Shown piece by piece: positions 1 through 64,000 of a stretch of 64,000 bases of DNA. The notes under the pieces are model-generated. The model worked only from the letters and a program-made list of their open reading frames with translations. It ran no database searches and was not told where the DNA came from. The stretch covers positions 1,696,001 to 1,760,000 of the forward strand of contig OY729431.1 of NCBI GenBank assembly GCA_963422395.1. Reading direction: 5' to 3'. A program made the position numbers and the translations under genes. The first letter of the stretch is position 1, and the number at the start of each line of letters is the position of its first letter. Origin of the DNA: Vicinamibacteria bacterium (GTDB lineage: Bacteria; Acidobacteriota; Vicinamibacteria; Marinacidobacterales; Marinacidobacteraceae).

Positions 1-676
1 GTTCCTGGATCGGCGTGGGGTGGTCCTCGACCTGAAGTCGGGCCACCACATCGTTGTTCAGGTTACGGCCCCGGCCCTTGCCGACCACCAGCATCGCCGC
101 GGACTGGCGGCCCCGGCTGTCGCCTCCGGCCTCCTGCCCGGCGACCATCGCCGCCAGCAGCCGCTCCGAAAGCGATCCCTCGGCCGCTTCGAAGGCGTCC
201 CCCATCGCTTCCACCACTTCCGGCCCGGTCAGGATGTTGCCCTGAGCCGAATAGTGATCGCCGATCCGGTGCCCGGCCCAGAAGTTGGCGGTGGGTCCGG
301 TGTGCACCGCGATGCCGCCGCTCGCATCCACCACCGCGAACTGACGTCCCTCCACATCGGGGAAGGTGTCCTCGGCGAGCAGCCGCTCCTTCACCTCTTC
401 GGCACCGAGCCCCTTCCGCAACAGATCGAGCCCCTGGAGCCCGTAGCCGGCGTTCACATTCGCCTGGGTGGCGATGATGCCCACATCCGCCTCGCCCCAG
501 GGCACCACATGCCCGACGGAGAAGTACTTCGACTGCACCGCCACTCCCATCTCCCCGGTCTCCGGATCGTGGGCGACGATGGAAAAGGTGGCGACCGGCT
601 CATGGAGGGATTGGACGGAAGCGGCGGGCGCTCCGAACGCGGCCAGAAGCAGGGCTGCGGCAAAGGATCGGATCAT
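1..676 (-). CDS. DUF1028 (Ntn-hydrolase-like) secreted protein, 3' end cut by the window edge
   Basis: Not in the ORF track because no stop lies in the window. Manual translation from ATG 676 gives a signal peptide (MIRSFAAALLLAAFG), then TFSIVAHDPETGEMGVAVQSKYFSVGHVVPW...IATQANVN...QGNILTG...AGGDSRGRQSAA, typical of DUF1028. ATGA overlap with the upstream TPR gene. Confidence 0.85.
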   Translation of the reverse strand, partial: MIRSFAAALLLAAFGAPAASVQSLHEPVATFSIVAHDPETGEMGVAVQSKYFSVGHVVPWGEADVGIIATQANVNAGYGLQGLDLLRKGLGAEEVKERLLAEDTFPDVEGRQFAVVDASGGIAVHTGPTANFWAGHRIGDHYSAQGNILTGPEVVEAMGDAFEAAEGSLSERLLAAMVAGQEAGGDSRGRQSAAMLVVGKGRGRNLNNDVVARLQVEDHPTPIQE

Positions 677-1803
677 CGGGGCTTCTCCTCGGGCCTGTTC
701 GCCCGGCTGAGCTGTTCGAAACGGTCGAGGGCGGAAGCCGCTCCGTCCGCATCACCGAGCCGCCGCCGGGCGAAGCCGAGCTGATAGTACGCCTCCGCAT
801 ATCCCGGGGCGTAGGCGATGGCCGTCTCGAGCAGCCGCGCCGCCTGCACCGCGTCCCCCCGGCGGAGTGCGATCTTCCCGAGGTGGAACCAGGCTTCCGG
901 AAAATCCTCCCCCGCATCGAGCGCGCGGCGAAAGGCGGCTTCGGCCCCGTCCAGATCCAGACGGCGCAGCGCGGTCAGCCCGAGGAAGTGATGGGCGCGG
1001 CGGAGGTCCGGGTCGATGGCGATCGCCGCTCCGAGCCGTTCCTCGGAAGCTTCGTAGTCGCCGGCGCGCCAGTCGAGATAGCCGAGCTGCAGCAGCGTTT
1101 CCGCGTCCCCGGGCGCCAGGGCCGCATGGCGTTCGTAGGCGGCGCGCGCCGCCCGAAGCCGCTCCTGGCCGAGCAGCGCGGCGCCGAGGTCGGCGAAGAT
1201 CGCGGGATCCTCTCGGTAGCCGAGGGTGAGCGCCCGTTCCAGTTCCGCTCGTGCCTCCGGCCAGTGTTCGAGCCGCAGCAGCAGCCGACCGAGGAATCGC
1301 CGCACTCCGGCGTCTCGCGGCGCGAGCCGCGCGGCCTCCCCCGCCTTCTCGACCGCTTCCGGGAGTCGCCCCGCCCGGTCGAGAACCGCAGCGGCCAGGT
1401 AGGGCGCCTCGTAGCGCTCCGGGGCGGTCTTCTCGGCGGACGCCAGCTCGACGAGCGCTTCCTCCACCTCTCCGAGCTGGCCGAGCGCCTGGCCGATCGC
1501 CAGCCGGCTGTCCACGAACTCCGGCGCCAACCGGAGCGCCGCCCGAAGGTGCGGGACCGCCCGGTCCGGTTCTCCGGCGAGGAGCCAGAGCGCTCCCGCC
1601 CGGTGGAACGCCGCAGGATCGTTGGGTCGTTCGGCCAGGAACGCGCCGATCGAGCGGGCGGCCGCCTCCGACTCGCCGGCCTCGATCCGGGAAGCGGCCT
1701 CGACGAGCTCCGGAGCGGCAGCGGCCGGCCGTTGCGACGCGGCAGCGGAAGGCACCGCTCCCGCGAGCAGCAGCGCCGGAAGAAAGGAGCCGCTCCTCCG
1801 CAT
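673..1803 (-). CDS. Secreted tetratricopeptide-repeat protein
   Basis: Signal peptide followed by repeated 34-aa TPR patterns (e.g. AWFHLGKIALRRG...P.YAEAYYQLG). Confidence 0.85.
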   Translation of the reverse strand: MRRSGSFLPALLLAGAVPSAAASQRPAAAAPELVEAASRIEAGESEAAARSIGAFLAERPNDPAAFHRAGALWLLAGEPDRAVPHLRAALRLAPEFVDSRLAIGQALGQLGEVEEALVELASAEKTAPERYEAPYLAAAVLDRAGRLPEAVEKAGEAARLAPRDAGVRRFLGRLLLRLEHWPEARAELERALTLGYREDPAIFADLGAALLGQERLRAARAAYERHAALAPGDAETLLQLGYLDWRAGDYEASEERLGAAIAIDPDLRRAHHFLGLTALRRLDLDGAEAAFRRALDAGEDFPEAWFHLGKIALRRGDAVQAARLLETAIAYAPGYAEAYYQLGFARRRLGDADGAASALDRFEQLSRANRPEEKPR

Positions 1804-1825
1804 GAGACAAAATCAGCGCCAGTCG

Positions 1826-3070
1826 ATGTACCGGACCTCTCGGATTCCCCCGAACCCCCGGCCGCGCCGGATCTCGATCCGTGCCGAAGCCGGGGATTAT
1901 GCCGAAGCGGGGCCGGCGCTCCGGGCGGTCGCCGGCCTGTTCCTGATCCTCGCCGCCGGCTGCGGGGGCGAACCGCCGAACGAAGGAGTCGATCCGGGCT
2001 TCGCCGGCGGAGTACTCGACGAAAACTCCGACGAAATTCTCCCGGTCGGGGGTGAGATCCGCCGTCCTGCCCGGGTCCGTTTCGAACCGCCGGAGTACCC
2101 CGAAGCCGCGAGAGAACGGGGCGAGGAAGCACTCGTGGTGCTCGAACTGACGCTCGACCGCGAAGGCGGGGTGGCGGAAGCTCGCTCGCTCCGCGGCCCG
2201 CCGGAGCTCGGAAGGGCGGCAGCGGCGGCGGCCCGGCGATGGGGTTACGAGCCGACGCTCGTGAACGGTGAGCCTGCGGCGATCCGGTTCGCCGAGACGG
2301 TGCGCTTCGTCCTCCGCCCGGCGGGAGGCCAGGGAATGCGCCTCCCCCGGGGGACACCGATGGGGGCTCGCCCATCGGACCGGTCCGGAGATTTCCCCCG
2401 TTTCCCCGATTGGGAAATCTCCGGACACGCCTTCACCGCCTGCCCCTGCGACACTCCCTGCCCCTGCCGCTCGAACGGGCCGCCGTCGCACCCGCCCTGC
2501 CACGCGGCCACCGCCACCCGCCTCACCTCCGGGCGCTACGGGGAAGTGGACCTCGCCGGGTCGCAGTTCGTGACCCTCGGTCCGGAAACCTGGGTCGCGC
2601 TCTACTTCGACGAGGAGATGGACGAGGCCCGTCAGCGCGCGATCCTCGGTATCTTCCGAAGCCTCGCCCCCGGCGCACCGCAACGCTACCGGGCCATCCG
2701 AAGAGTTCCGCTCTCGATCACCGAGGCCGGGACCGCGACGGAGCTCGTTCGGCGAGCCTCCATCCCCGGCATCCTGGAGATGGAGACCACGCTGCCCCGG
2801 GACGGTGGGCGCCTCGCCGGGCTGATCCCCGGCATGGATGTCTGGTCGAACCAGATCGCCTACGGCAGGACCGGCGTCTATCGCTTCACCGACCCCGGCA
2901 TCCCGGCGGCATGGGACCATAGCGGACGCCAGTCGAACGCCAAGGAGTTCGTTCTCGATCACGGGATGTACCAGGAGGGCCGGATGCTGATCCAGCACGC
3001 CGACGGCTCGGGGGACTGGACCGCTCCGCAGCGGGCGCTCTTCTCTTGCGCCCGCAGCGGGCGGCGGTAG
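1826..3070 (+). CDS. Lipoprotein fusing a TonB C-terminal domain to a Cys-rich DUF1326-like domain
   Basis: Lipobox LAAGC; TonB-CTD pattern PEYPEAARERGEEALVVLELTLDREGGV...AARRWGYEPTLVNGEP; then WEISGHAFTACPCDTPCPC...PPCH, DUF1326-like. Start at ATG 1826 is inferred. Confidence 0.7.
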   Translation: MYRTSRIPPNPRPRRISIRAEAGDYAEAGPALRAVAGLFLILAAGCGGEPPNEGVDPGFAGGVLDENSDEILPVGGEIRRPARVRFEPPEYPEAARERGEEALVVLELTLDREGGVAEARSLRGPPELGRAAAAAARRWGYEPTLVNGEPAAIRFAETVRFVLRPAGGQGMRLPRGTPMGARPSDRSGDFPRFPDWEISGHAFTACPCDTPCPCRSNGPPSHPPCHAATATRLTSGRYGEVDLAGSQFVTLGPETWVALYFDEEMDEARQRAILGIFRSLAPGAPQRYRAIRRVPLSITEAGTATELVRRASIPGILEMETTLPRDGGRLAGLIPGMDVWSNQIAYGRTGVYRFTDPGIPAAWDHSGRQSNAKEFVLDHGMYQEGRMLIQHADGSGDWTAPQRALFSCARSGRR

Positions 3071-3159
3071 CAGCCGTTTCCGAAGCCACCCGGACTGCCA
3101 GGCAACCGCCGCCGCGCCCCCGCGCCGACGATCGGATGCGGACGATATGTCTGTTGTCG

Positions 3160-3188
3160 GTGAAAACCCGCCGCATCCGTGGTATAAG
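3160..3188 (+). promoter_or_regulatory. Putative sigma70 promoter for the TonB-dependent receptor
   Basis: GTGAAA (3160-3165), 17-nt spacer, TATAAG (3183-3188) preceded by TG as in an extended -10. Strong RBS AAAAGGAGG before ATG 3365. Confidence 0.5.
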
Positions 3189-3364
3189 CAACAGTTCCTA
3201 TGGGTTATGGGGAGAGCGAAGGGAGCCCTCCGCTCCGACCTCTACTCTGAACTGCTGCTAGCGCTTCTTCGTTCTCTAGGCGAACGGTCGGCGAACCATC
3301 CGGACTCCGCCGCCGAAACCTGCTTCCAGCCAAGACTCCGATCCACCGACAAAAGGAGGGTTCG

Positions 3365-6186
3365 ATGAGGGATATCCAACTGCGGGGGCTGTTCCCCGCT
3401 CTCGCGGCTTTCACGCTGCTCACTGCATCCGCCGCTGCCCAGACCCGCATCGGGACGGTCGAGGGCACGATCCTCGACGGCACCGGCCAGGTGCTTCCCG
3501 GTGTTTCCGTGACGATGACCGGCGACGCCGGCGCCGGCAGCGAAGTAGCGGTTTCTTCCGGCACCGGCACCTATCGGTTCCTCGCGGTTCCGCCGGGGAT
3601 CTACTCTCTTCGCTTCGAACTCGGCGGTTTCCAGACCCGCATCAACGAGGGGGTCCGGGTGGACATCGGCCGTACCACCAGCCTCGATGTCCAGCTCGAG
3701 ATCTCGACTCTGGAGGAGACGGTCACAGTGGTCGGCGAATCCCCGCTGCTCGACACGAAGAGCACCGTGATCGGCGCCACCTTCGACGAGAGCCTGCTCG
3801 AAGAGGTCCCCAGCGCCCGCGATGTCTGGTCGCTGCTCGAGCACCAGGCACCGGGAGTCACCACCAACCGGCTGGATGTGGGCGGCAGCGAGACCGGTCT
3901 GCAGGCCGTCTTCTCCGCCCGCGGCACTTCCTGGGGCCAGAACAGCTACTACTGAACGGGGTGAATGTGACCTGTCCGGCGGCGCTCGGGGCGAGCGGGT
4001 ACTACTACGACTACGACAGCTTCGAGGAAGTGCAGGTCGAAACCGGCTCGCATCCGGCGTCGGTGAACGCTCCCGGCGTGTACCTGAACATGGTCACCAA
4101 AAGCGGCGGCAACGACTTCGCGGGCGGCCTCGGGTTCCACTACCAGAACGCCTCCACCCAGTCGGACAATCTGACCTCCGAACTCGAAGCGCGGGGCGCG
4201 ACCGCCGCCGAGTTCGACTACCTCTCGGACGCCACCCTGCAATTCGGCGGTCCGGTGGTGCGCGACCGCTCCACCTTCTTCTTCTCGTTCCGCGACGAGC
4301 GCGTGCACCGCTATGTCTCCGGCGTCGAGAATGTCACCGAAGATACCGACATGTGGCAATTCGTGCTCAAGAGCGACACCGACATCACCGAGTCGAACAA
4401 GATGAGCCTCGAATGGCACGAGATGTCCTATTGGAAGCCGCGCCGCGGAATGGCCGGCAACCGGCCCCCCGAGGCGAGCTGGATCGAAGACGACACCTTC
4501 CGGATCATCCAGGCGACCTGGACTTCGACGCTCAGCGAGAACGCACTCCTCGACACCCGCTTCTCCCACCTGAATGTTTGGTTTCCGACCTATCACTCCG
4601 AGGAGGCGCAGGCCGCCGGCCTGCAGGCCGGTTACGATGTCGGCACCGGTCAGTTCCTGAATGCACGCGACTTCAATGTAGAGCGGCGCAGGAAGCGCTA
4701 TTCGTTCAAGAGCTCCCTGACCTATTTCGCTGAAGATGTGGCGAACGCCGACCATGAGTTCCACCTCGGAGTCGAGTATTCGCACAATCCGATCCGCAAT
4801 GTGACGACCGCCATCGACGATGTCTTCCTGCGCTTGAACAACGGCGCCCCGTTCGAAGTACAGCTCCGCAACACGCCCCGCAACGACGGACAGACGCTGG
4901 ACCAGACCTCGGCCTACATAGACGACATCATCACTGCGGGCCGGCTGACGCTGAAGCTCGGCCTCCGCTGGGATCGCTACCACGGCTGGCTGCCGGAGCA
5001 GAACAGTCCGGACGGCACCTGGTGCAAAGCCGCGAACGGATGCCCCCGCACCTTCCCGGAGCGAACCGGAATCCTCGATCTTTCGAGCTTCGCCCCCCGC
5101 TTCGGACTCGTGATCGGGCTCGAAGAAGGCGGCCAGAGCGCCCTGAAATCCTCCTGGGGACGCTACTACCACCAATTCTCGACCGGCTTCGCCAACTTCG
5201 TGAACCAGAACGGAAGTTTGACGAACACCCACGAATGGAACGATCTGAACGGTGACGGCCAATTCCAGAACGGCGAACAGGGGGCGGTCCTCGCCGACCA
5301 GTTCGGCGCCCAGGCAACTGTCGCCACCATCGCTTCCGACCTGAAGCACGAATACACCGACGAGTTCACCCTGGGGCTGGAGCGCGAGTTCGAAGGAGAC
5401 CTCTGGGTGCAGGCCACCTTCTCGATGCGGAACAGCAACGACAAGTCGGACTCGGTCAACCTCGCGGTACCCGATTCAGCCTACGATCCGGTGGAGGTAC
5501 AGGACCCGGGTCCGGACGGCACCCTCGGAACGGGCGACGATGGCGGAATGATCACCATCTTCAACCAGAGCGTCGAGACCGTCGGCCTGAGCGATCGCCA
5601 GATCAAGACGATCGACAAGTTCGAAACCAGCTTCATGGGTTTCGAACTCATCGCCCAGAAGCGGCTCTCGAACAACTGGCAGGCACTCGTTTCCTATTCC
5701 AGGAACGACACCGACACCTGGACCCGCGGCGGCCAGTGGGAGAACACGAACCCCGGCATCTTCACGAATCCGAACCTGCAGGTGAACGCCAAGGGCAAGT
5801 CCTTCTACGACCGCACGAACCAACTCAAGGTGATCGGCACCTGGCACGCACCCTGGGGCGTCCGCACTTCCGGCGTGATGCGCTACCAGACCGGCCAGCC
5901 CATCGCCCGCACCTTCTTCGCGAGCGGGCTCAACCAGGGCGGAGCGACCATCCTCGCCACACCGGTGGGAAGCGAGCGGCTGCCGAATGTGACCACCTTC
6001 GACATCGCGTTCTTCAAGGACATCCAAGCCGGACGGGTCCGCATCTCGCCGGAGATGAACATCTTCAACATCACGAACGCGAACACCGATACGACGCTCA
6101 ACACTTCGAGCGGCTCCAACTACGGAAACCCGCTCAACTACCTCTCGCCGCGGATCATCCGTTTCGCAGTCCGCGTCCACTTCTGA
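3365..6186 (+). pseudogene. Oar-like TonB-dependent receptor with N-terminal carboxypeptidase-regulatory-like domain, split by a 1-nt frameshift (real lesion or sequence error)
   Basis: ORF 3365-3955 (signal peptide, LEETVTVVGESPLLDT, plug start) and ORF 3961-6186 (barrel, ends PRIIRFAVRVHF with terminal Phe) join as YY-LNG-VNVT if one C is restored in TAC TAC TGA ACG GG. Confidence 0.8.
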
Positions 6187-6212
6187 TCCCGACAGGGGGC
6201 GCTCGCTCGGGA

Positions 6213-6258
6213 CGCCAGGCAGCCGTCGGTCCTTTCCGAGACCGACGGCACCTGGTGC
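6213..6258 (+). terminator. GC-rich hairpin after the receptor gene (terminator or mRNA-stabilising stem)
   Basis: GCCGTCGGTC (6222-6231) pairs with GACCGACGGC (6240-6249), extended by CCAGG/CCTGG. No clear U-tract. Confidence 0.4.
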
Positions 6259-6288
6259 GTTCCTGACACCTTCGCCGGCTCTCGATCC

Positions 6289-7413
6289 ATGAAGCGGCGG
6301 CGGGCGCTCGCCGCTCTCGCCGCCGCGGCGCTCGTTCCGGTCGGCAAGGCATTCGGTCAGGAAAGCACAGCGGGCACTGCGATCCTTCCTTGGGACGACA
6401 TCGAACCGCCCCCGCCGGGGAGCAAGGCGCGGTTCACCGACCTCTCCCGCTTGACCGGCGCAATCGTCCCGAACGATGAGTTCTTCGTCCTCCACCACGG
6501 GGAGGTCCCCGAAATTCCGCGGGATCGGTTCCAGTTGACGATCGGACGGCAGGATGCCGCTCCGGAACGGACGCTCGGGCTCTCGGACCTGGCGAGGCTG
6601 CCCCGGCGCGAAACCGTCGCCGTCTTCGAGTGCTGCGGCAACGGCGGCATCGGAATGCACGGACTCGTCGGCGCGGCGCGCTGGGGCGGGGCCGCGCTCG
6701 CGCCGCTCCTCGACGGACTCGTCGGACCGGATGCTCGCGAAGTCGTCTTCTTCGGTGCCGACCGCGCGGAGGAACGCCTGCGGGGCAACCGCTATCCCGG
6801 CCGCTTTGCCCGCAGCCTCCCTCTCGCCGACGCGCTTTCCCCCGACGCACTCCTCGCCGATACGATGAACAGCGAGCCGCTGCCTCCGCAGCACGGCGGC
6901 CCGCTGCGGCTCATCGTTCCCGGCTTCTACGGGGTCGCTCAGGTGAAGTGGGTCGAGCGGATCGAGGTCTGGCCGTCGCGCTTCGCCGGCTGGTACCAGG
7001 CGAAGGACTATGTGACGGTGCGCGGTATCGAGACCGCCGCCGGAATCGAGCACCGGGCGAGCGCCATCGGCCGGATGCGCCTGAAGTCGCTCGTGACCCG
7101 CGTCGAGCGGGCGGGGGCTTCCGATCTCCGAATCCACGGACTCGCCTGGAACGACGGCACGACCGAGATCGAGGAAATCGGGATCCGCGTGGACGGCGGC
7201 GGCTTTGCCAGCGCGGAACGGCTGCTCGCCGAGCATCGCTTCGGCTTCCGGCATTTCCGGGGACGATGGCCCTCACCCACACCCGGCGAACATCGACTGG
7301 TCTCCCGTGCCCGCGACGGGAAAGGCGTCCAGCCCACCGAGGCCGAAGCGTCCCGCTACCAGGCGACCCCCTGGGAGAACGACGGACAGGTCGTGCGCCG
7401 CATCCGCCTGTAA
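6289..7413 (+). CDS. Molybdopterin oxidoreductase, sulfite-oxidase family, probably Tat-exported
   Basis: MKRRRALAAL signal; PNDEFFVLHH, VFECCGN (Mo-ligating Cys), HGGPLRLIVPGFYG..VKWVERI; C-terminal dimerisation domain. Confidence 0.9.
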   Translation: MKRRRALAALAAAALVPVGKAFGQESTAGTAILPWDDIEPPPPGSKARFTDLSRLTGAIVPNDEFFVLHHGEVPEIPRDRFQLTIGRQDAAPERTLGLSDLARLPRRETVAVFECCGNGGIGMHGLVGAARWGGAALAPLLDGLVGPDAREVVFFGADRAEERLRGNRYPGRFARSLPLADALSPDALLADTMNSEPLPPQHGGPLRLIVPGFYGVAQVKWVERIEVWPSRFAGWYQAKDYVTVRGIETAAGIEHRASAIGRMRLKSLVTRVERAGASDLRIHGLAWNDGTTEIEEIGIRVDGGGFASAERLLAEHRFGFRHFRGRWPSPTPGEHRLVSRARDGKGVQPTEAEASRYQATPWENDGQVVRRIRL

Positions 7414-7537
7414 TGACGGGGCAGGTTCCTGCGGGCGCCGAAAGACCGCCCCGGCTCCGGCTCCGACCTCATCCGAATGAGAGAATCGGGAAGCGAGGGG
7501 GACGAGAGTGGGAGAAGAGGCCGGTGCGAGGCAGCCG

Positions 7538-9187
7538 ATGCGGGTGATCCGATGCCCGCTCGCCGGAGCGTTGGCCGTCCTCGGCCTCGCGGGCAGCTCC
7601 GGCGCAGCGGCCCAGCGATTCACCGAGGTCACGGAATCGTCGGGCGTCCGCTTCCACCACCGGACCGGGCGCGGCGAAGCCGGCCGCCCCGCCTACTCCA
7701 TGCCCGAGATCATGGGGTCCGGGGTCGGGCTCTACGACTTCGACGGCGACAGCGATCACGATCTCTACTTCGTGCAGGGCTCGGGACCGGACCAGCTCTT
7801 CGAGAACCTCGGCGGCCTCCACTTCGCCGAAGTTCCCCGGGCGCGGCAGCCGCCGCTGCTCGACGGTCGGGGCGCCGGAATCGCAGTGGGGGACTTCGAC
7901 AACGACGGCGATCTCGATCTCTTCCGCACCGGGTACGGCGCGGACGCTCTCCTCCGAAACGACGGCGGAGAATCAGGAGCGTTCGCCCCCGGCGACCCCC
8001 CCGAAGGGCAGCCCGGCTGGGACCGCGGCTGGTCGGCCTCGGCGACCTTCTGCGACTACGACAGCGACGGCTGGCTCGACCTGTTCGTGACCCGCTACCT
8101 GGACTACGACCCCGACTTCTCCTGCCACGCCCCCGACGGCCGGCAGGACTACTGCAGCCCGACGCAACTCCGCGGCCGAGCCGATCTCCTGTACCGCAAC
8201 GACCGCGGCCGGTTCCGCGACCGGAGCGAGGCGAGCGGGATCGCCGCGTTCTCGGCCCGGGGCCTCGGAGTCGTCTGCCACGACTTCACCGGAGACGGAA
8301 GGCTCGACTTCTTCGTAGCGAACGATACCGAGGCGAACCACCTTTGGGTCAACCAGGGAGACGGGACCTTCGCCGAAGAAGCCTTGCTCCTCGGCGCCGC
8401 GCTCAGCGGCTTCGGCCGTCCGGAAGCCGGAATGGGCGTGGACCTCGGCGACCTCGACGGCGACGGCGATCTGGACCTCCTGCTCACCCACTTCGCCGAC
8501 GAGACGAATACCGCCTACCTGGCAGAACCGGGAATCGGCTTCACCGACAGCACGATCTCACTGGGGCTCGGCATGCCTGGGCTTCGCAATACCGGCTTCG
8601 GGGTCGCGCTCGCCGACTGGAATCACGACGGACACCTCGACGCTGTCGTGGCGAACGGCCGGGTGGCGCGCCCCGCCGGGGAAGGGCCGCAGGATCCGTT
8701 CTTCGCCCAGTACTCCGAACCGGCTCTCGTGTTGGGAAACGACGGCCGCCGTTTCCGCGACCGGACCGGGGAGTCCCCCGCCCTGCTCGTACCGACCGTG
8801 GGCCGGGGACTCGCTGCCGGCGATCTCGACGGCGACGGAGACCTCGATCTGGTGCTGACCGCGAACGCCGGACCGGCCCGAATCTTCCGCAACGACTCCG
8901 AGCACCGCGGCCGCCCGTTGCTGATCACCGCGCTGGCAGCGGAGGGGCGCAGCGACCACGGTGCGGTGGTGCAGCTCGTCACCCGCGCGGGCCGACGGAC
9001 CGCACGGGTCAATCCGGGAGTCTCCTATCTCTCCTCCGGCGACCCGCGGGCCCATTTCGGCGTTCCCGAGGGCACCCGCATCGAGGAGATCCTGGTTCGC
9101 TGGTCGGACGGCTTCGAGGAACGCTTTCCACCGCCGGAAAGCGCGGGGGTCACCCTTTTGCGCGGCCGAGGGAAAACCGATGGCTGA
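7538..9187 (+). CDS. CRTAC1/ASPIC-UnbV family FG-GAP repeat protein
   Basis: Repeated DxDxDGDxDL motifs, EIMGSGVGLYDFDGD, GRGLAAGDLDGDGDLD, and C-terminal SYLSSGDPRAHFG (ASPIC/UnbV). Confidence 0.9.
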   Translation: MRVIRCPLAGALAVLGLAGSSGAAAQRFTEVTESSGVRFHHRTGRGEAGRPAYSMPEIMGSGVGLYDFDGDSDHDLYFVQGSGPDQLFENLGGLHFAEVPRARQPPLLDGRGAGIAVGDFDNDGDLDLFRTGYGADALLRNDGGESGAFAPGDPPEGQPGWDRGWSASATFCDYDSDGWLDLFVTRYLDYDPDFSCHAPDGRQDYCSPTQLRGRADLLYRNDRGRFRDRSEASGIAAFSARGLGVVCHDFTGDGRLDFFVANDTEANHLWVNQGDGTFAEEALLLGAALSGFGRPEAGMGVDLGDLDGDGDLDLLLTHFADETNTAYLAEPGIGFTDSTISLGLGMPGLRNTGFGVALADWNHDGHLDAVVANGRVARPAGEGPQDPFFAQYSEPALVLGNDGRRFRDRTGESPALLVPTVGRGLAAGDLDGDGDLDLVLTANAGPARIFRNDSEHRGRPLLITALAAEGRSDHGAVVQLVTRAGRRTARVNPGVSYLSSGDPRAHFGVPEGTRIEEILVRWSDGFEERFPPPESAGVTLLRGRGKTDG

Positions 9188-10592
9188 GGTGCGAGGATCG
9201 CCCGCGGCGGCCCCGATCGCCGTTCTCCTGGCGATCGGGCTCGGCGGCTGCGGCGGCGCCGAGATCCCAGAAATCTCCACCGATGGCATGGAACGGCGGG
9301 TCGCCGCCGCGATCGGCAACGCAGAGACCGCCCTGCGGGAAGACCACGGGGACGCAAGCCGCTGGGGCCAGTTCGCCATGGTCCTCCACGCCCACGGGCT
9401 CAGGGCCCCGGCGCTGGCCGCTTACGCCGAGGCCGCACGGCTCGACGGCGCTGATCCGCGCTTTTTCCATCTGCCGGCTCGGCTCCTCGAAAACGCCGAT
9501 CCCGAAGCCGCCCTCGCTCTTGCCGAACACGCGCTCCGCCTCGAGCCTTCGCTGGCGCCGGCTCTCGCCCTGCGGGCGCGGATTCTCGACGGCCTCGGCC
9601 GTGCGGACGCGGACGCTGCCTGGGACGCGCTCCGGCAGCGTGCGCCAGACTCGGTGGAGGCTGCCATCGCCGGTGGGCGGCAGGCGCTCGCGGCGGGTGA
9701 TCCCGAAGGCGCGGCGCAGGCGCTCGAACGGGCTGTGGAGATCGCCCCCGATGCGGCGGCCGGCTGGTCTTTCCTGGCCCGGGCGCGCCGCCGGCTCGGG
9801 GATTCCGAAGGGGCGCAACAGGCGGCTATCCGCGCCCGAACAGCGGCGGACACCGCCGCGGGCCGGCAGCTGCCGGACCCGGACCCATACATCGAGGCCC
9901 TCTTCCGTCTCCGGGTGGACAGCCGCGGCCGCGAGGCCCGCGCCCGGCGCGCGGCGGCCTCCGGCGACGACGACGCCGCCGCCGCGATCTACCGGAGCCT
10001 GCTCGCCGATCGGCCCGAAGACGCTGCTCTCCACTACAACCTCGGCAACGCCCTGGCCCGGTCAGGGCGCGGCGGCGAAGCCGAAGCCGCCTATCGTGAA
10101 GCTCTGGCACGGGATCCGGAATCGAGCCCGGCGATGGCGAATCTGGCGAATCTCCTCGCCCGGAGTGGCCGCGATGCGGAAGCAGCCGAGCTCTACCGGC
10201 GCTCCACCGCCGCCGACCCCGGCCATCTGCCCACCCTGCTCGGGGCCTCGAGCCTCCACTTCGGGCGCGGCGACCTGCGGGAGGCAGAACGGTTTCTGCG
10301 AAGGGCGCTGGATCGAGACCCCGAACACCCCGGAGCCCTCCAGGGACTCGGGCAGCTGTTGGCGGCGGCCGGCCGGCTCGACGAAGCAGCAGAAACTCTC
10401 GGTCGCGCCCTCCGGGCGGTGGAGCAGGCAGCCGAATCTCCGCAAAATCAAGCCGGAATCCACTTCCTGCTCGCCGATGTGGAGCGTCAGCGGGGCCGCC
10501 GCGCCGAGGCCCTCCGCCACCTGGCTCGCGCCGAGGCGCTCGGCATGGAGGTCCCGGCGGCGTTTCGAAAAGCGGTTCGCCGCGCACGCTGA
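9180..10592 (+). CDS. TPR lipoprotein
   Basis: Lipobox LGGC; multiple TPRs (ALHYNLGNALARSG); overlaps the CRTAC1 stop codon. Confidence 0.8.
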   Translation: MAEVRGSPAAAPIAVLLAIGLGGCGGAEIPEISTDGMERRVAAAIGNAETALREDHGDASRWGQFAMVLHAHGLRAPALAAYAEAARLDGADPRFFHLPARLLENADPEAALALAEHALRLEPSLAPALALRARILDGLGRADADAAWDALRQRAPDSVEAAIAGGRQALAAGDPEGAAQALERAVEIAPDAAAGWSFLARARRRLGDSEGAQQAAIRARTAADTAAGRQLPDPDPYIEALFRLRVDSRGREARARRAAASGDDDAAAAIYRSLLADRPEDAALHYNLGNALARSGRGGEAEAAYREALARDPESSPAMANLANLLARSGRDAEAAELYRRSTAADPGHLPTLLGASSLHFGRGDLREAERFLRRALDRDPEHPGALQGLGQLLAAAGRLDEAAETLGRALRAVEQAAESPQNQAGIHFLLADVERQRGRRAEALRHLARAEALGMEVPAAFRKAVRRAR

Positions 10593-10597
10593 CCAGT

Positions 10598-10784
10598 AGC
10601 CTGTGGATAAAGTAGCGCGAGCCCCAAGAGCGGTGAGGCGCGCGGCGGACAAGGCGCGATTCGGGAGGCATACCGGGTGTATTCCGACGGAATCGCAACG
10701 CCGAGCGAAGCGGCCAGTTCTCCGGGTGGGGGCTCCGCCGTGATGCATCGCCGGCCTTTGGCCGTGTGACTTTGTCCACAGGCT
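10598..10784. mobile_element. MITE-like element with 16-bp terminal inverted repeats
   Basis: AGCCTGTGGATAAAGT...ACTTTGTCCACAGGCT (one mismatch); non-coding; homologous to 43769-43892 in the opposite orientation. Confidence 0.75.
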
Positions 10785-10859
10785 GCTCGGATCGGTCCCG
10801 TTCTCCCGGGCTGCTGGCGCGCGGCTGGCACAATGGGCCGGCGACCCGAAGGAGCCTGC

Positions 10860-12146
10860 ATGCCCGAAGACGCTGATTCGACGACGAAGCGGCGGCGCTT
10901 CCTGCGCTATCTGGCGGGGAGCCCTCTCCTGTTCGCCTCGAGCTGCTGGGAACGGCGCGAAGGCGGCGAGTACGAGTCCGCGGGCGCCGCTCCCGAGAAC
11001 GCCGAGCGCTTCGGCTACAACCGCTTCCCCAGAGCGCTGATCGACGCCCCCGAGGATGCGGCAGACATCTTCGACTTCCGGGCGGTCGCCGAAAGGAGCC
11101 TGCCGCCCGCCCACTACGGCTATATCGCCACCGGAGTGGATGGCGAAGGCACCCTCGCGAGGAACCGCACCGCCTTCGAAGAAGTGGGGATCCGAGCCCG
11201 GCGCCTCGTGGATGTTTCGGATCCGGACATGTCGGTCGAGCTCTTCGGCCGGCCCTGGACTTCCCCGATCGGCATCGCTCCCTGCGGCAGCCAGGGCGCC
11301 TTCCACGCGGAAGGCGAAATCGCGGTCGCCCGGGCGGCGCGAACCGTGGACCACCTACAGCTCCTTTCGACGGTTACGACTTCGTCGGTCGAGGATGTGA
11401 ACGAAGCGCGGGGAGAACCGGTCTGGTACCAGCTCTACCCGACGACCTCTTTCGAGGTCACGAAGCAGCTCGTGGCACGCGCCGAAGCCGCCGGCTGTCC
11501 CGCCGTGGTGCTGACCGTGGATCTCCCGGTGGGAAGCAACCGGATCACCCAGGCGCTTTCTCGCCGCCTCGACCAGCGGGAGTGCGCGATCTGCCACCTC
11601 CCCGGCTTCTCCAACTATGTCTCGCGCAAGCCGATGTTCGACGAGATCGAGGTGGTGGACGCCGTAGGGCGCAGCCGGTTCGCCGGGCTCAACCAGCCGG
11701 CGCTGACCTGGGAGGTGGTGAAACGCCTCCGCGACTCCACCTCGATGCGCATCCTGCTCAAAGGAATCGTCACCGCCGAAGACGCCGAACTGGGTCTCGA
11801 ACACGGCGTGGACGGCATCGTGGTTTCGAACCACGGCGGCCGCGCCGAGGAGAGCGGCCTCGGCACCCTCGACAGCCTCCCCGGAGTGGTCGAAGCGGTC
11901 CGGGGGCGGATTCCGGTCATCATGGACAGCGGTATCCGGCGGGGCGTGGACATCTTCAAGAGCCTCGCCCTCGGCGCCGACGCGATCCTGATCGGCCGCG
12001 CCTATCTCTGGGGGCTCGCCGCGTTCGGAGAGCCCGGTGTCGAAGCGGTACTCCGGATGTTGCGGGCCGAGCTCCGCCTCGCCATGCAGCTCGCGGGGAC
12101 ACCGAGTCTGGCCGATATCGGTCCGCACTCGGTGCTCCGCCGCTGA
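10860..12146 (+). CDS. FMN-dependent alpha-hydroxy-acid oxidase/dehydrogenase with Tat signal and a CxxCH insertion
   Basis: KRRRFL twin-Arg signal; WYQLY, LTVDLP, LKGI, VSNHGGR, DSGIRRGVD, IGRAYLWGL family motifs; CAICH at 11583-11597. Confidence 0.92.
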   Translation: MPEDADSTTKRRRFLRYLAGSPLLFASSCWERREGGEYESAGAAPENAERFGYNRFPRALIDAPEDAADIFDFRAVAERSLPPAHYGYIATGVDGEGTLARNRTAFEEVGIRARRLVDVSDPDMSVELFGRPWTSPIGIAPCGSQGAFHAEGEIAVARAARTVDHLQLLSTVTTSSVEDVNEARGEPVWYQLYPTTSFEVTKQLVARAEAAGCPAVVLTVDLPVGSNRITQALSRRLDQRECAICHLPGFSNYVSRKPMFDEIEVVDAVGRSRFAGLNQPALTWEVVKRLRDSTSMRILLKGIVTAEDAELGLEHGVDGIVVSNHGGRAEESGLGTLDSLPGVVEAVRGRIPVIMDSGIRRGVDIFKSLALGADAILIGRAYLWGLAAFGEPGVEAVLRMLRAELRLAMQLAGTPSLADIGPHSVLRR

Positions 12147-12328
12147 CCCGTTCGCGCCCAGCATCGAGAGAACCCGAAGCCGAGGTCTCCCTCCTTCGAT
12201 TCCCGGGCTGGCAGCCGGGCGGCGTCCTTTCGACCCGCCCGAACGCCTCCAGGCCGCGATGGCCTGACGACGCCTGGGAGCATCGCTGTTACGGGGGTTG
12301 TTTCCGAAGGCGCTGCGAAGGCAGCGCT

Positions 12329-14533
12329 TCAGGGGGCGTCGAGGTGTTCCCCGAAGAAGCGGCGGACTCTCCTCCAGGCGTCCCGCAGGACATGCCCCCG
12401 GTGGAAGTAGTGGAATTCGCCGGGGTAGGTCGCGAACTCGAAGTCCTTGCCGGCGCGGAGGAGCCGATCGGCGAGGTCGATGGACTCGTGGTAGGGGACA
12501 TTGACATCCGAAGTGCCGTGGAGCACGAGCAGCGGGCGTTCGATGCGATCCACCCGATCGACGGGGGCGCCGAGGTCGTACACCGCGGGGTTTTCCTCTG
12601 GGTCGCCCATGCGGCTCTCCACCCACGGCCCTCCCGGGTCGCGGAACCAGAGGCGGAAATCCCCGACCCCGGCGACATCCACCCCGGCAGCGAACAGCGT
12701 CGGATCGAGGGTGAGGGCCTGCAGGGTCATGAAGCCTCCATAGCTGAGACCCCACACTCCGATCCGTTCAGGATCCACATAGTCGAGTGTCTTCAGATAG
12801 TCCCCCGCAGCGGCGACATCCTGGTAGTCCCTCCCACCGACATCGCGGTAGGACTCCTGTCGGAAATCCCGGCCGTAACCGACGCTGCCCCGATAGTCCG
12901 GCATGAGGACCACATATCCCTCGGCGAGGAGCAACTGGTGGAACGAGTGGTACACCGCGTAGTCCCGACGGATGTGCCAGCCGTCGTAGTTCTGCGCGAT
13001 CCCGTCCCCATGCACCCAGACGACCGCCGGGTGGGTCCCGGATCGATCGAGATCCTCGGGCACGAACAGGTAGCCGGGAACCTGCCCCCCGTCGCGGGCC
13101 GGAAAGCGCAGAAACTCGCCCTCGGTGAAGGTCGCCGGGTCGAGGCTTTCCGGAAGCGAATCGGTGAGTCGTTCGGATTCTCCGGACCCGGCGGTGTCGG
13201 TCAGGAAGAGCTCCGCCGGAGCCCGAGGCCCGGCGTGCTGGAAGACGATCCGACTGCCGTCCGGAGAGAGCCCGCCGTGCTCGGAGGAAAGGTGGAAACC
13301 GTTCCGGGCTGCCGGTTGCACATTCGTCCCGCGCCCGCTGGTCAGACGCCTCGGAACCGCGCCGGGAAGATCCGCGGTATCCACTGCGAAGAGCTGTCGT
13401 TGGCCCGGATGATCCGGGTTGGCATCCCAAACCAGGACGCTCCCGTCCGGAGACCAGGCGTAACGGCGGGCTTCCTGCCCCTCGCCGGTCAGGGAATGCA
13501 CCGCCCCGTCGGCGGCCGAGACCACCAGGAGCTGGTCCCAGCCGGAGGAGTCGTCCAGGAACGCCACCCAGTTCCCATCGGGCGAGGGGCGCGGCTCGGC
13601 GCCGAGGTAGGTCAGACTCCACCATTTTTCGTCTTCGGCTCGATGGAGCGTGCGCAGCGAGCCGTCGCGGAGATCGGCGAGGACCACCGAACGGGTTCGA
13701 TAGTCGGGAGAGACCTGCTGGAAGACCAGCCGCGCGGCGTCGAGCCAGCGGGGGCTGGACTCGAACCCCGGCCCCGCAGCGATCCGCCGCGGCACGCCGC
13801 GGTTCACCACCGGCACCGTCATCAGATCGGGGGGAGTGTCCGGAAAGCGCCGGAACACGAGTTTGTCGCCGGAGATATCGTGGGTCTCGTCCACCGTCTT
13901 CCGCCTCGAAACGGTGTACGCGAGGAAGCGGCCGTCAGGAGACCAGACCGGAGCCGCTTCCGAGCGATCGGGGGTGCGGGTCAGGCGGATTTCGGCTTCT
14001 TCTTCGAGATCCCGGACATGGAGGTCGCCATCGCGGATGAAAGCGAGGTGGCGCGCGTCGTCCGAAGGCGAGAAGCCGGATTCCCCGCCGGGCTCCGCCG
14101 GAAACACCGTTTCGAGCGTCCCCGCGAGATCCGGGTTCATCCGGTAGAGCCGGCCCTGCCAGGTGAAGTGGAGAATCTCGCCGTCCGGTCCCCAGAAGAG
14201 GTCCGCGATCACTTCGTAGGAATCGCCAAAGCGGGTCAACTGCTTCGGCGGCTCTCCGGAACCGGGCTCGACGGAATAGAGATCCATCTGCTGGTTCCGG
14301 TCCCATACGAAGACGATCCGGCGCCCGTCCGGGCTCCATACCGGCGCCGTCGGGTGACGGATTCCCAGGATGTCTTCGAGATGCAGCGAGGGAGCGTCGT
14401 CGGCCGCGCCGCACCCTCCCGAGTGGCTGGCGGCGGCGAGAGCGGTGATCGCGGCGAGAGCAGTTGCCGGGCCGCCGCGCCGGAGAGCGTTCCTCCCCGA
14501 TCGGGGCCTTCGCTTTCGTAACTGTCTTCTCAT
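12329..14533 (-). CDS. S9 family (prolyl oligopeptidase/dipeptidyl-peptidase-like) peptidase
   Basis: WSPDG propeller repeats; DYRGSVGYG; nucleophile motif GLSYGG; HGTSDVNV and GEFH complete the catalytic triad. Exact start uncertain. Confidence 0.92.
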   Translation of the reverse strand: MRRQLRKRRPRSGRNALRRGGPATALAAITALAAASHSGGCGAADDAPSLHLEDILGIRHPTAPVWSPDGRRIVFVWDRNQQMDLYSVEPGSGEPPKQLTRFGDSYEVIADLFWGPDGEILHFTWQGRLYRMNPDLAGTLETVFPAEPGGESGFSPSDDARHLAFIRDGDLHVRDLEEEAEIRLTRTPDRSEAAPVWSPDGRFLAYTVSRRKTVDETHDISGDKLVFRRFPDTPPDLMTVPVVNRGVPRRIAAGPGFESSPRWLDAARLVFQQVSPDYRTRSVVLADLRDGSLRTLHRAEDEKWWSLTYLGAEPRPSPDGNWVAFLDDSSGWDQLLVVSAADGAVHSLTGEGQEARRYAWSPDGSVLVWDANPDHPGQRQLFAVDTADLPGAVPRRLTSGRGTNVQPAARNGFHLSSEHGGLSPDGSRIVFQHAGPRAPAELFLTDTAGSGESERLTDSLPESLDPATFTEGEFLRFPARDGGQVPGYLFVPEDLDRSGTHPAVVWVHGDGIAQNYDGWHIRRDYAVYHSFHQLLLAEGYVVLMPDYRGSVGYGRDFRQESYRDVGGRDYQDVAAAGDYLKTLDYVDPERIGVWGLSYGGFMTLQALTLDPTLFAAGVDVAGVGDFRLWFRDPGGPWVESRMGDPEENPAVYDLGAPVDRVDRIERPLLVLHGTSDVNVPYHESIDLADRLLRAGKDFEFATYPGEFHYFHRGHVLRDAWRRVRRFFGEHLDAP

Positions 14534-14550
14534 CAGGAGACCATCACTTG

Positions 14551-14853
14551 CCGACTCACGCCCGAAGGCGGGACAGCCGCGGGTATTGAAGCCCGGGATC
14601 CCGGCGCGCCCGATCGGGAGCACCGAAGTGGAGGGCGACGGTAGGACCGCCCACACCCTTCTGCGCAGGCGAATCCGCAGGCGAGAGTGTCCCGTTCTGG
14701 CTCCTTGAACGAAGGAAGGAAACGGATGGAGGTGAGTCCGGCGAAACCGAACTCCGGGAGCCGCGCACGGGACGGACGCACCCCGATCAGTTGCGGGAAA
14801 CCGAAGGGGCGCCGGTAGGGTAGCGCACTCTGGACGGCTGTCGAGGAAGTCGG
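14551..14853 (+). ncRNA. Candidate large structured non-coding RNA of unrecognised class
   Basis: Six nested perfect helices, local hairpins with GAAA-type loops and a possible pseudoknot in a non-coding gap (see findings). Confidence 0.55.
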
Positions 14854-14936
14854 AAACGAGCGGAAACGGACGAGGAAGACCGCGGGCGCGTTCGGGACCA
14901 GAATTGCGGAGAGACCCCGGTACCCGCGGAAGCCAG

Positions 14937-17060
14937 ATGCCCGAGCGACCTTCGAAGACGATCTCCGCCTACGAGACGAAGCGGGATTTCGCGCGCACGC
15001 CGGAGCCGCTTCCCGACGCCGCACCTCTCGCTCCCGAGGCGATGGTCGGAACCTCCGGCCGCCGCTTCGTGGTGCACCGGCACGAAGCGCGGCGCCTCCA
15101 CTACGACCTGCGCCTCGAAATGCACGGAGTGCTCCGATCGTGGGCGGTGCCGAAAGGGTTCTCCTGCGACCCGGAGGTCAAGAAGCTCGCGGTGCGGACC
15201 GAGGACCACCCGCTCTCCTATACCCGGTTCGAAGGAGTCATCCCCGAAGGCGAGTACGGGGGCGGAACCATGGTGGTCTGGGACGCCGGACGCTATGAGA
15301 TCACCGAAGGAGGAGAGGATCAGGGTGCGGCCGGCATCGAGGCCGGCAAGCTGGTGCTGCGGCTCTTCGGCCGCAAACTGCGCGGCGCCTGGCACCTCGT
15401 GCGCACGGGGCGCAGCGACGACGAATGGCTGCTCTTCAAGGGACGAGACCGATATGTGCGGCGCGAAGCGGACCGGCAGCCATTCTTCGATCTCGCCGGC
15501 GCGGCGCCGTGGTACGGAGAACCGCCGCCGCTCCCAGTGATCCCCGAAGGAGAGAGTGCACCGTTCAGCGGCAGCGGCTGGATTTTCGAGCCGGAATTGG
15601 AAGGGATTCCCGTTTTCCTCAGCCGGAACGGTGGAACGGCTCTGCTGCGCCGATCCGATGGCGGGACGCTGCTCGCGCTACCCGAAATCCTGTCCGCAGC
15701 CGAGTCTCTGCGCGCCGAGGAGTTCCTCGCCTGGGGCACTCTCGTCGGCGTGGGCGACGCCGAACGGCCCTCGAAGGCTCGGCTCGCAGCGCGGATCGCC
15801 GGAGACGCTTCCATCCACGCTGCGGTCTATCTCGCCGACCTGATCCGCTACGAGGAGTGGGACCTGCGCGCCGTTCCGCTCCTCGAGCGAAAGGAGTTGC
15901 TCTCGACGCTGGTGCCCGGGAGTCCGCACCTGCGGTTCGGCGACCATGTGGCAGTTCGGGGAGAAGAGTTCCACGCCGCCTGCGAAGCAGCGGGGCTGCC
16001 GGGCAGCCTCGCCCGACGGGCCGAGAGTCGGTATCCGACGACGGCGCCCGGCCCGCCGCCTGCAGGTCGCCGGGATTGTCTCCGTATTCCCGCGAATCCC
16101 ACGGGACGACCGGCGCCGGAAGACCACCTGCTCACCGGACTCGCCCGCCAGCGCGCCGCCCGGGACGCCGCCCGGCCGATTCGCTTCTCGAACCTCGACA
16201 AGGTGTTCTGGCCCGACCACGGACTCACCAAGGGGGACCTCGTCCGCTACTACGATCGGGTCGCCGGGCACCTGATCCCCTACCTCCACGAGCGCCCCGC
16301 CCACCTCCTCCGGTATCCCGACGGGATCGGCGGCAAGGCTTTCTACCAGAAAGACCTTCCCGAACATACGCCGGACTGGATCGAGACCGAAGCCATCCCG
16401 TCCGGCCCCCGCCGCGAGACGATTCGGTACCTGGTCGTCAACGACGCCGCGGCCCTGCTCTTCGCGGCCAATCTCGGCAGCATCGACATCCACCCCTGGC
16501 TGTCGCTCCGAACCCGCCGCGACCGGCCCGACTGGGCGGTTTTCGACCTCGATCCGGGCGGGGCCCCTTTCTCGGAAGTGATCCGGCTGGCACGGGCCTT
16601 CGGCAAGGTTCTGCGGGGGATCGGGCTCCGACCCTACCTGAAGACTTCCGGTGCCACCGGACTCCACATCTACGTGCCGATCGAACCCATCTACCCCTAC
16701 GAGATCGTCCGGCAGTTCGCGGAAGCGGTCTCCACCCACATCGCCGGAGAACACCGCGATATCGCGACCGTCGAGCGGACCACTTCCCGCCGGCGCGGGC
16801 GGGTCTATCTCGACTTCTTGCAAAACCGCAGGGGACAGACGGTGGTGCCGCCGTATGCGGCGCGGCCGGTCCCGGCGGCATCGGTTTCCGCACCGCTCGA
16901 TTGGGACGAACTCGACGGGGACCTCCGGCCGGAACAGTTCACGATCCGGAATCTGCCGGAACGGCTCGATCGGATCGGCGATCTCTTCGCGGGAACGCTC
17001 CACGACCGCCAGCCGCTCCTGCCTGCGATTCGGAAGTTCCAGGAACGGTACCTGCCCTGA
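14937..17060 (+). CDS. ligD: LigD-like NHEJ protein: 3'-phosphoesterase, degenerate ligase domain and primase-polymerase
   Basis: Phosphoesterase motifs VVHRHEARRLHYDLRLE, SWAVPKG, EDHPLSY; polymerase motifs NLDKVFWP, TKGDL, RYPDGI, FDLDP, KTSGATGLH, YLDFLQN; central ligase motifs altered. Confidence 0.88.
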   Translation: MPERPSKTISAYETKRDFARTPEPLPDAAPLAPEAMVGTSGRRFVVHRHEARRLHYDLRLEMHGVLRSWAVPKGFSCDPEVKKLAVRTEDHPLSYTRFEGVIPEGEYGGGTMVVWDAGRYEITEGGEDQGAAGIEAGKLVLRLFGRKLRGAWHLVRTGRSDDEWLLFKGRDRYVRREADRQPFFDLAGAAPWYGEPPPLPVIPEGESAPFSGSGWIFEPELEGIPVFLSRNGGTALLRRSDGGTLLALPEILSAAESLRAEEFLAWGTLVGVGDAERPSKARLAARIAGDASIHAAVYLADLIRYEEWDLRAVPLLERKELLSTLVPGSPHLRFGDHVAVRGEEFHAACEAAGLPGSLARRAESRYPTTAPGPPPAGRRDCLRIPANPTGRPAPEDHLLTGLARQRAARDAARPIRFSNLDKVFWPDHGLTKGDLVRYYDRVAGHLIPYLHERPAHLLRYPDGIGGKAFYQKDLPEHTPDWIETEAIPSGPRRETIRYLVVNDAAALLFAANLGSIDIHPWLSLRTRRDRPDWAVFDLDPGGAPFSEVIRLARAFGKVLRGIGLRPYLKTSGATGLHIYVPIEPIYPYEIVRQFAEAVSTHIAGEHRDIATVERTTSRRRGRVYLDFLQNRRGQTVVPPYAARPVPAASVSAPLDWDELDGDLRPEQFTIRNLPERLDRIGDLFAGTLHDRQPLLPAIRKFQERYLP

Positions 17061-17226
17061 TCGGCGTGAAACCTCGATCGTTCGCCCTCGGCGAACGCAC
17101 CTTCCCGATCAGGTCAGCGGTCTCGATTCGGTTGCCGAGAGAGGTGATCCAGTCTCGCCGATCCCCGATGTCGACTGTGGCGGATCACAGGCCGGACCGG
17201 GGACGCCGGAGCCACCGCGCTGCTGT

Positions 17227-19401
17227 TCAGCCGGGGGCGCCGAGTTCTGCCAACCGGACGCGGACACCCTGCTGGTTGGGGTTCATCTGCAAGGAACGCT
17301 CGAACAGCTCGCGCGCGCGGATCCCGTCTCCCTGCCGGTCGTGACAGTCCCCGAGCGCATTCAGCAGGGAAGGGTCGGGAGGGCGAAGCGTGAGGGCATG
17401 TTCCAGCCGCGGCAGCGCTTCCGCGCACTCCTGCCGGATGTAGTAGGCGAAGCCCACACCTTCGGCCACCTCGATTTCATTGGCGTAATCGGTCTCGATC
17501 GGCAGCAGCAGGTCGAGGGCCTCGTCGGCATGCCGCCCGAAGAGCAACGCGCTGGCCAGCTTCCAGCGAGCCATCGGCAGCTGCGGGTTGGCGGCGGCTT
17601 CCCGAAACGCCACGACTGCATCGGCGATGCGGCCATGCGCCATGAACTGCTCGCCGAGCGCCAGAGCCAGGAGACCCTGGGTGTGGCTGGCGAACGAACG
17701 ACGAATGATGAAGCCGGGACGCTCCACTGAGGCGCGCGGGGAAACCACGAACGAAGCCTCGCGGGAAGCGAGCACCACACCGGCCTCGTCCAGGAGCTCG
17801 GCCACCATCTGGTACCGGCCGGCGCCGATACCAGCCAATGCGAAATCCTCGATCGGAGGAGATTCCGGGCTTCCGACAGCCACGGTCCGCTCGGCGAGCG
17901 GCGCTGCCGGAGAAGGGCTCCCGGTGTCGGCGGTTGCCGCGTCGATCTCGGGAACGACACGCAGCCTCACCTGGTGGGCGGGACCGGTGTTCACCGATTG
18001 GGCGGCGACCCGCAGGGTGTCAGCCGCAGCGAACACGCCGCCGACCGAAGGATCGAGAACGATCGGTCCGAACTGGAAGGTTCCGAATTCCAGGGGATTC
18101 GAAAGGCCGCTCCCCTGCTCCAGCCGATAGGCGAGGATCAGGTCGGAGAGGGCCGGCGAACCGGCTCCGGTTCCGGGGACCTGCACCTCGGCGGTCGTGA
18201 CCGTGTACTGCTGGGTGGCACGATTCCTGACCACCACGCTCACTTCGTAATCCCCTGGAATCACCGGGAGGTTGTCGCGGTAGGCGAAGGGTCTGACGGA
18301 GGCTGCGCGATGCTCGGTCTCGGTGAGCAGGATCTGCGGGGAATTCTGCTGCACCGCCACGAGGCGACCGCCAGGCAGGGACCTCAGTTCCAGTTCCACA
18401 TCGAGGGTAGTCCGATAGATGTTCTCCCGGTCGTCGAACTCCAGCGAGAAGTCCTCCGGCGCCAACTCCACGGTGTAATGGAGGAAGGGCGTGTTCCGGG
18501 TACCCGCCAGAACCAGGAAGTCCGCCTCGCTGTTCACGAAACGGAACGAGTATTCCGCCGTGACCCGGTCCCCGTAGCGGAGATACCCCTCGATCTCCTC
18601 GAGATCCACCAGTTCGTGCGGAGACTCGAGGATGTCCACGAAGTTCTTGTCCACGCTCATCGAGGGGCGAACGGTGTCGAGTCGGGGGGCGATGGTGTTC
18701 GTCGCCCTCAGGAAGTCGGCATGGGGATCGGTGAGGTCCACCACCAGGCTCGCGCGGGCGATATCCATGGAGACGACTTCTAGGATGTCCACCGCGGCGT
18801 GCTGCCGGTTGCGCAGCAGTTCCCCCCGCCGCACCAGCGCATCCGGCCCGTCGGCCCACGGGTGGTAGAGCTCGTATTCCCCGACATCCTCCCGCTTGAA
18901 GAACATCAGGTTGAAGCGCGGCGGCAACCCGAGTTCCGTGTCGCCCTGGTAGATCCACAGATCGATGCTGACGACCTCGTTGCGTCCGTCGAACTGTTCG
19001 CGCTGGCGCGGCTCGCCCAGGATGATCCAGTGGCGCCCGCGGTCGGTCTGCCAGCCCGGGCGGGGTGCATCCCGGCCCAGGAAGCGGTTGGCGTAGTCGA
19101 AGCGTTCATAGTGCTCGATCCGGAACTCGTTCTCCTTGGTGGCGGGCGACGGGTCCCGCCGCTGCCAGAACGCTTCGATGAAATGTTCGCGTTCCTCGAA
19201 GCTTTCGAGCCCCAGGAACACCTCCCGTTCCGGTTCGGTGATGATGTACACCGCCTCTTCCTCGATCCAGATCCGGTGCTCCTCGGGGAGCCGGTCCAGC
19301 CGTTCGTCGGCGCCGGCGGTCCGAAACGAGAACAGACAGCCGGCGAGAACGAATGCGAAGCGTCGGGCGCGCCGAAACGGGAGCCTCCGGAAATCAGCCA
19401 T
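17227..19401 (-). CDS. GWxTD domain-containing protein with C-terminal TPRs
   Basis: AVYIITEPERE...FWQRRDP...ENEFRIEHYER...GWQTDRGR..IILGEP; C-terminal TPRs. Alternative start at 19422. Confidence 0.9.
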   Translation of the reverse strand: MADFRRLPFRRARRFAFVLAGCLFSFRTAGADERLDRLPEEHRIWIEEEAVYIITEPEREVFLGLESFEEREHFIEAFWQRRDPSPATKENEFRIEHYERFDYANRFLGRDAPRPGWQTDRGRHWIILGEPRQREQFDGRNEVVSIDLWIYQGDTELGLPPRFNLMFFKREDVGEYELYHPWADGPDALVRRGELLRNRQHAAVDILEVVSMDIARASLVVDLTDPHADFLRATNTIAPRLDTVRPSMSVDKNFVDILESPHELVDLEEIEGYLRYGDRVTAEYSFRFVNSEADFLVLAGTRNTPFLHYTVELAPEDFSLEFDDRENIYRTTLDVELELRSLPGGRLVAVQQNSPQILLTETEHRAASVRPFAYRDNLPVIPGDYEVSVVVRNRATQQYTVTTAEVQVPGTGAGSPALSDLILAYRLEQGSGLSNPLEFGTFQFGPIVLDPSVGGVFAAADTLRVAAQSVNTGPAHQVRLRVVPEIDAATADTGSPSPAAPLAERTVAVGSPESPPIEDFALAGIGAGRYQMVAELLDEAGVVLASREASFVVSPRASVERPGFIIRRSFASHTQGLLALALGEQFMAHGRIADAVVAFREAAANPQLPMARWKLASALLFGRHADEALDLLLPIETDYANEIEVAEGVGFAYYIRQECAEALPRLEHALTLRPPDPSLLNALGDCHDRQGDGIRARELFERSLQMNPNQQGVRVRLAELGAPG

Positions 19402-19609
19402 GGCGAAAGCAGCAGAAAGCATCCAGTTCCTTCCAGGAAGGGTCCCGGAACGAGAGACTACCCCGCCATCCAGCAGGCCCGCAACGGCGCCGCTGCTAGC
19501 AGCAACGCGCCTCCGGCCGCGAGGCTGTCGGCGGCGAGCCGGCGCCCTCCTCTGTCAGGTATCGGGGCCGCTCCGAGCGGTAGAATCGCGGCTTCCGGAG
19601 GACCTTCGC

Positions 19610-20152
19610 ATGACCCACTCCCCAGAGCATCGGACCCACGAAAGGGCCGGCTACCGACGAATCGCTGGAGCCCTCGGGGTGCTCCTCGCCTTTTCCAGCG
19701 TCGCCGCCGCCCACAACCCCCGCGGCAAGGTCGAAGCCAGCTTCAGCGGCAAGATGGTGTCGGTGGACTACGGCCGGCCCAGCCTGAAAGGCCGCGACAT
19801 GCTCGGTCAGGCCGCTTCCGGAATGGTCTGGCGGCTCGGCTCGGAAAACGCCACCACGATCATCAGCGAGGGGGACCTGATGTTCGGCTCGGACATGCTG
19901 CCGGCGGGCGCCTACAGCCTCTTCGCGAAAAAGACCGATGACGGTTGGAACCTGTTGGTGAACAGCGAGACCGGGCAATCCGGGACGGCTCACGATCCGG
20001 AAAAAGACCTGCTGACCGCCCCCCTCAAGGTCGAGAAGGCCTCCGAATCCGTCGAGATGTTCACGATCACGCTCATGGCGGACGAGATGCAGGGCACATT
20101 GAAAATGCAGTGGGGCGATACGGCGCTCGTTGCCGAACTCATGGTCCACTGA
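19610..20152 (+). CDS. DUF2911 domain-containing secreted protein
   Basis: Signal peptide, then NPRG...SVDYGRPSLKGR...VWRLGSENATTI...LPAGAYSLF...MQWGDT. Confidence 0.85.
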   Translation: MTHSPEHRTHERAGYRRIAGALGVLLAFSSVAAAHNPRGKVEASFSGKMVSVDYGRPSLKGRDMLGQAASGMVWRLGSENATTIISEGDLMFGSDMLPAGAYSLFAKKTDDGWNLLVNSETGQSGTAHDPEKDLLTAPLKVEKASESVEMFTITLMADEMQGTLKMQWGDTALVAELMVH

Positions 20153-20279
20153 TCGAAACGCAGGCGCCGGTTGCGGTGCTGGGGGCGGTCGGTTACGCTC
20201 CGCCGGAGCCTGAGGGTTTGACTCGCATCGAAATGGGTGGGGTCCTCCGGCTGAAGAATCTCGAGCAGGGGGAGGCCCG

Positions 20280-21476
20280 ATGAAGACCAGTCGTCGTAGT
20301 TTTTTCCGATTCCCGCACCGGTTTCCGGCCGCGGGTGAACCCGCACTGCACGCCATCGGTGCCCGGGGGCGTGAGGCTTGGGAAGCTGAGAACGGCTTCC
20401 GCACCGCGCCGGTGTTCGTTCCGCCTCCTGAGGCCGATGAGGTCCGGATCAGCAGCAACGAGAACCCTCTCGGCCCCGGCCCGGCCGCGGTGGCAGCGCT
20501 CCGGGACGGGTACGGCTCGATCATGCGCTACCCCATGAACGCGCGGGTCAGCGGCGACGATCTCCGCAAGCGCATCGGAGAGATGTACGGCGGCAAGGCC
20601 GCTCAGGTGGTGCTGGCGCCGGGCTCGTCCGAGATCCTCCGAAACGCCGTCCGGGTGTACACCGGCGAAGGGCGCGCCCTCGTCACCGGAGAATGCTCCT
20701 ACGAGAACCCGGTACGGACCGCCAGGTATTTCGGTGCCCCGGTCAAGTCCATCCCCATGACCGGGGGCCTCGGGCTCGATCTCGACAAGATGGCGGGGGC
20801 GTCGATCGGCGCGGGACTCGTCTTCCTCTGCAATCCGAACAACCCCACCGGCACGGTGCATTCGCTCGCCGATGTCACCGACTTCGTGAAGTTCGTGAAG
20901 AAAGAGTCGCCCTATACCGCCATCCTGCTCGACGAGGCGTACTACGACTACGTCACGCACCCGTCCTTCGACACCGGCGCCGAGCTCGCCATGCAGTACC
21001 GGGATGTGTTCGTGGGCCGGACCTTCTCGAAAGCTTTCGGCATGGCGGGTCTTCGGATCGGCTACGCGTTCGGCCAGACCGACACGATCGCCAAACTCGC
21101 CCCGCTGCGGCTCACCTTCGGCACCTCCGTCCTCTCCATCGCCGCCGCGATGGGGTCGCTCGAAGATCCGGACTACATCAAGCGGGAAGTGAAACGCAAC
21201 GAGGCCGCACGCAAGTTCACGCTCGACTTCTTCGCAGGCCACGGCCTCGACCCGGTGCCGAGCGAGACGAACTTCGTGTTCGTGAACATCGGCCGTCCGG
21301 CGAAGGAGTTCCGGGAGGCTTGCGCCGAGCGGGGCATCATGGTGGGACGGGATTTTCCGCCCTACCAGAACAGCCACGCCCGCATCTCGATCGGCACCCT
21401 CGAGGAAATGCAGCGGGCGACCGCGGTCTTCGCACAAGTCCTCGGACTCGCCACCGCCGACAACCAGCAGCAATAA
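20280..21476 (+). CDS. HisC-like PLP-dependent aminotransferase (class I/II) with twin-Arg N-terminus
   Basis: SRRSFF; ISSNENPLGP, LCNPNNPTG, LDEAY, RTFSKAFGMAGLRIGY (PLP-binding Lys). Confidence 0.9.
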   Translation: MKTSRRSFFRFPHRFPAAGEPALHAIGARGREAWEAENGFRTAPVFVPPPEADEVRISSNENPLGPGPAAVAALRDGYGSIMRYPMNARVSGDDLRKRIGEMYGGKAAQVVLAPGSSEILRNAVRVYTGEGRALVTGECSYENPVRTARYFGAPVKSIPMTGGLGLDLDKMAGASIGAGLVFLCNPNNPTGTVHSLADVTDFVKFVKKESPYTAILLDEAYYDYVTHPSFDTGAELAMQYRDVFVGRTFSKAFGMAGLRIGYAFGQTDTIAKLAPLRLTFGTSVLSIAAAMGSLEDPDYIKREVKRNEAARKFTLDFFAGHGLDPVPSETNFVFVNIGRPAKEFREACAERGIMVGRDFPPYQNSHARISIGTLEEMQRATAVFAQVLGLATADNQQQ

Positions 21477-21554
21477 AAGGCGAGATCCGAAACATCCGTT
21501 CCATCACCCGAGTCCTGGATCCGGGAACCCCCGCTACGAGGAGGTAGCCATCCC

Positions 21555-22730
21555 ATGCTCTCCCGCCGCAGTTTCCTCTCTCACGCTTCGGCCGGCACCG
21601 CCGGTCTCTATGCCGCAACCTTCGTTCGCTCACGCCTTCGCGAGCAGATCGCCTTCGCCGCCGAGATGGGGATCGCCCCCGAAGATGCGATCAATCTGGC
21701 GAACAACGAGAATTCGCTCGGCCCCGGCGATGCGGTCATGGACGCCATCGATGCCGTGATCGGACCCGAAGGGGTGATCGCCGGGCGGTACCCGTTCCAG
21801 TTCGTCGGCCCCCTCCAGGATGCCATCGCCGAGAAGTGGGGGGTGCAGCCCGAGAACGTCCTCGTCGGCGCGGGCTCTACCCAGATCCTCGTGGACTGCA
21901 CCCATCAGTACGCGAGCCGCGAGAAAGCGCTCGTCGGGTCGCTGCCGACCTATGAAGAGTGCTTCGGATACGCAGCGCTCGTGGGGTATCGAACCAAGGC
22001 AGTTCCGCTGACGGCGGATTTCAAGATGGATCTGGACCAGACGCTCCACGCCCTGAAGAACAGCGGGATGCTGTTCTTCTGCAACCCGAACAACCCGGTG
22101 GCGACTCTCGTGGACCCTGGAGAGGGGAAGGATTTTCTCGGTCGTGCGCTCGCTGCCGAGAAGGATCTCCGCATCCTCGTGGATGAAGCGTATATCGACT
22201 ATGTGACGACTCCGGGGCACGAAACGATGATCCCGATGGCCATCGAGAACCCGCGGCTCATCGTCGCGCGCACCTTCTCGAAAGCGTACGGAATGGCCGG
22301 ACTCCGGATCGGCTACGCGATCGCGCACGAAGACACCATCGCCGAACTCGGCGAGTTCCACATGGGCAACTCGGTGAGCATTCCCGCGCTGGTCGCCGCG
22401 AACGCCGCGCTCGATCGCGACAAGACAGATCCGGACTACCTCCCCAACGAGAAGAAGCGGAACACCGAGGCGCGCGACTTCATCCTGAAGTTCTTCCAGG
22501 ACCGGGGGCTTTCCGCCACCGATGCCCAGACGAACTTCATCTTCACCGATGTCGGGATGCCCGTCGAGCAATTCCAGGCGGCTTGTGCTGCCGAGGGCGT
22601 CCGGGTCGGGCGGCCGTTCCCGCCGCTTTGGACCCGCTGCCGAATCTCCATCGGGACGATGGACGAGATGCAGCGCGCCGCCACCGCCTTCGCCGCAGTG
22701 CTCGATTCAGCCCAGAAGATGGCAGCCTGA
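21555..22730 (+). CDS. Second HisC-like PLP-dependent aminotransferase with Tat signal
   Basis: SRRSFL plus hydrophobic stretch; LANNENSLGP, FCNPNNP, VDEAY, RTFSKAYGMAGLRIGY; RBS GAGGAGG. Confidence 0.9.
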   Translation: MLSRRSFLSHASAGTAGLYAATFVRSRLREQIAFAAEMGIAPEDAINLANNENSLGPGDAVMDAIDAVIGPEGVIAGRYPFQFVGPLQDAIAEKWGVQPENVLVGAGSTQILVDCTHQYASREKALVGSLPTYEECFGYAALVGYRTKAVPLTADFKMDLDQTLHALKNSGMLFFCNPNNPVATLVDPGEGKDFLGRALAAEKDLRILVDEAYIDYVTTPGHETMIPMAIENPRLIVARTFSKAYGMAGLRIGYAIAHEDTIAELGEFHMGNSVSIPALVAANAALDRDKTDPDYLPNEKKRNTEARDFILKFFQDRGLSATDAQTNFIFTDVGMPVEQFQAACAAEGVRVGRPFPPLWTRCRISIGTMDEMQRAATAFAAVLDSAQKMAA

Positions 22731-22857
22731 TTCCCGGCGGTTCGCGCCGGGAATCCGAACTGCTGCCGGAGGCAGCGGTTCGTGAACGGGAGTAAAACCC
22801 CTTTCTCATCACCCCTGCTGCGCCTGAGCCAGAGCTGCGGGCCGCAGCAGGTTTTTC
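22731..22857 (-). repeat. Diverged copy of the multi-hairpin dispersed repeat
   Basis: Reverse complement aligns with the 60843-61088 copy (AAAAACCTG.TGCG...GAAAGGGG...TTCACGAA..CGCTGCCTCCGGCAGCAGTTCGGATTCCCGGCGCG); lies between convergent genes. Confidence 0.75.
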
Positions 22858-22913
22858 GATATCGGGTTGCGGGGGAAGGGTCGCGGCGGATCCTCCGGGG
22901 GCTCCGACTCGCC

Positions 22914-24689
22914 TCAACTGCGGTCCGGCTGCCCCTCCCTGCGTCCGGAAAGGCGAAGCAGACGGGCCCGAACCCGACGAGCTGTCGTCAGGCGGACGCT
23001 CTGCTGGGCGAGGCTTTCGGCTTCGGTGGTATCGAGGCCGGCGATGATGCGTTTCACATCGACCACCGCGTTCGGACTCATGGAAAAGGTACGGATACCG
23101 AATCCGAGCAGCAGCGGGATGACGAGCGGCTCGGCGGCGACTTCGCCGCAGACCGCGAGCGGCACCTTGCTGCGGCGCGCCACCCGCGCCACGAAGCGCA
23201 CGGTGCGCAGGAGTGCCGGATGGAGGGGGTCGTTGCAATGCGCCACCCGTTCGTTGGCCCGGTCGGCTCCAAAGAGATATTGCATCAAGTCGTTCGTTCC
23301 GATGCTCAGGAATTCCGCCTCCTGGGCCAGGATGTCGGCGGTAGCGGCCGCCGACGGCACTTCCAGCATCGCGCCGACTGGCACCTCTCGAAACGGCACC
23401 CCGCGGTGGCCCAACGTGCGAACCGCGGCCTTGAGATGGGTTCGGGCGGCGCGGAACTCTTCGAGGCCGCCGATCATCGGGAACATGAGCTGGATGTTGC
23501 CGTGGACAGCGGCGCGGAGGACCGCGCGGATCTGAGCCTCGAAGAGGCCGGAGGCTTCCAGCAGGAGCCGAACGCCGCGCAGTCCCAGGGCTGGGTTCGG
23601 CTCCGCCGCGCGCCCGATGCTGGTCGCGTCGAGGTCGAAGGCGCGAACCACCAGCGGATGGGGATCGAGCGCGCGGGCGAGATCCCGGTAGATACGGAAC
23701 TGCTGCTCCTCGGTGGGGATCTCCTGAGCCGCCATCCGTTCGGTGCGGAAAAGGCCGACCCCTTCGGCCCCGTTTCGCCGCACCAGATCGATTTCGCCGG
23801 GCTCGTCTATGTTCGCCATCAGCTGGACCCGCTTGCCGTCCGCGGTTTCCGACCGCATGGCGATGGCCGCCTGCCGGTGGCGGCGGCGGCGGCCGCGAGC
23901 CCGTTCGCGCCGCCGCCGGTATTCGACGAGCGTCTCCGGAGACGGATTCAGCACCACCACCCCCGCAGAACCGTCCACCACTAGCGGCTCCCCGACCTGC
24001 AAGTGCTTGAGCAGTCGGCGCACCCCGGTCACACAGGGCACATCGTGGGTGCGGGCGAGGATGGCGGTGTGGTAGGTGGGGCCGCCAGCCTCCATGACCA
24101 CCGCCAGCGCCCGGCTCCAGTCGATCTCCGCAGTGTCGGAGGGGCGAATGTCCTCCGCAGCCACGATGTGCCTGCGGTCCCGCCGTTTCCGTACCGGCCG
24201 TTCAGCTCCGCTCAGGACCTGCAGCAACCGCCCTCCCACATCAGCGATGTCCCCCTTTCGCTGCCGCAGGTACTCGTCGGCGAGCCCGTCGAAGACGGCT
24301 TTCAGCTCCGCAACGACAGTACGAACCGCCCATTCGGCGTTGATCTGTTCCAGCCGGATCACCTCCTGGACCCGGCCCACGAACAGCGGATCCTCGAGCA
24401 TCAACCGCTGGGCCTCGAAGAGATAGGACCGATCGCGGCCGAGCGCCTTCCGGGTGGATTCCCGGATCTCCTGGAGCTGGCCCGCGGCGCGTTCGCACGC
24501 CGACTGGAAGCGGCGGATCTCCGCGCCGGTGGCGCGCCGGCTGATTTCCATGCGGAACACCGGCACCGAGAGATGCTCGAAGAGCACGGCGCGCGCGACC
24601 GCGATCCCGGGGGCGGCGGCTTCGCCGCGGAGCACGAGGTCCGGGGAGGGGCGGCGAGCGGTGCTCCGCCGGATACCGGATGGCGTCAA
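22914..24689 (-). CDS. ptsI: Phosphoenolpyruvate-protein phosphotransferase (PTS enzyme I)
   Basis: GGPTYHTAILAR (phospho-His), GVGLFRTE, NPALGLRGVR, MLEVPSAA, SIGTNDL, VCGEVA. Confidence 0.95.
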   Translation of the reverse strand: MTPSGIRRSTARRPSPDLVLRGEAAAPGIAVARAVLFEHLSVPVFRMEISRRATGAEIRRFQSACERAAGQLQEIRESTRKALGRDRSYLFEAQRLMLEDPLFVGRVQEVIRLEQINAEWAVRTVVAELKAVFDGLADEYLRQRKGDIADVGGRLLQVLSGAERPVRKRRDRRHIVAAEDIRPSDTAEIDWSRALAVVMEAGGPTYHTAILARTHDVPCVTGVRRLLKHLQVGEPLVVDGSAGVVVLNPSPETLVEYRRRRERARGRRRRHRQAAIAMRSETADGKRVQLMANIDEPGEIDLVRRNGAEGVGLFRTERMAAQEIPTEEQQFRIYRDLARALDPHPLVVRAFDLDATSIGRAAEPNPALGLRGVRLLLEASGLFEAQIRAVLRAAVHGNIQLMFPMIGGLEEFRAARTHLKAAVRTLGHRGVPFREVPVGAMLEVPSAAATADILAQEAEFLSIGTNDLMQYLFGADRANERVAHCNDPLHPALLRTVRFVARVARRSKVPLAVCGEVAAEPLVIPLLLGFGIRTFSMSPNAVVDVKRIIAGLDTTEAESLAQQSVRLTTARRVRARLLRLSGRREGQPDRS

Positions 24690-24994
24690 GGCGAGCCGTG
24701 CGGATTCGCCGAGGAAGGCGCTTCCGGCATCGAATCCCTGATGCCGCCGCTGACGAGACGGGTCAGTGCGGTGAGAGCTGGGACGGCATCCGGACCCGAA
24801 GTGTGGATCCGGAGCCGGGTTCCCGGCGAAGCGGCGAGGAACAGAAGCCCCAGGATGCTCTTGCCGTCGATGGTGGTTTCGCCCCGGGTAACGGTAACGA
24901 CGGCGTCGTAACGCGCCGCAGTCTTCACGAAGCGGGCCGCCGCCCGCGCATGCAGACCCAGAGGATTCGTGACCGAAACCACGCTTCCAGGCAC
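24686..24994 (-). CDS. ptsH: HPr phosphocarrier protein
   Basis: VTNPLGLHARAAA (His15) and DGKSILGLL (Ser46). GTG start inferred. Confidence 0.92.
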   Translation of the reverse strand: MPGSVVSVTNPLGLHARAAARFVKTAARYDAVVTVTRGETTIDGKSILGLLFLAASPGTRLRIHTSGPDAVPALTALTRLVSGGIRDSMPEAPSSANPHGSP

Positions 24995-25201
24995 GGCTCT
25001 AACAGCTTCGGGACGAGGGAAACACAGCGCCGCCGAGGAGTGAGGACTGCCTCGTCGGGGGCACTCAGCCGAAGACCCGCCTGGAGCCGGGAACACTCCC
25101 CGGCGGGCTTCTCCCCAGAGGACTCCACGGGAGAACGGGATCGCTTTCGGCGCTCACATCACTCTATCCACCGATTACCAGGAATCGAAATCCAGTCGGG
25201 A

Positions 25202-25705
25202 TCAGACGGGGGTTCCCCGCCCTGCTTCCGCCTCCGGGGACCCACCGATCTCTTCGACCTCGACGGTCTTCTCGCCAGCGCGGGGCGGCGTCTCCTCGGC
25301 ACTGGCGAGGAGTTCCGACGCCAGATAGATGTTCTCCTTACCCTGATAGAGCGCTGAGCGAGCGGCTTCAGCGAGAGTCACCTCCTCCTCGGCGCGGATC
25401 GAAACCAGACGGATGAGCATGGGAAGGTTGACCCCGGTCACGACCTCCACTCGGTCTTCTTTCAGGAGGCTCAGCGCCAGGTTCGATGGAGTGCCGCCGA
25501 ACATATCGGTGAGAACCACCGTCCCCGCTTCCCCGGAGACCCGATCGACCGCGGCGACGATGGCCCGGCGCGCGTCCTCGGGGGCATCGTGCCAGCCGAT
25601 GGAAACCGAGGTGACATTCGGAATGTCCTCCCCGGTAATCATTTCGCAAGCGGCGACCAGCTCCCTCGCCAGTTGGCCGTGGGTGACCACCACGATTCCG
25701 ATCAT
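25202..25705 (-). CDS. PTS EIIA component, mannose/fructose type
   Basis: MIGIVVVTHG, LTDMFGGTPSN, VVTGVNLPMLI. Confidence 0.93.
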   Translation of the reverse strand: MIGIVVVTHGQLARELVAACEMITGEDIPNVTSVSIGWHDAPEDARRAIVAAVDRVSGEAGTVVLTDMFGGTPSNLALSLLKEDRVEVVTGVNLPMLIRLVSIRAEEEVTLAEAARSALYQGKENIYLASELLASAEETPPRAGEKTVEVEEIGGSPEAEAGRGTPV

Positions 25706-25766
25706 CGGAATCAGTATTCGGGGACTCGGCCCCTCCGGTCAAGTATGCAACTCGGAAAAGATGCAA

Positions 25767-26540
25767 CGCTGCCTCCCGAGAGAGCCGCAACCCCCGTCCG
25801 TGGCCAGAAAAAACACATGTTGCGACCGAGCCTCCGGCTCGGGCGCGGCACAGCGGGGGAATGTGTGAAAGGGGGTCCACCCCCTTTCACTAATTGGTAA
25901 CTCAGAAGCCGAACTCGCTGCCTCCCGAGAGAGCCGCAACCCCCGTCCGTGGCCAGAAAAAACACATGTTGCGACCGAGCCTCCGGCTCGGGCGCGGCAC
26001 AGCGGGGGAATGTGTGAAAGGGGGTCCACCCCCTTTCACTAATTGGTAACTCAGAAGCCGAACTGCTGCCGGAGGCAGCGAGTTCGGATTCCCGGCGCGC
26101 AGCGCCGGGCGCTTCGGGAGCGGGGCGTCCCCCCTCCTCCCACCAGAACACCCGACGCCATCCTGACGCCCCGCTCTCGGAGCGCACAACCCGTGCGATT
26201 CCCGGCGCGCAGCGCCGGGCGGTTCGGGAGCGGGGCGTCCCCCTCCTCCCACCAAAACGCGACACGACCTAACGCCCCGCTCGAGAGATAGCCTCGACCC
26301 TCTCCCGTGGCCTAAAAACACATGTTGCGACCGAGCCTCCGGCTCGGGCGCGGCACAGCGGGGGAATGTGTGAAAGGGGGTCCACCCCCTTTCACGAATT
26401 TGGTAACTCAGAATCCGAACTGCTGCCGGAGGCAGCGAGTTCGGATTCCCGGCGCGCAGCGCCGGGCGGTTCGGGAGCGGGGCGTCCCCCTCCTCCCACC
26501 AAAACGCGACACGACCTAACGCCCCGCTCCCGAACCGCTC
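25767..26540 (+). repeat. Mosaic array of multi-hairpin repeat modules, including an exact 149-bp tandem duplication
   Basis: 25767-25915 is repeated at 25916-26064; further modules recur up to 26540 in the order A A B C C' A' B C. Hairpins include CCGAGCCTCCGGCTCGG, GTGAAAGGGGGTCCACCCCCTTTCAC and CCCGGCGCGCAGCGCCGGG. Confidence 0.92.
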
Positions 26541-28005
26541 GGGCCGCTCGGACGGTTGCAGTGGCGGATACGCCGTTCGGTCGAGGACGGGATTCGCAGC
26601 GCCTTGCGGTACTTCGCCACCGTCCGGCGGGCGATGATGATGCCATCGCGGTCTAGCAACTGAACGATCTGTTCGTCGGCGAGCGGAAATTTCGGATCCT
26701 CACGACCCACGATCCGCTTCAGCCGCGCCCGGACCGCCTCGGAGGACACTTGGCGCCCATCCCGGAGCGACAGCGCGCTGTGGAAGAAACGGCGGAACGG
26801 GATGACCCCGCGCGGGGTTTCCAGATGCTTGTTGCTGACCACCCGAGACACCGTGGATTCGGCACGCCCGATGTCCTGCGCCACATCGTTCAGCACCAGC
26901 GGGCGAATGCGATCGATCCCTTCGTTCAGGAACGCTTCCTGTTTGCGCACGATGTCTTCGGCGACCAGTCGGACGGTCTCCTGCCGCTGCTGCACCGAAC
27001 GCTGAAAGCCCTTGGCCCGGACCCACGCTTCTCGGGCGAACGCCTGTTCTTCGGGAGTGTGCCGGCGGGGCGATCGCAGGATCTGTCGGTACGCCGGGCT
27101 CGCGCGGAGCCGCGGGGCCGCATCGCTCATCTCCACCTGCCAGACGCCGTTGAAGCGGTACACCCGAGCGTCCGGAATCACCACCTGTTCGCGCGAGGGG
27201 GCGAAGCGGCCTCCCGGCTGGAAGTCGAGTTCACCGATCCGGCGCACGAGCTGCATCACTCGGGAGATATCCAGTTCCATAGTGCGTGCCAGCTCCCGGA
27301 AGCGCTCGCCGACGACCAGATCGAGATGATCGCGGACGATTTCTCCCAGGGGCCCGCGGTCTTCACCGAGAGCTTCGAGCTGCACCAGCAAGCACTCGGC
27401 GAGATCGAGACACGCCGAGCCGGTTGGATCGAACCGGAGGATGCGGGCGCGCGTTGCTTCCACCTCGTCCTCGGGAAACCCGAGCCGGGCTGCGAGTTCC
27501 TCGACGGTTGCGTCCAGATACCCCCGCTCATCGAGATTCCCGATGATGTGCAGGCCGATGGCCCGTTCACGCTCGCTCTCGACCGAGAGGCCGAGTTGTT
27601 CGGTCAGATGCTGGGAGAGCGTTCGCCCGGCCGCCAGGGTGCGCTCCAGCATCGGCGGCTCCTCGCGGAGCGCGAGGCCGCCGGCGTTGTCCTGATTCTC
27701 GGCGAAGAAGTCCTCGGCCTCGATCTCGGCCATCGGATCCGGCTCGGGCGGCTCGGCGGCCTCTCCCGCCTCGTCGCCCTCATCCCCCTCGATCTCCTCC
27801 GCGTCATCGGCTTCGAGCTCCTCCTCCCCTTCGGCGATCTCCTCGAGCGCCGGGTTCTGGAGCAGCTCCGTCTGCACCCGCATCCGGAGTTCGGTCAGCG
27901 GCAGAGACAGCATTTCGATGGTCTGGCGGACCTGCGGGGTCAGGGCGAGACGCTGCTGCTGGCGCACTCCGATCCGCAGTTCGGTCTTCGGTCCCGGTCG
28001 GCCGC

Positions 28006-28009
<4 letters not shown>
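26516..28009 (-). CDS. rpoN: RNA polymerase sigma-54 factor
   Basis: Gln-rich region I ([10 protein letters not shown]), [22 protein letters not shown], RpoN box ARRTVAKYR. Confidence 0.96.
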
Positions 28010-28811
<802 letters not shown>

Positions 28812-28815
<4 letters not shown>

Positions 28816-30941
28816 GACGGACCTGGAGCAGCGGGCCTGCGAACCTCGACGCGGGTCACCGCCCGCCGTCCCGGCGTCGGGCCGATCTCGGAATATTCCC
28901 GCCGGAAATCGAGGGCCAGATGGCCCCCTTCCGAAAATCGTCCGTCCACCGCGACGACCGCGGGACGGCCCCAAGCCTCGATCCGGTCACCATCCGGTTC
29001 ATAGCGGATCCGCTGTCCCTCCACTCGGCTGGACCCGCGCTCGAAACGCGCTGCGAGTTCGCCGATGACGGCGCCCACCGACCCGTCGGGCAGCAACTGC
29101 GTCTCGATGGAGCCGGCGCTGACCCGGCTCAGCTCGCCGGATTCCGACCGCTGTTCGAGCCGCGGGGCTCCACTGTACGAAAGACGAGACCCGGCTGCAT
29201 CGTAGGTGAAGCGCCGGGCCCAGGCGTCGAACCGAAGGCTCCGCTCTCCGGCGCCGCTGCTGTCTTCGGCTGCTTCCGAAGCCGCAGTTGCACCGCGCTC
29301 CTCCGCTGCCGCGCCCGCAAACTCCAGCGAACTCTCGACGCCCTCCTCGGCGAGCAGGCTCCGCGCCCCAGCATCCACTTCCAAGAGCTCCGAGACGAGC
29401 CGGTTCGGGCCGAACAGCAACCGGACCCCGCCGGTGAAGACGCCGCGGCCGGTGCCGCTTTCGAGAGTCGCAGCGTCACTCGCCACCGCGGCTTCGTCGA
29501 ACTCTCCGGGAAGCCAGCGAACCTGGTCAGGGAGAAAACGGGCAGTGACCGCCCCCTCCGCCTCGACCCGCCCCAGCTCCCCGACGATCAACCGCAGATC
29601 GCGACTCTCGAGCTCGAGGAGCGACTCGTCCACGACGTGAGGGGACCCACGGAATGTCAGCGTGTCTTCGCCGTTCCAATCCGCCTCTTCCGCCGAAGCC
29701 GAAGCACCGCCGTACCGTGCCGCCACCCTGCCCTGATAGCGAGCCTCGGAGACCTCACCCTGCTCGTCGAACCGCACCTCCAGTGTTTCGGACTGGATCG
29801 CAATCCGGAATTCCGATTCCGCTCCCGCGACCAGCCGCGAGGTGACTTCGCCGAAGAGCCGGAGCCGTTCGGATTTCCCATCGGCGTCGAGCTCCAGTTG
29901 GCCCCGCTCGCCGCGCAGCTCATTCTCCCCCGCTTCGACCACGGGATCGCTGAGAAAGCGCACGATCCTCGGAGTCCGGCCGGCGTCGAGCTCGATCTCG
30001 ACCTCGTCGCCGAAGAAGCGGACTCCCGGTCCGTTTTCCGGCTCCTCGCTCCCCGCGGCCTCGCCCGGAGGGGGCAGCGTGTGCAAGACGGTTCCGAATC
30101 CGGCCAACACCGAGCGCATCCAGTCCCGCTCCGGGTCGCGCCGGAGCACCACCGATTCGTCCGAGGCGAGTCGGAACTGCTCCGAGGCGATTTCCACATC
30201 TCCGAACAATCTGGTTTCGGCGGTGGCCCGATCGAACCGGGCCCTCTCGGCGATGGCGGAGAATCCATCTCGGTCCACCGGCTCGGCGACCACTCCGCTC
30301 AGGACGACATCGCCGGAATCGAGGCGGAATTGCAGCGATGCGGCGATCCCGAAGAAATTCTCGGTTTGGAACTGCACCGGATCGGTGGACCAGAGCCGGT
30401 CGGGCACGCGCCGGAACTGCAGCCGAGGACCCGAAAGTTCCAACCCCTCGGCAACGAGAAGGGCGTTTCCCAGGAACTCGAACGACTCGATACTGGTGTT
30501 CAGCAGTAGTTCGTCGGCGGCGATGACCGCGTCCTGCCCGCCGACGATCTCGAAGACTCGAACCTCCACCCCCGTAAAGTGCTGCGTGTCGTCGCTGCGC
30601 CCGAGCGCTTCCGCCGCGGTGATCCGCACCAGCGGCCGCCCGCGATCGTCGAATTGGGTCAACTCGATCCCCCGGGACACCACTTCGCTGGCTTCCTCGG
30701 AGAGGGCCTCGGCGTCTCTCGCCGGGGCCTCGAGCACCTTCGCGCGCCGCTCGAACCCATCCCGAAGCTGGAACGCGAGGAACACCGCGAAGGCGACGAG
30801 CACCAGCGCCAAGGCGGCGCGGGCGGCGCGGACTCCAAAACTCCGGAAAAAATCGCCGAACCGCCTCCGGCGCCCCCCGGAGAGGTCCCGAAGACGCTCC
30901 GGGGGACGCCATCCCCCCGAGTCGGAACCGACCGAGGACAC
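28812..30941 (-). CDS. lptC: Long LptC/LptA (OstA-like beta-jellyroll) LPS transport protein
   Basis: Single N-terminal TM segment then ~650 aa of repeated beta-strand patterns; translationally coupled to lptB. Confidence 0.7.
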
Positions 30942-30947
30942 GCCCGT

Positions 30948-32078
30948 TCACCCGCGCCGGCTCGGCCTGCGGCTCGGGATGGTGTTTCCGGCGCTCTCTT
31001 GCCGCGAGACCGGCTCCCGGACACCCTCGCTCCCGACACTCGCCTCCACCGGGCCCGGCCGCGCCTCCACCTCGGGGTTCAGGAGCGCCGGCAGCGTCGG
31101 AGCCGCCTCGCCGGGCGTCTCTTCGATCCCCACATTCCCCATCGCTCGAAACTTCCGGTACCGGGCCCGCCGGCGTTCTCCGGAGTCCATGGCTTCGAGC
31201 TCGCGGAGTGCGCCGAGGAGTCTCTTCCCTAAAACCGCCGCTGCCTGATCGTGGTCGGCGTGGGCGCCGCCCGGAGGCTCCGGGACGATCTCGTCGATGA
31301 GGCCGCGCGCCAGGTGTTCGGGGGCGGTGATCCGCATCCGGGCGGCCGCCTCCTCGGCAGCTTTTGCCGTCTGCTCCGGATCCTTCCACAGGATCGCGGC
31401 GCAACCCTCCGGAGAGATCACCGAATAGATGGCGTTCTGCATCATGAGGATTCGGTCGCCGACCGCGATTCCGAGCGCACCGCCGCTGCCTCCCTCACCG
31501 ATGACCGCCACCACGATCGGGACTTCGAGCCGAGCCATTTCCCGAAGATTGCGGGCGATCGCTTCCGCCTGCCCGCGCTCCTCGGCTTCGATTCCGGGGA
31601 AAGCCCCCGGAGTGTCCACCAGCGAGATCACCGGCCGCTGGAACTTCTCGGCGAGATGCATGAGCCGGAGCGCCTTCCGATAGCCCTCGGGCCGCGGCAT
31701 TCCGTAGTTCCGGCGAATGCGCTCGGTGGTGTCCCGGCCCTTCTGCTGGCCGATCACCATGACCGGCCGGCCGTGGAGCCACGCCGGCCCGCCCACCACC
31801 GCCGGATCGTCGGCGTAGCGCCGATCGCCGTGGATCTCGCTGAAGCCGGTGAATATCCGTTGCAGGTAGTCGAGCGTGTAGGGGCGCTCCGGATGGCGAG
31901 CCACGAGGACTCGCTGCCACGGCGTCAGCCCCGCATAGATGCGCTCGCGGCGCCGCTGGAGTTCCCGTTCGAGTCCGGTGATCTCGGCGCGGTGCCCGTC
32001 CGGATACCCGGTCAGCGCCTCGATCCGCTGGACGATCGACTCGATGTCCGCTTCGAAATCGAGGAATTCTCGTTGCAC
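30948..32078 (-). CDS. accA: Acetyl-CoA carboxylase carboxyltransferase alpha subunit
   Basis: [62 protein letters not shown]. Confidence 0.97.
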
Positions 32079-32157
32079 GGACAGAAGTGTAACGAGACGG
32101 CGGAAGCGTTAGGCAATTCCTGTGCCACTGACAGCGAAGAGGTTCCGCGGCAGCGAG

Positions 32158-35100
32158 TTACCGCCCCGACGACGACCGGAGTTCCAGGGCATCCCGCGCG
32201 TAGGGCGTCAGAGGAACGCCGTCGAGCAGGACCGATCGCGGACCGAGCAGCCGTGCCGCTTCGAGCACGAGCTCGTCGGTGGCCCCGACCGTGATCGCGG
32301 TTTCCAACACCGTTTCGCCCTGCGGGTGCCGAATGCGCAGGCGAAGGGGAACTTTTCCGGGATGCCGTTCGAGAAGCGCGTGGAGAGCCGCCTCCATTCT
32401 CTCGGGCTCGGTCACCAGGAGCTCCACCCGCCTCGCCGCCGTGAAGAGAGCGTCCGCCGCCAGCTGCACCCGGGAGGCGACGATCTCGGCCTGCCCCGCT
32501 CTCCGGCCCCCGGTTTCCGGCTCCCGACCGCTATCCGCCTTGAACTGGCCGCTGACGAACACCGCGGGCTCGTCCTCGATCGGCGGACAGTGCTCCCAGG
32601 TGTCCGGGAAGACGACGACGCCGATCGCTCCGGTCTCGTCCTCGACGGCGAAGTTGGCCATGGCGCGGCCGTCTCGGGTTTTTCGTTTGCGGACATTCCG
32701 GACGAGCCCGACCACGGTGACTCCCCCACTCTCGGTCGAGGATTGCACATCCTGAACCGCGCCGGTCACGAGCGCTCCCGCTGCCTTGCGCAACGAGGTC
32801 GCCGGATGTCCGCGCCAATAGAACCCGAGCGCTTTGCGTTCGCGGTGCAGACGTTCGGCGTCCGCCCAGTCGGGCACCTCCGGGAAGCGGTCCCGGGGGA
32901 TTTCGCACCTGCCCCCGAAGAGAGACAGGGCCCCTCCCTCCCGGCGGCTGCGGGCCCGGTTCGCGGCTTCGAGCGCCCGGGGGATCGATTCGAAGATCCG
33001 GGCGCGGGATATCTTCAGAAAATCGAAGGCTCCGGCACATACCAGCGCTTCGACCACCCCGCGGTTGAGGGATCCGGGTTCGACCTCTTCGGCGAAGTGG
33101 GAGAGGGACTCGAAGCGGCCGCAGCCTCGGCGCGCCTCCTCGATCGCCCGGGCAGCACGGCTTCCGACCTGCTTGACCACAGCGAGCCCGTAGCGGATGC
33201 CCTCCCCCTCGACGGCGGCCTCGGCGCGGCTCTTCTGCACATCCGGCGGATAGATGGGAACCCCCTGCGCTTCGGCCGCAGCGCGGATGCGGGCGATCCG
33301 GTCGTCCCGGTCGCCCGCGCGCTGCTGCGCAGTGAGCAGCGAAGCGAGGAAGTGCCGCGGGAAGTGGGTTTTCAGCCAGCCTGCCACATAGGCGATCAGC
33401 GCATAGCCCACGGCGTGGGAGCGGTTGAAGCCGTACCCCGCGAACTTGGCGATCTGCTGGAAGGTCTCCTGCGCCAGCTTCCGGCGGAGCCCATTCGCCA
33501 CCGCGCCTTCGACGAAGCGCCCCTCCTCGCTGCGCATGGCTTCGGGGTCCTTCTTCCCCATCGCCTTTCTGAGGATGTCGGCCTTTCCGAGCGTATAGCC
33601 GGCGAGCTTCTGCGCCGCGAGCATCACCTGCTCCTGATACACGATCAGGCCCCGCGTTTCCGGAAAGAGCTCGCGCACCTCACGGTCGAGTTTCTTCGAG
33701 AACCCGTCTTTCCGCTTCGCCCGAAGGAAGTCCTCGGTCATCCCGCTTTCGAGCGGGCCCGGCCGGAAGAGCGCGTTGAGCGCCGCCAGGTCGTCCAGGT
33801 TCTCCGGATGGTACCCGGAGAGCAGGTCGCGCATTCCGTCGCTTTCGAACTGGAAGATCCCATCGGTATCGGCCCGGGAGAACAGCTCGAAAACGGCCGG
33901 GTCGGGGGGCACCTTCTCGAACCGGCCCCTGCGGATCAGAGCGAGCGCCTCCTGCTGCCCGGCGGTCCTGACGAGGTCGGGGTCCTCTTCGATCCGCTGG
34001 GCGCAGTCCTCGATGTGGGTCAGCGCCCGCAGGCCGAGGAAGTCCATCTTGAAGAGCCCGACGGCCTCGCAGTCCTTCATGTCGTACTGCGTCCGCCGAC
34101 GCTGCGCTCCCGCTCCGCCGTTCTCCGACGCGCCGTTTCTGCCTGCGCCGGCGGCGCCGCGCCCCTCCACATCCCGTTCGAGCGGCAGGATTTCTTCGAG
34201 GGGCTGGGGCGCGATCACGACTCCGGCGGCGTGGGTGCCGATAGAGCGCGGCAGGCCCTCGAGCCGCGCCGCGATCTCGAATAGCCGGCCCAGCTCCGGA
34301 TCCCGCCGAGCCTCCCTGAGCCTCGGCGCCTGGGTGAGCGCCTCCTCGAGGCTCGCCCCCTCGGGAATCGTCTTGGCGAGCTGATCCACCCGCGCCGCCG
34401 GCAGTTCGAGCATTCGCCCCACATCCCGGATCGCCATCTTCGCCTGCATCGTCGAGAGGGTCATGATCTGGGCCACCCGGTCGCTGCCGTAGCGCTCGGC
34501 CACATAGTCCAGCACTTCCTCGCGGCGAACCTCGCAGAAATCCACATCGATGTCCGGCGGACTCACCCGGTCGCGATTCAGGAAGCGCTCGAACAGCAGT
34601 CCGTGAGGGAGCGGATCGATGTCGGTGATCCCGAGCGCGTAGGCGACGAGGCTGCCCGCGGCCGAACCCCGGCCCGGACCCACCGGGATCCGCCGATCGC
34701 GGGAGAAGCGCACGAAATCCTGCACGATCAGGAAATAGGCCGAATATCCCGTCTTGCGGATCACCTCCAGCTCCATCTGGAGCCGCGCCTCGTAATCGGC
34801 GGCCGGTGGACGCTGGCCGTGCACTTCAGGAGAGCGAAGCCGCTCGACGAGGCCGCTCCGGGCGCTCTCCTCGAAATGGACGTCGAGCGTCTTCCCCTCG
34901 GGCGCCTGGAAATCCGGCAGAAGGTTTCTCCCCTCGACGAGATCCCAGGACTCGACCGCTTCGGCGATCTCCACCGTGTTCCGATATGCCTCCGAGCAGC
35001 CCTCGAAGAGGGCCTCCATCTGCTCCGAGGTCTTGAAGAAGAACTGATCCGAATCGAACTTCAGCCGCCGGGTTTCCGAGACCTTTTCGTTGACGCTGAT

Positions 35101-35805
35101 GCAAAGGCGCAGATCGTGGGCGGAGACATCCCCAGGGGCGGCGTAATGCGAATCGTTCGTCCCCACCAGCGGGATACCGGTCTTCCGCGAGACCTCGACC
35201 AGTCCTTCCCGAATCTGCCGTTCGAGCTCCGTCAGGCGCGCCGCCTTCTCGCCGCTCCCGTTCGCCGGGGTGTGGTCCATGAGCTCCAGGTAGTAGTTGC
35301 CCTTGCCGAAGACCTCCTGGTACCGCCCCGCAGCCTCGACCGGATCCCCGCCGGAGACGATCTCTCGCGGCACGATGCCCTTGGGGCAGGCGGAGAGGGC
35401 GATGAGCCCCTCGTGATGCGCTTCGAGCAGCTCGAAATCCATCCGCGGCTTGTAGTAATACCCCTCGTGGTGAGCGATCGAACTGAGCCGCATGAGGTTT
35501 CGGTATCCGGTCCGGTTCTTCGCCAGCAGCACCAGATGTTGGTTGTCGGCGTCCCGATTGCGGTCGCGGCGGCTCTTCGGCGCCACATACGCCTCACATC
35601 CGAGGATGGGCTTCACCCCGGCGTTCTGCGCCGCGCGGTGGAACTTGATCGCGCCGAAGAGATTGCCGTGGTCGGTGATCGCCACCGCCGGCATCCCGTC
35701 GCGGGCAGCGATCTCGGTGATCTCCCCGAGACGGCTCATGCCGTCGAGCAGCGAATACTCGGTATGGGTGTGGAGGTGGACGAAAGGACGCCGGGCGCCG
35801 CTCAC
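32158..35805 (-). CDS. dnaE: DNA polymerase III alpha subunit
   Basis: FVHLHTHTEYSLLDG PHP domain, GPGRGSAAGS, PPDIDVDF, KMDFLGL, YGFNRSH, C-terminal OB fold. Confidence 0.97.
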   Translation of the reverse strand: MSGARRPFVHLHTHTEYSLLDGMSRLGEITEIAARDGMPAVAITDHGNLFGAIKFHRAAQNAGVKPILGCEAYVAPKSRRDRNRDADNQHLVLLAKNRTGYRNLMRLSSIAHHEGYYYKPRMDFELLEAHHEGLIALSACPKGIVPREIVSGGDPVEAAGRYQEVFGKGNYYLELMDHTPANGSGEKAARLTELERQIREGLVEVSRKTGIPLVGTNDSHYAAPGDVSAHDLRLCISVNEKVSETRRLKFDSDQFFFKTSEQMEALFEGCSEAYRNTVEIAEAVESWDLVEGRNLLPDFQAPEGKTLDVHFEESARSGLVERLRSPEVHGQRPPAADYEARLQMELEVIRKTGYSAYFLIVQDFVRFSRDRRIPVGPGRGSAAGSLVAYALGITDIDPLPHGLLFERFLNRDRVSPPDIDVDFCEVRREEVLDYVAERYGSDRVAQIMTLSTMQAKMAIRDVGRMLELPAARVDQLAKTIPEGASLEEALTQAPRLREARRDPELGRLFEIAARLEGLPRSIGTHAAGVVIAPQPLEEILPLERDVEGRGAAGAGRNGASENGGAGAQRRRTQYDMKDCEAVGLFKMDFLGLRALTHIEDCAQRIEEDPDLVRTAGQQEALALIRRGRFEKVPPDPAVFELFSRADTDGIFQFESDGMRDLLSGYHPENLDDLAALNALFRPGPLESGMTEDFLRAKRKDGFSKKLDREVRELFPETRGLIVYQEQVMLAAQKLAGYTLGKADILRKAMGKKDPEAMRSEEGRFVEGAVANGLRRKLAQETFQQIAKFAGYGFNRSHAVGYALIAYVAGWLKTHFPRHFLASLLTAQQRAGDRDDRIARIRAAAEAQGVPIYPPDVQKSRAEAAVEGEGIRYGLAVVKQVGSRAARAIEEARRGCGRFESLSHFAEEVEPGSLNRGVVEALVCAGAFDFLKISRARIFESIPRALEAANRARSRREGGALSLFGGRCEIPRDRFPEVPDWADAERLHRERKALGFYWRGHPATSLRKAAGALVTGAVQDVQSSTESGGVTVVGLVRNVRKRKTRDGRAMANFAVEDETGAIGVVVFPDTWEHCPPIEDEPAVFVSGQFKADSGREPETGGRRAGQAEIVASRVQLAADALFTAARRVELLVTEPERMEAALHALLERHPGKVPLRLRIRHPQGETVLETAITVGATDELVLEAARLLGPRSVLLDGVPLTPYARDALELRSSSGR

Positions 35806-35812
35806 CCGTGGT

Positions 35813-37366
35813 TCACTCCCATTCGATAGTGCCCGGAGGCTTCGGGGTGATGTCGAGGACCACGCGGTTCACCCCGCGCACCTCGCCGGTGATGCGGTCC
35901 GAGATCCGGGCGAGCAGCTCGGTCGGCAGCGGCGCCCAGTCCGCGGTCATCCCGTCCCGGCTCGAAACGAGCCGCAGGGCGACGACCCGCTCGTAGGTCC
36001 GTCGGTCTCCCATCACTCCGACGGTCCGAAGCGGCAGCAGGACACAGAACGCCTGCCACAGACGGTCGTACCACCCACCGGCGCGGATTTCCTCTTCGAG
36101 GATAGCGTCCGCCTCGCGCAGCAGCGAGAGCCCCGCCGGCTCGACCGGCCCGAGAATCCGCACCGCGAATCCGGGGCCCGGGAACGGATGGCGGCCCACC
36201 AACGCCTCGGGGACACCGAGCTCCCGCCCCAGCGCGCGAACCTCGTCCTTGAACAGCTCGCGGAGCGGTTCGATCAGCCGGAGCCGCATCCGCTTCGGCA
36301 GGCCGCCCACATTGTGGTGGCTCTTGATGACGGCGGAAGGGCCCTTCACCGAAACGCTCTCGATGACATCGGGGTAGAGGGTTCCCTGCGCGAGGAATCG
36401 GACTCCCGAGAGTTGGCGGGCGGCTTCCTCGAAGACCCGGATGAACTCCCGCCCGATGACCTTGCGCTTCCGCTCCGGGCTCCGGACCCGCGCGAGGCGG
36501 GCCAGGAACCGTTCCGAGGCGTCCACCACCTCGAGGGGAATCCCGAGCCCTGCCTCGAAAGCGGCTCGCACCGAGCCAGCCTCGCCCTTCCGCAGCAGAC
36601 CGTGGTCCACGAAGATGCAGCGGAGCTGGTCGCCGACCGCTCGGTGCACGAGCGCGGCGGTCACCGTCGAGTCCACTCCGCCCGAGGCGCCGCAGACCAC
36701 CCGGTCCGATCCGACCTCTTCGCGGATCGCCGCCGCGGTGCGTTCGGCATGCGACTTCGGTGACCAGCCGCCCCGGGCGCCGCAAACTCGAAAGGCGAAG
36801 TTCGCGAGGATCGCCTTCCCGTGCTCGGTGTGCGCCACTTCCGGGTGGAACTGGACTCCGTAGAGTCCGCGCTCCGGGTTTTCGAAGGCGGCGATCGGCG
36901 CCGGCGGCGTTCCCGCGGTGCCCCGAAAGCCCTCCGGGAGGGCTTCGACGAGGTCCCCGTGGCTCGCCCAGACACGAAGGCGCCGCGGCACTCCGGCGAA
37001 GAGGCGGCCTTCGCCGGTGTGTTCCAGCTCGGCGGGGCCATAGGAGCGGCGCGGCGCGGGGCGGACATCGCCTCCCGAGTCGCGGGCGAGGAGCTGCATT
37101 CCATAGCAAACTCCGAGCAGCGGCGCCCGCGCGTCGAGGATCCCTTTCGGTGCCGGGGGCGCCTCTTCGCCGTACACGCTCTCGGGGCCGCCGGAAAGGA
37201 TCACCCCCAGCGGGTTCCGCTCGTGGATCCGGGCCGCGGGAGTCGAACAGGGCAGGATTTCGCAATACACGCCCAGTTCTCGGAAACGCCGGGCGATGAG
37301 CTGGGTGTACTGCGATCCGAAGTCGAGGACGAGCAGGAGTTCCGGCGCGGGTCCGGCCGCTGCCAT
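35813..37366 (-). CDS. guaA: GMP synthase (glutamine-hydrolysing)
   Basis: LDFGSQYTQLIARR, GVCYGMQ, QFHPEV, SGGVDS, QGTLYPDVIES, KSHHNVGGLP, KPPGTIEWE. Confidence 0.97.
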   Translation of the reverse strand: MAAAGPAPELLLVLDFGSQYTQLIARRFRELGVYCEILPCSTPAARIHERNPLGVILSGGPESVYGEEAPPAPKGILDARAPLLGVCYGMQLLARDSGGDVRPAPRRSYGPAELEHTGEGRLFAGVPRRLRVWASHGDLVEALPEGFRGTAGTPPAPIAAFENPERGLYGVQFHPEVAHTEHGKAILANFAFRVCGARGGWSPKSHAERTAAAIREEVGSDRVVCGASGGVDSTVTAALVHRAVGDQLRCIFVDHGLLRKGEAGSVRAAFEAGLGIPLEVVDASERFLARLARVRSPERKRKVIGREFIRVFEEAARQLSGVRFLAQGTLYPDVIESVSVKGPSAVIKSHHNVGGLPKRMRLRLIEPLRELFKDEVRALGRELGVPEALVGRHPFPGPGFAVRILGPVEPAGLSLLREADAILEEEIRAGGWYDRLWQAFCVLLPLRTVGVMGDRRTYERVVALRLVSSRDGMTADWAPLPTELLARISDRITGEVRGVNRVVLDITPKPPGTIEWE

Positions 37367-37541
37367 GGTCAACGAAGGGCGCCCGTCTGGCTGCCCGGTC
37401 CCATTCTCGGTACCCGGAACCGACAGCAGGGAGTGGGCCGGGACATCCTCCGAATCCTAACGAGACGAAGGGCCGGCCATCTCCGATAGATCGTCGGCAG
37501 ATCGTCGGGGCGTCAGCTCTCTCGATCGTCAGGCTCGATCG

Positions 37542-39095
37542 TCAGGGCTCTCCGCCACCGCCGATCCGAGGCCCCAGAATGGCCAGCCGCCCGTCCCGCA
37601 ACCCGAGATAGAGCCGTCGCGCCATCCACCCGGCTTCGCCCGGCTCGTCCGCTCTGCGGCGCACCACCCCCGTGACTTCCGCTTCGAGCTCGTGGGGAAG
37701 GCCGATCCTCGCTCCGGTGTTCGCGTCGATCTCGACCAGGATCCCGTCTCGGGTAACGACCAGGAGCGCCCCCGCAACCCGGATCGGCGGCGCTGCGGGC
37801 CTTCCCGGAAGGGCAGCCCGCCAGCGTTCACCGCCGCCTTTTTCGTCATGGCAGTAGAGGGTGTTCGCCTCGGTAGCGGCATAGAGCCGCGAACGGCTCG
37901 CGAGCGGCGGATGGTGAAAACCCTCGGCGAGGCGCCAGCGCCAGCGCCGCCGGCCGGTCTCCAGATCGAGCGCGTGGAGGTCGCCGCCGGCGTCCCCGAA
38001 GATCGCGAGACGCGTTTTCGGCAGCGCCAGAATCGGCCCGCTCACTCGTCCGGTGTCCGAGAAATGCCAGCGGAGCGGGTTGGCCGCCTTCCCGGGCAGG
38101 GGGACGATCGACGCCACCCCGGCGTCTCCGAGCGAGACGAGAAGTCGAGGCACTCCGCGTCCGCCGCCGCCCGCACCCACGGAGAGCGGCAGCGGCACCG
38201 GGACCATCGCCGCCGACTCCCCTCCTGGAAGCGCGTACTCCGGGATCCGAGCGCCGGATGCGAGATCGATCCCCTGGAAACTCCCTCCGGCGACCCAGTA
38301 GAGCGCCCCCCCCGAGACCGCCGCGGGAACCGGGATCGGGAGCGCCGGTCCCGCCTTCCCGGCCGAGCCGGCAGCCGGGCGCGCTGGGAAGCGGCCTTTC
38401 GGCATCCCGTCGGTCAGCCCTCGGAGCGTCACTTCGCCGCGAGGATCGAGGATCACCAGGTGCCCGCCATGTTCTCCGAGGAATGCGGCGCTCCCTCTCG
38501 AGAGGCCCCACCGCGCGCGTTCCGCGTCGGCTGTGTAGGCGACGAGCGTTCCGTCGCCGGTGTGGGCGGCGAACCCCGCCGCACCGAACACCAGGCCGAC
38601 TACCGGACTTCCGGGAGACGGCGCAGGGCTGGCCACCCAGCGGCCGGGCAGGATGCCCCGCGGAGCGGAGGTGAGGTCGGGCGTCGAGCCGCGCTCGGCC
38701 TCGCCGGGGTCTCCAGAATCCTCTTCTCCTTCGCCCCCGCCCTCGGTCGCAGGCGGCTCCCCGCTCTCGGTCGGAGGCTGCTCCTCACCCTCGGGCGGAA
38801 GCGGCTCCCCACCCTCGGTCGGCGGCGGCCCCTCACCCTCGATCGGAGGCTGCTCCTCACCCTCCGTCGGAGGCTGCTCCCCGGGGGGCCGTTCCGGCGG
38901 CTGCCTCCGCCCGAAAGCCGCCAGACCTGCCGCATCTACTGGGGCACCCGGAATGAGCGAAACCGCGAGCACTGCGGCAGGGGCGGCGGCAAGCGAAGGA
39001 AAGAGAGCGAGGAGCCGGCAGAAGGAAGAAATGGGCACCTCGCGCTTCGCGTCTTCGGGTCCGCCGAACCTGCGCCCGCCCCCCGATCTTCGCAT
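37542..39095 (-). CDS. PQQ-like/BamB-like beta-propeller protein with Pro/Glu-rich linker
   Basis: ALDLETGRRRWRW-type propeller repeats; hydrophobic N-terminus; start uncertain. Confidence 0.7.
   Translation of the reverse strand: MRRSGGGRRFGGPEDAKREVPISSFCRLLALFPSLAAAPAAVLAVSLIPGAPVDAAGLAAFGRRQPPERPPGEQPPTEGEEQPPIEGEGPPPTEGGEPLPPEGEEQPPTESGEPPATEGGGEGEEDSGDPGEAERGSTPDLTSAPRGILPGRWVASPAPSPGSPVVGLVFGAAGFAAHTGDGTLVAYTADAERARWGLSRGSAAFLGEHGGHLVILDPRGEVTLRGLTDGMPKGRFPARPAAGSAGKAGPALPIPVPAAVSGGALYWVAGGSFQGIDLASGARIPEYALPGGESAAMVPVPLPLSVGAGGGGRGVPRLLVSLGDAGVASIVPLPGKAANPLRWHFSDTGRVSGPILALPKTRLAIFGDAGGDLHALDLETGRRRWRWRLAEGFHHPPLASRSRLYAATEANTLYCHDEKGGGERWRAALPGRPAAPPIRVAGALLVVTRDGILVEIDANTGARIGLPHELEAEVTGVVRRRADEPGEAGWMARRLYLGLRDGRLAILGPRIGGGGEP
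38739..38882 (-). repeat. Six 24-bp in-frame tandem repeats (E/G-E-Q-P-P-T-E-G-like octapeptide)
   Basis: GEQPPTEG EEQPPIEG EGPPPTEG GEPLPPEG EEQPPTES GEPPATEG, 144 bp in total. Confidence 0.85.
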
Positions 39096-39151
39096 CGGGA
39101 AGATTCGGCGCGCCGACGGGCCGGGTCGGTACTGTAAGCCGCGGAAAGCCC

Positions 39152-42100
39152 ATGAAACCTGCAGCTCGTCGGAAACCGTCGTTCCTGGGCGTCCTGCACC
39201 GGCTCACCGTCTTCGGACTGTTCCTCGCGGCGCTCCTGGAAACCGGGAATCGTCTGGCCCTTTTCCCGGGGCCGGCGATATGGCTTCTGGCTGCCGGCGC
39301 CGCGGCCGCCGGCGCGCTCCCCTTCTCCCGCAGAACCGCCGCGGGCCCGAGCGAACGGCGCATCGCCCTGGCACTCGCCGGCGCCGCGCTGGTCGCGTTC
39401 GGCTGCCGACTCTCCCTCGGCCTCGAGGCCGCGTCCGGGCCGGAATCGGCGGCGCGGGCTGCCGACCGGGTGGACGCCTGGTTCGCGGAAGTCACTCGAC
39501 AGATCGGGGACAGTGCCTATCTGCTCGCCAGGACGCCTCACATCGCCGCGGCGGTCGAGGGATCGGACGCCAGGGACTACCGGGCGCGGGCGTTCGCAGT
39601 GCTTTCCGAATGGCCGCTCGCGACCGGAATCGATCCGGCCGGCGGGATCGGCCGCGCCGGCGCCACGCTCTACGACCGGAACCTGCGCCCGATCGCCTGG
39701 TCAGGCGGAAATCCGGACCTGGAAGGCACACTCGCCGGGTTCTTCCCCGAGGGGGTCCGGGCTGAGGACTGCCCGGACCCCGCGTTCCCCCTGTTTCTCT
39801 ACACCGAACGGGGACGCCGCGGCTATCTGGCTGCCGCCGAGTGCACCCGCAACCTCCTGGGGCTGGTCACCGTCGAACTCCTGCTACTGGAGTCTCCGCC
39901 GCCCTCGTCCGGAGCGCCGGCGGTGTCCGCGCTCGAGACCGCCGCCCGCCGCGGGCTGGAGATCCAATTCCTCCGAGGCACCGAGGACCCGGAAGGCCTC
40001 GCGCAACTGTTCGAGCGGCGCGGCGAGCGGTTCGTCGAGGGTTCTGCCGAGGCCCGGCGCTACTTCTTCGCGCTCGACGCTTACGACGGCCAACTCCTCG
40101 GGGCCGCGAGTACGGCAGTGGCGCCAGCGGCGGCGCGGCGAGCCGAGCAGCGGGCGGAAGCCCGATGGGTCGCAGCGCTCGCGCTGCTGATCGGAGGAGG
40201 CGCCGCCGCTCCGGCGCTGTGGAAGACCGGCTTCGCCGGCGCACTCCTCGCTCTCTGGACCACGCGGTTAGGTTTGGCCGCACTGGCCCAGGCGCTCCCC
40301 GCCGGATTCGCTCCCTCGCTGCTCCTGCCTTCCGGAGCGCCGCGGATCGTTCCCTTTCCCGGCATTTCCCTCCCCGGCCTGCCCCTGCCCGATCTCTACC
40401 TGCTGGACGATTCGCCGCTCGGGGCGATGCTCACCGCGGCGGCGCTCTTCCTCACGGTGCGCCTCTTCCAGCAGTGGCATGGCGGGAAGCGGCGCGGCGG
40501 CCGGCCCGCTTCGATCCTGCGGGGGGCGGTTGCCGGCGCCGCCGCAGTCTGGGGCGCTGCCCTCGTCCGCGCCGCCGGCTCCGGCGCTCTCGTGCTCGCC
40601 CCCACCTGGCGGGTCGGGATCGGTTGGCCCGAGGTGCTCGGCTGGACCGCCCTGCTGCTCGCGCTGAGCGGAGCGGTGCTCCTCGTAGCCACCCTCCTCG
40701 CGCCCCGCGCCCCGGTTGCCTGGCCGGTCGTCCTCTCCGCCTTCGCGGTGGTCCTGGGGGCCGCGCTCTTCACCGAAGACGACTCGCTCGGGTTCGCCGC
40801 CCTCCCGCTGGTGGTGGTCCTGGTGGGGCTTGGGCGCCGCGGACGGCTCGCGCTGCGGCGGCTCCGGCGCCCCCTGCTGCGAGAAGAACCAGGGTTCGCC
40901 TTCGTGATCGCCTTCGCGCTGCTGGCCCTGCCCCCGCTCCTCTGGTACCCGGCGATGCACTGGAGCGAGGAAGCGGCGCTCGACCGCTATGCCGCCGACG
41001 CCGCACCGGTTCAGATCCGGCGCCACCGACTGGCGGTCTGCCATGCGCTCGGCGAGGCGGCCCGTGCGCTCGACACCCAGCCTTCGAATCTGGAACCTCT
41101 CCGGCCCGAGACCGCCTATCGACTCTGGCTTGCGACCGGTCTCGCCCGACTCACCGCAGCGAGCGCGCTCGAAGTGCGCGGACCTGGCGGAGGCGTGTCC
41201 CGCTTCGGCGTCGGCCTGTCCCGGCGGCCGGATCCTCCCCCTTCCGATCTCGCCGGCCTCGACTGGAGCCCGATCCCGGATTGCCAACGGGACGGCCCAT
41301 TCCGCGAGGACACGATCCTTTCCACCCAGCGGCGTTTCGCCTCGGGCTCCCGAGTGACTCTTCGGGCGGCGGTCCGCACTCGGGAGATTCCCTTCCTGCC
41401 GCAGCCGCCCGGCATCGCCGACCACTTCCTGAGCCGCGGCGACGCCGCCCCCGTGGTTTTCCAGGGGCGGGACCTCCGGCTGGCCCGCGGCGCTTCCGGA
41501 GAGCCGGCGCCGGGGCGAATCAGCGCAGAGGTCACGGTGGCCGGCGAACCCTTCCTCGTCTCCTGGCGCGCGACCCGGGCGGCCGACATCGCCGCGCGGC
41601 TGCTGGGCTGGGTGTTCCTCGCGGCGCTCGTCGCGCTCCTCGTCGCGCTCGCAGCGCGGCTCCGGCTGCTGGTTCCGGGACCGGGGGGCCGCGTGCGCCG
41701 CCGCAGCTTCCAGATGCAGCTCACCGAAACGCTGGCGACGGCGGTTCTCGTCGCCATCTTCGGGCTCGTGCTCTTCACCCAGCAGCGTCTCTCCGGTCTG
41801 CTCGAAGCGGCGAGCGACCGCGAAGCGCTCGATCGTTCCCGCGCGGTTCAGCGAGTGGCCGGAGAGCTGGGAGGGCTCGACTTCGCCGCCACCCCGGAAG
41901 AGCTCGCCTCGCGGCTCGCCCACGCCGCGGACCAGCTCGACACCGACGCCGCGCTCTATGCCGGGGGAGGGCTGATCGCGGTGAGCCGTCCCGAGCTGGT
42001 CCAGACCGGCCTCCTGCCTCCGCGGCCGCCGCCCGTTGCGGTGGGAGGGCGGCCGCCGCGGGCCCCGGTGTTCAGCTTCCAGGAAGCGAAGCCGCTCCGC

Positions 42101-43165
42101 TACCGAATCCTCTGGACCCCGCTCGGCCGGAGCCTGCCCTCCGGCGGCGCTCTGCTCCTCGCGGTCCCGCTCCCCGCCGACGAAGCCGAGCGCATCGAAA
42201 GCGTCCGGACACTCCAGCGAGCCCTGTTCTTCGGCAGCGGTTCCGTGGCGCTGGTCTTCGCCATCCTGCTGCCCGGCTTCCTCGCCCGGCGGCTCGCCGC
42301 GCCGGTGCGGAGCCTCGCGCGCGCCACCGGCCGCATCGCCGACGGCGAACTCGCCACCCCGGTCCCGGTTCCCGGCGCGCTCGCCGAGCTGCGATTGCTG
42401 GCCGCGAGCGTGGAACGGCTCGTCCGCCGAGTGCCCAGCGTCCGGCGGCGGATGCGCGAGGAGGCCGCTGCCGACCTCACCCGCCGGGTCGCCCACGACA
42501 TCAAGAACGCCCTGGCCCCCATCGGCCTGGCCGCGGACTACATCCGCAAGGTGCAGCGCGACCCGCGCGGCCGCGACCCCGCGGCCGCGGTGGAGGAAGG
42601 CGTCACCGAGATCCTCGGCCAGGTAGAACGCCTCCGCCGCATCTCCTCGGAGTTTTCCGCTCTGGGCGCGCCCCTGCGGATCGAGACCGTGGATCCGGCG
42701 AAGCTGGTCCGGGACACGGTCGCTCCCTATCTGCGCGCTGCAACCGGACCCCAGGTGTCCTTCAGCGCCGTCGGGTCCCGACCCATCCAGGCGGACGCGG
42801 AACTCGTCGCCCGGATCGTGGAGAACCTTCTCCAAAATGCCCTCGAAGCCGCCTTCGACGCGCCCCGGGACGACGGCGCCGAAGGCGCCATCGCGGTCCG
42901 GATGATCGGAGCGGACGGTTCGCCCTGGATACGGATCGAAGTCGAGGACGACGGGCCGGGCGTCTCTCCCGAACTCCGCGAGCGGATCTTCGACGCGGCG
43001 TTCTCAACCAGGACACGCGGCTCCGGCCTCGGGCTCGCGAACGCGCGCCGGTTCGCCGAAGCGCACCGCGGGCGCCTGATCGCCGGCCCCCGTCCCGACG
43101 GCGGGCGCGGCCTGCTCCTGACCCTGCAGCTCCCGGTCACGGGGTCGAGAGCCCCCGGCTCGTGA
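39152..43165 (+). CDS. Large multi-pass membrane sensor histidine kinase (HAMP-HisKA-HATPase, NtrY-like C-terminus)
   Basis: Many TM segments; HAMP (LAAPVRSLARATGRIADGEL); H-box VAHDIKNALAPI; ENLLQNA, DDGPG, GSGLGL. Confidence 0.9.
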   Translation: MKPAARRKPSFLGVLHRLTVFGLFLAALLETGNRLALFPGPAIWLLAAGAAAAGALPFSRRTAAGPSERRIALALAGAALVAFGCRLSLGLEAASGPESAARAADRVDAWFAEVTRQIGDSAYLLARTPHIAAAVEGSDARDYRARAFAVLSEWPLATGIDPAGGIGRAGATLYDRNLRPIAWSGGNPDLEGTLAGFFPEGVRAEDCPDPAFPLFLYTERGRRGYLAAAECTRNLLGLVTVELLLLESPPPSSGAPAVSALETAARRGLEIQFLRGTEDPEGLAQLFERRGERFVEGSAEARRYFFALDAYDGQLLGAASTAVAPAAARRAEQRAEARWVAALALLIGGGAAAPALWKTGFAGALLALWTTRLGLAALAQALPAGFAPSLLLPSGAPRIVPFPGISLPGLPLPDLYLLDDSPLGAMLTAAALFLTVRLFQQWHGGKRRGGRPASILRGAVAGAAAVWGAALVRAAGSGALVLAPTWRVGIGWPEVLGWTALLLALSGAVLLVATLLAPRAPVAWPVVLSAFAVVLGAALFTEDDSLGFAALPLVVVLVGLGRRGRLALRRLRRPLLREEPGFAFVIAFALLALPPLLWYPAMHWSEEAALDRYAADAAPVQIRRHRLAVCHALGEAARALDTQPSNLEPLRPETAYRLWLATGLARLTAASALEVRGPGGGVSRFGVGLSRRPDPPPSDLAGLDWSPIPDCQRDGPFREDTILSTQRRFASGSRVTLRAAVRTREIPFLPQPPGIADHFLSRGDAAPVVFQGRDLRLARGASGEPAPGRISAEVTVAGEPFLVSWRATRAADIAARLLGWVFLAALVALLVALAARLRLLVPGPGGRVRRRSFQMQLTETLATAVLVAIFGLVLFTQQRLSGLLEAASDREALDRSRAVQRVAGELGGLDFAATPEELASRLAHAADQLDTDAALYAGGGLIAVSRPELVQTGLLPPRPPPVAVGGRPPRAPVFSFQEAKPLRYRILWTPLGRSLPSGGALLLAVPLPADEAERIESVRTLQRALFFGSGSVALVFAILLPGFLARRLAAPVRSLARATGRIADGELATPVPVPGALAELRLLAASVERLVRRVPSVRRRMREEAAADLTRRVAHDIKNALAPIGLAADYIRKVQRDPRGRDPAAAVEEGVTEILGQVERLRRISSEFSALGAPLRIETVDPAKLVRDTVAPYLRAATGPQVSFSAVGSRPIQADAELVARIVENLLQNALEAAFDAPRDDGAEGAIAVRMIGADGSPWIRIEVEDDGPGVSPELRERIFDAAFSTRTRGSGLGLANARRFAEAHRGRLIAGPRPDGGRGLLLTLQLPVTGSRAPGS

Positions 43166-43190
43166 CCGGGGCGCCCGGAGGATCACGCCG

Positions 43191-43757
43191 ATGACGAACC
43201 TTCCGATATCGGATCGACGGCGCCCGGCGCGGTTTCTCGCTGAGCTGACAGCACTCGTTTTCGCTGTCGCGGGGAGCGGTTGTACGCCGGCGGCGGCGCC
43301 GCCGGCGGATCTCGACGAAGCGCTCGGGCTGGTCCGGCTGGCGTTCGAGGCCGGAGATCCGCACCACCTGGAGCCGCTCTATCCGTCGGGCTGGGCGCTC
43401 GTGTCGCTCTCCGGCGAACCCCGGCGGAGCGTCACCGGCGCCGAGCTGGAACGGCTGCTCGCCCGGATGTTCCGAAGCCGCGCACCCGTTGCCTACGACG
43501 AGCGCCCAAGGTCCATCCTCCGCTCGCGGGACGGTGCCTACGCCCTCTTCGCCCCCGAGTGGTCCAGCATGGTCCTGGGTACCGACCGGCTGATCGTCGA
43601 ACTCTTCCGCATCGGCCTCGAACGCGCCTCCGCCGAGGAATCCGCCGCCGATCCGCCTCCCGCCGCCCGGTCCGACGCTGAAGGATTCTCCGACGAGGAG
43701 TCGGCTGTCGGGCGGACCGGCTGGCAGATCCGCGAATTCACCGTCCGCACCCGCTGA
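43191..43757 (+). CDS. Hypothetical lipoprotein
   Basis: Lipobox-like AGSGC after a hydrophobic stretch; GGAGG RBS; fills the gap after the kinase. Confidence 0.6.
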   Translation: MTNLPISDRRRPARFLAELTALVFAVAGSGCTPAAAPPADLDEALGLVRLAFEAGDPHHLEPLYPSGWALVSLSGEPRRSVTGAELERLLARMFRSRAPVAYDERPRSILRSRDGAYALFAPEWSSMVLGTDRLIVELFRIGLERASAEESAADPPPAARSDAEGFSDEESAVGRTGWQIREFTVRTR

Positions 43758-43768
43758 CTGCCGCAACC

Positions 43769-43892
43769 GCCTGTGGATGAAGCGGCGCATCGCCCGGAGA
43801 GCGGTCCAGTTCTCCCGGTATGCCTCCCGATTCGCGCCTTGTCTGCCAGGCGCCTCCCCGGTCTCGGTGCTCGCGCCACTTCATCCACAGGC
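43769..43892. mobile_element. Second, shorter copy of the MITE-like element
   Basis: TIR GCCTGTGGATGAAG...CTTCATCCACAGGC; internal ACAAGGCGCGA.TCGGGAGGCATACCGGG shared with 10598-10784 on the opposite strand. Confidence 0.75.
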
Positions 43893-43899
43893 TGCTAAC

Positions 43900-44931
43900 A
43901 GTGACCTTGCGGTAGGTTGTTCACGCGAGCCCGATGCCCGAAGCTCATGGGCATCCACGATCTCTCAGCATGAGGAGGAACCCGCATGAACATCCACAAG
44001 TCGGCCAAACTGACCCCACTCGGTCGAGAGATCCTGGTTCGCCGCATCACCGAGGAAGGCCTCCGCGTCGAGGCGGCGGCCCAGGCCTCGGGGGTGAGCG
44101 TGCGCACCGCATACAAGTGGCTCGCCCGCTGGCGCGAGGAGGGCCTGCCGGGCCTCGGGGACCGCTCCTCGCGCCCGCATCGCTGCCCCCACCGCACCAG
44201 CGAGGCGCGGCGCACCCGAGTCGTCGAACTGCGGCGCGAGCGCCGCACCTACCACGACATCAGCCAGCAGCTCGGCATCTCCCCCAGCACCGTGGGGCGC
44301 ATCGCCCAGCGCGCCGGGGTCAACCGCCTCTCCCAGCTCGAACCACCCCCGCCCCCCAACCGCTATGTCTATCCAGATCCCGGGGGCCTCCTCCACCTCG
44401 ACATCAAGAAACTCGGGCGCTTCCGGCGCCCCGGACACCGCGCCACCGGAAACCGCCGCTCCACCAGCCCCCGCGCCGGCTGGGAGTTCGTCCATGTCTG
44501 CGTGGACGACCACTCCCGCCTCGCTTTCTCCAAAATCCTCCCCGACGAATCCGCCCATAGCGCCGCCGCCTTCCTCACCGACGCACTCGCCTACTTCCAA
44601 AGCCTCGCTATCCCCGTGCAACGCCTCCTCACCGACAATGGCGGCTGCTACCGCTCCCGCCTCTTCAACGCACGATGCCAACAGGCAGGCATCCGCCACC
44701 TCTACACCCGTCCCTTCACCCCCCGAACCAACGGAAAAGCCGAGCGCTTCATCCAAACCGTTCTCAGAGAATGGGCCTACGCACACACCTACCAGAGCTC
44801 CGACCAGCGCGCCGCCCAACTGCCCGCCTGGCTCCACCGATACAACTGGCACCGGCCTCACACCAGCCTCCATCACCGACCCCCCATCCAGGCGCTCGAC
44901 TCCCCCCTCAACAACCTGGTGAGCTTGCACA
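43900..44931 (+). mobile_element. IS481-family insertion sequence
   Basis: About 1.03 kb; imperfect IRs sharing AGGTTGTT; right end ...CACA followed by GCTAGA, left flank GCTAAC (IS481 targets NCTAGN); transposase stop TAG lies in the target site. Confidence 0.85.
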
Positions 44932-44936
44932 GCTAG
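43986..44936 (+). CDS. IS481-family DDE transposase
   Basis: MNIHKSAKLTP, HLDIKKLG, VDDHSR, TDNG, PRTNGKAERFIQT, YNWHRPH. Confidence 0.96.
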   Translation: MNIHKSAKLTPLGREILVRRITEEGLRVEAAAQASGVSVRTAYKWLARWREEGLPGLGDRSSRPHRCPHRTSEARRTRVVELRRERRTYHDISQQLGISPSTVGRIAQRAGVNRLSQLEPPPPPNRYVYPDPGGLLHLDIKKLGRFRRPGHRATGNRRSTSPRAGWEFVHVCVDDHSRLAFSKILPDESAHSAAAFLTDALAYFQSLAIPVQRLLTDNGGCYRSRLFNARCQQAGIRHLYTRPFTPRTNGKAERFIQTVLREWAYAHTYQSSDQRAAQLPAWLHRYNWHRPHTSLHHRPPIQALDSPLNNLVSLHS

Positions 44937-44944
44937 AAGGGCGA

Positions 44945-45733
44945 CTAGTCCGGGTCGGGAGTAGCGGGGGTCGGGCGGGAGTCCTCGCCGCCTTCGGAGA
45001 TGGGAGCGCGGAAACGGCGGCCCGCCTGCCGGAAGATGAGGAACACCGGAGAGACCGCATAGGCGCCGGCGAGGAAGATGAACATCGCCACCGGCTCGGC
45101 GATCGTGGCGACGATGAAGACCGCCACCACCACGAGGGTGCGGTGCGACTGCGGACGGCGGCCGGTCATCCCCTTGAAGCTCGGATAGCGCACCGGGCTG
45201 TTCATGAGGAGCGCCACGGCGAGGGTTCCGAACAGGGAGGCGGCGGCGGCGATTTCGCCCACCGGAGTTTCGGGATGCCAATAGACGACCGCGCCGACGA
45301 GCGCAGCGGCGGCAGGACTCGACATTCCCGAGTAGAAACCGGGATCGGCGCTCAGTCGGCCGACATTGAACCGCGCCAGCCGCACTGCGGCGCAGACGGC
45401 GAAGAGCGCCGCGACCAGCCAGCCGGTCTGCGGCCAGCGGTGGAGTACCCAGGCGTAGGACAGGACCGCGGGCGCCACCCCGAAGGAACTCATGTCGGCG
45501 AGCGAATCCAGTTCGCGGCCGAAGTCGCTGGCGGCGGCGGCGAAGCGGGCGACTCGTCCATCCACCAGATCGGCCAGGATGGCGAAGCCGATGGCGAGCG
45601 CTGCGCCCGCGAACTCGCCCCGCAGACTCTGGACGATGGAAAAGAATCCGAAGAAGATGTTCGCGACGGTGAACAGCGCCGGCAGCAGGAAGACCCCCCG
45701 CCGGGTTCGCAGATTCTCTTTCTCTCGTCTCAT
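44945..45733 (-). CDS. pssA: CDP-diacylglycerol--serine O-phosphatidyltransferase
   Basis: LLPALFTVAN, DLVDGRVAR...FGRELDSLAD, RLARFN; translationally coupled to psd. Confidence 0.92.
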   Translation of the reverse strand: MRREKENLRTRRGVFLLPALFTVANIFFGFFSIVQSLRGEFAGAALAIGFAILADLVDGRVARFAAAASDFGRELDSLADMSSFGVAPAVLSYAWVLHRWPQTGWLVAALFAVCAAVRLARFNVGRLSADPGFYSGMSSPAAAALVGAVVYWHPETPVGEIAAAASLFGTLAVALLMNSPVRYPSFKGMTGRRPQSHRTLVVVAVFIVATIAEPVAMFIFLAGAYAVSPVFLIFRQAGRRFRAPISEGGEDSRPTPATPDPD

Positions 45734-46449
45734 CGGAATCGGGCGATCACCGTCTCGCCGCCCCGGACCCGGTCCCCCGCGCGAACCAGCACCTCGACCC
45801 CGGGCGGGAGCAGGACGTCGGTCCGCGAACCGAAGCGGATCAGGCCGAAACGCTCGCCGGCGGCCAGCCGGTGCCCGGGCCGGGCGCGGCAGACGATCCG
45901 GCGGGCGAGCACGCCGGCGATCTGATGGATCCGCATCGTCCCGCGCGCGGTGCGCAGCTCCAGCTCGTTCCTCTCGTTCCTCGCCGCGGCGTCCCCGCGA
46001 AACGCCGCCCGGAATTCTCCCTCGCGATAGCGCACCGCTTCCACCCGTCCCGCGGTGGGGGACCGGTTGATGTGCACATCGAAAACCGAAAGGAAGATGC
46101 TCACCCGGCGGGTTTCCGGGTTCCCTTCCCCGGCGGAGCCGACCTCGGTGACGCGCCCGTCTGCGGGAGCGACGAGCGCTGCCGGATCCTCCGGAGGACG
46201 GCGTTCCGGGTCGCGGAAGAAGAACCCGCAAAAACCCGCGAGAACGAGAAAGGCCGCACCGGTCCAGCCGGCCGCCGCCGACCCGAAGAGCCCGGCGCCG
46301 GCGAACGAAACCGCCGCTGCCCCCAGGGGCGTCAGGATGAAGACCCAGCCCTCGTCGGCAATCGGGAGCCTTCGGGGCGGGAATCCCGAAAGCACCCCTT
46401 CGCGCTCCCCCTTTCGGCGGCGCGCCGCCGGAAGGCGCCCGGTCACCAC
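45730..46449 (-). CDS. psd: Phosphatidylserine decarboxylase proenzyme
   Basis: FFRDPER, APADGRV, IFLSVFDVHINRSP, NERN, IRFGSRTD (self-cleavage GS). Start uncertain. Confidence 0.93.
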   Translation of the reverse strand: MVTGRLPAARRRKGEREGVLSGFPPRRLPIADEGWVFILTPLGAAAVSFAGAGLFGSAAAGWTGAAFLVLAGFCGFFFRDPERRPPEDPAALVAPADGRVTEVGSAGEGNPETRRVSIFLSVFDVHINRSPTAGRVEAVRYREGEFRAAFRGDAAARNERNELELRTARGTMRIHQIAGVLARRIVCRARPGHRLAAGERFGLIRFGSRTDVLLPPGVEVLVRAGDRVRGGETVIARFR

Positions 46450-46459
46450 GAACGGAGGA

Positions 46460-46732
46460 TCAGGAGGATGCGCCGAGCGCGGTGATCCGATCCTTGAGGG
46501 CCAGCTTGCGCTTCTTCATCACTGCGGCTTCGTGCTCTTCCGCCGGAGTCAAGCGGCCGGCGGCGGCGAACTCTCGCAACCGGTCGTCCAGTTCGCGGTG
46601 TTGCCGGATCAATTCCTCGACCCCGGAACGGTCTTCCGACGGGCCGGCAGCGGCTCCGGAAGGCGACTCGAGAATCGGCCCGGAACCGGCTGCGGATCGA
46701 GGATCGGTTTCCAGCGGCTCTTCTATCGTCAT
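46460..46732 (-). CDS. DUF465/YdcH family small protein
   Basis: LIRQHRELDDRL...MKKRKLALKDRI; GGAGG RBS. Confidence 0.85.
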   Translation of the reverse strand: MTIEEPLETDPRSAAGSGPILESPSGAAAGPSEDRSGVEELIRQHRELDDRLREFAAAGRLTPAEEHEAAVMKKRKLALKDRITALGASS

Positions 46733-46920
46733 GAACGCCTCCCGTTCGTCTCGTGGTCGTCTCTGGCATCCGGGACGGCGGCGGCTCCGGGAGCAATCAC
46801 CACAGGATCGATGCCGTAGCGTAGCCGAACCCCGGCCCGGCTCCCCACTTCGGCCGCCCCGTACACCCGAGTCGCCGCAACCGGCCGAAACCGACGAGGG
46901 ATACCGGCTCGCGGCGTACG

Positions 46921-47739
46921 ATGCCCGCCGTGTCAGCCGAAGAGAACGCGCCCGCGCCGGAAGGTGCCGCGGCGGCGGGGCCGGTGCTCGCCCTCGACAC
47001 CACCGGCGCGCTCGGCAGCGTAGCGGTCTGGTTCACCGGTTCGGAGTCGGGGGCGGACGCCGCAGTCGTCGAGACCTTCGGGCCATCGAACCGCCACGCG
47101 GCGCAACTGCTCCCCGCGATCCGACGGGCGCTCGACCGCGCGGGGGTCGGCCCGGGGGATCTGCTGCTCCTCGCCGCGACCCGCGGCCCCGGATCCTTCA
47201 CCGGCCTCCGGGTGGGTCTCGCGACGGTTCAGGGGCTTTCGCTCGGCTCCGGAATTCCGGCGGTGGGGGTGTCGAGCCTCGACGCGGCCGCACTCGCCGA
47301 CCATCTCGAAAGCGCTCTGCCCAACGACCGATCCACTCCCCGACTTTCCACGGTGGACGCGCTCCGGGGGGAACTCTTCGCCGCGGCCTACGAACGGCCG
47401 GACTCGCCCGCGGCGGCGGGGCCGGTTCGACTCGCACCGCGGGAAGCGGGACGGTGGGCGCGGGAGCGGAATCTGGGGCGGATCTGCGGACCCGGCGCGG
47501 CCCGCTATCGCGAGGAGATCGCCGCGGGAATCGGCAGCGGGACTCCGAGGGCAGCGGCCGGCGGCATGGGGGACGATCGAGAGCACGACGAGTTCGGAAA
47601 CCGCCCCCCCGGCATCACGATCGCCAGCGATCCGATTCCGCTCGCACCGGCGGCAGCCCGGCTCGGCTTCCATGCCTTTCGCCGCGGCGTCTCCGACCTC
47701 TCCCCCCTCTATCTGCGCGACCCCGACATCCACCGCTGA
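46921..47739 (+). CDS. tsaB: tRNA threonylcarbamoyladenosine biosynthesis protein TsaB
   Basis: VLALDTT, RGPGSFTGLRVG, VGVSSL, DALRGE, PLYLR. Confidence 0.92.
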   Translation: MPAVSAEENAPAPEGAAAAGPVLALDTTGALGSVAVWFTGSESGADAAVVETFGPSNRHAAQLLPAIRRALDRAGVGPGDLLLLAATRGPGSFTGLRVGLATVQGLSLGSGIPAVGVSSLDAAALADHLESALPNDRSTPRLSTVDALRGELFAAAYERPDSPAAAGPVRLAPREAGRWARERNLGRICGPGAARYREEIAAGIGSGTPRAAAGGMGDDREHDEFGNRPPGITIASDPIPLAPAAARLGFHAFRRGVSDLSPLYLRDPDIHR

Positions 47740-47835
47740 CGAAAGGCCCGCCCTATCCACCCCGCGGCGGCGGCGAACCAGCCGCCGGTCGGGACCACCA
47801 GCTCCCGAGGGGAATCCCCGGATAGCATCGGCTTC

Positions 47836-50574
47836 GTGATCCCCACGGCACCCCGACTCTTTCCTCCGCAGGGCTCCGCACCGGAAGCTGCCGGCGGGCC
47901 GGTGCGCCCGACCCGCCGCCGGTCGCGCGGAGAGTCGCCGGCCATGCGCCAATACCTCGATCTGAAGCGCGAGGCTGAAGACGCCATCCTCTTCTTCCGC
48001 ATGGGCGACTTCTACGAGGTCTTCTTCGAGGACGCCCAGCAGGCGGCGCAGGTGCTGAACATCGCCGTGACCTCGCGCCAGAAGAGTGCCGACGGAAGCG
48101 CGATTCCGATGGCGGGAGTGCCGCACCACGCCGCCGAGACCTACATCGCCCGACTCGTGCGCGCTGGATTCCGGGTGGCGGTGTGCGACCAGGTGGAGCC
48201 CGCCGGCGCCTCGCGCAGCCCGGTGCGCCGCGAGATCGTCCGCATCGCCACCCCGGCCACCTACCTCGACCCCGGGTACCTGGCGGATTCGGAAGCGGCC
48301 TATCTGATGGCGGCTGCCGAGCTCGGGACCGCGCAGCGGCCACTGCTGGGAGCAGCCTGGGTGGATCTGTCCACCGGCGACTTCACCGCCGCCGAATTCG
48401 GAGCGGAGACCCGCTTCCGGGAATGCGCCGAGGCGATGTCCGCGTTTCGCCCGCGCGAACTCCTCGCGGCGGAGGGCGCACCGCCGCGCGCGCTGCTCGC
48501 GGCCGCCGAAGGCGAGCCGCTCCTGACCCGGCGTCCCGGGTTCTGGTTCGAGTTCGAGCATGCGAGGGAGACCCTGCTCCGTCATTTCGGCACCGCTTCG
48601 CTCGAATCCTTCGGCGTCGAGGGAAGCCCGGCGGCGGTTGCGGCCGCCGGCGCGGCGATCAGCTATCTGGAGGAGACCCAGCGCGCCCGCCTCGCCCACC
48701 TCGTCGCCCTGAAACGCCTCGATACCTCCGGCCGGATGCCGCTCGACCCGGTGACCCTGCGGAATCTCGAGATCTTCCAGACGCTTTCCGGCGCCCGCAC
48801 CGGCGCGACGCTGGTCGAAACCCTCGACCGCACCTGTACCGGAATGGGCGCGCGGCTGCTGCGGCGCCGTCTCGCCGGGCCGCTGCTAGACAGAGGGTTT
48901 ATCCGCGAACGGCACCGGGCGGTCGACGAGCTGACCCGCGACCGCACCCTCTCGAACGCTGTCGCCGAAGCGCTCGGGAACTGCCCCGATCTCGAACGGC
49001 TGACCTCCCGGGTCGCCCTCCGCGTCGCCGGACCCCGCGAATACCTGAAAGTCGCCGAGGCCCTCTCGGTCGCCGAAACGCTTCGGGAAACCCTCGGCCC
49101 GGCGGGCACCAGCCTCCTCTGCAGTATCCGGGAGCGGCTCGATCCGCTCCCACCCATCCGCCGCCGCATCGAAGAGACGGTTGCCGGCGACGCCCCCCTT
49201 CTCCTCCGCGAGGGAGGGGTGATCCGGCCGGGGGTATCCGCGGAACTCGACGAGCTGCGGCGCCTCCGTTTCCATGGCCACGAGCGCATCCGGGACATGG
49301 AGGCACAGGAGCGGCAGCGCACTGGCATCCCGTCGCTCCGCATCCGCTACAAACAGGTGTTCGGCTACACCATCGAGGTGGGCAAGGGATACGCCGACCG
49401 GGTTCCCGAGGACTACCACCGGCGGCAGACCCTGGTGAACGCCGAGCGGTATGTAACCGAGGAGCTGAAGGAGTTCGAGGCACGGGTGGCCAGCGCCGAG
49501 GATGGCATCCGCGAGTTCGAATCCCAGCTCTTCCGAGCCCTAGAAGCGGAGGTCGGCGCCGCGGTGCCGGCGATCCTCCGGACCGCCGCCGCGCTCGGAG
49601 AAGCAGATGTAGCGCTAGGACTCGCCAACACTGCGTTCTCCCGCGACTATGTGATGCCGGAAATGCACGCTGGATTCGAAATCGAAGTTTCTGCCGGCCG
49701 CCACCCGGTGGTGGAAGCGGTCAGCGACGAGCGGTTCGTCCCGAACGACCTCCGGCTCGACGAGGGCTGCTTCCTCATGATCCTCACCGGCCCCAACATG
49801 GGCGGGAAATCCACCTTCCTGCGGCAGACGGCGCTCCACGCGGTGATGGCACAGATGGGCTCCTTCGTTCCGGCGGCCGCCGCCCGGCTGCCGGTGGTGG
49901 ATCGGGTCTTCGCCCGGGTCGGCGCTTCCGACGATCTCTCCCGCGGGCGTTCCACCTTCCTCACCGAGATGGAGGAAACCGCGCACATACTCCACCACAC
50001 CACCCGGCGCAGCCTGGTGCTGCTCGACGAGGTGGGGCGCGGCACCGCGACCTACGACGGTCTTTCGCTCGCCTGGGCCATCGTGGAACACATCGCACGC
50101 GCTCCCGGGCTGCAGATGAAGACGCTGTTCGCGACCCACTACCACGAACTGACCGCGCTCGCCGCGGCGGAACGAGGGGTGGTGAACTTCCATGTCGAGG
50201 CGAAAGAGCATCGGGACGAAATCGTGTTCCTGCGCCAAGTGGCCCCCGGCGGCACGAACCGCAGCTACGGCATCCAGGTAGCGAAGCTCGCCGGAATCCC
50301 CGCTGCGGTCGTCCAGCGAGCGGGCGAAGTGCTCGGAAGCCTGACCGAAGAAGCCGGCGGGCGCGGCGCCCGGCGGCCGCCACCGGAACCCGGCGTCTCC
50401 CACTCCCCGCTCGAGCGGGCGGAACGCCGCGTGGCGGAAGCCCTGCGCGCCGCCGAACCCGACGCGATCAGCCCCAAGGAAGCGCTCGACCTGCTCTATC
50501 GCCTCCGGCAGCAGCTCGAACCTGCGGCTTCCCGCACCGCCAGGATGGATTCCGTACCGCCGGAGGGCGCCTGA
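47836..50574 (+). CDS. mutS: DNA mismatch repair protein MutS
   Basis: FFRMGDFYE, TGPNMGGKST, STFLTEM, LDEVGRGT, FATHYHEL, SYGIQVAKLAG. Confidence 0.97.
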   Translation: MIPTAPRLFPPQGSAPEAAGGPVRPTRRRSRGESPAMRQYLDLKREAEDAILFFRMGDFYEVFFEDAQQAAQVLNIAVTSRQKSADGSAIPMAGVPHHAAETYIARLVRAGFRVAVCDQVEPAGASRSPVRREIVRIATPATYLDPGYLADSEAAYLMAAAELGTAQRPLLGAAWVDLSTGDFTAAEFGAETRFRECAEAMSAFRPRELLAAEGAPPRALLAAAEGEPLLTRRPGFWFEFEHARETLLRHFGTASLESFGVEGSPAAVAAAGAAISYLEETQRARLAHLVALKRLDTSGRMPLDPVTLRNLEIFQTLSGARTGATLVETLDRTCTGMGARLLRRRLAGPLLDRGFIRERHRAVDELTRDRTLSNAVAEALGNCPDLERLTSRVALRVAGPREYLKVAEALSVAETLRETLGPAGTSLLCSIRERLDPLPPIRRRIEETVAGDAPLLLREGGVIRPGVSAELDELRRLRFHGHERIRDMEAQERQRTGIPSLRIRYKQVFGYTIEVGKGYADRVPEDYHRRQTLVNAERYVTEELKEFEARVASAEDGIREFESQLFRALEAEVGAAVPAILRTAAALGEADVALGLANTAFSRDYVMPEMHAGFEIEVSAGRHPVVEAVSDERFVPNDLRLDEGCFLMILTGPNMGGKSTFLRQTALHAVMAQMGSFVPAAAARLPVVDRVFARVGASDDLSRGRSTFLTEMEETAHILHHTTRRSLVLLDEVGRGTATYDGLSLAWAIVEHIARAPGLQMKTLFATHYHELTALAAAERGVVNFHVEAKEHRDEIVFLRQVAPGGTNRSYGIQVAKLAGIPAAVVQRAGEVLGSLTEEAGGRGARRPPPEPGVSHSPLERAERRVAEALRAAEPDAISPKEALDLLYRLRQQLEPAASRTARMDSVPPEGA

Positions 50575-51566
50575 TGATCGACGCACCTGACCGGCGGTTG
50601 CAAGCCGGCTCTCTTTTCCTGTTCGTGGCTCTTTTCGCCGGGTGCGGCGACGAACGCCCACGGCCCTTCGCGCTGGCCACCGGGAACACCGCCGGCGTCT
50701 ATTACCCCCTCGGCGGAGCGATGGCCAGCCGGTTCACCCGCGATCTGCCCGGAGTCGTGGTTCGGGCGGAAGTGACCGCCGGCTCGGTCACGAACCTGAT
50801 CCAGGTCGCCAAGGGCGAAAGCGACATCGGCTTCGGCCAGGCCGACGCGGTGGCCGACGCTCTCGCCGGCGCCGGCCGGTTCCCCGATTCCCTGCCCCTC
50901 CGCATCCTCGCCCGGGTGTACCCCAACATCGTGCACCTGCTCAGCGTCAGCGGGCGGGGGATCTCTGCGGTAGGCGATCTCCCGGGCAAACGGGTCTCCG
51001 TCGGCCCCCCGGGTTCGGGAAACGAGGTGACCGCGAGGAATGTGCTGCGGGCGGTGGGAATCGCCGAGACCGACCTGCGCATCCGCCAGATGAACTACAC
51101 CCAGAGCATCAACGGGCTCAAGGACGGAACGCTCGACGCAGTCTTCCTCGCCGCCGGGCTCGGGGTGTCTTCGGTGATCGAGCTGGGCCTCACCCGCCCG
51201 CTGGTGCTGGTGCCGTTCACCCGCGAGGAGATCGCCGCCGTCGAGGCCTCGAATAGCGCCTACCAGGGCATCGAGGTTCCGCCGGGCGTCTATCGCGGGG
51301 TGGACACCGAGACCCTCACCCCGTCGCTGTGGAACTTGCTGTTCGTCCACGAGGACCTCGACGAGGGGACGGCCTACGCTCTCGCCGCCTCGCTGCTCGG
51401 CGGGCGCGAGGCATTCTCGTCCGTCACCCGGAACGCGAACTTCATCCGGCTCGACAGCCTCGATGCGGTGGGCGCCCTGCCCCTCCACCCGGGGGCGAAG
51501 GCGTTCTACGACGAGGAGCGGGCCCGCCGGGGGCTCAAGAAACCGCCCGCCGGAGGAAGGCCATGA
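50574..51566 (+). CDS. TAXI-family TRAP transporter solute-binding lipoprotein
   Basis: Lipobox FAGC; ATGNTAGVYYPLGGA, TAGSVTN, GKRVSVGPPGSG, PLHPGAKAFY. Confidence 0.93.
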   Translation: MIDAPDRRLQAGSLFLFVALFAGCGDERPRPFALATGNTAGVYYPLGGAMASRFTRDLPGVVVRAEVTAGSVTNLIQVAKGESDIGFGQADAVADALAGAGRFPDSLPLRILARVYPNIVHLLSVSGRGISAVGDLPGKRVSVGPPGSGNEVTARNVLRAVGIAETDLRIRQMNYTQSINGLKDGTLDAVFLAAGLGVSSVIELGLTRPLVLVPFTREEIAAVEASNSAYQGIEVPPGVYRGVDTETLTPSLWNLLFVHEDLDEGTAYALAASLLGGREAFSSVTRNANFIRLDSLDAVGALPLHPGAKAFYDEERARRGLKKPPAGGRP

Positions 51567-53473
51567 GCCCGGACCCGCGCCCGCCGCTCCCCTTCGCGGT
51601 GCTGCTCGGCGGCGCGGCACTCTCGCTGTTCCACCTCTGGCAGGCGGTTTTCGGTTCCCTGGGAGCGACCTGGCTCCGGCCGATCCACCTGACCTGGATC
51701 CTCGTTCTCGCCTTCCTCCACACCGCTTTCCCCGCCGGGCGTACGGCCGCCTCCCCCCCGGAGCCCGGAGGCGTCCCGCCCGCCCGGAGCCGCCGCGTCC
51801 GTCGATTCGATCTCCTCCTCGCCGCCGCTTCGCTCGCCGCCGGCGTGGCGGTGATCCGTTTCGACCGACAGGGGATCGGCCACATCCTCGACGGACTCGA
51901 CCCGCTCGACCTCGCCGCCGGAGCGGCGCTCCTCGCCATCCTCCTCGAAGCCACCCGGCGGCGAGTCGGTGCCGTGATGACTGCGGTGGTGGGAGTCTTT
52001 CTCGCCTACAACGCCCTCGGGGCTTCACTGCCGGGCCTCCTCGCCCACCGGGGGTTCGAGATGGAGCGGATCCTTCGCTTCGAGGTGTTCACCGGGGCGG
52101 GGCTCTTCGGCCTGCCTCTGGGAGTGGCGAGCAGCACCGTCTTCGTGTTCGTGTTGTTCGGAACGCTCCTCGAATCCACCGGCGGCGGCCGCTTCTTCAT
52201 CAACCTGGCGTTCGCCGCCGCCGGGCGGTCTGCGGGCGGGCCGGCGAAGGCGGCGGTGCTGGCCTCGGCAGCGCTCGGGTCGGTGTCGGGGTCCGCCATC
52301 GCGAACACGGTGACCACCGGCGCGCTGACCATTCCGATGATGAAGCGCCTCGGCTTCTCCCGCGAGGAGGCCGGAGGAATCGAGGCGGCAGCGTCCACCG
52401 GCGGCCAGCTCATGCCGCCGATCATGGGCGCCGGGGCCTTCCTCATGGCGGAGCTCACGAACACCCCCTACCCCCGCATCGTCCTGATCTCGATCCTTCC
52501 CGCGCTGCTGTTCTTCGCCGGGGCGCTGCTCTTCGTCCACGGCCTCGCTTCGCGCCGCGGGATCGCGGCGATGGAATCCCGGCCGTCCGTGGTCCGAACC
52601 CTCGCCGAAGGCGCGCATTTCCTCGCTGCGATCGCAGTGGTCGTCGCACTGCTGCTGCTCAACTACTCGCCGCCGCTGGTCGGCGCCGCCGGCTGTCTCG
52701 CGGTCGTTACCGCGGGAGCACTCCGCCGCCGCACCCGGATCGGGCCGCAGCGTCTCCTCGAAGGATTGGCACGGGGAGCAGTGGCTGCAGTGCCGGTATC
52801 CCTCGCCTGCGCCGCCGCCGGAATCGTGGTCGGGGTCATCGGGCAGACCGGAGTGGGACTCCAGTTCGCGGAACTGCTCCTCGGGATGGCCGATGGGTCA
52901 CTCCTGCCCGCGCTCGCGCTCTCCGGGTTCGCCGCCCTCATCCTGGGAATGGGTCTGCCGGTGACTGCCGCCTACATCGTGGTCGCAGTGGTGGCCGCGC
53001 CCGCACTCATCGGCCTCGGCGTCCCGCTGCTCACCGCCCATCTGATCCTGTTCTGGCTGTCCCAGACCTCGAATGTGACCCCGCCGATCGCTCTGGCCGC
53101 CTTCGCCGGCGCCGGAGTGGCCGGCGGCCGGCCCATGAGAACCGCCGTCGCCGCCGCACGGCTGGCGCTCGGACTCTTCCTCGTGCCCCTGCTCATGGCC
53201 TACACCCCGCTGTTGCCGGCGCCGGGCGAGCCGCTCGGGGTGCCCCAGGGGCTCGCCTTCCTCTCCGGCCTCGCCGCGCTCGGAGCGGCGGCCGTCGCGC
53301 TCTACGGCCACGGCATCCGGCTGGCTGGCGTGGTCGAGCGGTTTTCGATGGGGGCGGCGGCTCTGCTTCTCCTGTTCGCCGATCCCGCGGTTCGCCTCGC
53401 GGGAGCAGTGCTCGCCCTGATCGCCTTTCTTCCGCAGCTGCGGCGGACGCCGCCGACCCCACCGCCGGACTAG
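51563..53473 (+). CDS. TRAP transporter fused (4TM/12TM) permease
   Basis: GGPAKAAV, SGSAIANTVTTG, EAAASTGGQLMPPIMGAGAF, GMGLPVTAAY, VTPPIALAAF. Confidence 0.93.
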   Translation: MSPDPRPPLPFAVLLGGAALSLFHLWQAVFGSLGATWLRPIHLTWILVLAFLHTAFPAGRTAASPPEPGGVPPARSRRVRRFDLLLAAASLAAGVAVIRFDRQGIGHILDGLDPLDLAAGAALLAILLEATRRRVGAVMTAVVGVFLAYNALGASLPGLLAHRGFEMERILRFEVFTGAGLFGLPLGVASSTVFVFVLFGTLLESTGGGRFFINLAFAAAGRSAGGPAKAAVLASAALGSVSGSAIANTVTTGALTIPMMKRLGFSREEAGGIEAAASTGGQLMPPIMGAGAFLMAELTNTPYPRIVLISILPALLFFAGALLFVHGLASRRGIAAMESRPSVVRTLAEGAHFLAAIAVVVALLLLNYSPPLVGAAGCLAVVTAGALRRRTRIGPQRLLEGLARGAVAAVPVSLACAAAGIVVGVIGQTGVGLQFAELLLGMADGSLLPALALSGFAALILGMGLPVTAAYIVVAVVAAPALIGLGVPLLTAHLILFWLSQTSNVTPPIALAAFAGAGVAGGRPMRTAVAAARLALGLFLVPLLMAYTPLLPAPGEPLGVPQGLAFLSGLAALGAAAVALYGHGIRLAGVVERFSMGAAALLLLFADPAVRLAGAVLALIAFLPQLRRTPPTPPPD

Positions 53474-53487
53474 CCAGCCTCGGGGGT

Positions 53488-54021
53488 TCAGAGCAGCCGC
53501 GCGCGCCAGAGGTACTGCAGCGAGGTCACGAGCGTGAGCGCGACCATGGTTCCCAGCAGTACGGGGGTGATGAAGTGGTCGAGCCGGAACTGGTTCGCCA
53601 GCAGGATCCACAGAATCCCCACCACATTCGTGACCGTCGCCCACTTCCCCAGCCGACTCGGCGGAAAGTCACGGCGGCCCACCGCAAGGCTGTAGGCGGA
53701 GGCCACGATCAGGATCGTCGCGTCGCGCGCCAGCACCAGAGTCGCGATCCACGCCGGGATCCGCACCGAGACGCCCTCGATCGGCGCGGCGAGTGCCACC
53801 ACCGCCGAGACGATCAGCACCTTGTCGGCGAGCGGGTCGAGCACCGCACCCAGCTGACTGTGCTCCTTCCGGCGGCGGGCGATGACGCCGTCCATGGCGT
53901 CGGTGAGCCCCGCGAGCAGCAGCGCGGCGATGGCCCAGGCGAAGCGTCCGTAGATGATGCTGATGACCACCGCCGGCGCGAGCAGCAGCCGGAGCACGGT
54001 GAGTTGGTTCGCGAGGGTCAT
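53488..54021 (-). CDS. CDP-alcohol phosphatidyltransferase (PgsA-like)
   Basis: MTLANQLTVLR, TDAMDGVIAR...LGAVLDPLADK, LGKWAT. Confidence 0.9.
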   Translation of the reverse strand: MTLANQLTVLRLLLAPAVVISIIYGRFAWAIAALLLAGLTDAMDGVIARRRKEHSQLGAVLDPLADKVLIVSAVVALAAPIEGVSVRIPAWIATLVLARDATILIVASAYSLAVGRRDFPPSRLGKWATVTNVVGILWILLANQFRLDHFITPVLLGTMVALTLVTSLQYLWRARLL

Positions 54022-54040
54022 CGGGGCGGGCAGGCCGGGA

Positions 54041-55471
54041 TCAGGGAAAGATCCCGAGCTCCTCGTAGGAGCGGCGGATCTTCTCGAGCGCCACCACATA
54101 GGCGGCGATCCGCAGATCCGCCATGCCGAACCGCCGGCTGGCGTCGCGGATCTCGTCGTAAGCGAGCGTCATCTTCTCCTCGAGGCCGCTGACGACCAAC
54201 TCTTTTTCGTCGGATTGGGTGACGAGCCCGGTGCGTATTTCCGGACTCAGCTGCTTGCCCGCGAGCAGCTCGGCGGCGGTGAGCAGCGCGTTCGCATTGG
54301 CGATTTCGAGACGCTTCTCCAAGAGCCCGAAGCGCATGTGCGAGAGGTTCCGTGCCCACTCGAAATAGGACACCACCACCCCGCCGGCGTTCAGATAGAC
54401 ATCCGGGATCACCGGAATCCGCCGCTCGCGGAGGATCCGATCGCCCGCGGGAGTGGTCGGTCCGTTCGCCGCCTCCGCCACCAGCTTCGCCTCGACCAGC
54501 GGCGCGGTCTCGGCGTTGATGACATTCTCGATCGCCGCCGGAATCAGCACATCGCAGGGAACCGCGAGCACCGCCTCGGGAGGCAGCTCCGTTTCGGCGG
54601 CGGGAAAGCCGCGCACCGTTCCCCGCTCCCGCTGCCACTCCTGAAGCTCGGCCACCGGGATCCCGTCGCCGCCCCGGCGAACGACGGTCGTGTCCCACTC
54701 GCCGATGGCGACGATCTTCGCGCCCCGGCGGGAGAGGATGTCGGCGGTGTGGAAGCCGACATTCCCGAAACCCTGGATCGCCACTCGCTTGCCATCGAGC
54801 CCGCGGCTCAGTCCGGACCCGGGAAAGTCCTCCACGAATTCGAGCCCGCGGCCGAGGCCGAGGACCACGCCCCGGCCGGTCGCGTCGGCGCGTCCACGCA
54901 CCCCGCCCTGCGTGACCGGCTTGCCGGTGACGCAGGCGAAATTGTCGATCTCGCCGGGATGCATCGCATCGTAGGTGTCGGCGATCCAGGCCATCTCGCG
55001 GGGGCCGGTCCCCAGATCGGGAGCCGGAACATTCACCCCCGGACCGATGAAATTCTTGCGGATCAGCTCGGCGGTGTACCGACGGGTGATCCGCTCCACC
55101 TGCTCGGGGCGGTACCGGCGCGGATCGAACGCCACCCCGCCCTTCGAACCGCCGAAGGGCACATTCACGATGGCGCACTTGTAGGTCATGAGCGCCGAGA
55201 GCGCGCTGATCTCCTGTTGGTTGACGAGCGGGCTGTAGCGGATACCGCCCTTCAGCGGATGGCGGTGGTGGCTGTGTTCCGCACGCCATCCGGAAAAGAC
55301 CTCCACCCGGTCGCCGAACTTGACCGGAAACCGAGTGTAGTAGATCGAATCGGTGAGGCAGATCTGCTGGAGCAGACCGGTCGGGAGCTCCAGCTTGCGC
55401 GCCGCTTCGTGAACGAGACCGTGAACGCTCCGTTCGAGATCGAGATCCAGGGATCTTCCGTTCGCGGTCAT
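54041..55471 (-). CDS. gdhA: Glutamate dehydrogenase (Glu/Leu/Phe/Val family)
   Basis: KGGIRY, MTYKCA, PFGGSKGG, VPAPDLGT, VTGKP, QGFGNVG, EAANGP, NAGGVVVSYFEW. Confidence 0.93.
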   Translation of the reverse strand: MTANGRSLDLDLERSVHGLVHEAARKLELPTGLLQQICLTDSIYYTRFPVKFGDRVEVFSGWRAEHSHHRHPLKGGIRYSPLVNQQEISALSALMTYKCAIVNVPFGGSKGGVAFDPRRYRPEQVERITRRYTAELIRKNFIGPGVNVPAPDLGTGPREMAWIADTYDAMHPGEIDNFACVTGKPVTQGGVRGRADATGRGVVLGLGRGLEFVEDFPGSGLSRGLDGKRVAIQGFGNVGFHTADILSRRGAKIVAIGEWDTTVVRRGGDGIPVAELQEWQRERGTVRGFPAAETELPPEAVLAVPCDVLIPAAIENVINAETAPLVEAKLVAEAANGPTTPAGDRILRERRIPVIPDVYLNAGGVVVSYFEWARNLSHMRFGLLEKRLEIANANALLTAAELLAGKQLSPEIRTGLVTQSDEKELVVSGLEEKMTLAYDEIRDASRRFGMADLRIAAYVVALEKIRRSYEELGIFP

Positions 55472-56466
55472 GGGTCGGGATCGTAGAACAGCGTGAGAGG
55501 CGCCCGAGCGGGATTCGCGCCGTTCGGGGCCGCCGGTGGATCGAGTGGAGCGGGCAGGAAGTCCCGGACCGCTGCCCGGCAGGCGGCGGGATCCTCGAGG
55601 CAGGGGCGGCCGTGGGACGCCCCCTCGATGGTGATCATCCGGCTCGCAGACAGTCCGTTCGCCCGGAAGACCGCCGCTTGGCCGGAGACGGGCGCGCGGC
55701 GGTCGGCATCGCCCGCGATCACCAGCACCGGGACCCCGCGTGCGCCCAGCTGCCGGGAGAGCATCTCCACATCCAGGTCTCGGGGCGAAACCCCCGCCGA
55801 GAGACGCATTCCCGCGAGGGTGAGATCCCCCGCGGGGAAAGGCGGGAGCCCGAGAAACAGGTCGGCGTAGCGGTCCACCACCGCGGGTGCGCTCTGGAAG
55901 ACGCTGTCGAGGACGACCCCCGCCGGCCGAAGAGCGGTAGCGACCCCCGCTCCGGCCGCTGCGGCCCCGCCCATGGAGACTCCGTGGAGGACGAGCGGCT
56001 CGTCGGGGAACACCTGGCCCAGGTAGTCGGCCCCGGCGAGGACATCGAACCGCTCCAAGTAGCCGAGCGTCGTTCGCTCGCCGCCGCTCCCGCCGTGGCG
56101 CCGAAGGTCGAGCAGCAGCGCCCGGCATCCGTTCCGCACGAGCCAGGCGCCGTGCGCCAGGAGCTCGCGCCGAGAGCGAAAGAGGCCGTGCGCCAGGACT
56201 ACCGAGCAGCGGACCGGCTCCCGGCCCGGCAGCAGCCACGCGGAAACCCGCACCCCGTCGCGGGTCTGGAGGAAGACGGTTCGGTAGGAAAGCCCTTCGT
56301 CCGCAGGGGTGGAGGTCAATACCCGATCCTGCGGCCTCGTCCCGGCGAACCGGGTCAGCATCACCCCCACCGCCATCGGAACCCCGAGCGCGAACAGGAG
56401 GAGCAGGGTCCCGAACCCGGCGAGCACGAAAAGCCACCGGCGGCGACGGCGGGTTCGAGAACTCAC
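55468..56466 (-). CDS. Membrane-anchored alpha/beta hydrolase
   Basis: N-terminal TM; LAHGL, DLRRHGGS, nucleophile motif GVSMG, GDAD, GASH; GTGA overlap with the MFS stop. Confidence 0.85.
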   Translation of the reverse strand: MSSRTRRRRRWLFVLAGFGTLLLLFALGVPMAVGVMLTRFAGTRPQDRVLTSTPADEGLSYRTVFLQTRDGVRVSAWLLPGREPVRCSVVLAHGLFRSRRELLAHGAWLVRNGCRALLLDLRRHGGSGGERTTLGYLERFDVLAGADYLGQVFPDEPLVLHGVSMGGAAAAGAGVATALRPAGVVLDSVFQSAPAVVDRYADLFLGLPPFPAGDLTLAGMRLSAGVSPRDLDVEMLSRQLGARGVPVLVIAGDADRRAPVSGQAAVFRANGLSASRMITIEGASHGRPCLEDPAACRAAVRDFLPAPLDPPAAPNGANPARAPLTLFYDPDP

Positions 56467-57680
56467 GCGGCGGAGCGCGGTTCCGGCACCCGCGCCACGA
56501 AGACCGCCGCGAGGGCGCCGAATCCCGCCATGGCCCAGCAGACCGCCGAGAACCCGAACGGGTACAGCGCGCCGCCGAGCGCCGCCGCGGCGGCGATGCC
56601 GAGTTGGGAAAATGTGTTGGAGAAGGCGAGGAAAGCCGCTCTTCGGTTCGGTTCCACGAGTTCGCTGCGGAGTGCGGCGAAGGCGGCGATCCGGGCGACC
56701 CCGAAGCAGCCGAAGGCGAGGAGCACGAGGAGGAGCGCCGCACCCGACAGATAGGGCAGCGCCAAGGTGAGGGCGACCACCGCAAACGACGCGGCGAGGG
56801 TGAAGCGGCGCTTGCCGAAACGGTCGGCGAGCGGCCCGCTGAGCGGCTGCACCACGAAGATCGCCGCGCCGAAGGCGCCATAGAGCAGCCCGACCTGTTC
56901 GAGCGAAAGTCCCCGGCTCTGCTGCATCCACCCCGAGGCATAGGCAGAAACCCCGATCAGGCTGCCGGACATGCAGAAGGCGGCGAGCGCCGCGGTCCGG
57001 AGCCGCGGGCGCCGCAGGAACTCGAGATGTCCCGCCAGATGTTGCGTCAGCCCTTTCTTCGGGGAGCGCGCCGGCGCCTCCGGGGGCGCGTTTCGACGCG
57101 AGAGCGCCTCTGGCCGCCGCGGGAGAGCGAGCAGCATCCCCGCGCAAACGACAGCGAAGAGGGCGAGCCCGGCATACACCGCAGGGTGCCCGAAGCGTCC
57201 CGCAGTGAAAGCGGCCACGACCTGCCCCAGTATCGCCGCACCCATCGCTCCTCCCATCAGGATCGCCATGACCCGTCCCCGCCGTTCGTACGGCACCAGA
57301 TCGGCGACCCAGGCGATCGCCAGCGCGGCGATGGTCCCGCCGGCCGCCCCGGCTCCGATCCGCGCCAGCAGGAAGGCGCCGTACCGCGGATAGAACGCGA
57401 TCACCGCCGCCGAGCCGAAGAGCACCAGCACCGCTCCCAACAGGTAGCGGCGGCGCCCCCTGACATCGGACAGCGGACCGACGACCAGCGCGGTCAGCGA
57501 GGCGGCGAAGGCGTAGGCGGAAAGCGCGAAGCCCACCGCAGGCACCGAAACCTCGAGCCCGTCGGCGAGCACCGCGATGAGCGGCGTGATCACCTGCTGG
57601 TCGAGCAACCCGACTCCGAGCGTCGCTCCCAGCACCGTCCCCGGCCAAGCGAAGGAAGGCGTGCTCGAACGGTCGCTCAT
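56463..57680 (-). CDS. MFS transporter
   Basis: About 12 TM segments; motif A GPLSDVRGRR and GPLADRFGKR. Confidence 0.9.
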   Translation of the reverse strand: MSDRSSTPSFAWPGTVLGATLGVGLLDQQVITPLIAVLADGLEVSVPAVGFALSAYAFAASLTALVVGPLSDVRGRRRYLLGAVLVLFGSAAVIAFYPRYGAFLLARIGAGAAGGTIAALAIAWVADLVPYERRGRVMAILMGGAMGAAILGQVVAAFTAGRFGHPAVYAGLALFAVVCAGMLLALPRRPEALSRRNAPPEAPARSPKKGLTQHLAGHLEFLRRPRLRTAALAAFCMSGSLIGVSAYASGWMQQSRGLSLEQVGLLYGAFGAAIFVVQPLSGPLADRFGKRRFTLAASFAVVALTLALPYLSGAALLLVLLAFGCFGVARIAAFAALRSELVEPNRRAAFLAFSNTFSQLGIAAAAALGGALYPFGFSAVCWAMAGFGALAAVFVARVPEPRSAA

Positions 57681-57735
57681 GGCAGTCGGGAGGGGCGAAA
57701 ACCCGGAGGCTCGGGTATTCTCGCGCTGCCCCGCC

Positions 57736-60700
57736 ATGTCTGTCCTCGAAAGGTTCACCTCACCACTCAAAAGCCGCGACGCAGCGGCGCGCCTCAGCGC
57801 GGTGCAGCGGCATCCGGTGGAGGATACGGAAACGCTCGCGCAGCTGGCCCGCCAGGACCCCGACCCGCGCGTCCGCAAGGAGGCCATTCGTCGGATCGAA
57901 GCTCCGCGGGTACTCGCTGCGCTCGGGACCACCGCCGGAGACGAGGCCGCCAGACGACTGGCCCGGTCGAAGAGCGAATCGCTGCTGGTCAAGATCGCTG
58001 CGGACGACCGGGATCTGGAAGAGTCCCGCCGGGCACTCGGGCTGCTCGGCCCCCTCCGCGCTCTCGCCGAAGTCGTCTGCCGAGCGCGTTTCGACGCGAT
58101 TCGGGACGAAGCCTTCGATCGGCTGACCGATGTCGGAGATGGGGAAGCTGCCGCCGCGGAGCAGGAGGCGGCGTTCGCCCTCGTCGCTGCGCGGGCGGGG
58201 GAGCCTTCCTTGCGGAGACGAGCTCTGGAGGCGATCCGTGGAGACGCAGCCTTGATGCAGGTGGCGACGGGCGCCGGAGCCCGGGAGATCGCCCAGGCGG
58301 CAGTTCGCCGGATCGAGGACCCGGAGGTGCTGCTCGGCGTCGCGGGCAACAACGCTCCGAAGAGCGTGCGGCGGCTCGCCCAGCGGCGGGCCGAAGAGCG
58401 GTTGCCGGAAAACCATCCCGAAAGGGCGCGAGCGCGGGAAAAGGCGGTCCGGGCCCTTCTGGAGCGGCTCGAAGGCGGCGACCCGGAGAGCGTGGCACGG
58501 AGCCCGCAGCTCTTCGCCGAAGCGGAGACGCTCGCCGCCGCCGGACCGCTCGACGACGGACTCCTCCGCCGGCTCGCCGCGGTGCGGGCTCGGCGGGAGG
58601 ACCACGAGGCGCGGGCCGTGAACCGTGAGAGCCTTTTCGCTCCCCTCCCGGAAGCGGCACTCCGCCGTCCCGCCGCCCCGGCGGGGGGGAGCCCCGATCC
58701 TTCGGTCCCTCCCGAATACACCGAGCTCCTCGCCCGCCTCGAAGATCCGGAAGCGGAGCTCTCCGTCTCCGCAGTGGACGACGCCGAAAGGGAGGCCGGC
58801 CGGCTGCTTTCGGAGTTCGCCGAGGACTCGGAGACCCGCGTGCACCTCGCCGCTGCGCTCCGGGAGGCGCGCTCCCGCGCCTTCGACCGGAAGAAACGCC
58901 GCGCCGGAGAATTCGAACTCGCCGAAATGGCCGATCATGCGGCGGCACTCGCCCGCTCGCTGAAGAGCGAACCCGAGGAAGTGGCCGTGGACGCCGCGCA
59001 ACGGGAATTGACGCGGCTGGTGCGGCGCTTCGAGAAGAGGGATCCCCCGAAGGCAGCAGCCCCCGAACGCGAACGGTTCGAGAGCGCGGTCGCGGACGCC
59101 GAAGCGCTCCTCGCCGCCGCAAGGGAGGCCCGCGCCGAGCGGCGCCGCAAGGCCCGGGAGCGTTTCGACGCGCTCGATCGACGCCTCGAAGCGCTCGAGG
59201 CCTCCGCTCCCCTGCCGCTCGAAGACGCGGAGACCGCACTTCGCGACCTCGGCGCGCTCCGCAGCGACCGCGCGGCGTGGAAGGCCGCCGGGCCGGAAGC
59301 GGCGGCGCGTTTCCAGCGGCGTCAGGCGGCGCTCCTCCCGCGGCTCCGCGAAGCTCGGGAGGAACGCGAGTGGCGCCACTGGTCCAACCTCGAGGGACAG
59401 GCGGAGCTGATCCGACAGGCGCGGGCGCTCCTCGAAGTGCCCGAGGGCACCGATGACGCCCGGGTGGACCGCGAACTGACCCGGCTGGAGCGATCCTGGC
59501 GCGAGGTGCGCCACACGAGCCGCGACCGCGGTCAGGAGCTTTGGGAGGAGTGGGGGCAAGTCCGCGGCCAGCTCCTTTTGCGAGTCGCGCCGTTCCGCGA
59601 GGCCCGGGAGCGCGATTTCGCGGAGAGGCTCGAAGGTCTGGATGCGATCGCCGCACAGGCCGAGACGATCGCGGATGCTTCGGACCCGAGCCGGGCCGCC
59701 GAAATGCGCGCGCTGATGAGCGACTGGCGAGCTCGGGCGAAAGGAATGGGGAAGCGCACGGAACCGGTCTGGAAGCGCTTCCGTGCTGCGAACGACCGTT
59801 ATTTCGAGGCGCTGCAGGAGAGCCGAGCGAAGCGGCTCGCCGAATTGGCAGCGAACATCCCGATCCGGGAGGAACTGATCCGCCGGGCGAAAGCCCTCTT
59901 GGCAGAGGAGTCTGCCAAGGCCTCCGAAGAGGCGGTGCGCAGCGCGGTTCGAGAACTGATGCACGCATGGAAGGAGGCCCCGCCCATCCCGCGGAAGCGG
60001 TCGGACCGGCTGTGGGAGGAGTTTCGCAGTGCCTGCGACGCGGCGCGGGATCGCTTCCGCAAGACCGTAGATTCGGAGACGGACAGGGAGGGCGGCGAGC
60101 CGGCGCCCGTCGAAGCGGAGCGGCAGACCGCGCTCCGGGCCCGCGTCGCCGAAGTGACGGCGCTGCCTTCCGCCGAGCGCCCCGGCGCCGCGGCAGCAGC
60201 CTGGAGTGAATACCGGAAGATACAGCGGGACGGCAACGGCGACACCGGTTCCGAAAAAGCGGGCACCGCACTGCACGCCTGCCTGCGCGAGGCCTTCGAG
60301 AAAGCCCCCGAATCCTTCGCCGGCACCCGCTTCGACCAGGAGGCGCTCGCCGAGCGGCTTCGCGGGCTCCTCGGATCCATCGAACCACTCGCCCGCCGCG
60401 GCGACCGGGCGCCCAAGGAGGGAGGCGTCGCGATGTTCGCCGAACATCTGCAGCGCACCTTCGGCCAGGGACGCGCCGCCGACCGCGACGCCGAAGCCCG
60501 CGGCGCCGCCCGGACCGCCCGGCAGATACTCGAACGGGCGCGCGCCTCCGGCCCGGCGCTCTCCGAGGCGGCGGCCGCTTCGCTCACGCGCATCGAGCAG
60601 TTGGTGAAGGAGGTCATCTCCCGCGCTCCCCCGCCCCCGAAGCAGTTTCCAGACGAGCAGAAGCGCCGCTCTCCCCGCCGCCCGTTCCGCTCCCGACAGG

Positions 60701-60744
60701 ACGGGCCCCGCGAAAGGCCTCGCCGCGACCGGCCCGCCCGCTGA
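57736..60744 (+). CDS. DUF349 domain-containing helical protein
   Basis: HEAT-like N-terminus (DPDPRVRKEAIRRI); repeated W..W..NL / LW..F..A.D.F motifs typical of DUF349. Confidence 0.75.
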   Translation: MSVLERFTSPLKSRDAAARLSAVQRHPVEDTETLAQLARQDPDPRVRKEAIRRIEAPRVLAALGTTAGDEAARRLARSKSESLLVKIAADDRDLEESRRALGLLGPLRALAEVVCRARFDAIRDEAFDRLTDVGDGEAAAAEQEAAFALVAARAGEPSLRRRALEAIRGDAALMQVATGAGAREIAQAAVRRIEDPEVLLGVAGNNAPKSVRRLAQRRAEERLPENHPERARAREKAVRALLERLEGGDPESVARSPQLFAEAETLAAAGPLDDGLLRRLAAVRARREDHEARAVNRESLFAPLPEAALRRPAAPAGGSPDPSVPPEYTELLARLEDPEAELSVSAVDDAEREAGRLLSEFAEDSETRVHLAAALREARSRAFDRKKRRAGEFELAEMADHAAALARSLKSEPEEVAVDAAQRELTRLVRRFEKRDPPKAAAPERERFESAVADAEALLAAAREARAERRRKARERFDALDRRLEALEASAPLPLEDAETALRDLGALRSDRAAWKAAGPEAAARFQRRQAALLPRLREAREEREWRHWSNLEGQAELIRQARALLEVPEGTDDARVDRELTRLERSWREVRHTSRDRGQELWEEWGQVRGQLLLRVAPFREARERDFAERLEGLDAIAAQAETIADASDPSRAAEMRALMSDWRARAKGMGKRTEPVWKRFRAANDRYFEALQESRAKRLAELAANIPIREELIRRAKALLAEESAKASEEAVRSAVRELMHAWKEAPPIPRKRSDRLWEEFRSACDAARDRFRKTVDSETDREGGEPAPVEAERQTALRARVAEVTALPSAERPGAAAAAWSEYRKIQRDGNGDTGSEKAGTALHACLREAFEKAPESFAGTRFDQEALAERLRGLLGSIEPLARRGDRAPKEGGVAMFAEHLQRTFGQGRAADRDAEARGAARTARQILERARASGPALSEAAAASLTRIEQLVKEVISRAPPPPKQFPDEQKRRSPRRPFRSRQDGPRERPRRDRPAR

Positions 60745-60842
60745 TTCCTTCGCCGCGTCTCGCAAGGCCCTCGAACTCTCGCAGGCCCCGTTCGCCGGAA
60801 GCATCAGCCTCCCTGTCCGGGCTCGCCCCGGACCAGCGCTGC

Positions 60843-61088
60843 TCCGCGGCCAGAAAAAAAGACCTGTTGCGCCCGAGCCTCCGGCTCGGGCGCGGCGCAG
60901 CGGGGGTATGGGTGAAAAGGGGGTAGACCCCCTTTCACGAATTGGTAACCCCGAAGCCGAACTCGCTGCCTCCGGCAGCAGTTCGGCTTCCCGGCGCGGA
61001 GCGCCGGGCGGTGCGGGAACGGGGCGTCCCGTTCATCCCACAAGGGTGCGCAACGCAATCCGACATCACGCCCCGTTCTCGAACCGCT
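60843..61088 (+). repeat. Single complete copy (A-B-C) of the multi-hairpin dispersed repeat
   Basis: Same modules as 25767-26540 with substitutions; lies between convergent genes and abuts the stop codon at 61088. Confidence 0.88.
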
Positions 61089-61699
61089 CAGCCCGAGGGG
61101 CGACGCAGGGAGAGGGCGATGCGGTCAGCGATGGTGCGGGCGAGCCGCCGGCGCTGGCCAGCCTCGTCCGGCGGGGAGCCCAGCGGAAAGCGCTCTGCGA
61201 AGACATGGGGGCGCGCCGCATCGTGGACCAGCAGCACATCCAGCCGAACGGTTTCTGCCGTTTCCGACTCCCCGCTTCCGCGAACAGAGGAGAGCGGCAC
61301 CCACGACGAGCCCGGGGCGAGCGGCTGTCCCGGGCCGGATTCCAGGCTGCCGACGAGCACATAGTCGGCGCCGAGCCGCGCTCCGATGCGGAGGAGCCCG
61401 TCCTCCCGCTCCCGGGGGCTCAGCACCGGACGGAGGCGGCGCGGAGAAATCTCGAATATTCCCTCCGGATCGCCTCCGAGCCGCTCCCGGACCGCCTCCG
61501 AGAGCTGGCGCGCGAAGCCGACGAGCTCGCCGCGCCCCGTCCGGTCGTCGAAATCCGGGACGAGGAGCACCGGGCGCCCCGGCGGGTCGGGGCGCCGAAG
61601 CGCGCTCGGCTTCCCGGCGAAGGCGATCAGGCCGAGGACGGTTCCGAAGACGACGATCCCGCCTGCCACCAACAGGCCGCGCGGAGCCGTGTCGCTCAT
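61088..61699 (-). CDS. Hypothetical membrane-anchored protein with a TolB-N/CsgG-like fold pattern
   Basis: TM segment, then LLVPDFDDRTG...LSEAVRERL...ARLGADYVLVGSL. Confidence 0.6.
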   Translation of the reverse strand: MSDTAPRGLLVAGGIVVFGTVLGLIAFAGKPSALRRPDPPGRPVLLVPDFDDRTGRGELVGFARQLSEAVRERLGGDPEGIFEISPRRLRPVLSPREREDGLLRIGARLGADYVLVGSLESGPGQPLAPGSSWVPLSSVRGSGESETAETVRLDVLLVHDAARPHVFAERFPLGSPPDEAGQRRRLARTIADRIALSLRRPSG

Positions 61700-61753
61700 C
61701 TTGCCCCCGGACGCCTCGGCGGCGATCATACGGCCCGAAACCGAGATCCACCC

Positions 61754-62545
61754 TTGTTGCCAGCCGTCGCCCTCGTGAAGCAGGTCCCCGACCGAAACTC
61801 GGCGTTTCGCCTTGCCGGGGACTGGATCGACGAGTCGAGCCTGGGATACGGCATGAGCGACTACGACCGCTCCGCCGTCGAGGCGGTCCTGGCGTTACGG
61901 GATGCCGGTTTGGTCTCGGAAACGGCAGTGGTGACCGCCGGGCCCGACGAAGCGAGTCAGGTCCTCCGCACCTGCCTCGCCATGGGCGCGGATCGAGGGG
62001 TGCACCTCGTTTGCGACCGGCGCGCTCTCGCAGATCCGTTCCCGGTAGCTCGCGCGCTCGCCGACGCCGTGCGCGACCTGAACCCCGCTGTCGTGACCGC
62101 AGGGCTCGTCACCGAAGACAGTGCCCACGGACAGGTCGGCGGCCTGGTGGCCGGTCTGCTCGGGTGGTCTTGGGCATCGGCGGTCACCGCGATCCGGCTC
62201 CGGGAGGATGTGGTCGAAGCGGAGCGCGAGCTCGAGAACAATCGGACGGCGGTGGTCGAGCTGCGGCTGCCCGCGGTGCTCGCGGTGCAGACCGGCATCA
62301 ACACCCCGCGCTATGCGAGCCTGCGCGGCATCATGGCATCGCGGCGGAAGCCCGTCCGGCGCGTGGAACCGCCGACGCTCCGCACGCCCCCCGAAGCCGC
62401 TGGGCTCCGCCGGTTGACGCTCCGAAGACCCGACCGCAGCGCCGGCGCGGAAATTCTCGAAGGGGCGCCGGAAACGGTGGCGGAGGCACTCGTCGAGCGA
62501 ATCCGCTCCGGCGCCGGGATCGCATTTCGAGGGCGCGGCCGATGA
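61754..62545 (+). CDS. etfB: Electron transfer flavoprotein beta subunit
   Basis: VKQVPD, LAMGADRG, GQVGG, INTPRYASLRGIM. TTG start inferred. Confidence 0.92.
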   Translation: MLPAVALVKQVPDRNSAFRLAGDWIDESSLGYGMSDYDRSAVEAVLALRDAGLVSETAVVTAGPDEASQVLRTCLAMGADRGVHLVCDRRALADPFPVARALADAVRDLNPAVVTAGLVTEDSAHGQVGGLVAGLLGWSWASAVTAIRLREDVVEAERELENNRTAVVELRLPAVLAVQTGINTPRYASLRGIMASRRKPVRRVEPPTLRTPPEAAGLRRLTLRRPDRSAGAEILEGAPETVAEALVERIRSGAGIAFRGRGR

Positions 62546-63516
62546 GCCGGCGGGTTCTCGTCCTCGCGGAGCGGGACGGCCGCGGAGTCGCCGAGATCAC
62601 TTTCGAACTGCTGGAAGCGGCAGCGCGCCTCGCCGAAGACCCCTCCGGGGTGTTCGTGGCGCTCCCCGCCGCCGATGCGGACGAGGCCGAGGCCGCCGCC
62701 GATGGCCTGCCGGCGGCGGAGATCCTCGGCGTTTGCGGGCCGGCGCTCGCCGCCTACAGCGCCGATGGATACGCCGAAGCCATCCTCCAGGCCCGGGAGG
62801 CAGCCGGGGCCCACTGTGTCCTGCTCCCGCACACCTCGATCGGCTGGGACACCGCACCTCTCGCCGCGGCCCGCAGCGGCGCCGCGGCGGCTACCGGGGC
62901 GACCGGCTTGCGTTGGACCGACGAGGGACTCTTCGTCTCCCGGAAGGCGTTCTCGGGCAAGTTCGTCCAGGAGGTCCTGCTCCCGGGGCTTCCCGCGGTC
63001 GCCACCGTCGAGCGGGGCACCTTCCCCGCCCGTATCTCCGGCGGCGCCGCTTCGTTCCGCGTGCTTCCCTGCCGGGTCCGGCCCGAAGACCTGCGCTCCC
63101 GGCTGCTCGAAGTCCGGGAGGTCGAATCCGCGGGAGAGGTGGACCTGCCGGCGGCCGAGGTGGTGGTCGCCGCCGGACGCGGTATGGGGGGGCCGGAGAA
63201 TCTCCCTCTCCTGGAGGAGCTCGCCCAGGCGCTCGGCGGGGTGGTTGGCGCCTCGCGGGCGGTGACCGACGCCGGCTGGCTTCCGCACGACCGCCAGATC
63301 GGCTCCAGCGGGGCGACGGTTTCGCCGAAGCTCTACCTGGCGTGCGGCATCTCGGGCGCCATCCAGCACCTCGTGGGAATGCGCGGCGCCCGCTTCGTGG
63401 TCGCCATCAACAAGGACCCCGACGCTCCCATCTTCGGCGCCGCCGATCTAGGGGTGGTCGGCGACGCGCTGGAGGTTCTGCCCGCCCTCAACGAAGCCAT
63501 CCGCAAGGCGCGATAG
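62542..63516 (+). CDS. etfA: Electron transfer flavoprotein alpha subunit
   Basis: VVAAGRG, GASRAVTD, QIGSSG, GISGAIQHLVGM, AINKDPDAPIF. Confidence 0.95.
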   Translation: MSRRVLVLAERDGRGVAEITFELLEAAARLAEDPSGVFVALPAADADEAEAAADGLPAAEILGVCGPALAAYSADGYAEAILQAREAAGAHCVLLPHTSIGWDTAPLAAARSGAAAATGATGLRWTDEGLFVSRKAFSGKFVQEVLLPGLPAVATVERGTFPARISGGAASFRVLPCRVRPEDLRSRLLEVREVESAGEVDLPAAEVVVAAGRGMGGPENLPLLEELAQALGGVVGASRAVTDAGWLPHDRQIGSSGATVSPKLYLACGISGAIQHLVGMRGARFVVAINKDPDAPIFGAADLGVVGDALEVLPALNEAIRKAR

Positions 63517-63572
63517 AACCTGCCCTGGTCGAGCCCTCGCTCCGCGCTGCACCCCCACCACCGCTCCGGCTG

Positions 63573-64000
63573 CTACACCATCGCTTCGGGACGGACCCAT
63601 TCGTCGAACTGTTCCGCAGTGAGCAGATCCAGGGAGATCGCCGCCTCCTTGAGCGAGGTTCCGTCGGCGTAGGCCTTCTTGGCGATGCGGGCGGCGTTGT
63701 CGTAGCCGAGGTGCGGGTTCAACGCCGTGACCAGCATGAGCGAGTTTTCGAGGTTCTGCCGGAGACGCTCCTCGTTCGGTTCGATTCCGACGACGCAGCG
63801 CTCCCGGAAGGAATCGCAGCCGCCTTCGATCAAACGGGCGCTGCCGAGGAAGTTGTGGGCGATGAGGGGCTTCATCACATTCAGCTCGAAGTTCCCCCCC
63901 GCCCCGCCGATCCCGATCGCCACATCGTTTCCTAGCACCTGCGCGGTGGCCATCAAGAGCGCTTCCGACTGGGTGGGATTCACCTTGCCCGGCATGATGG
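63573..64000 (-). CDS. fumC: Class II fumarate hydratase, C-terminal part (5' end outside the window)
   Basis: [10 protein letters not shown] signature, [25 protein letters not shown]. Confidence 0.93.

What the first reader, a model, noticed from the sequence alone, without database searches (positions are those of the whole stretch)
14551..14853. Candidate novel ~300-nt highly structured RNA directly upstream of ligD
Seen: six perfectly complementary, properly nested long-range helices: CCGACT 14551-56/AGTCGG 14848-53; GACAGCCG 14572-79/CGGCTGTC 14835-42; CCGGCGC 14601-07/GCGCCGG 14809-15; GATCGGG 14612-18/CCCGATC 14782-88; GTCCCGT 14689-95/ACGGGAC 14767-73; GGCTCC 14699-704/GGAGCC 14757-62. 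Local hairpins branch from them (CGCC-CGAA-GGCG, CGGGT-ATTGAA-GCCCG, GGGCG..CGCCC, CTGCG..CGCAG, CGG-CGAAA-CCG, CGG-GAAA-CCG). A crossing pair AGAGTG 14684-89/CACTCT 14826-31 could form a pseudoknot. Unpaired parts are purine-rich on the + strand. It is single-copy in the window, and I find no RNase P, SRP, tmRNA, 6S, group I/II or riboswitch hallmarks. Inference: a multi-junction ncRNA (ribozyme or RNP scaffold). It lies ~80 nt before, and co-oriented with, a ligase-dead LigD, so a joint RNA-protein system is possible but unproven.
Basis: partly seen in the sequence, partly recalled or inferred. Interest (0 to 1): 0.85.

Follow-up and report, generated by a model that had tools for sequence, protein, structure and literature searches.

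The report
Conserved small RNA, opposite strand
A conserved, folded non-coding RNA does lie between the peptidase and ligD genes, but it is read from the opposite strand to the one proposed, has its own promoter, occurs in only one family of Acidobacteria, and shows no tie to the LigD protein.

Summary
The six complementary segment pairs are at the stated coordinates. As a plus-strand fold, 14551-14853 is no better than shuffles (z -1.55). Only the two innermost helices are conserved.

A core (window 14689-14844) is conserved in 21 of 28 genomes of one Vicinamibacteria family. It was found in 0 of 124 other genomes of the class and 0 of 150 sampled from the phylum. It has no Rfam match and no conserved reading frame.

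Strand tests favour the minus strand:
- Plus-strand A.C mismatches become G.U pairs on the minus strand.
- 99.0% of 525 cells pair on the minus strand.
- Minus-strand fold z-scores are lower in 14 of 14 cores.

This puts the RNA start near 14810, heading away from ligD towards the S9 peptidase gene.

The RNA holds an almost invariant 29-nt C/U-rich loop containing the 16S anti-Shine-Dalgarno core CACCUCC.

ligD orthologues, all with a degenerate ligase domain, occur without the RNA in 6 genomes.

Best reading: a new family-specific regulatory RNA, either a small RNA or the peptidase leader. Its function is inferred, not shown.

The parts
14839..14844 (-). -35 hexamer of the RNA's promoter (TCGACA in the window)
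   Evidence: at a fixed 16-nt offset upstream of the -10, the hexamer reads TTGACA in 11, TTGACT in 3, TCGACA in 1 (the window) and GCTCCG in 1 of 16 distinct variants. The spacer varies in sequence.
14817..14822 (-). -10 hexamer (TACCCT in the window; TAnnnT)
   Evidence: TAnnnT in 16 of 16 variants (TAATCT, TAGTCT, TAATGT, TATCGT, TACCCT, TAGATT). Only positions -12, -11 and -7 are invariant. The consensus scanner did not call it, because it scores 3 of 6 against TATAAT.
14810..14810 (-). Predicted transcription start (inferred, +/- 2 nt)
   Evidence: the 7th base after the -10 is G in 15 variants and A in 1 of 16. The first helix of the RNA follows directly. No experimental start-site data.
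14778..14810 (-). 5' hairpin A (outer GC/CCCC-GGGG/GC, inner UCGGUU/AACUGA, loop UCCCGC)
   Evidence: helices 1 and 2 of model R2 pair in 96.3% and 98.2% of cells. 5 pairs vary on one side through G.U and 2 show compensatory changes.
14767..14773 (-).
   Evidence: Invariant in 16 of 16 distinct sequences and pairs with 14689-14695.
14757..14762 (-).
   Evidence: 100% of cells paired. One sequence (G002) keeps the pair as U.G on this strand, which would be C.A on the plus strand.
14734..14754 (-). P3 hairpin (GAGUUCGG / CCGGACUC, loop UUUCG)
   Evidence: helix 5: 100% of cells paired, 2 pairs with compensatory changes and 4 varying on one side. On the plus strand it carries an A.C mismatch in every variant.
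14705..14733 (-). 29-nt C/U-rich unpaired loop, nearly invariant, holding CACCUCC and CUCCUUCC-like runs
   Evidence: Alignments. CACCUCC is also in the 3' end of this genome's 16S rRNA (...GGAUCACCUCCUUUUU). No partner for it was found inside the conserved core.
14699..14704 (-). P2 3' arm (GGAGCC)
14689..14695 (-). P1 3' arm (ACGGGAC); end of the part conserved between genera
   Evidence: Sequence beyond it diverges between genera.
14534..14688 (-). Window-specific stretch between the core and the S9 start.
   Evidence: Not alignable between genera. Its length in relatives runs from 59 nt to about 415 nt, or about 1 kb where genes are inserted.
12329..14533 (-). S9 prolyl-oligopeptidase-family gene with PD40/DPPIV-N propeller, next gene downstream of the RNA
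   Evidence: Pfam Peptidase_S9 1.6e-48, PD40, DPPIV_N. Orthologue positions.
14899..14904 (+). CAGAAT, -10-like hexamer upstream of ligD
   Evidence: CAGAAT or GATAAT lies 15-55 nt before the ligD start in the family upstream regions read, including G003, G005, G008 and G015, which lack the RNA; G010 shows none. Promoter role is inferred.
14937..17060 (+). ligD-like gene: phosphoesterase + degenerate ligase remnant + primase-polymerase
   Evidence: Pfam LigD_N 2.6e-40 and LigD_Prim-Pol 3.2e-86, no ligase family. NCBIfam ligase domain matched only over profile 8-173 of 302, 41.8 bits against a cut-off of 227.75. Motif I reads FEPELEG.

Best explanation
The conserved element is a gene for a small structured regulatory RNA on the minus strand. 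It is not a plus-strand leader of ligD.

A sigma-70-type promoter (-35 at 14844-14839, 16-nt spacer, -10 at 14822-14817) starts transcription near 14810, away from ligD and towards the S9 peptidase gene. The first ~122 nt (14810 to 14689) form a 5' hairpin and then a two-helix stem (P1, P2) carrying a hairpin (P3).

P1, P2 and P3 hold open a nearly invariant 29-nt C/U-rich strand. This strand contains the anti-Shine-Dalgarno core CACCUCC and is, as a whole, the complement of an idealised ribosome-binding site plus AUG.

Proposed mechanism (inferred): the exposed strand base-pairs with purine-rich translation-initiation regions and blocks ribosome entry. It would act either in trans as a discrete small RNA or in cis on the S9 mRNA that most genomes encode downstream.

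What is shown at the sequence level: conservation, non-coding nature, strand, helices and promoter-like hexamers. What is inferred: transcription itself, the 3' end, the targets and the effect.

Rough odds: a minus-strand structured RNA, about 0.8. The pairing mechanism, about 0.3. Discrete small RNA versus S9 leader, about even.
For: Conservation:
- The core matches at 75-86% identity in 18 of 24 same-family genomes, while flanking intergenic DNA does not align. Three short matches outside the core (G005, G006:C41, G009:C78) were dropped.
- Model R1 finds one copy in 21 of 28 family genomes.

Non-coding:
- The invariant block is read in three different frames from the look-alike ATG; 1 of the 16 sequences (G002) has no ATG there, and the window's ATG escaped the script's search pattern.
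- Indels between blocks are not multiples of three.

Strand:
- On one alignment (A3), leaving out two invariant terminal pairs, the minus reading pairs 728 of 735 cells and the plus reading 687 of 735. 13 pair positions are A.C on plus but G.U on minus.
- The minus model pairs 99.0% of 525 cells, with 10 pairs varying on one side, 4 with compensatory changes and 16 further pair types. Slid controls reach at most 55.1%.
- The plus model gives 93.8% of 777 cells and 6 further pair types.
- Fold z-scores are lower on the minus strand in 14 of 14 distinct cores, mean -2.23 against -0.11.

Promoter:
- TAnnnT in 16 of 16 variants.
- TTGACA/T at a fixed 16-nt offset in 14 of 16, with a variable spacer.
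- A purine 7 nt downstream, immediately before the first helix.

Loop: CACCUCC is shared with the genome's 16S 3' end.

Independence from S9:
- The RNA keeps all helices in G002, where the S9 orthologue is inverted and convergent with it.
- It is also intact in G007 and G014, where about 1 kb lies between it and S9; in G007 that stretch holds two ORFs on the other strand.
Against: - No expression data: no RNA run is listed for this DNA. Transcription, start site and 3' end are therefore unproven.
- The consensus scanner calls no promoter and no terminator here or in two relatives. No intrinsic terminator follows the core, which sits badly with a discrete small RNA.
- Two invariant G.U pairs exist only on the plus strand (alignment A3 columns 3-95 and 13-84).
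- P1 and P2 never vary, so they carry no covariation. Compensatory changes are few: 4 pairs, 5 cells.
- The sequences come from only 5 genera of one family, and the alignments were fitted to the models.
- Target scans give no site that stands out: duplex energies form a continuum. Near-matches to the loop's complement elsewhere in family genomes carry 2-3 mismatches and are only about twice as common as the reversed-pattern control.
- The window's S9 start has no obvious Shine-Dalgarno sequence for the loop to pair with.
Confidence: 0.5

Rival explanations
1. The minus-strand RNA is only the long structured 5' leader of the S9 peptidase mRNA. It would be a cis-regulator, for example a riboswitch-like sensor, or a Rho-dependent attenuator whose C-rich, G-poor open loop is the Rho loading site.
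For: - S9 is the next gene downstream and co-oriented in 18 of the 19 loci examined; in G007 and G014 about 1 kb, holding ORFs on the other strand, lies between.
- In G006 only 59 nt separate the P1 end from the S9 ATG.
- No terminator-like site follows the core.
- A Rho loading site would tolerate the variable distance.
Against: - In G002 the S9 orthologue is inverted and the RNA runs into its 3' end, yet all helices are kept.
- In G007 and G014 about 1 kb lies between (ORFs on the other strand, read in G007).
- The gap varies from 59 to about 415 nt and holds a tandem repeat in G004, so no fixed expression platform exists.
- A separate conserved TACCAT-containing motif sits just upstream of S9 in most relatives.
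- S9 orthologues in G003, G005 and G008 lack the element.
- A Rho loading site would not need a near-invariant sequence.
Confidence: 0.3
2. One reading: a ~300-nt plus-strand multi-junction RNA co-transcribed with, or acting together with, the ligase-dead LigD.
For: - The element keeps a constant place about 85-100 nt upstream of ligD in all 17 relatives whose locus reaches ligD, including G002.
- Two invariant G.U pairs fit the plus strand.
- Unpaired parts are purine-rich, and one relative has a GAAA tetraloop on the plus strand.
- The plus strand carries a Shine-Dalgarno sequence plus ATG look-alike in 15 of 16 sequences.
Against: - Plus-strand folds are no better than shuffles: mean z -0.11 over 14 cores, and -1.55 for the full 303 nt.
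- Every P3 and most P6 variants carry A.C mismatches on plus that are G.U on minus.
- The 3' third of the 'RNA' shows promoter-type conservation (hexamers fixed, spacer free), not helix-type.
- ligD has its own conserved -10-like hexamer downstream of the element, also in genomes without it.
- 6 genomes have the same ligD without the RNA.
Confidence: 0.07
3. There is no functional RNA fold. The block is a divergent-promoter and operator region conserved at the DNA level for the S9 and ligD genes.
For: - Part of the block does behave as a promoter.
- P1 and P2 never vary, as protein-binding inverted repeats might.
- It lies between divergent genes in most genomes.
Against: - About 120 nt of near-invariant sequence downstream of the predicted start is far longer than operator sites.
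- Hairpins P3 and P6 change sequence and length while keeping pairing, through G.U on one strand only. DNA-level constraint does not predict this.
- Minus-strand fold z-scores are negative in 14 of 14 cores.
Confidence: 0.08
4. A cis-antisense pair. A plus-strand upstream reading frame (Shine-Dalgarno + ATG at 14727) precedes ligD, and the minus-strand RNA's loop is its perfectly matched antisense regulator.
For: - The loop is by construction the exact complement of the plus-strand look-alike initiation region.
- That ATG is present in 15 of 16 sequences.
- Dual constraint would explain the near-invariance.
Against: - G002 has AGG in place of the ATG.
- The frame and length of the upstream reading frame are not conserved.
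- A ligD -10-like hexamer lies downstream of it.
- No evidence of plus-strand transcription.
Confidence: 0.05

Closest known systems
Base-pairing small RNAs with C-rich seeds that target Shine-Dalgarno sequences (e.g. RsaE/RoxS of Firmicutes; recalled, not tested by any search)
   Same: A short structured RNA presenting an unpaired, highly conserved C/U-rich tract complementary to ribosome-binding sites. The seed is more conserved than the helices around it.
   Different: - No Rfam family, these included, matches on either strand.
- Different phylum.
- The tract sits in a 29-nt internal loop closed by two invariant helices, not in hairpin loops.
- No intrinsic terminator.
- No targets identified.
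Small-RNA genes transcribed divergently from a neighbouring gene with back-to-back promoters (e.g. micF/ompC, oxyS/oxyR, gcvB/gcvA; recalled)
   Same: The promoter's -35 lies 55 nt from the -10-like hexamer of the divergent ligD gene. This spacing to ligD is the one constant feature of the locus.
   Different: - No evidence of shared regulation.
- ligD orthologues exist without the RNA.
- ligD is not a regulator.
Riboswitches and other structured 5' leaders of Acidobacteria (e.g. the nadA motif; PMC6859854, search listing and start of abstract only)
   Same: A conserved fold starting right at the predicted transcription start, upstream of and co-oriented with a gene in most genomes.
   Different: - The downstream gene is not constant (G002, G007, G014).
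- No expression platform.
- The most conserved part is a long single strand rather than a junction pocket.
- Restricted to one family.
3' end of 16S rRNA (anti-Shine-Dalgarno sequence)
   Same: Shares the heptamer CACCUCC and a CUCCUU run.
   Different: Only a short motif is shared. The RNA is otherwise unrelated, and the resemblance is a functional lead, not homology.

Membership tests
Any Rfam 15 family (including RNase P, SRP, tmRNA, 6S, riboswitches, raiA, HEARO, large orphan motifs) | Covariance-model match at or near the family's gathering score | tested here: not met
   - 0 matches at gathering score in the whole window.
- 0 at E<=10 in 14350-15050, both strands.
- None at the core in 5 relatives at E<=1; the only row is a chance match elsewhere in L014.
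- ARAGORN finds no tRNA or tmRNA.
Trans-acting base-pairing small RNA | Own promoter directly upstream of the conserved RNA | tested here: inconclusive
   Conserved TTGACA/T, 16 nt, TAnnnT with a purine at +7. The scanner's threshold is not reached and there are no start-site data.
Trans-acting base-pairing small RNA | Intrinsic terminator defining a discrete 3' end | tested here: not met
   No terminator-like site on the relevant strand in window 14350-15050, L007 1300-1800 or L018 1300-1800. No U-tract after P1 in any genus.
Trans-acting base-pairing small RNA | Conserved single-stranded seed | tested here: met
   The 29-nt C/U loop is nearly invariant across 5 genera, while hairpins P3 and P6 vary.
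Trans-acting base-pairing small RNA | Conserved complementary target sites | tested here: inconclusive
   The genome-wide duplex scan gives a continuum from -31 to -36 kcal/mol. The family-wide pattern scan finds only 2-3-mismatch sites at about twice the control rate.
Riboswitch / cis-regulatory leader | Always upstream of, and co-oriented with, the same gene class | tested here: not met
   S9 is downstream and co-oriented in most genomes. It is inverted in G002 and separated by about 1 kb with inserted ORFs in G007 and G014.
Riboswitch / cis-regulatory leader | Adjacent expression platform (terminator or Shine-Dalgarno-sequestering helix) | tested here: not met
   Sequence after P1 is not conserved between genera. 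The gap to S9 is 59 to about 415 nt. No terminator found.
Riboswitch / cis-regulatory leader | Ligand binding | not testable with these tools
   Needs in-line probing or similar.
   Strand tests favour the opposite strand.
   ligD is in 27 of 28 family genomes and the RNA in 21 of 28. Six genomes (G003, G005, G008, G010, G013, G015) have ligD without the RNA. Motif I is degenerate in all 11 orthologues aligned, with or without the RNA.
Small protein-coding gene | Conserved reading frame | tested here: not met
   Three different frames are read across the invariant block. One sequence has no ATG. Indels are not multiples of three.

The most novel reading that the evidence does not exclude
A lineage-specific RNA whose structural scaffold displays a near-perfect antisense copy of a whole translation-initiation region (anti-Shine-Dalgarno + anti-AUG). 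It would act as a general or regulon-wide mimic of the 16S 3' end that competes with ribosomes for mRNA start sites. It may be switched on from a control region shared with the divergent end-joining gene, linking translation shut-down to DNA-break repair or dormancy.
Probability: 0.12. Interest if true: 0.7.

Novelty: new member of a known kind. Interest (0 to 1): 0.42.

Why it matters
If transcribed as predicted, this adds a new, well-delimited RNA family to the Acidobacteriota, a phylum for which my three literature searches surfaced one RNA motif, nadA. Its architecture is unusual: two invariant helices hold open a 29-nt anti-ribosome-binding-site strand.

It also removes a tempting but unsupported story, an RNA partner for a ligase-dead LigD. 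The case shows how a strand test (G.U against A.C), together with the conservation pattern of a promoter, can reverse a reading made from one sequence.

The narrow distribution and the lack of expression data limit its present weight.

Tried and rejected
- RNA expression: no RNA holder listed for window 13800-15800. Read laying was not used because the holders are contigs of unstated kind.
- Known RNA families: none.
- Small reading frame on the plus strand (Shine-Dalgarno + ATG at 14727): rejected.
An RNAduplex search in 18 relatives gave strong duplexes everywhere in this G+C-rich DNA and no common register. Hand reading found only patchy counterparts of helix 2.
- Diverged copies upstream of ligD in the RNA-less genera. 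With filters off, the best result is a 13.9-bit partial match in G008 (E 0.0025 in 5 kb) covering only the 3' hairpin region. Nothing credible turned up in G003, G005, G010 or G015.
- Wider homologues:\n - The pattern scan of 185,579 species genomes gave 63 loci. 20 are true (>=117 bits) and all are family members; the other 43 score <=18.6 bits.\n - The metagenome scan reported 112 stretches and listed 80 loci; 2 of the 80 are true and both resemble the largest genus, g2.\n - The class and phylum samples gave none outside the family.
- Promoter/terminator scanner: nothing on the relevant strand.
- Targets of the C/U loop: no stand-out.
- A link between RNA presence and loss of the ligase lysine: rejected, since all 11 orthologues lack it.
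- Literature: three full-text searches (listings and starts of abstracts only, no paper opened) showed nothing on an RNA motif at ligD or S9 peptidase genes or in Vicinamibacteria. This is no proof that none is in print. Supplementary motif lists of the large RNA-discovery papers were not opened.

Full report
**The observation.** The plus-strand minimum-energy fold of 14551-14853 uses them. That fold is not unusual for this 68% G+C DNA, however. It scores -138 kcal/mol against -129.8 +/- 5.3 for dinucleotide shuffles (z -1.55), and 8 of 100 shuffles fold as well. The reverse strand of the same stretch scores better (z -2.39). The element is single-copy in the 2.9-Mb genome.

**Surroundings.**
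- The stretch lies in a 403-nt gap between two divergent genes.
- On the minus strand is an S9-family peptidase with PD40/DPPIV-N propeller repeats (12329-14533).
- On the plus strand is a ligD-like gene (14937-17060) with phosphoesterase and primase-polymerase domains.

**Conservation.**
- BLAST of the gap against 40 relatives found a ~165-nt core at 75-86% identity in 18 of 24 genomes of the same family, and nothing in 16 genomes of two sister families. I dropped three short matches of 28-39 nt outside the core.
- The rest of the gap does not align between genera, even though the flanking proteins are only ~66-77% identical.
- A covariance model (R1) finds exactly one copy in 21 of 28 family genomes: g2 15/16 (the miss is 66% complete), g5 3/3, g3 1/1, g7 1/1 and the window's own genus; g6 0/4, g4 0/2.
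- It finds none in 124 genomes of 18 other families of the class. A second model finds none in 150 genomes sampled across the phylum.
- A pattern scan of one genome for each of 185,579 species gave 63 loci. 20 are true matches (>=117 bits), all titled Acidobacteria, Vicinamibacteria or Candidatus Marinacidobacterium MAGs.
- A metagenome scan added 2 true matches among the 80 loci listed.

**Not coding, not a known RNA.**
- The plus strand carries a Shine-Dalgarno sequence plus ATG look-alike. From it, the invariant nucleotide block is read in three different frames in different genomes. One genome has no ATG, and indels are not multiples of three.
- Rfam 15 gives no match on either strand in the window or at the core in five relatives. 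ARAGORN finds nothing.

**Strand.** This is where the reading changes.
- On the alignment fitted to the plus-strand model, nearly every plus-strand mismatch is A.C or C.A, which is a G.U wobble on the minus strand. This holds at 13 pair positions, including one in hairpin P3 in 18 of 21 sequences and one in hairpin P6 in 13 of 21.
- Leaving out two invariant terminal pairs that are G.U on plus, the minus reading pairs 728 of 735 cells and the plus reading 687 of 735.
- A model built for the minus strand (R2) pairs 99.0% of 525 cells. 10 pairs vary on one side only, 4 show compensatory changes and there are 16 further pair types. Slid controls reach at most 55.1%.
- The plus model gives 93.8% of 777 cells and 6 further pair types.
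- Folding energies agree. In 14 of 14 distinct cores the minus strand has the lower z-score, mean -2.23 against -0.11.
- Caveats: the alignments are model-fitted, and the sequences come from five genera of one family. P1 and P2 never vary, so they say nothing either way.

**Promoter.**
- In 16 distinct variants the -10 is TAnnnT in 16. Only positions -12, -11 and -7 are fixed.
- At a fixed 16-nt offset the hexamer is TTGACA in 11, TTGACT in 3, TCGACA in the window and GCTCCG in G002.
- The spacer is free in sequence. The 7th base after the -10 is a purine, followed at once by the first helix.
- Fixed hexamers with a free spacer are what a promoter shows, not what a helix shows.
- The consensus scanner does not call it, because the -10 scores 3 of 6 against TATAAT.
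- In the window: -35 at 14844-14839, -10 at 14822-14817, start near 14810.

**Anatomy on the minus strand (window coordinates).**
- 5' hairpin A: 14810-14778.
- P1: 14773-67 with 14695-89.
- P2: 14762-57 with 14704-699.
- P3 hairpin: 14754-34.
- Unpaired C/U-rich strand, 29 nt: 14733-14705. It is nearly invariant across genera and contains CACCUCC, the core of the anti-Shine-Dalgarno sequence. This genome's 16S rRNA ends ...GGAUCACCUCCUUUUU.
- The 3' arms of helices 1 and 2 lie upstream of the predicted start, and that of helix 3 straddles it. Helix 4 competes with hairpin A. One arm of the proposed pseudoknot lies in the promoter spacer.

**Relation to ligD.**
- The element keeps its place about 85-100 nt from the ligD start in all 17 relatives whose locus reaches ligD.
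- It points away from ligD, however. ligD is preceded by its own -10-like hexamer (CAGAAT 14899-14904; GATAAT in g6), also in G003, G005, G008 and G015, which lack the RNA; G010 shows none.
- ligD is found in 27 of 28 family genomes. Six of them have no RNA.
- The ligase part is degenerate in all 11 orthologues aligned, whether or not the RNA is present. FEPELEG replaces KxDG, and no OB domain is present.
- Ku and an adjacent ligase with an intact KWDGLR motif lie 0.6 Mb away.
- A joint RNA-LigD system is therefore not supported.

**Relation to S9.**
- S9 is the next gene downstream and co-oriented in most genomes. The distance runs from 59 nt (G006) to about 415 nt, and no terminator is seen. 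This fits a long leader.
- Against that, the S9 orthologue is inverted in G002 and the RNA converges on its 3' end. In G007 and G014 about 1 kb lies between; in G007 it holds two ORFs on the other strand.
- In all three genomes the RNA is intact.
- Most relatives carry a separate conserved TACCAT-containing motif just before S9.
- S9 orthologues in G003, G005 and G008 have no such element.

**Mechanism.**
- Sequence evidence supports a promoter-driven minus-strand RNA whose helices hold open an invariant C/U tract.
- I infer that this tract pairs with purine-rich initiation regions and blocks ribosome entry, in trans or on the S9 mRNA.
- The tract's near-invariance, while the hairpins vary, is what a seed shows. 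A Rho loading site would need only C-richness.
- Target scans were uninformative and no RNA data exist. The function remains a hypothesis.

**Comparison and novelty.**
- It works most like small RNAs with C-rich seeds that target Shine-Dalgarno sequences, and like divergently encoded small-RNA genes. Both comparisons are recalled, not tested.
- It is a member of no described family.
- Three literature searches (listings only) showed nothing on it.
- I rate it a new member of a known kind. It is of moderate interest because of its narrow range and untested function.

Noticed in passing
window 14937-17060; genome G000:C1:1117827-1119256 (outside the window): The ligD-like protein keeps its phosphoesterase and primase-polymerase domains, but its ~270-aa middle part is a conserved ligase remnant without the motif I lysine or an OB domain, in all 11 family orthologues aligned. 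Ku and an adjacent ATP-dependent ligase with an intact KWDGLR motif lie elsewhere. End-joining therefore seems split over two loci.
   Followed up: partly
window 14899-14904; L227, L225, L228, L229: A -10-like hexamer (CAGAAT or GATAAT) lies 15-55 nt before the ligD start in the family upstream regions read, absent in G010. In G005 the S9 ATG and the ligD GTG are only 35 nt apart.
   Followed up: partly
relatives, e.g. L007, L009, L011 (minus orientation, ~40-60 nt before the S9 start); window 14536-14547: A conserved TACCAT core inside a short palindrome (CCGGATACCATCCGG in g2) precedes S9 in most relatives. The window has a similar word (GGAGACCATCAC) in the opposite orientation right next to the S9 ATG. 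It may be an operator or an S9-proximal promoter.
   Followed up: no
L014 (G004), between the RNA core and S9: About 2.7 tandem copies of a ~115-nt unit fill the gap between the RNA and the S9 gene.
   Followed up: no
L006 594-1341 (G007); similar in L016 (G014): Two overlapping ORFs (106 and 151 aa), on the ligD strand, are inserted between S9 and the RNA. They look like a small mobile two-gene cassette.
   Followed up: no
L225 300-850 (G015, upstream of ligD): A long array of ~21-nt repeats (GAGCCGAACCGGAGGAC-like units, over 500 nt) lies directly upstream of ligD in one genome that lacks the RNA. Whether it is coding was not examined.
   Followed up: no
g2 loci, ~60 nt after P1 on the minus strand: Within genus g2 a further hairpin follows the core (CAGUC...GACUG, enclosing CCCCG...CGGGG). 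Hand-read compensatory variants include CAGUU/AACUG, ACCGGA/UCCGGU and GGAU/AUCC. The RNA may therefore be longer than the 122-nt core in that genus.
   Followed up: partly
L229 214-268 (G008, minus strand, upstream of ligD): A weak partial match (13.9 bits) to the hairpin A/promoter part of model R1 in a genome that lacks the core. It could be a remnant or chance.
   Followed up: no
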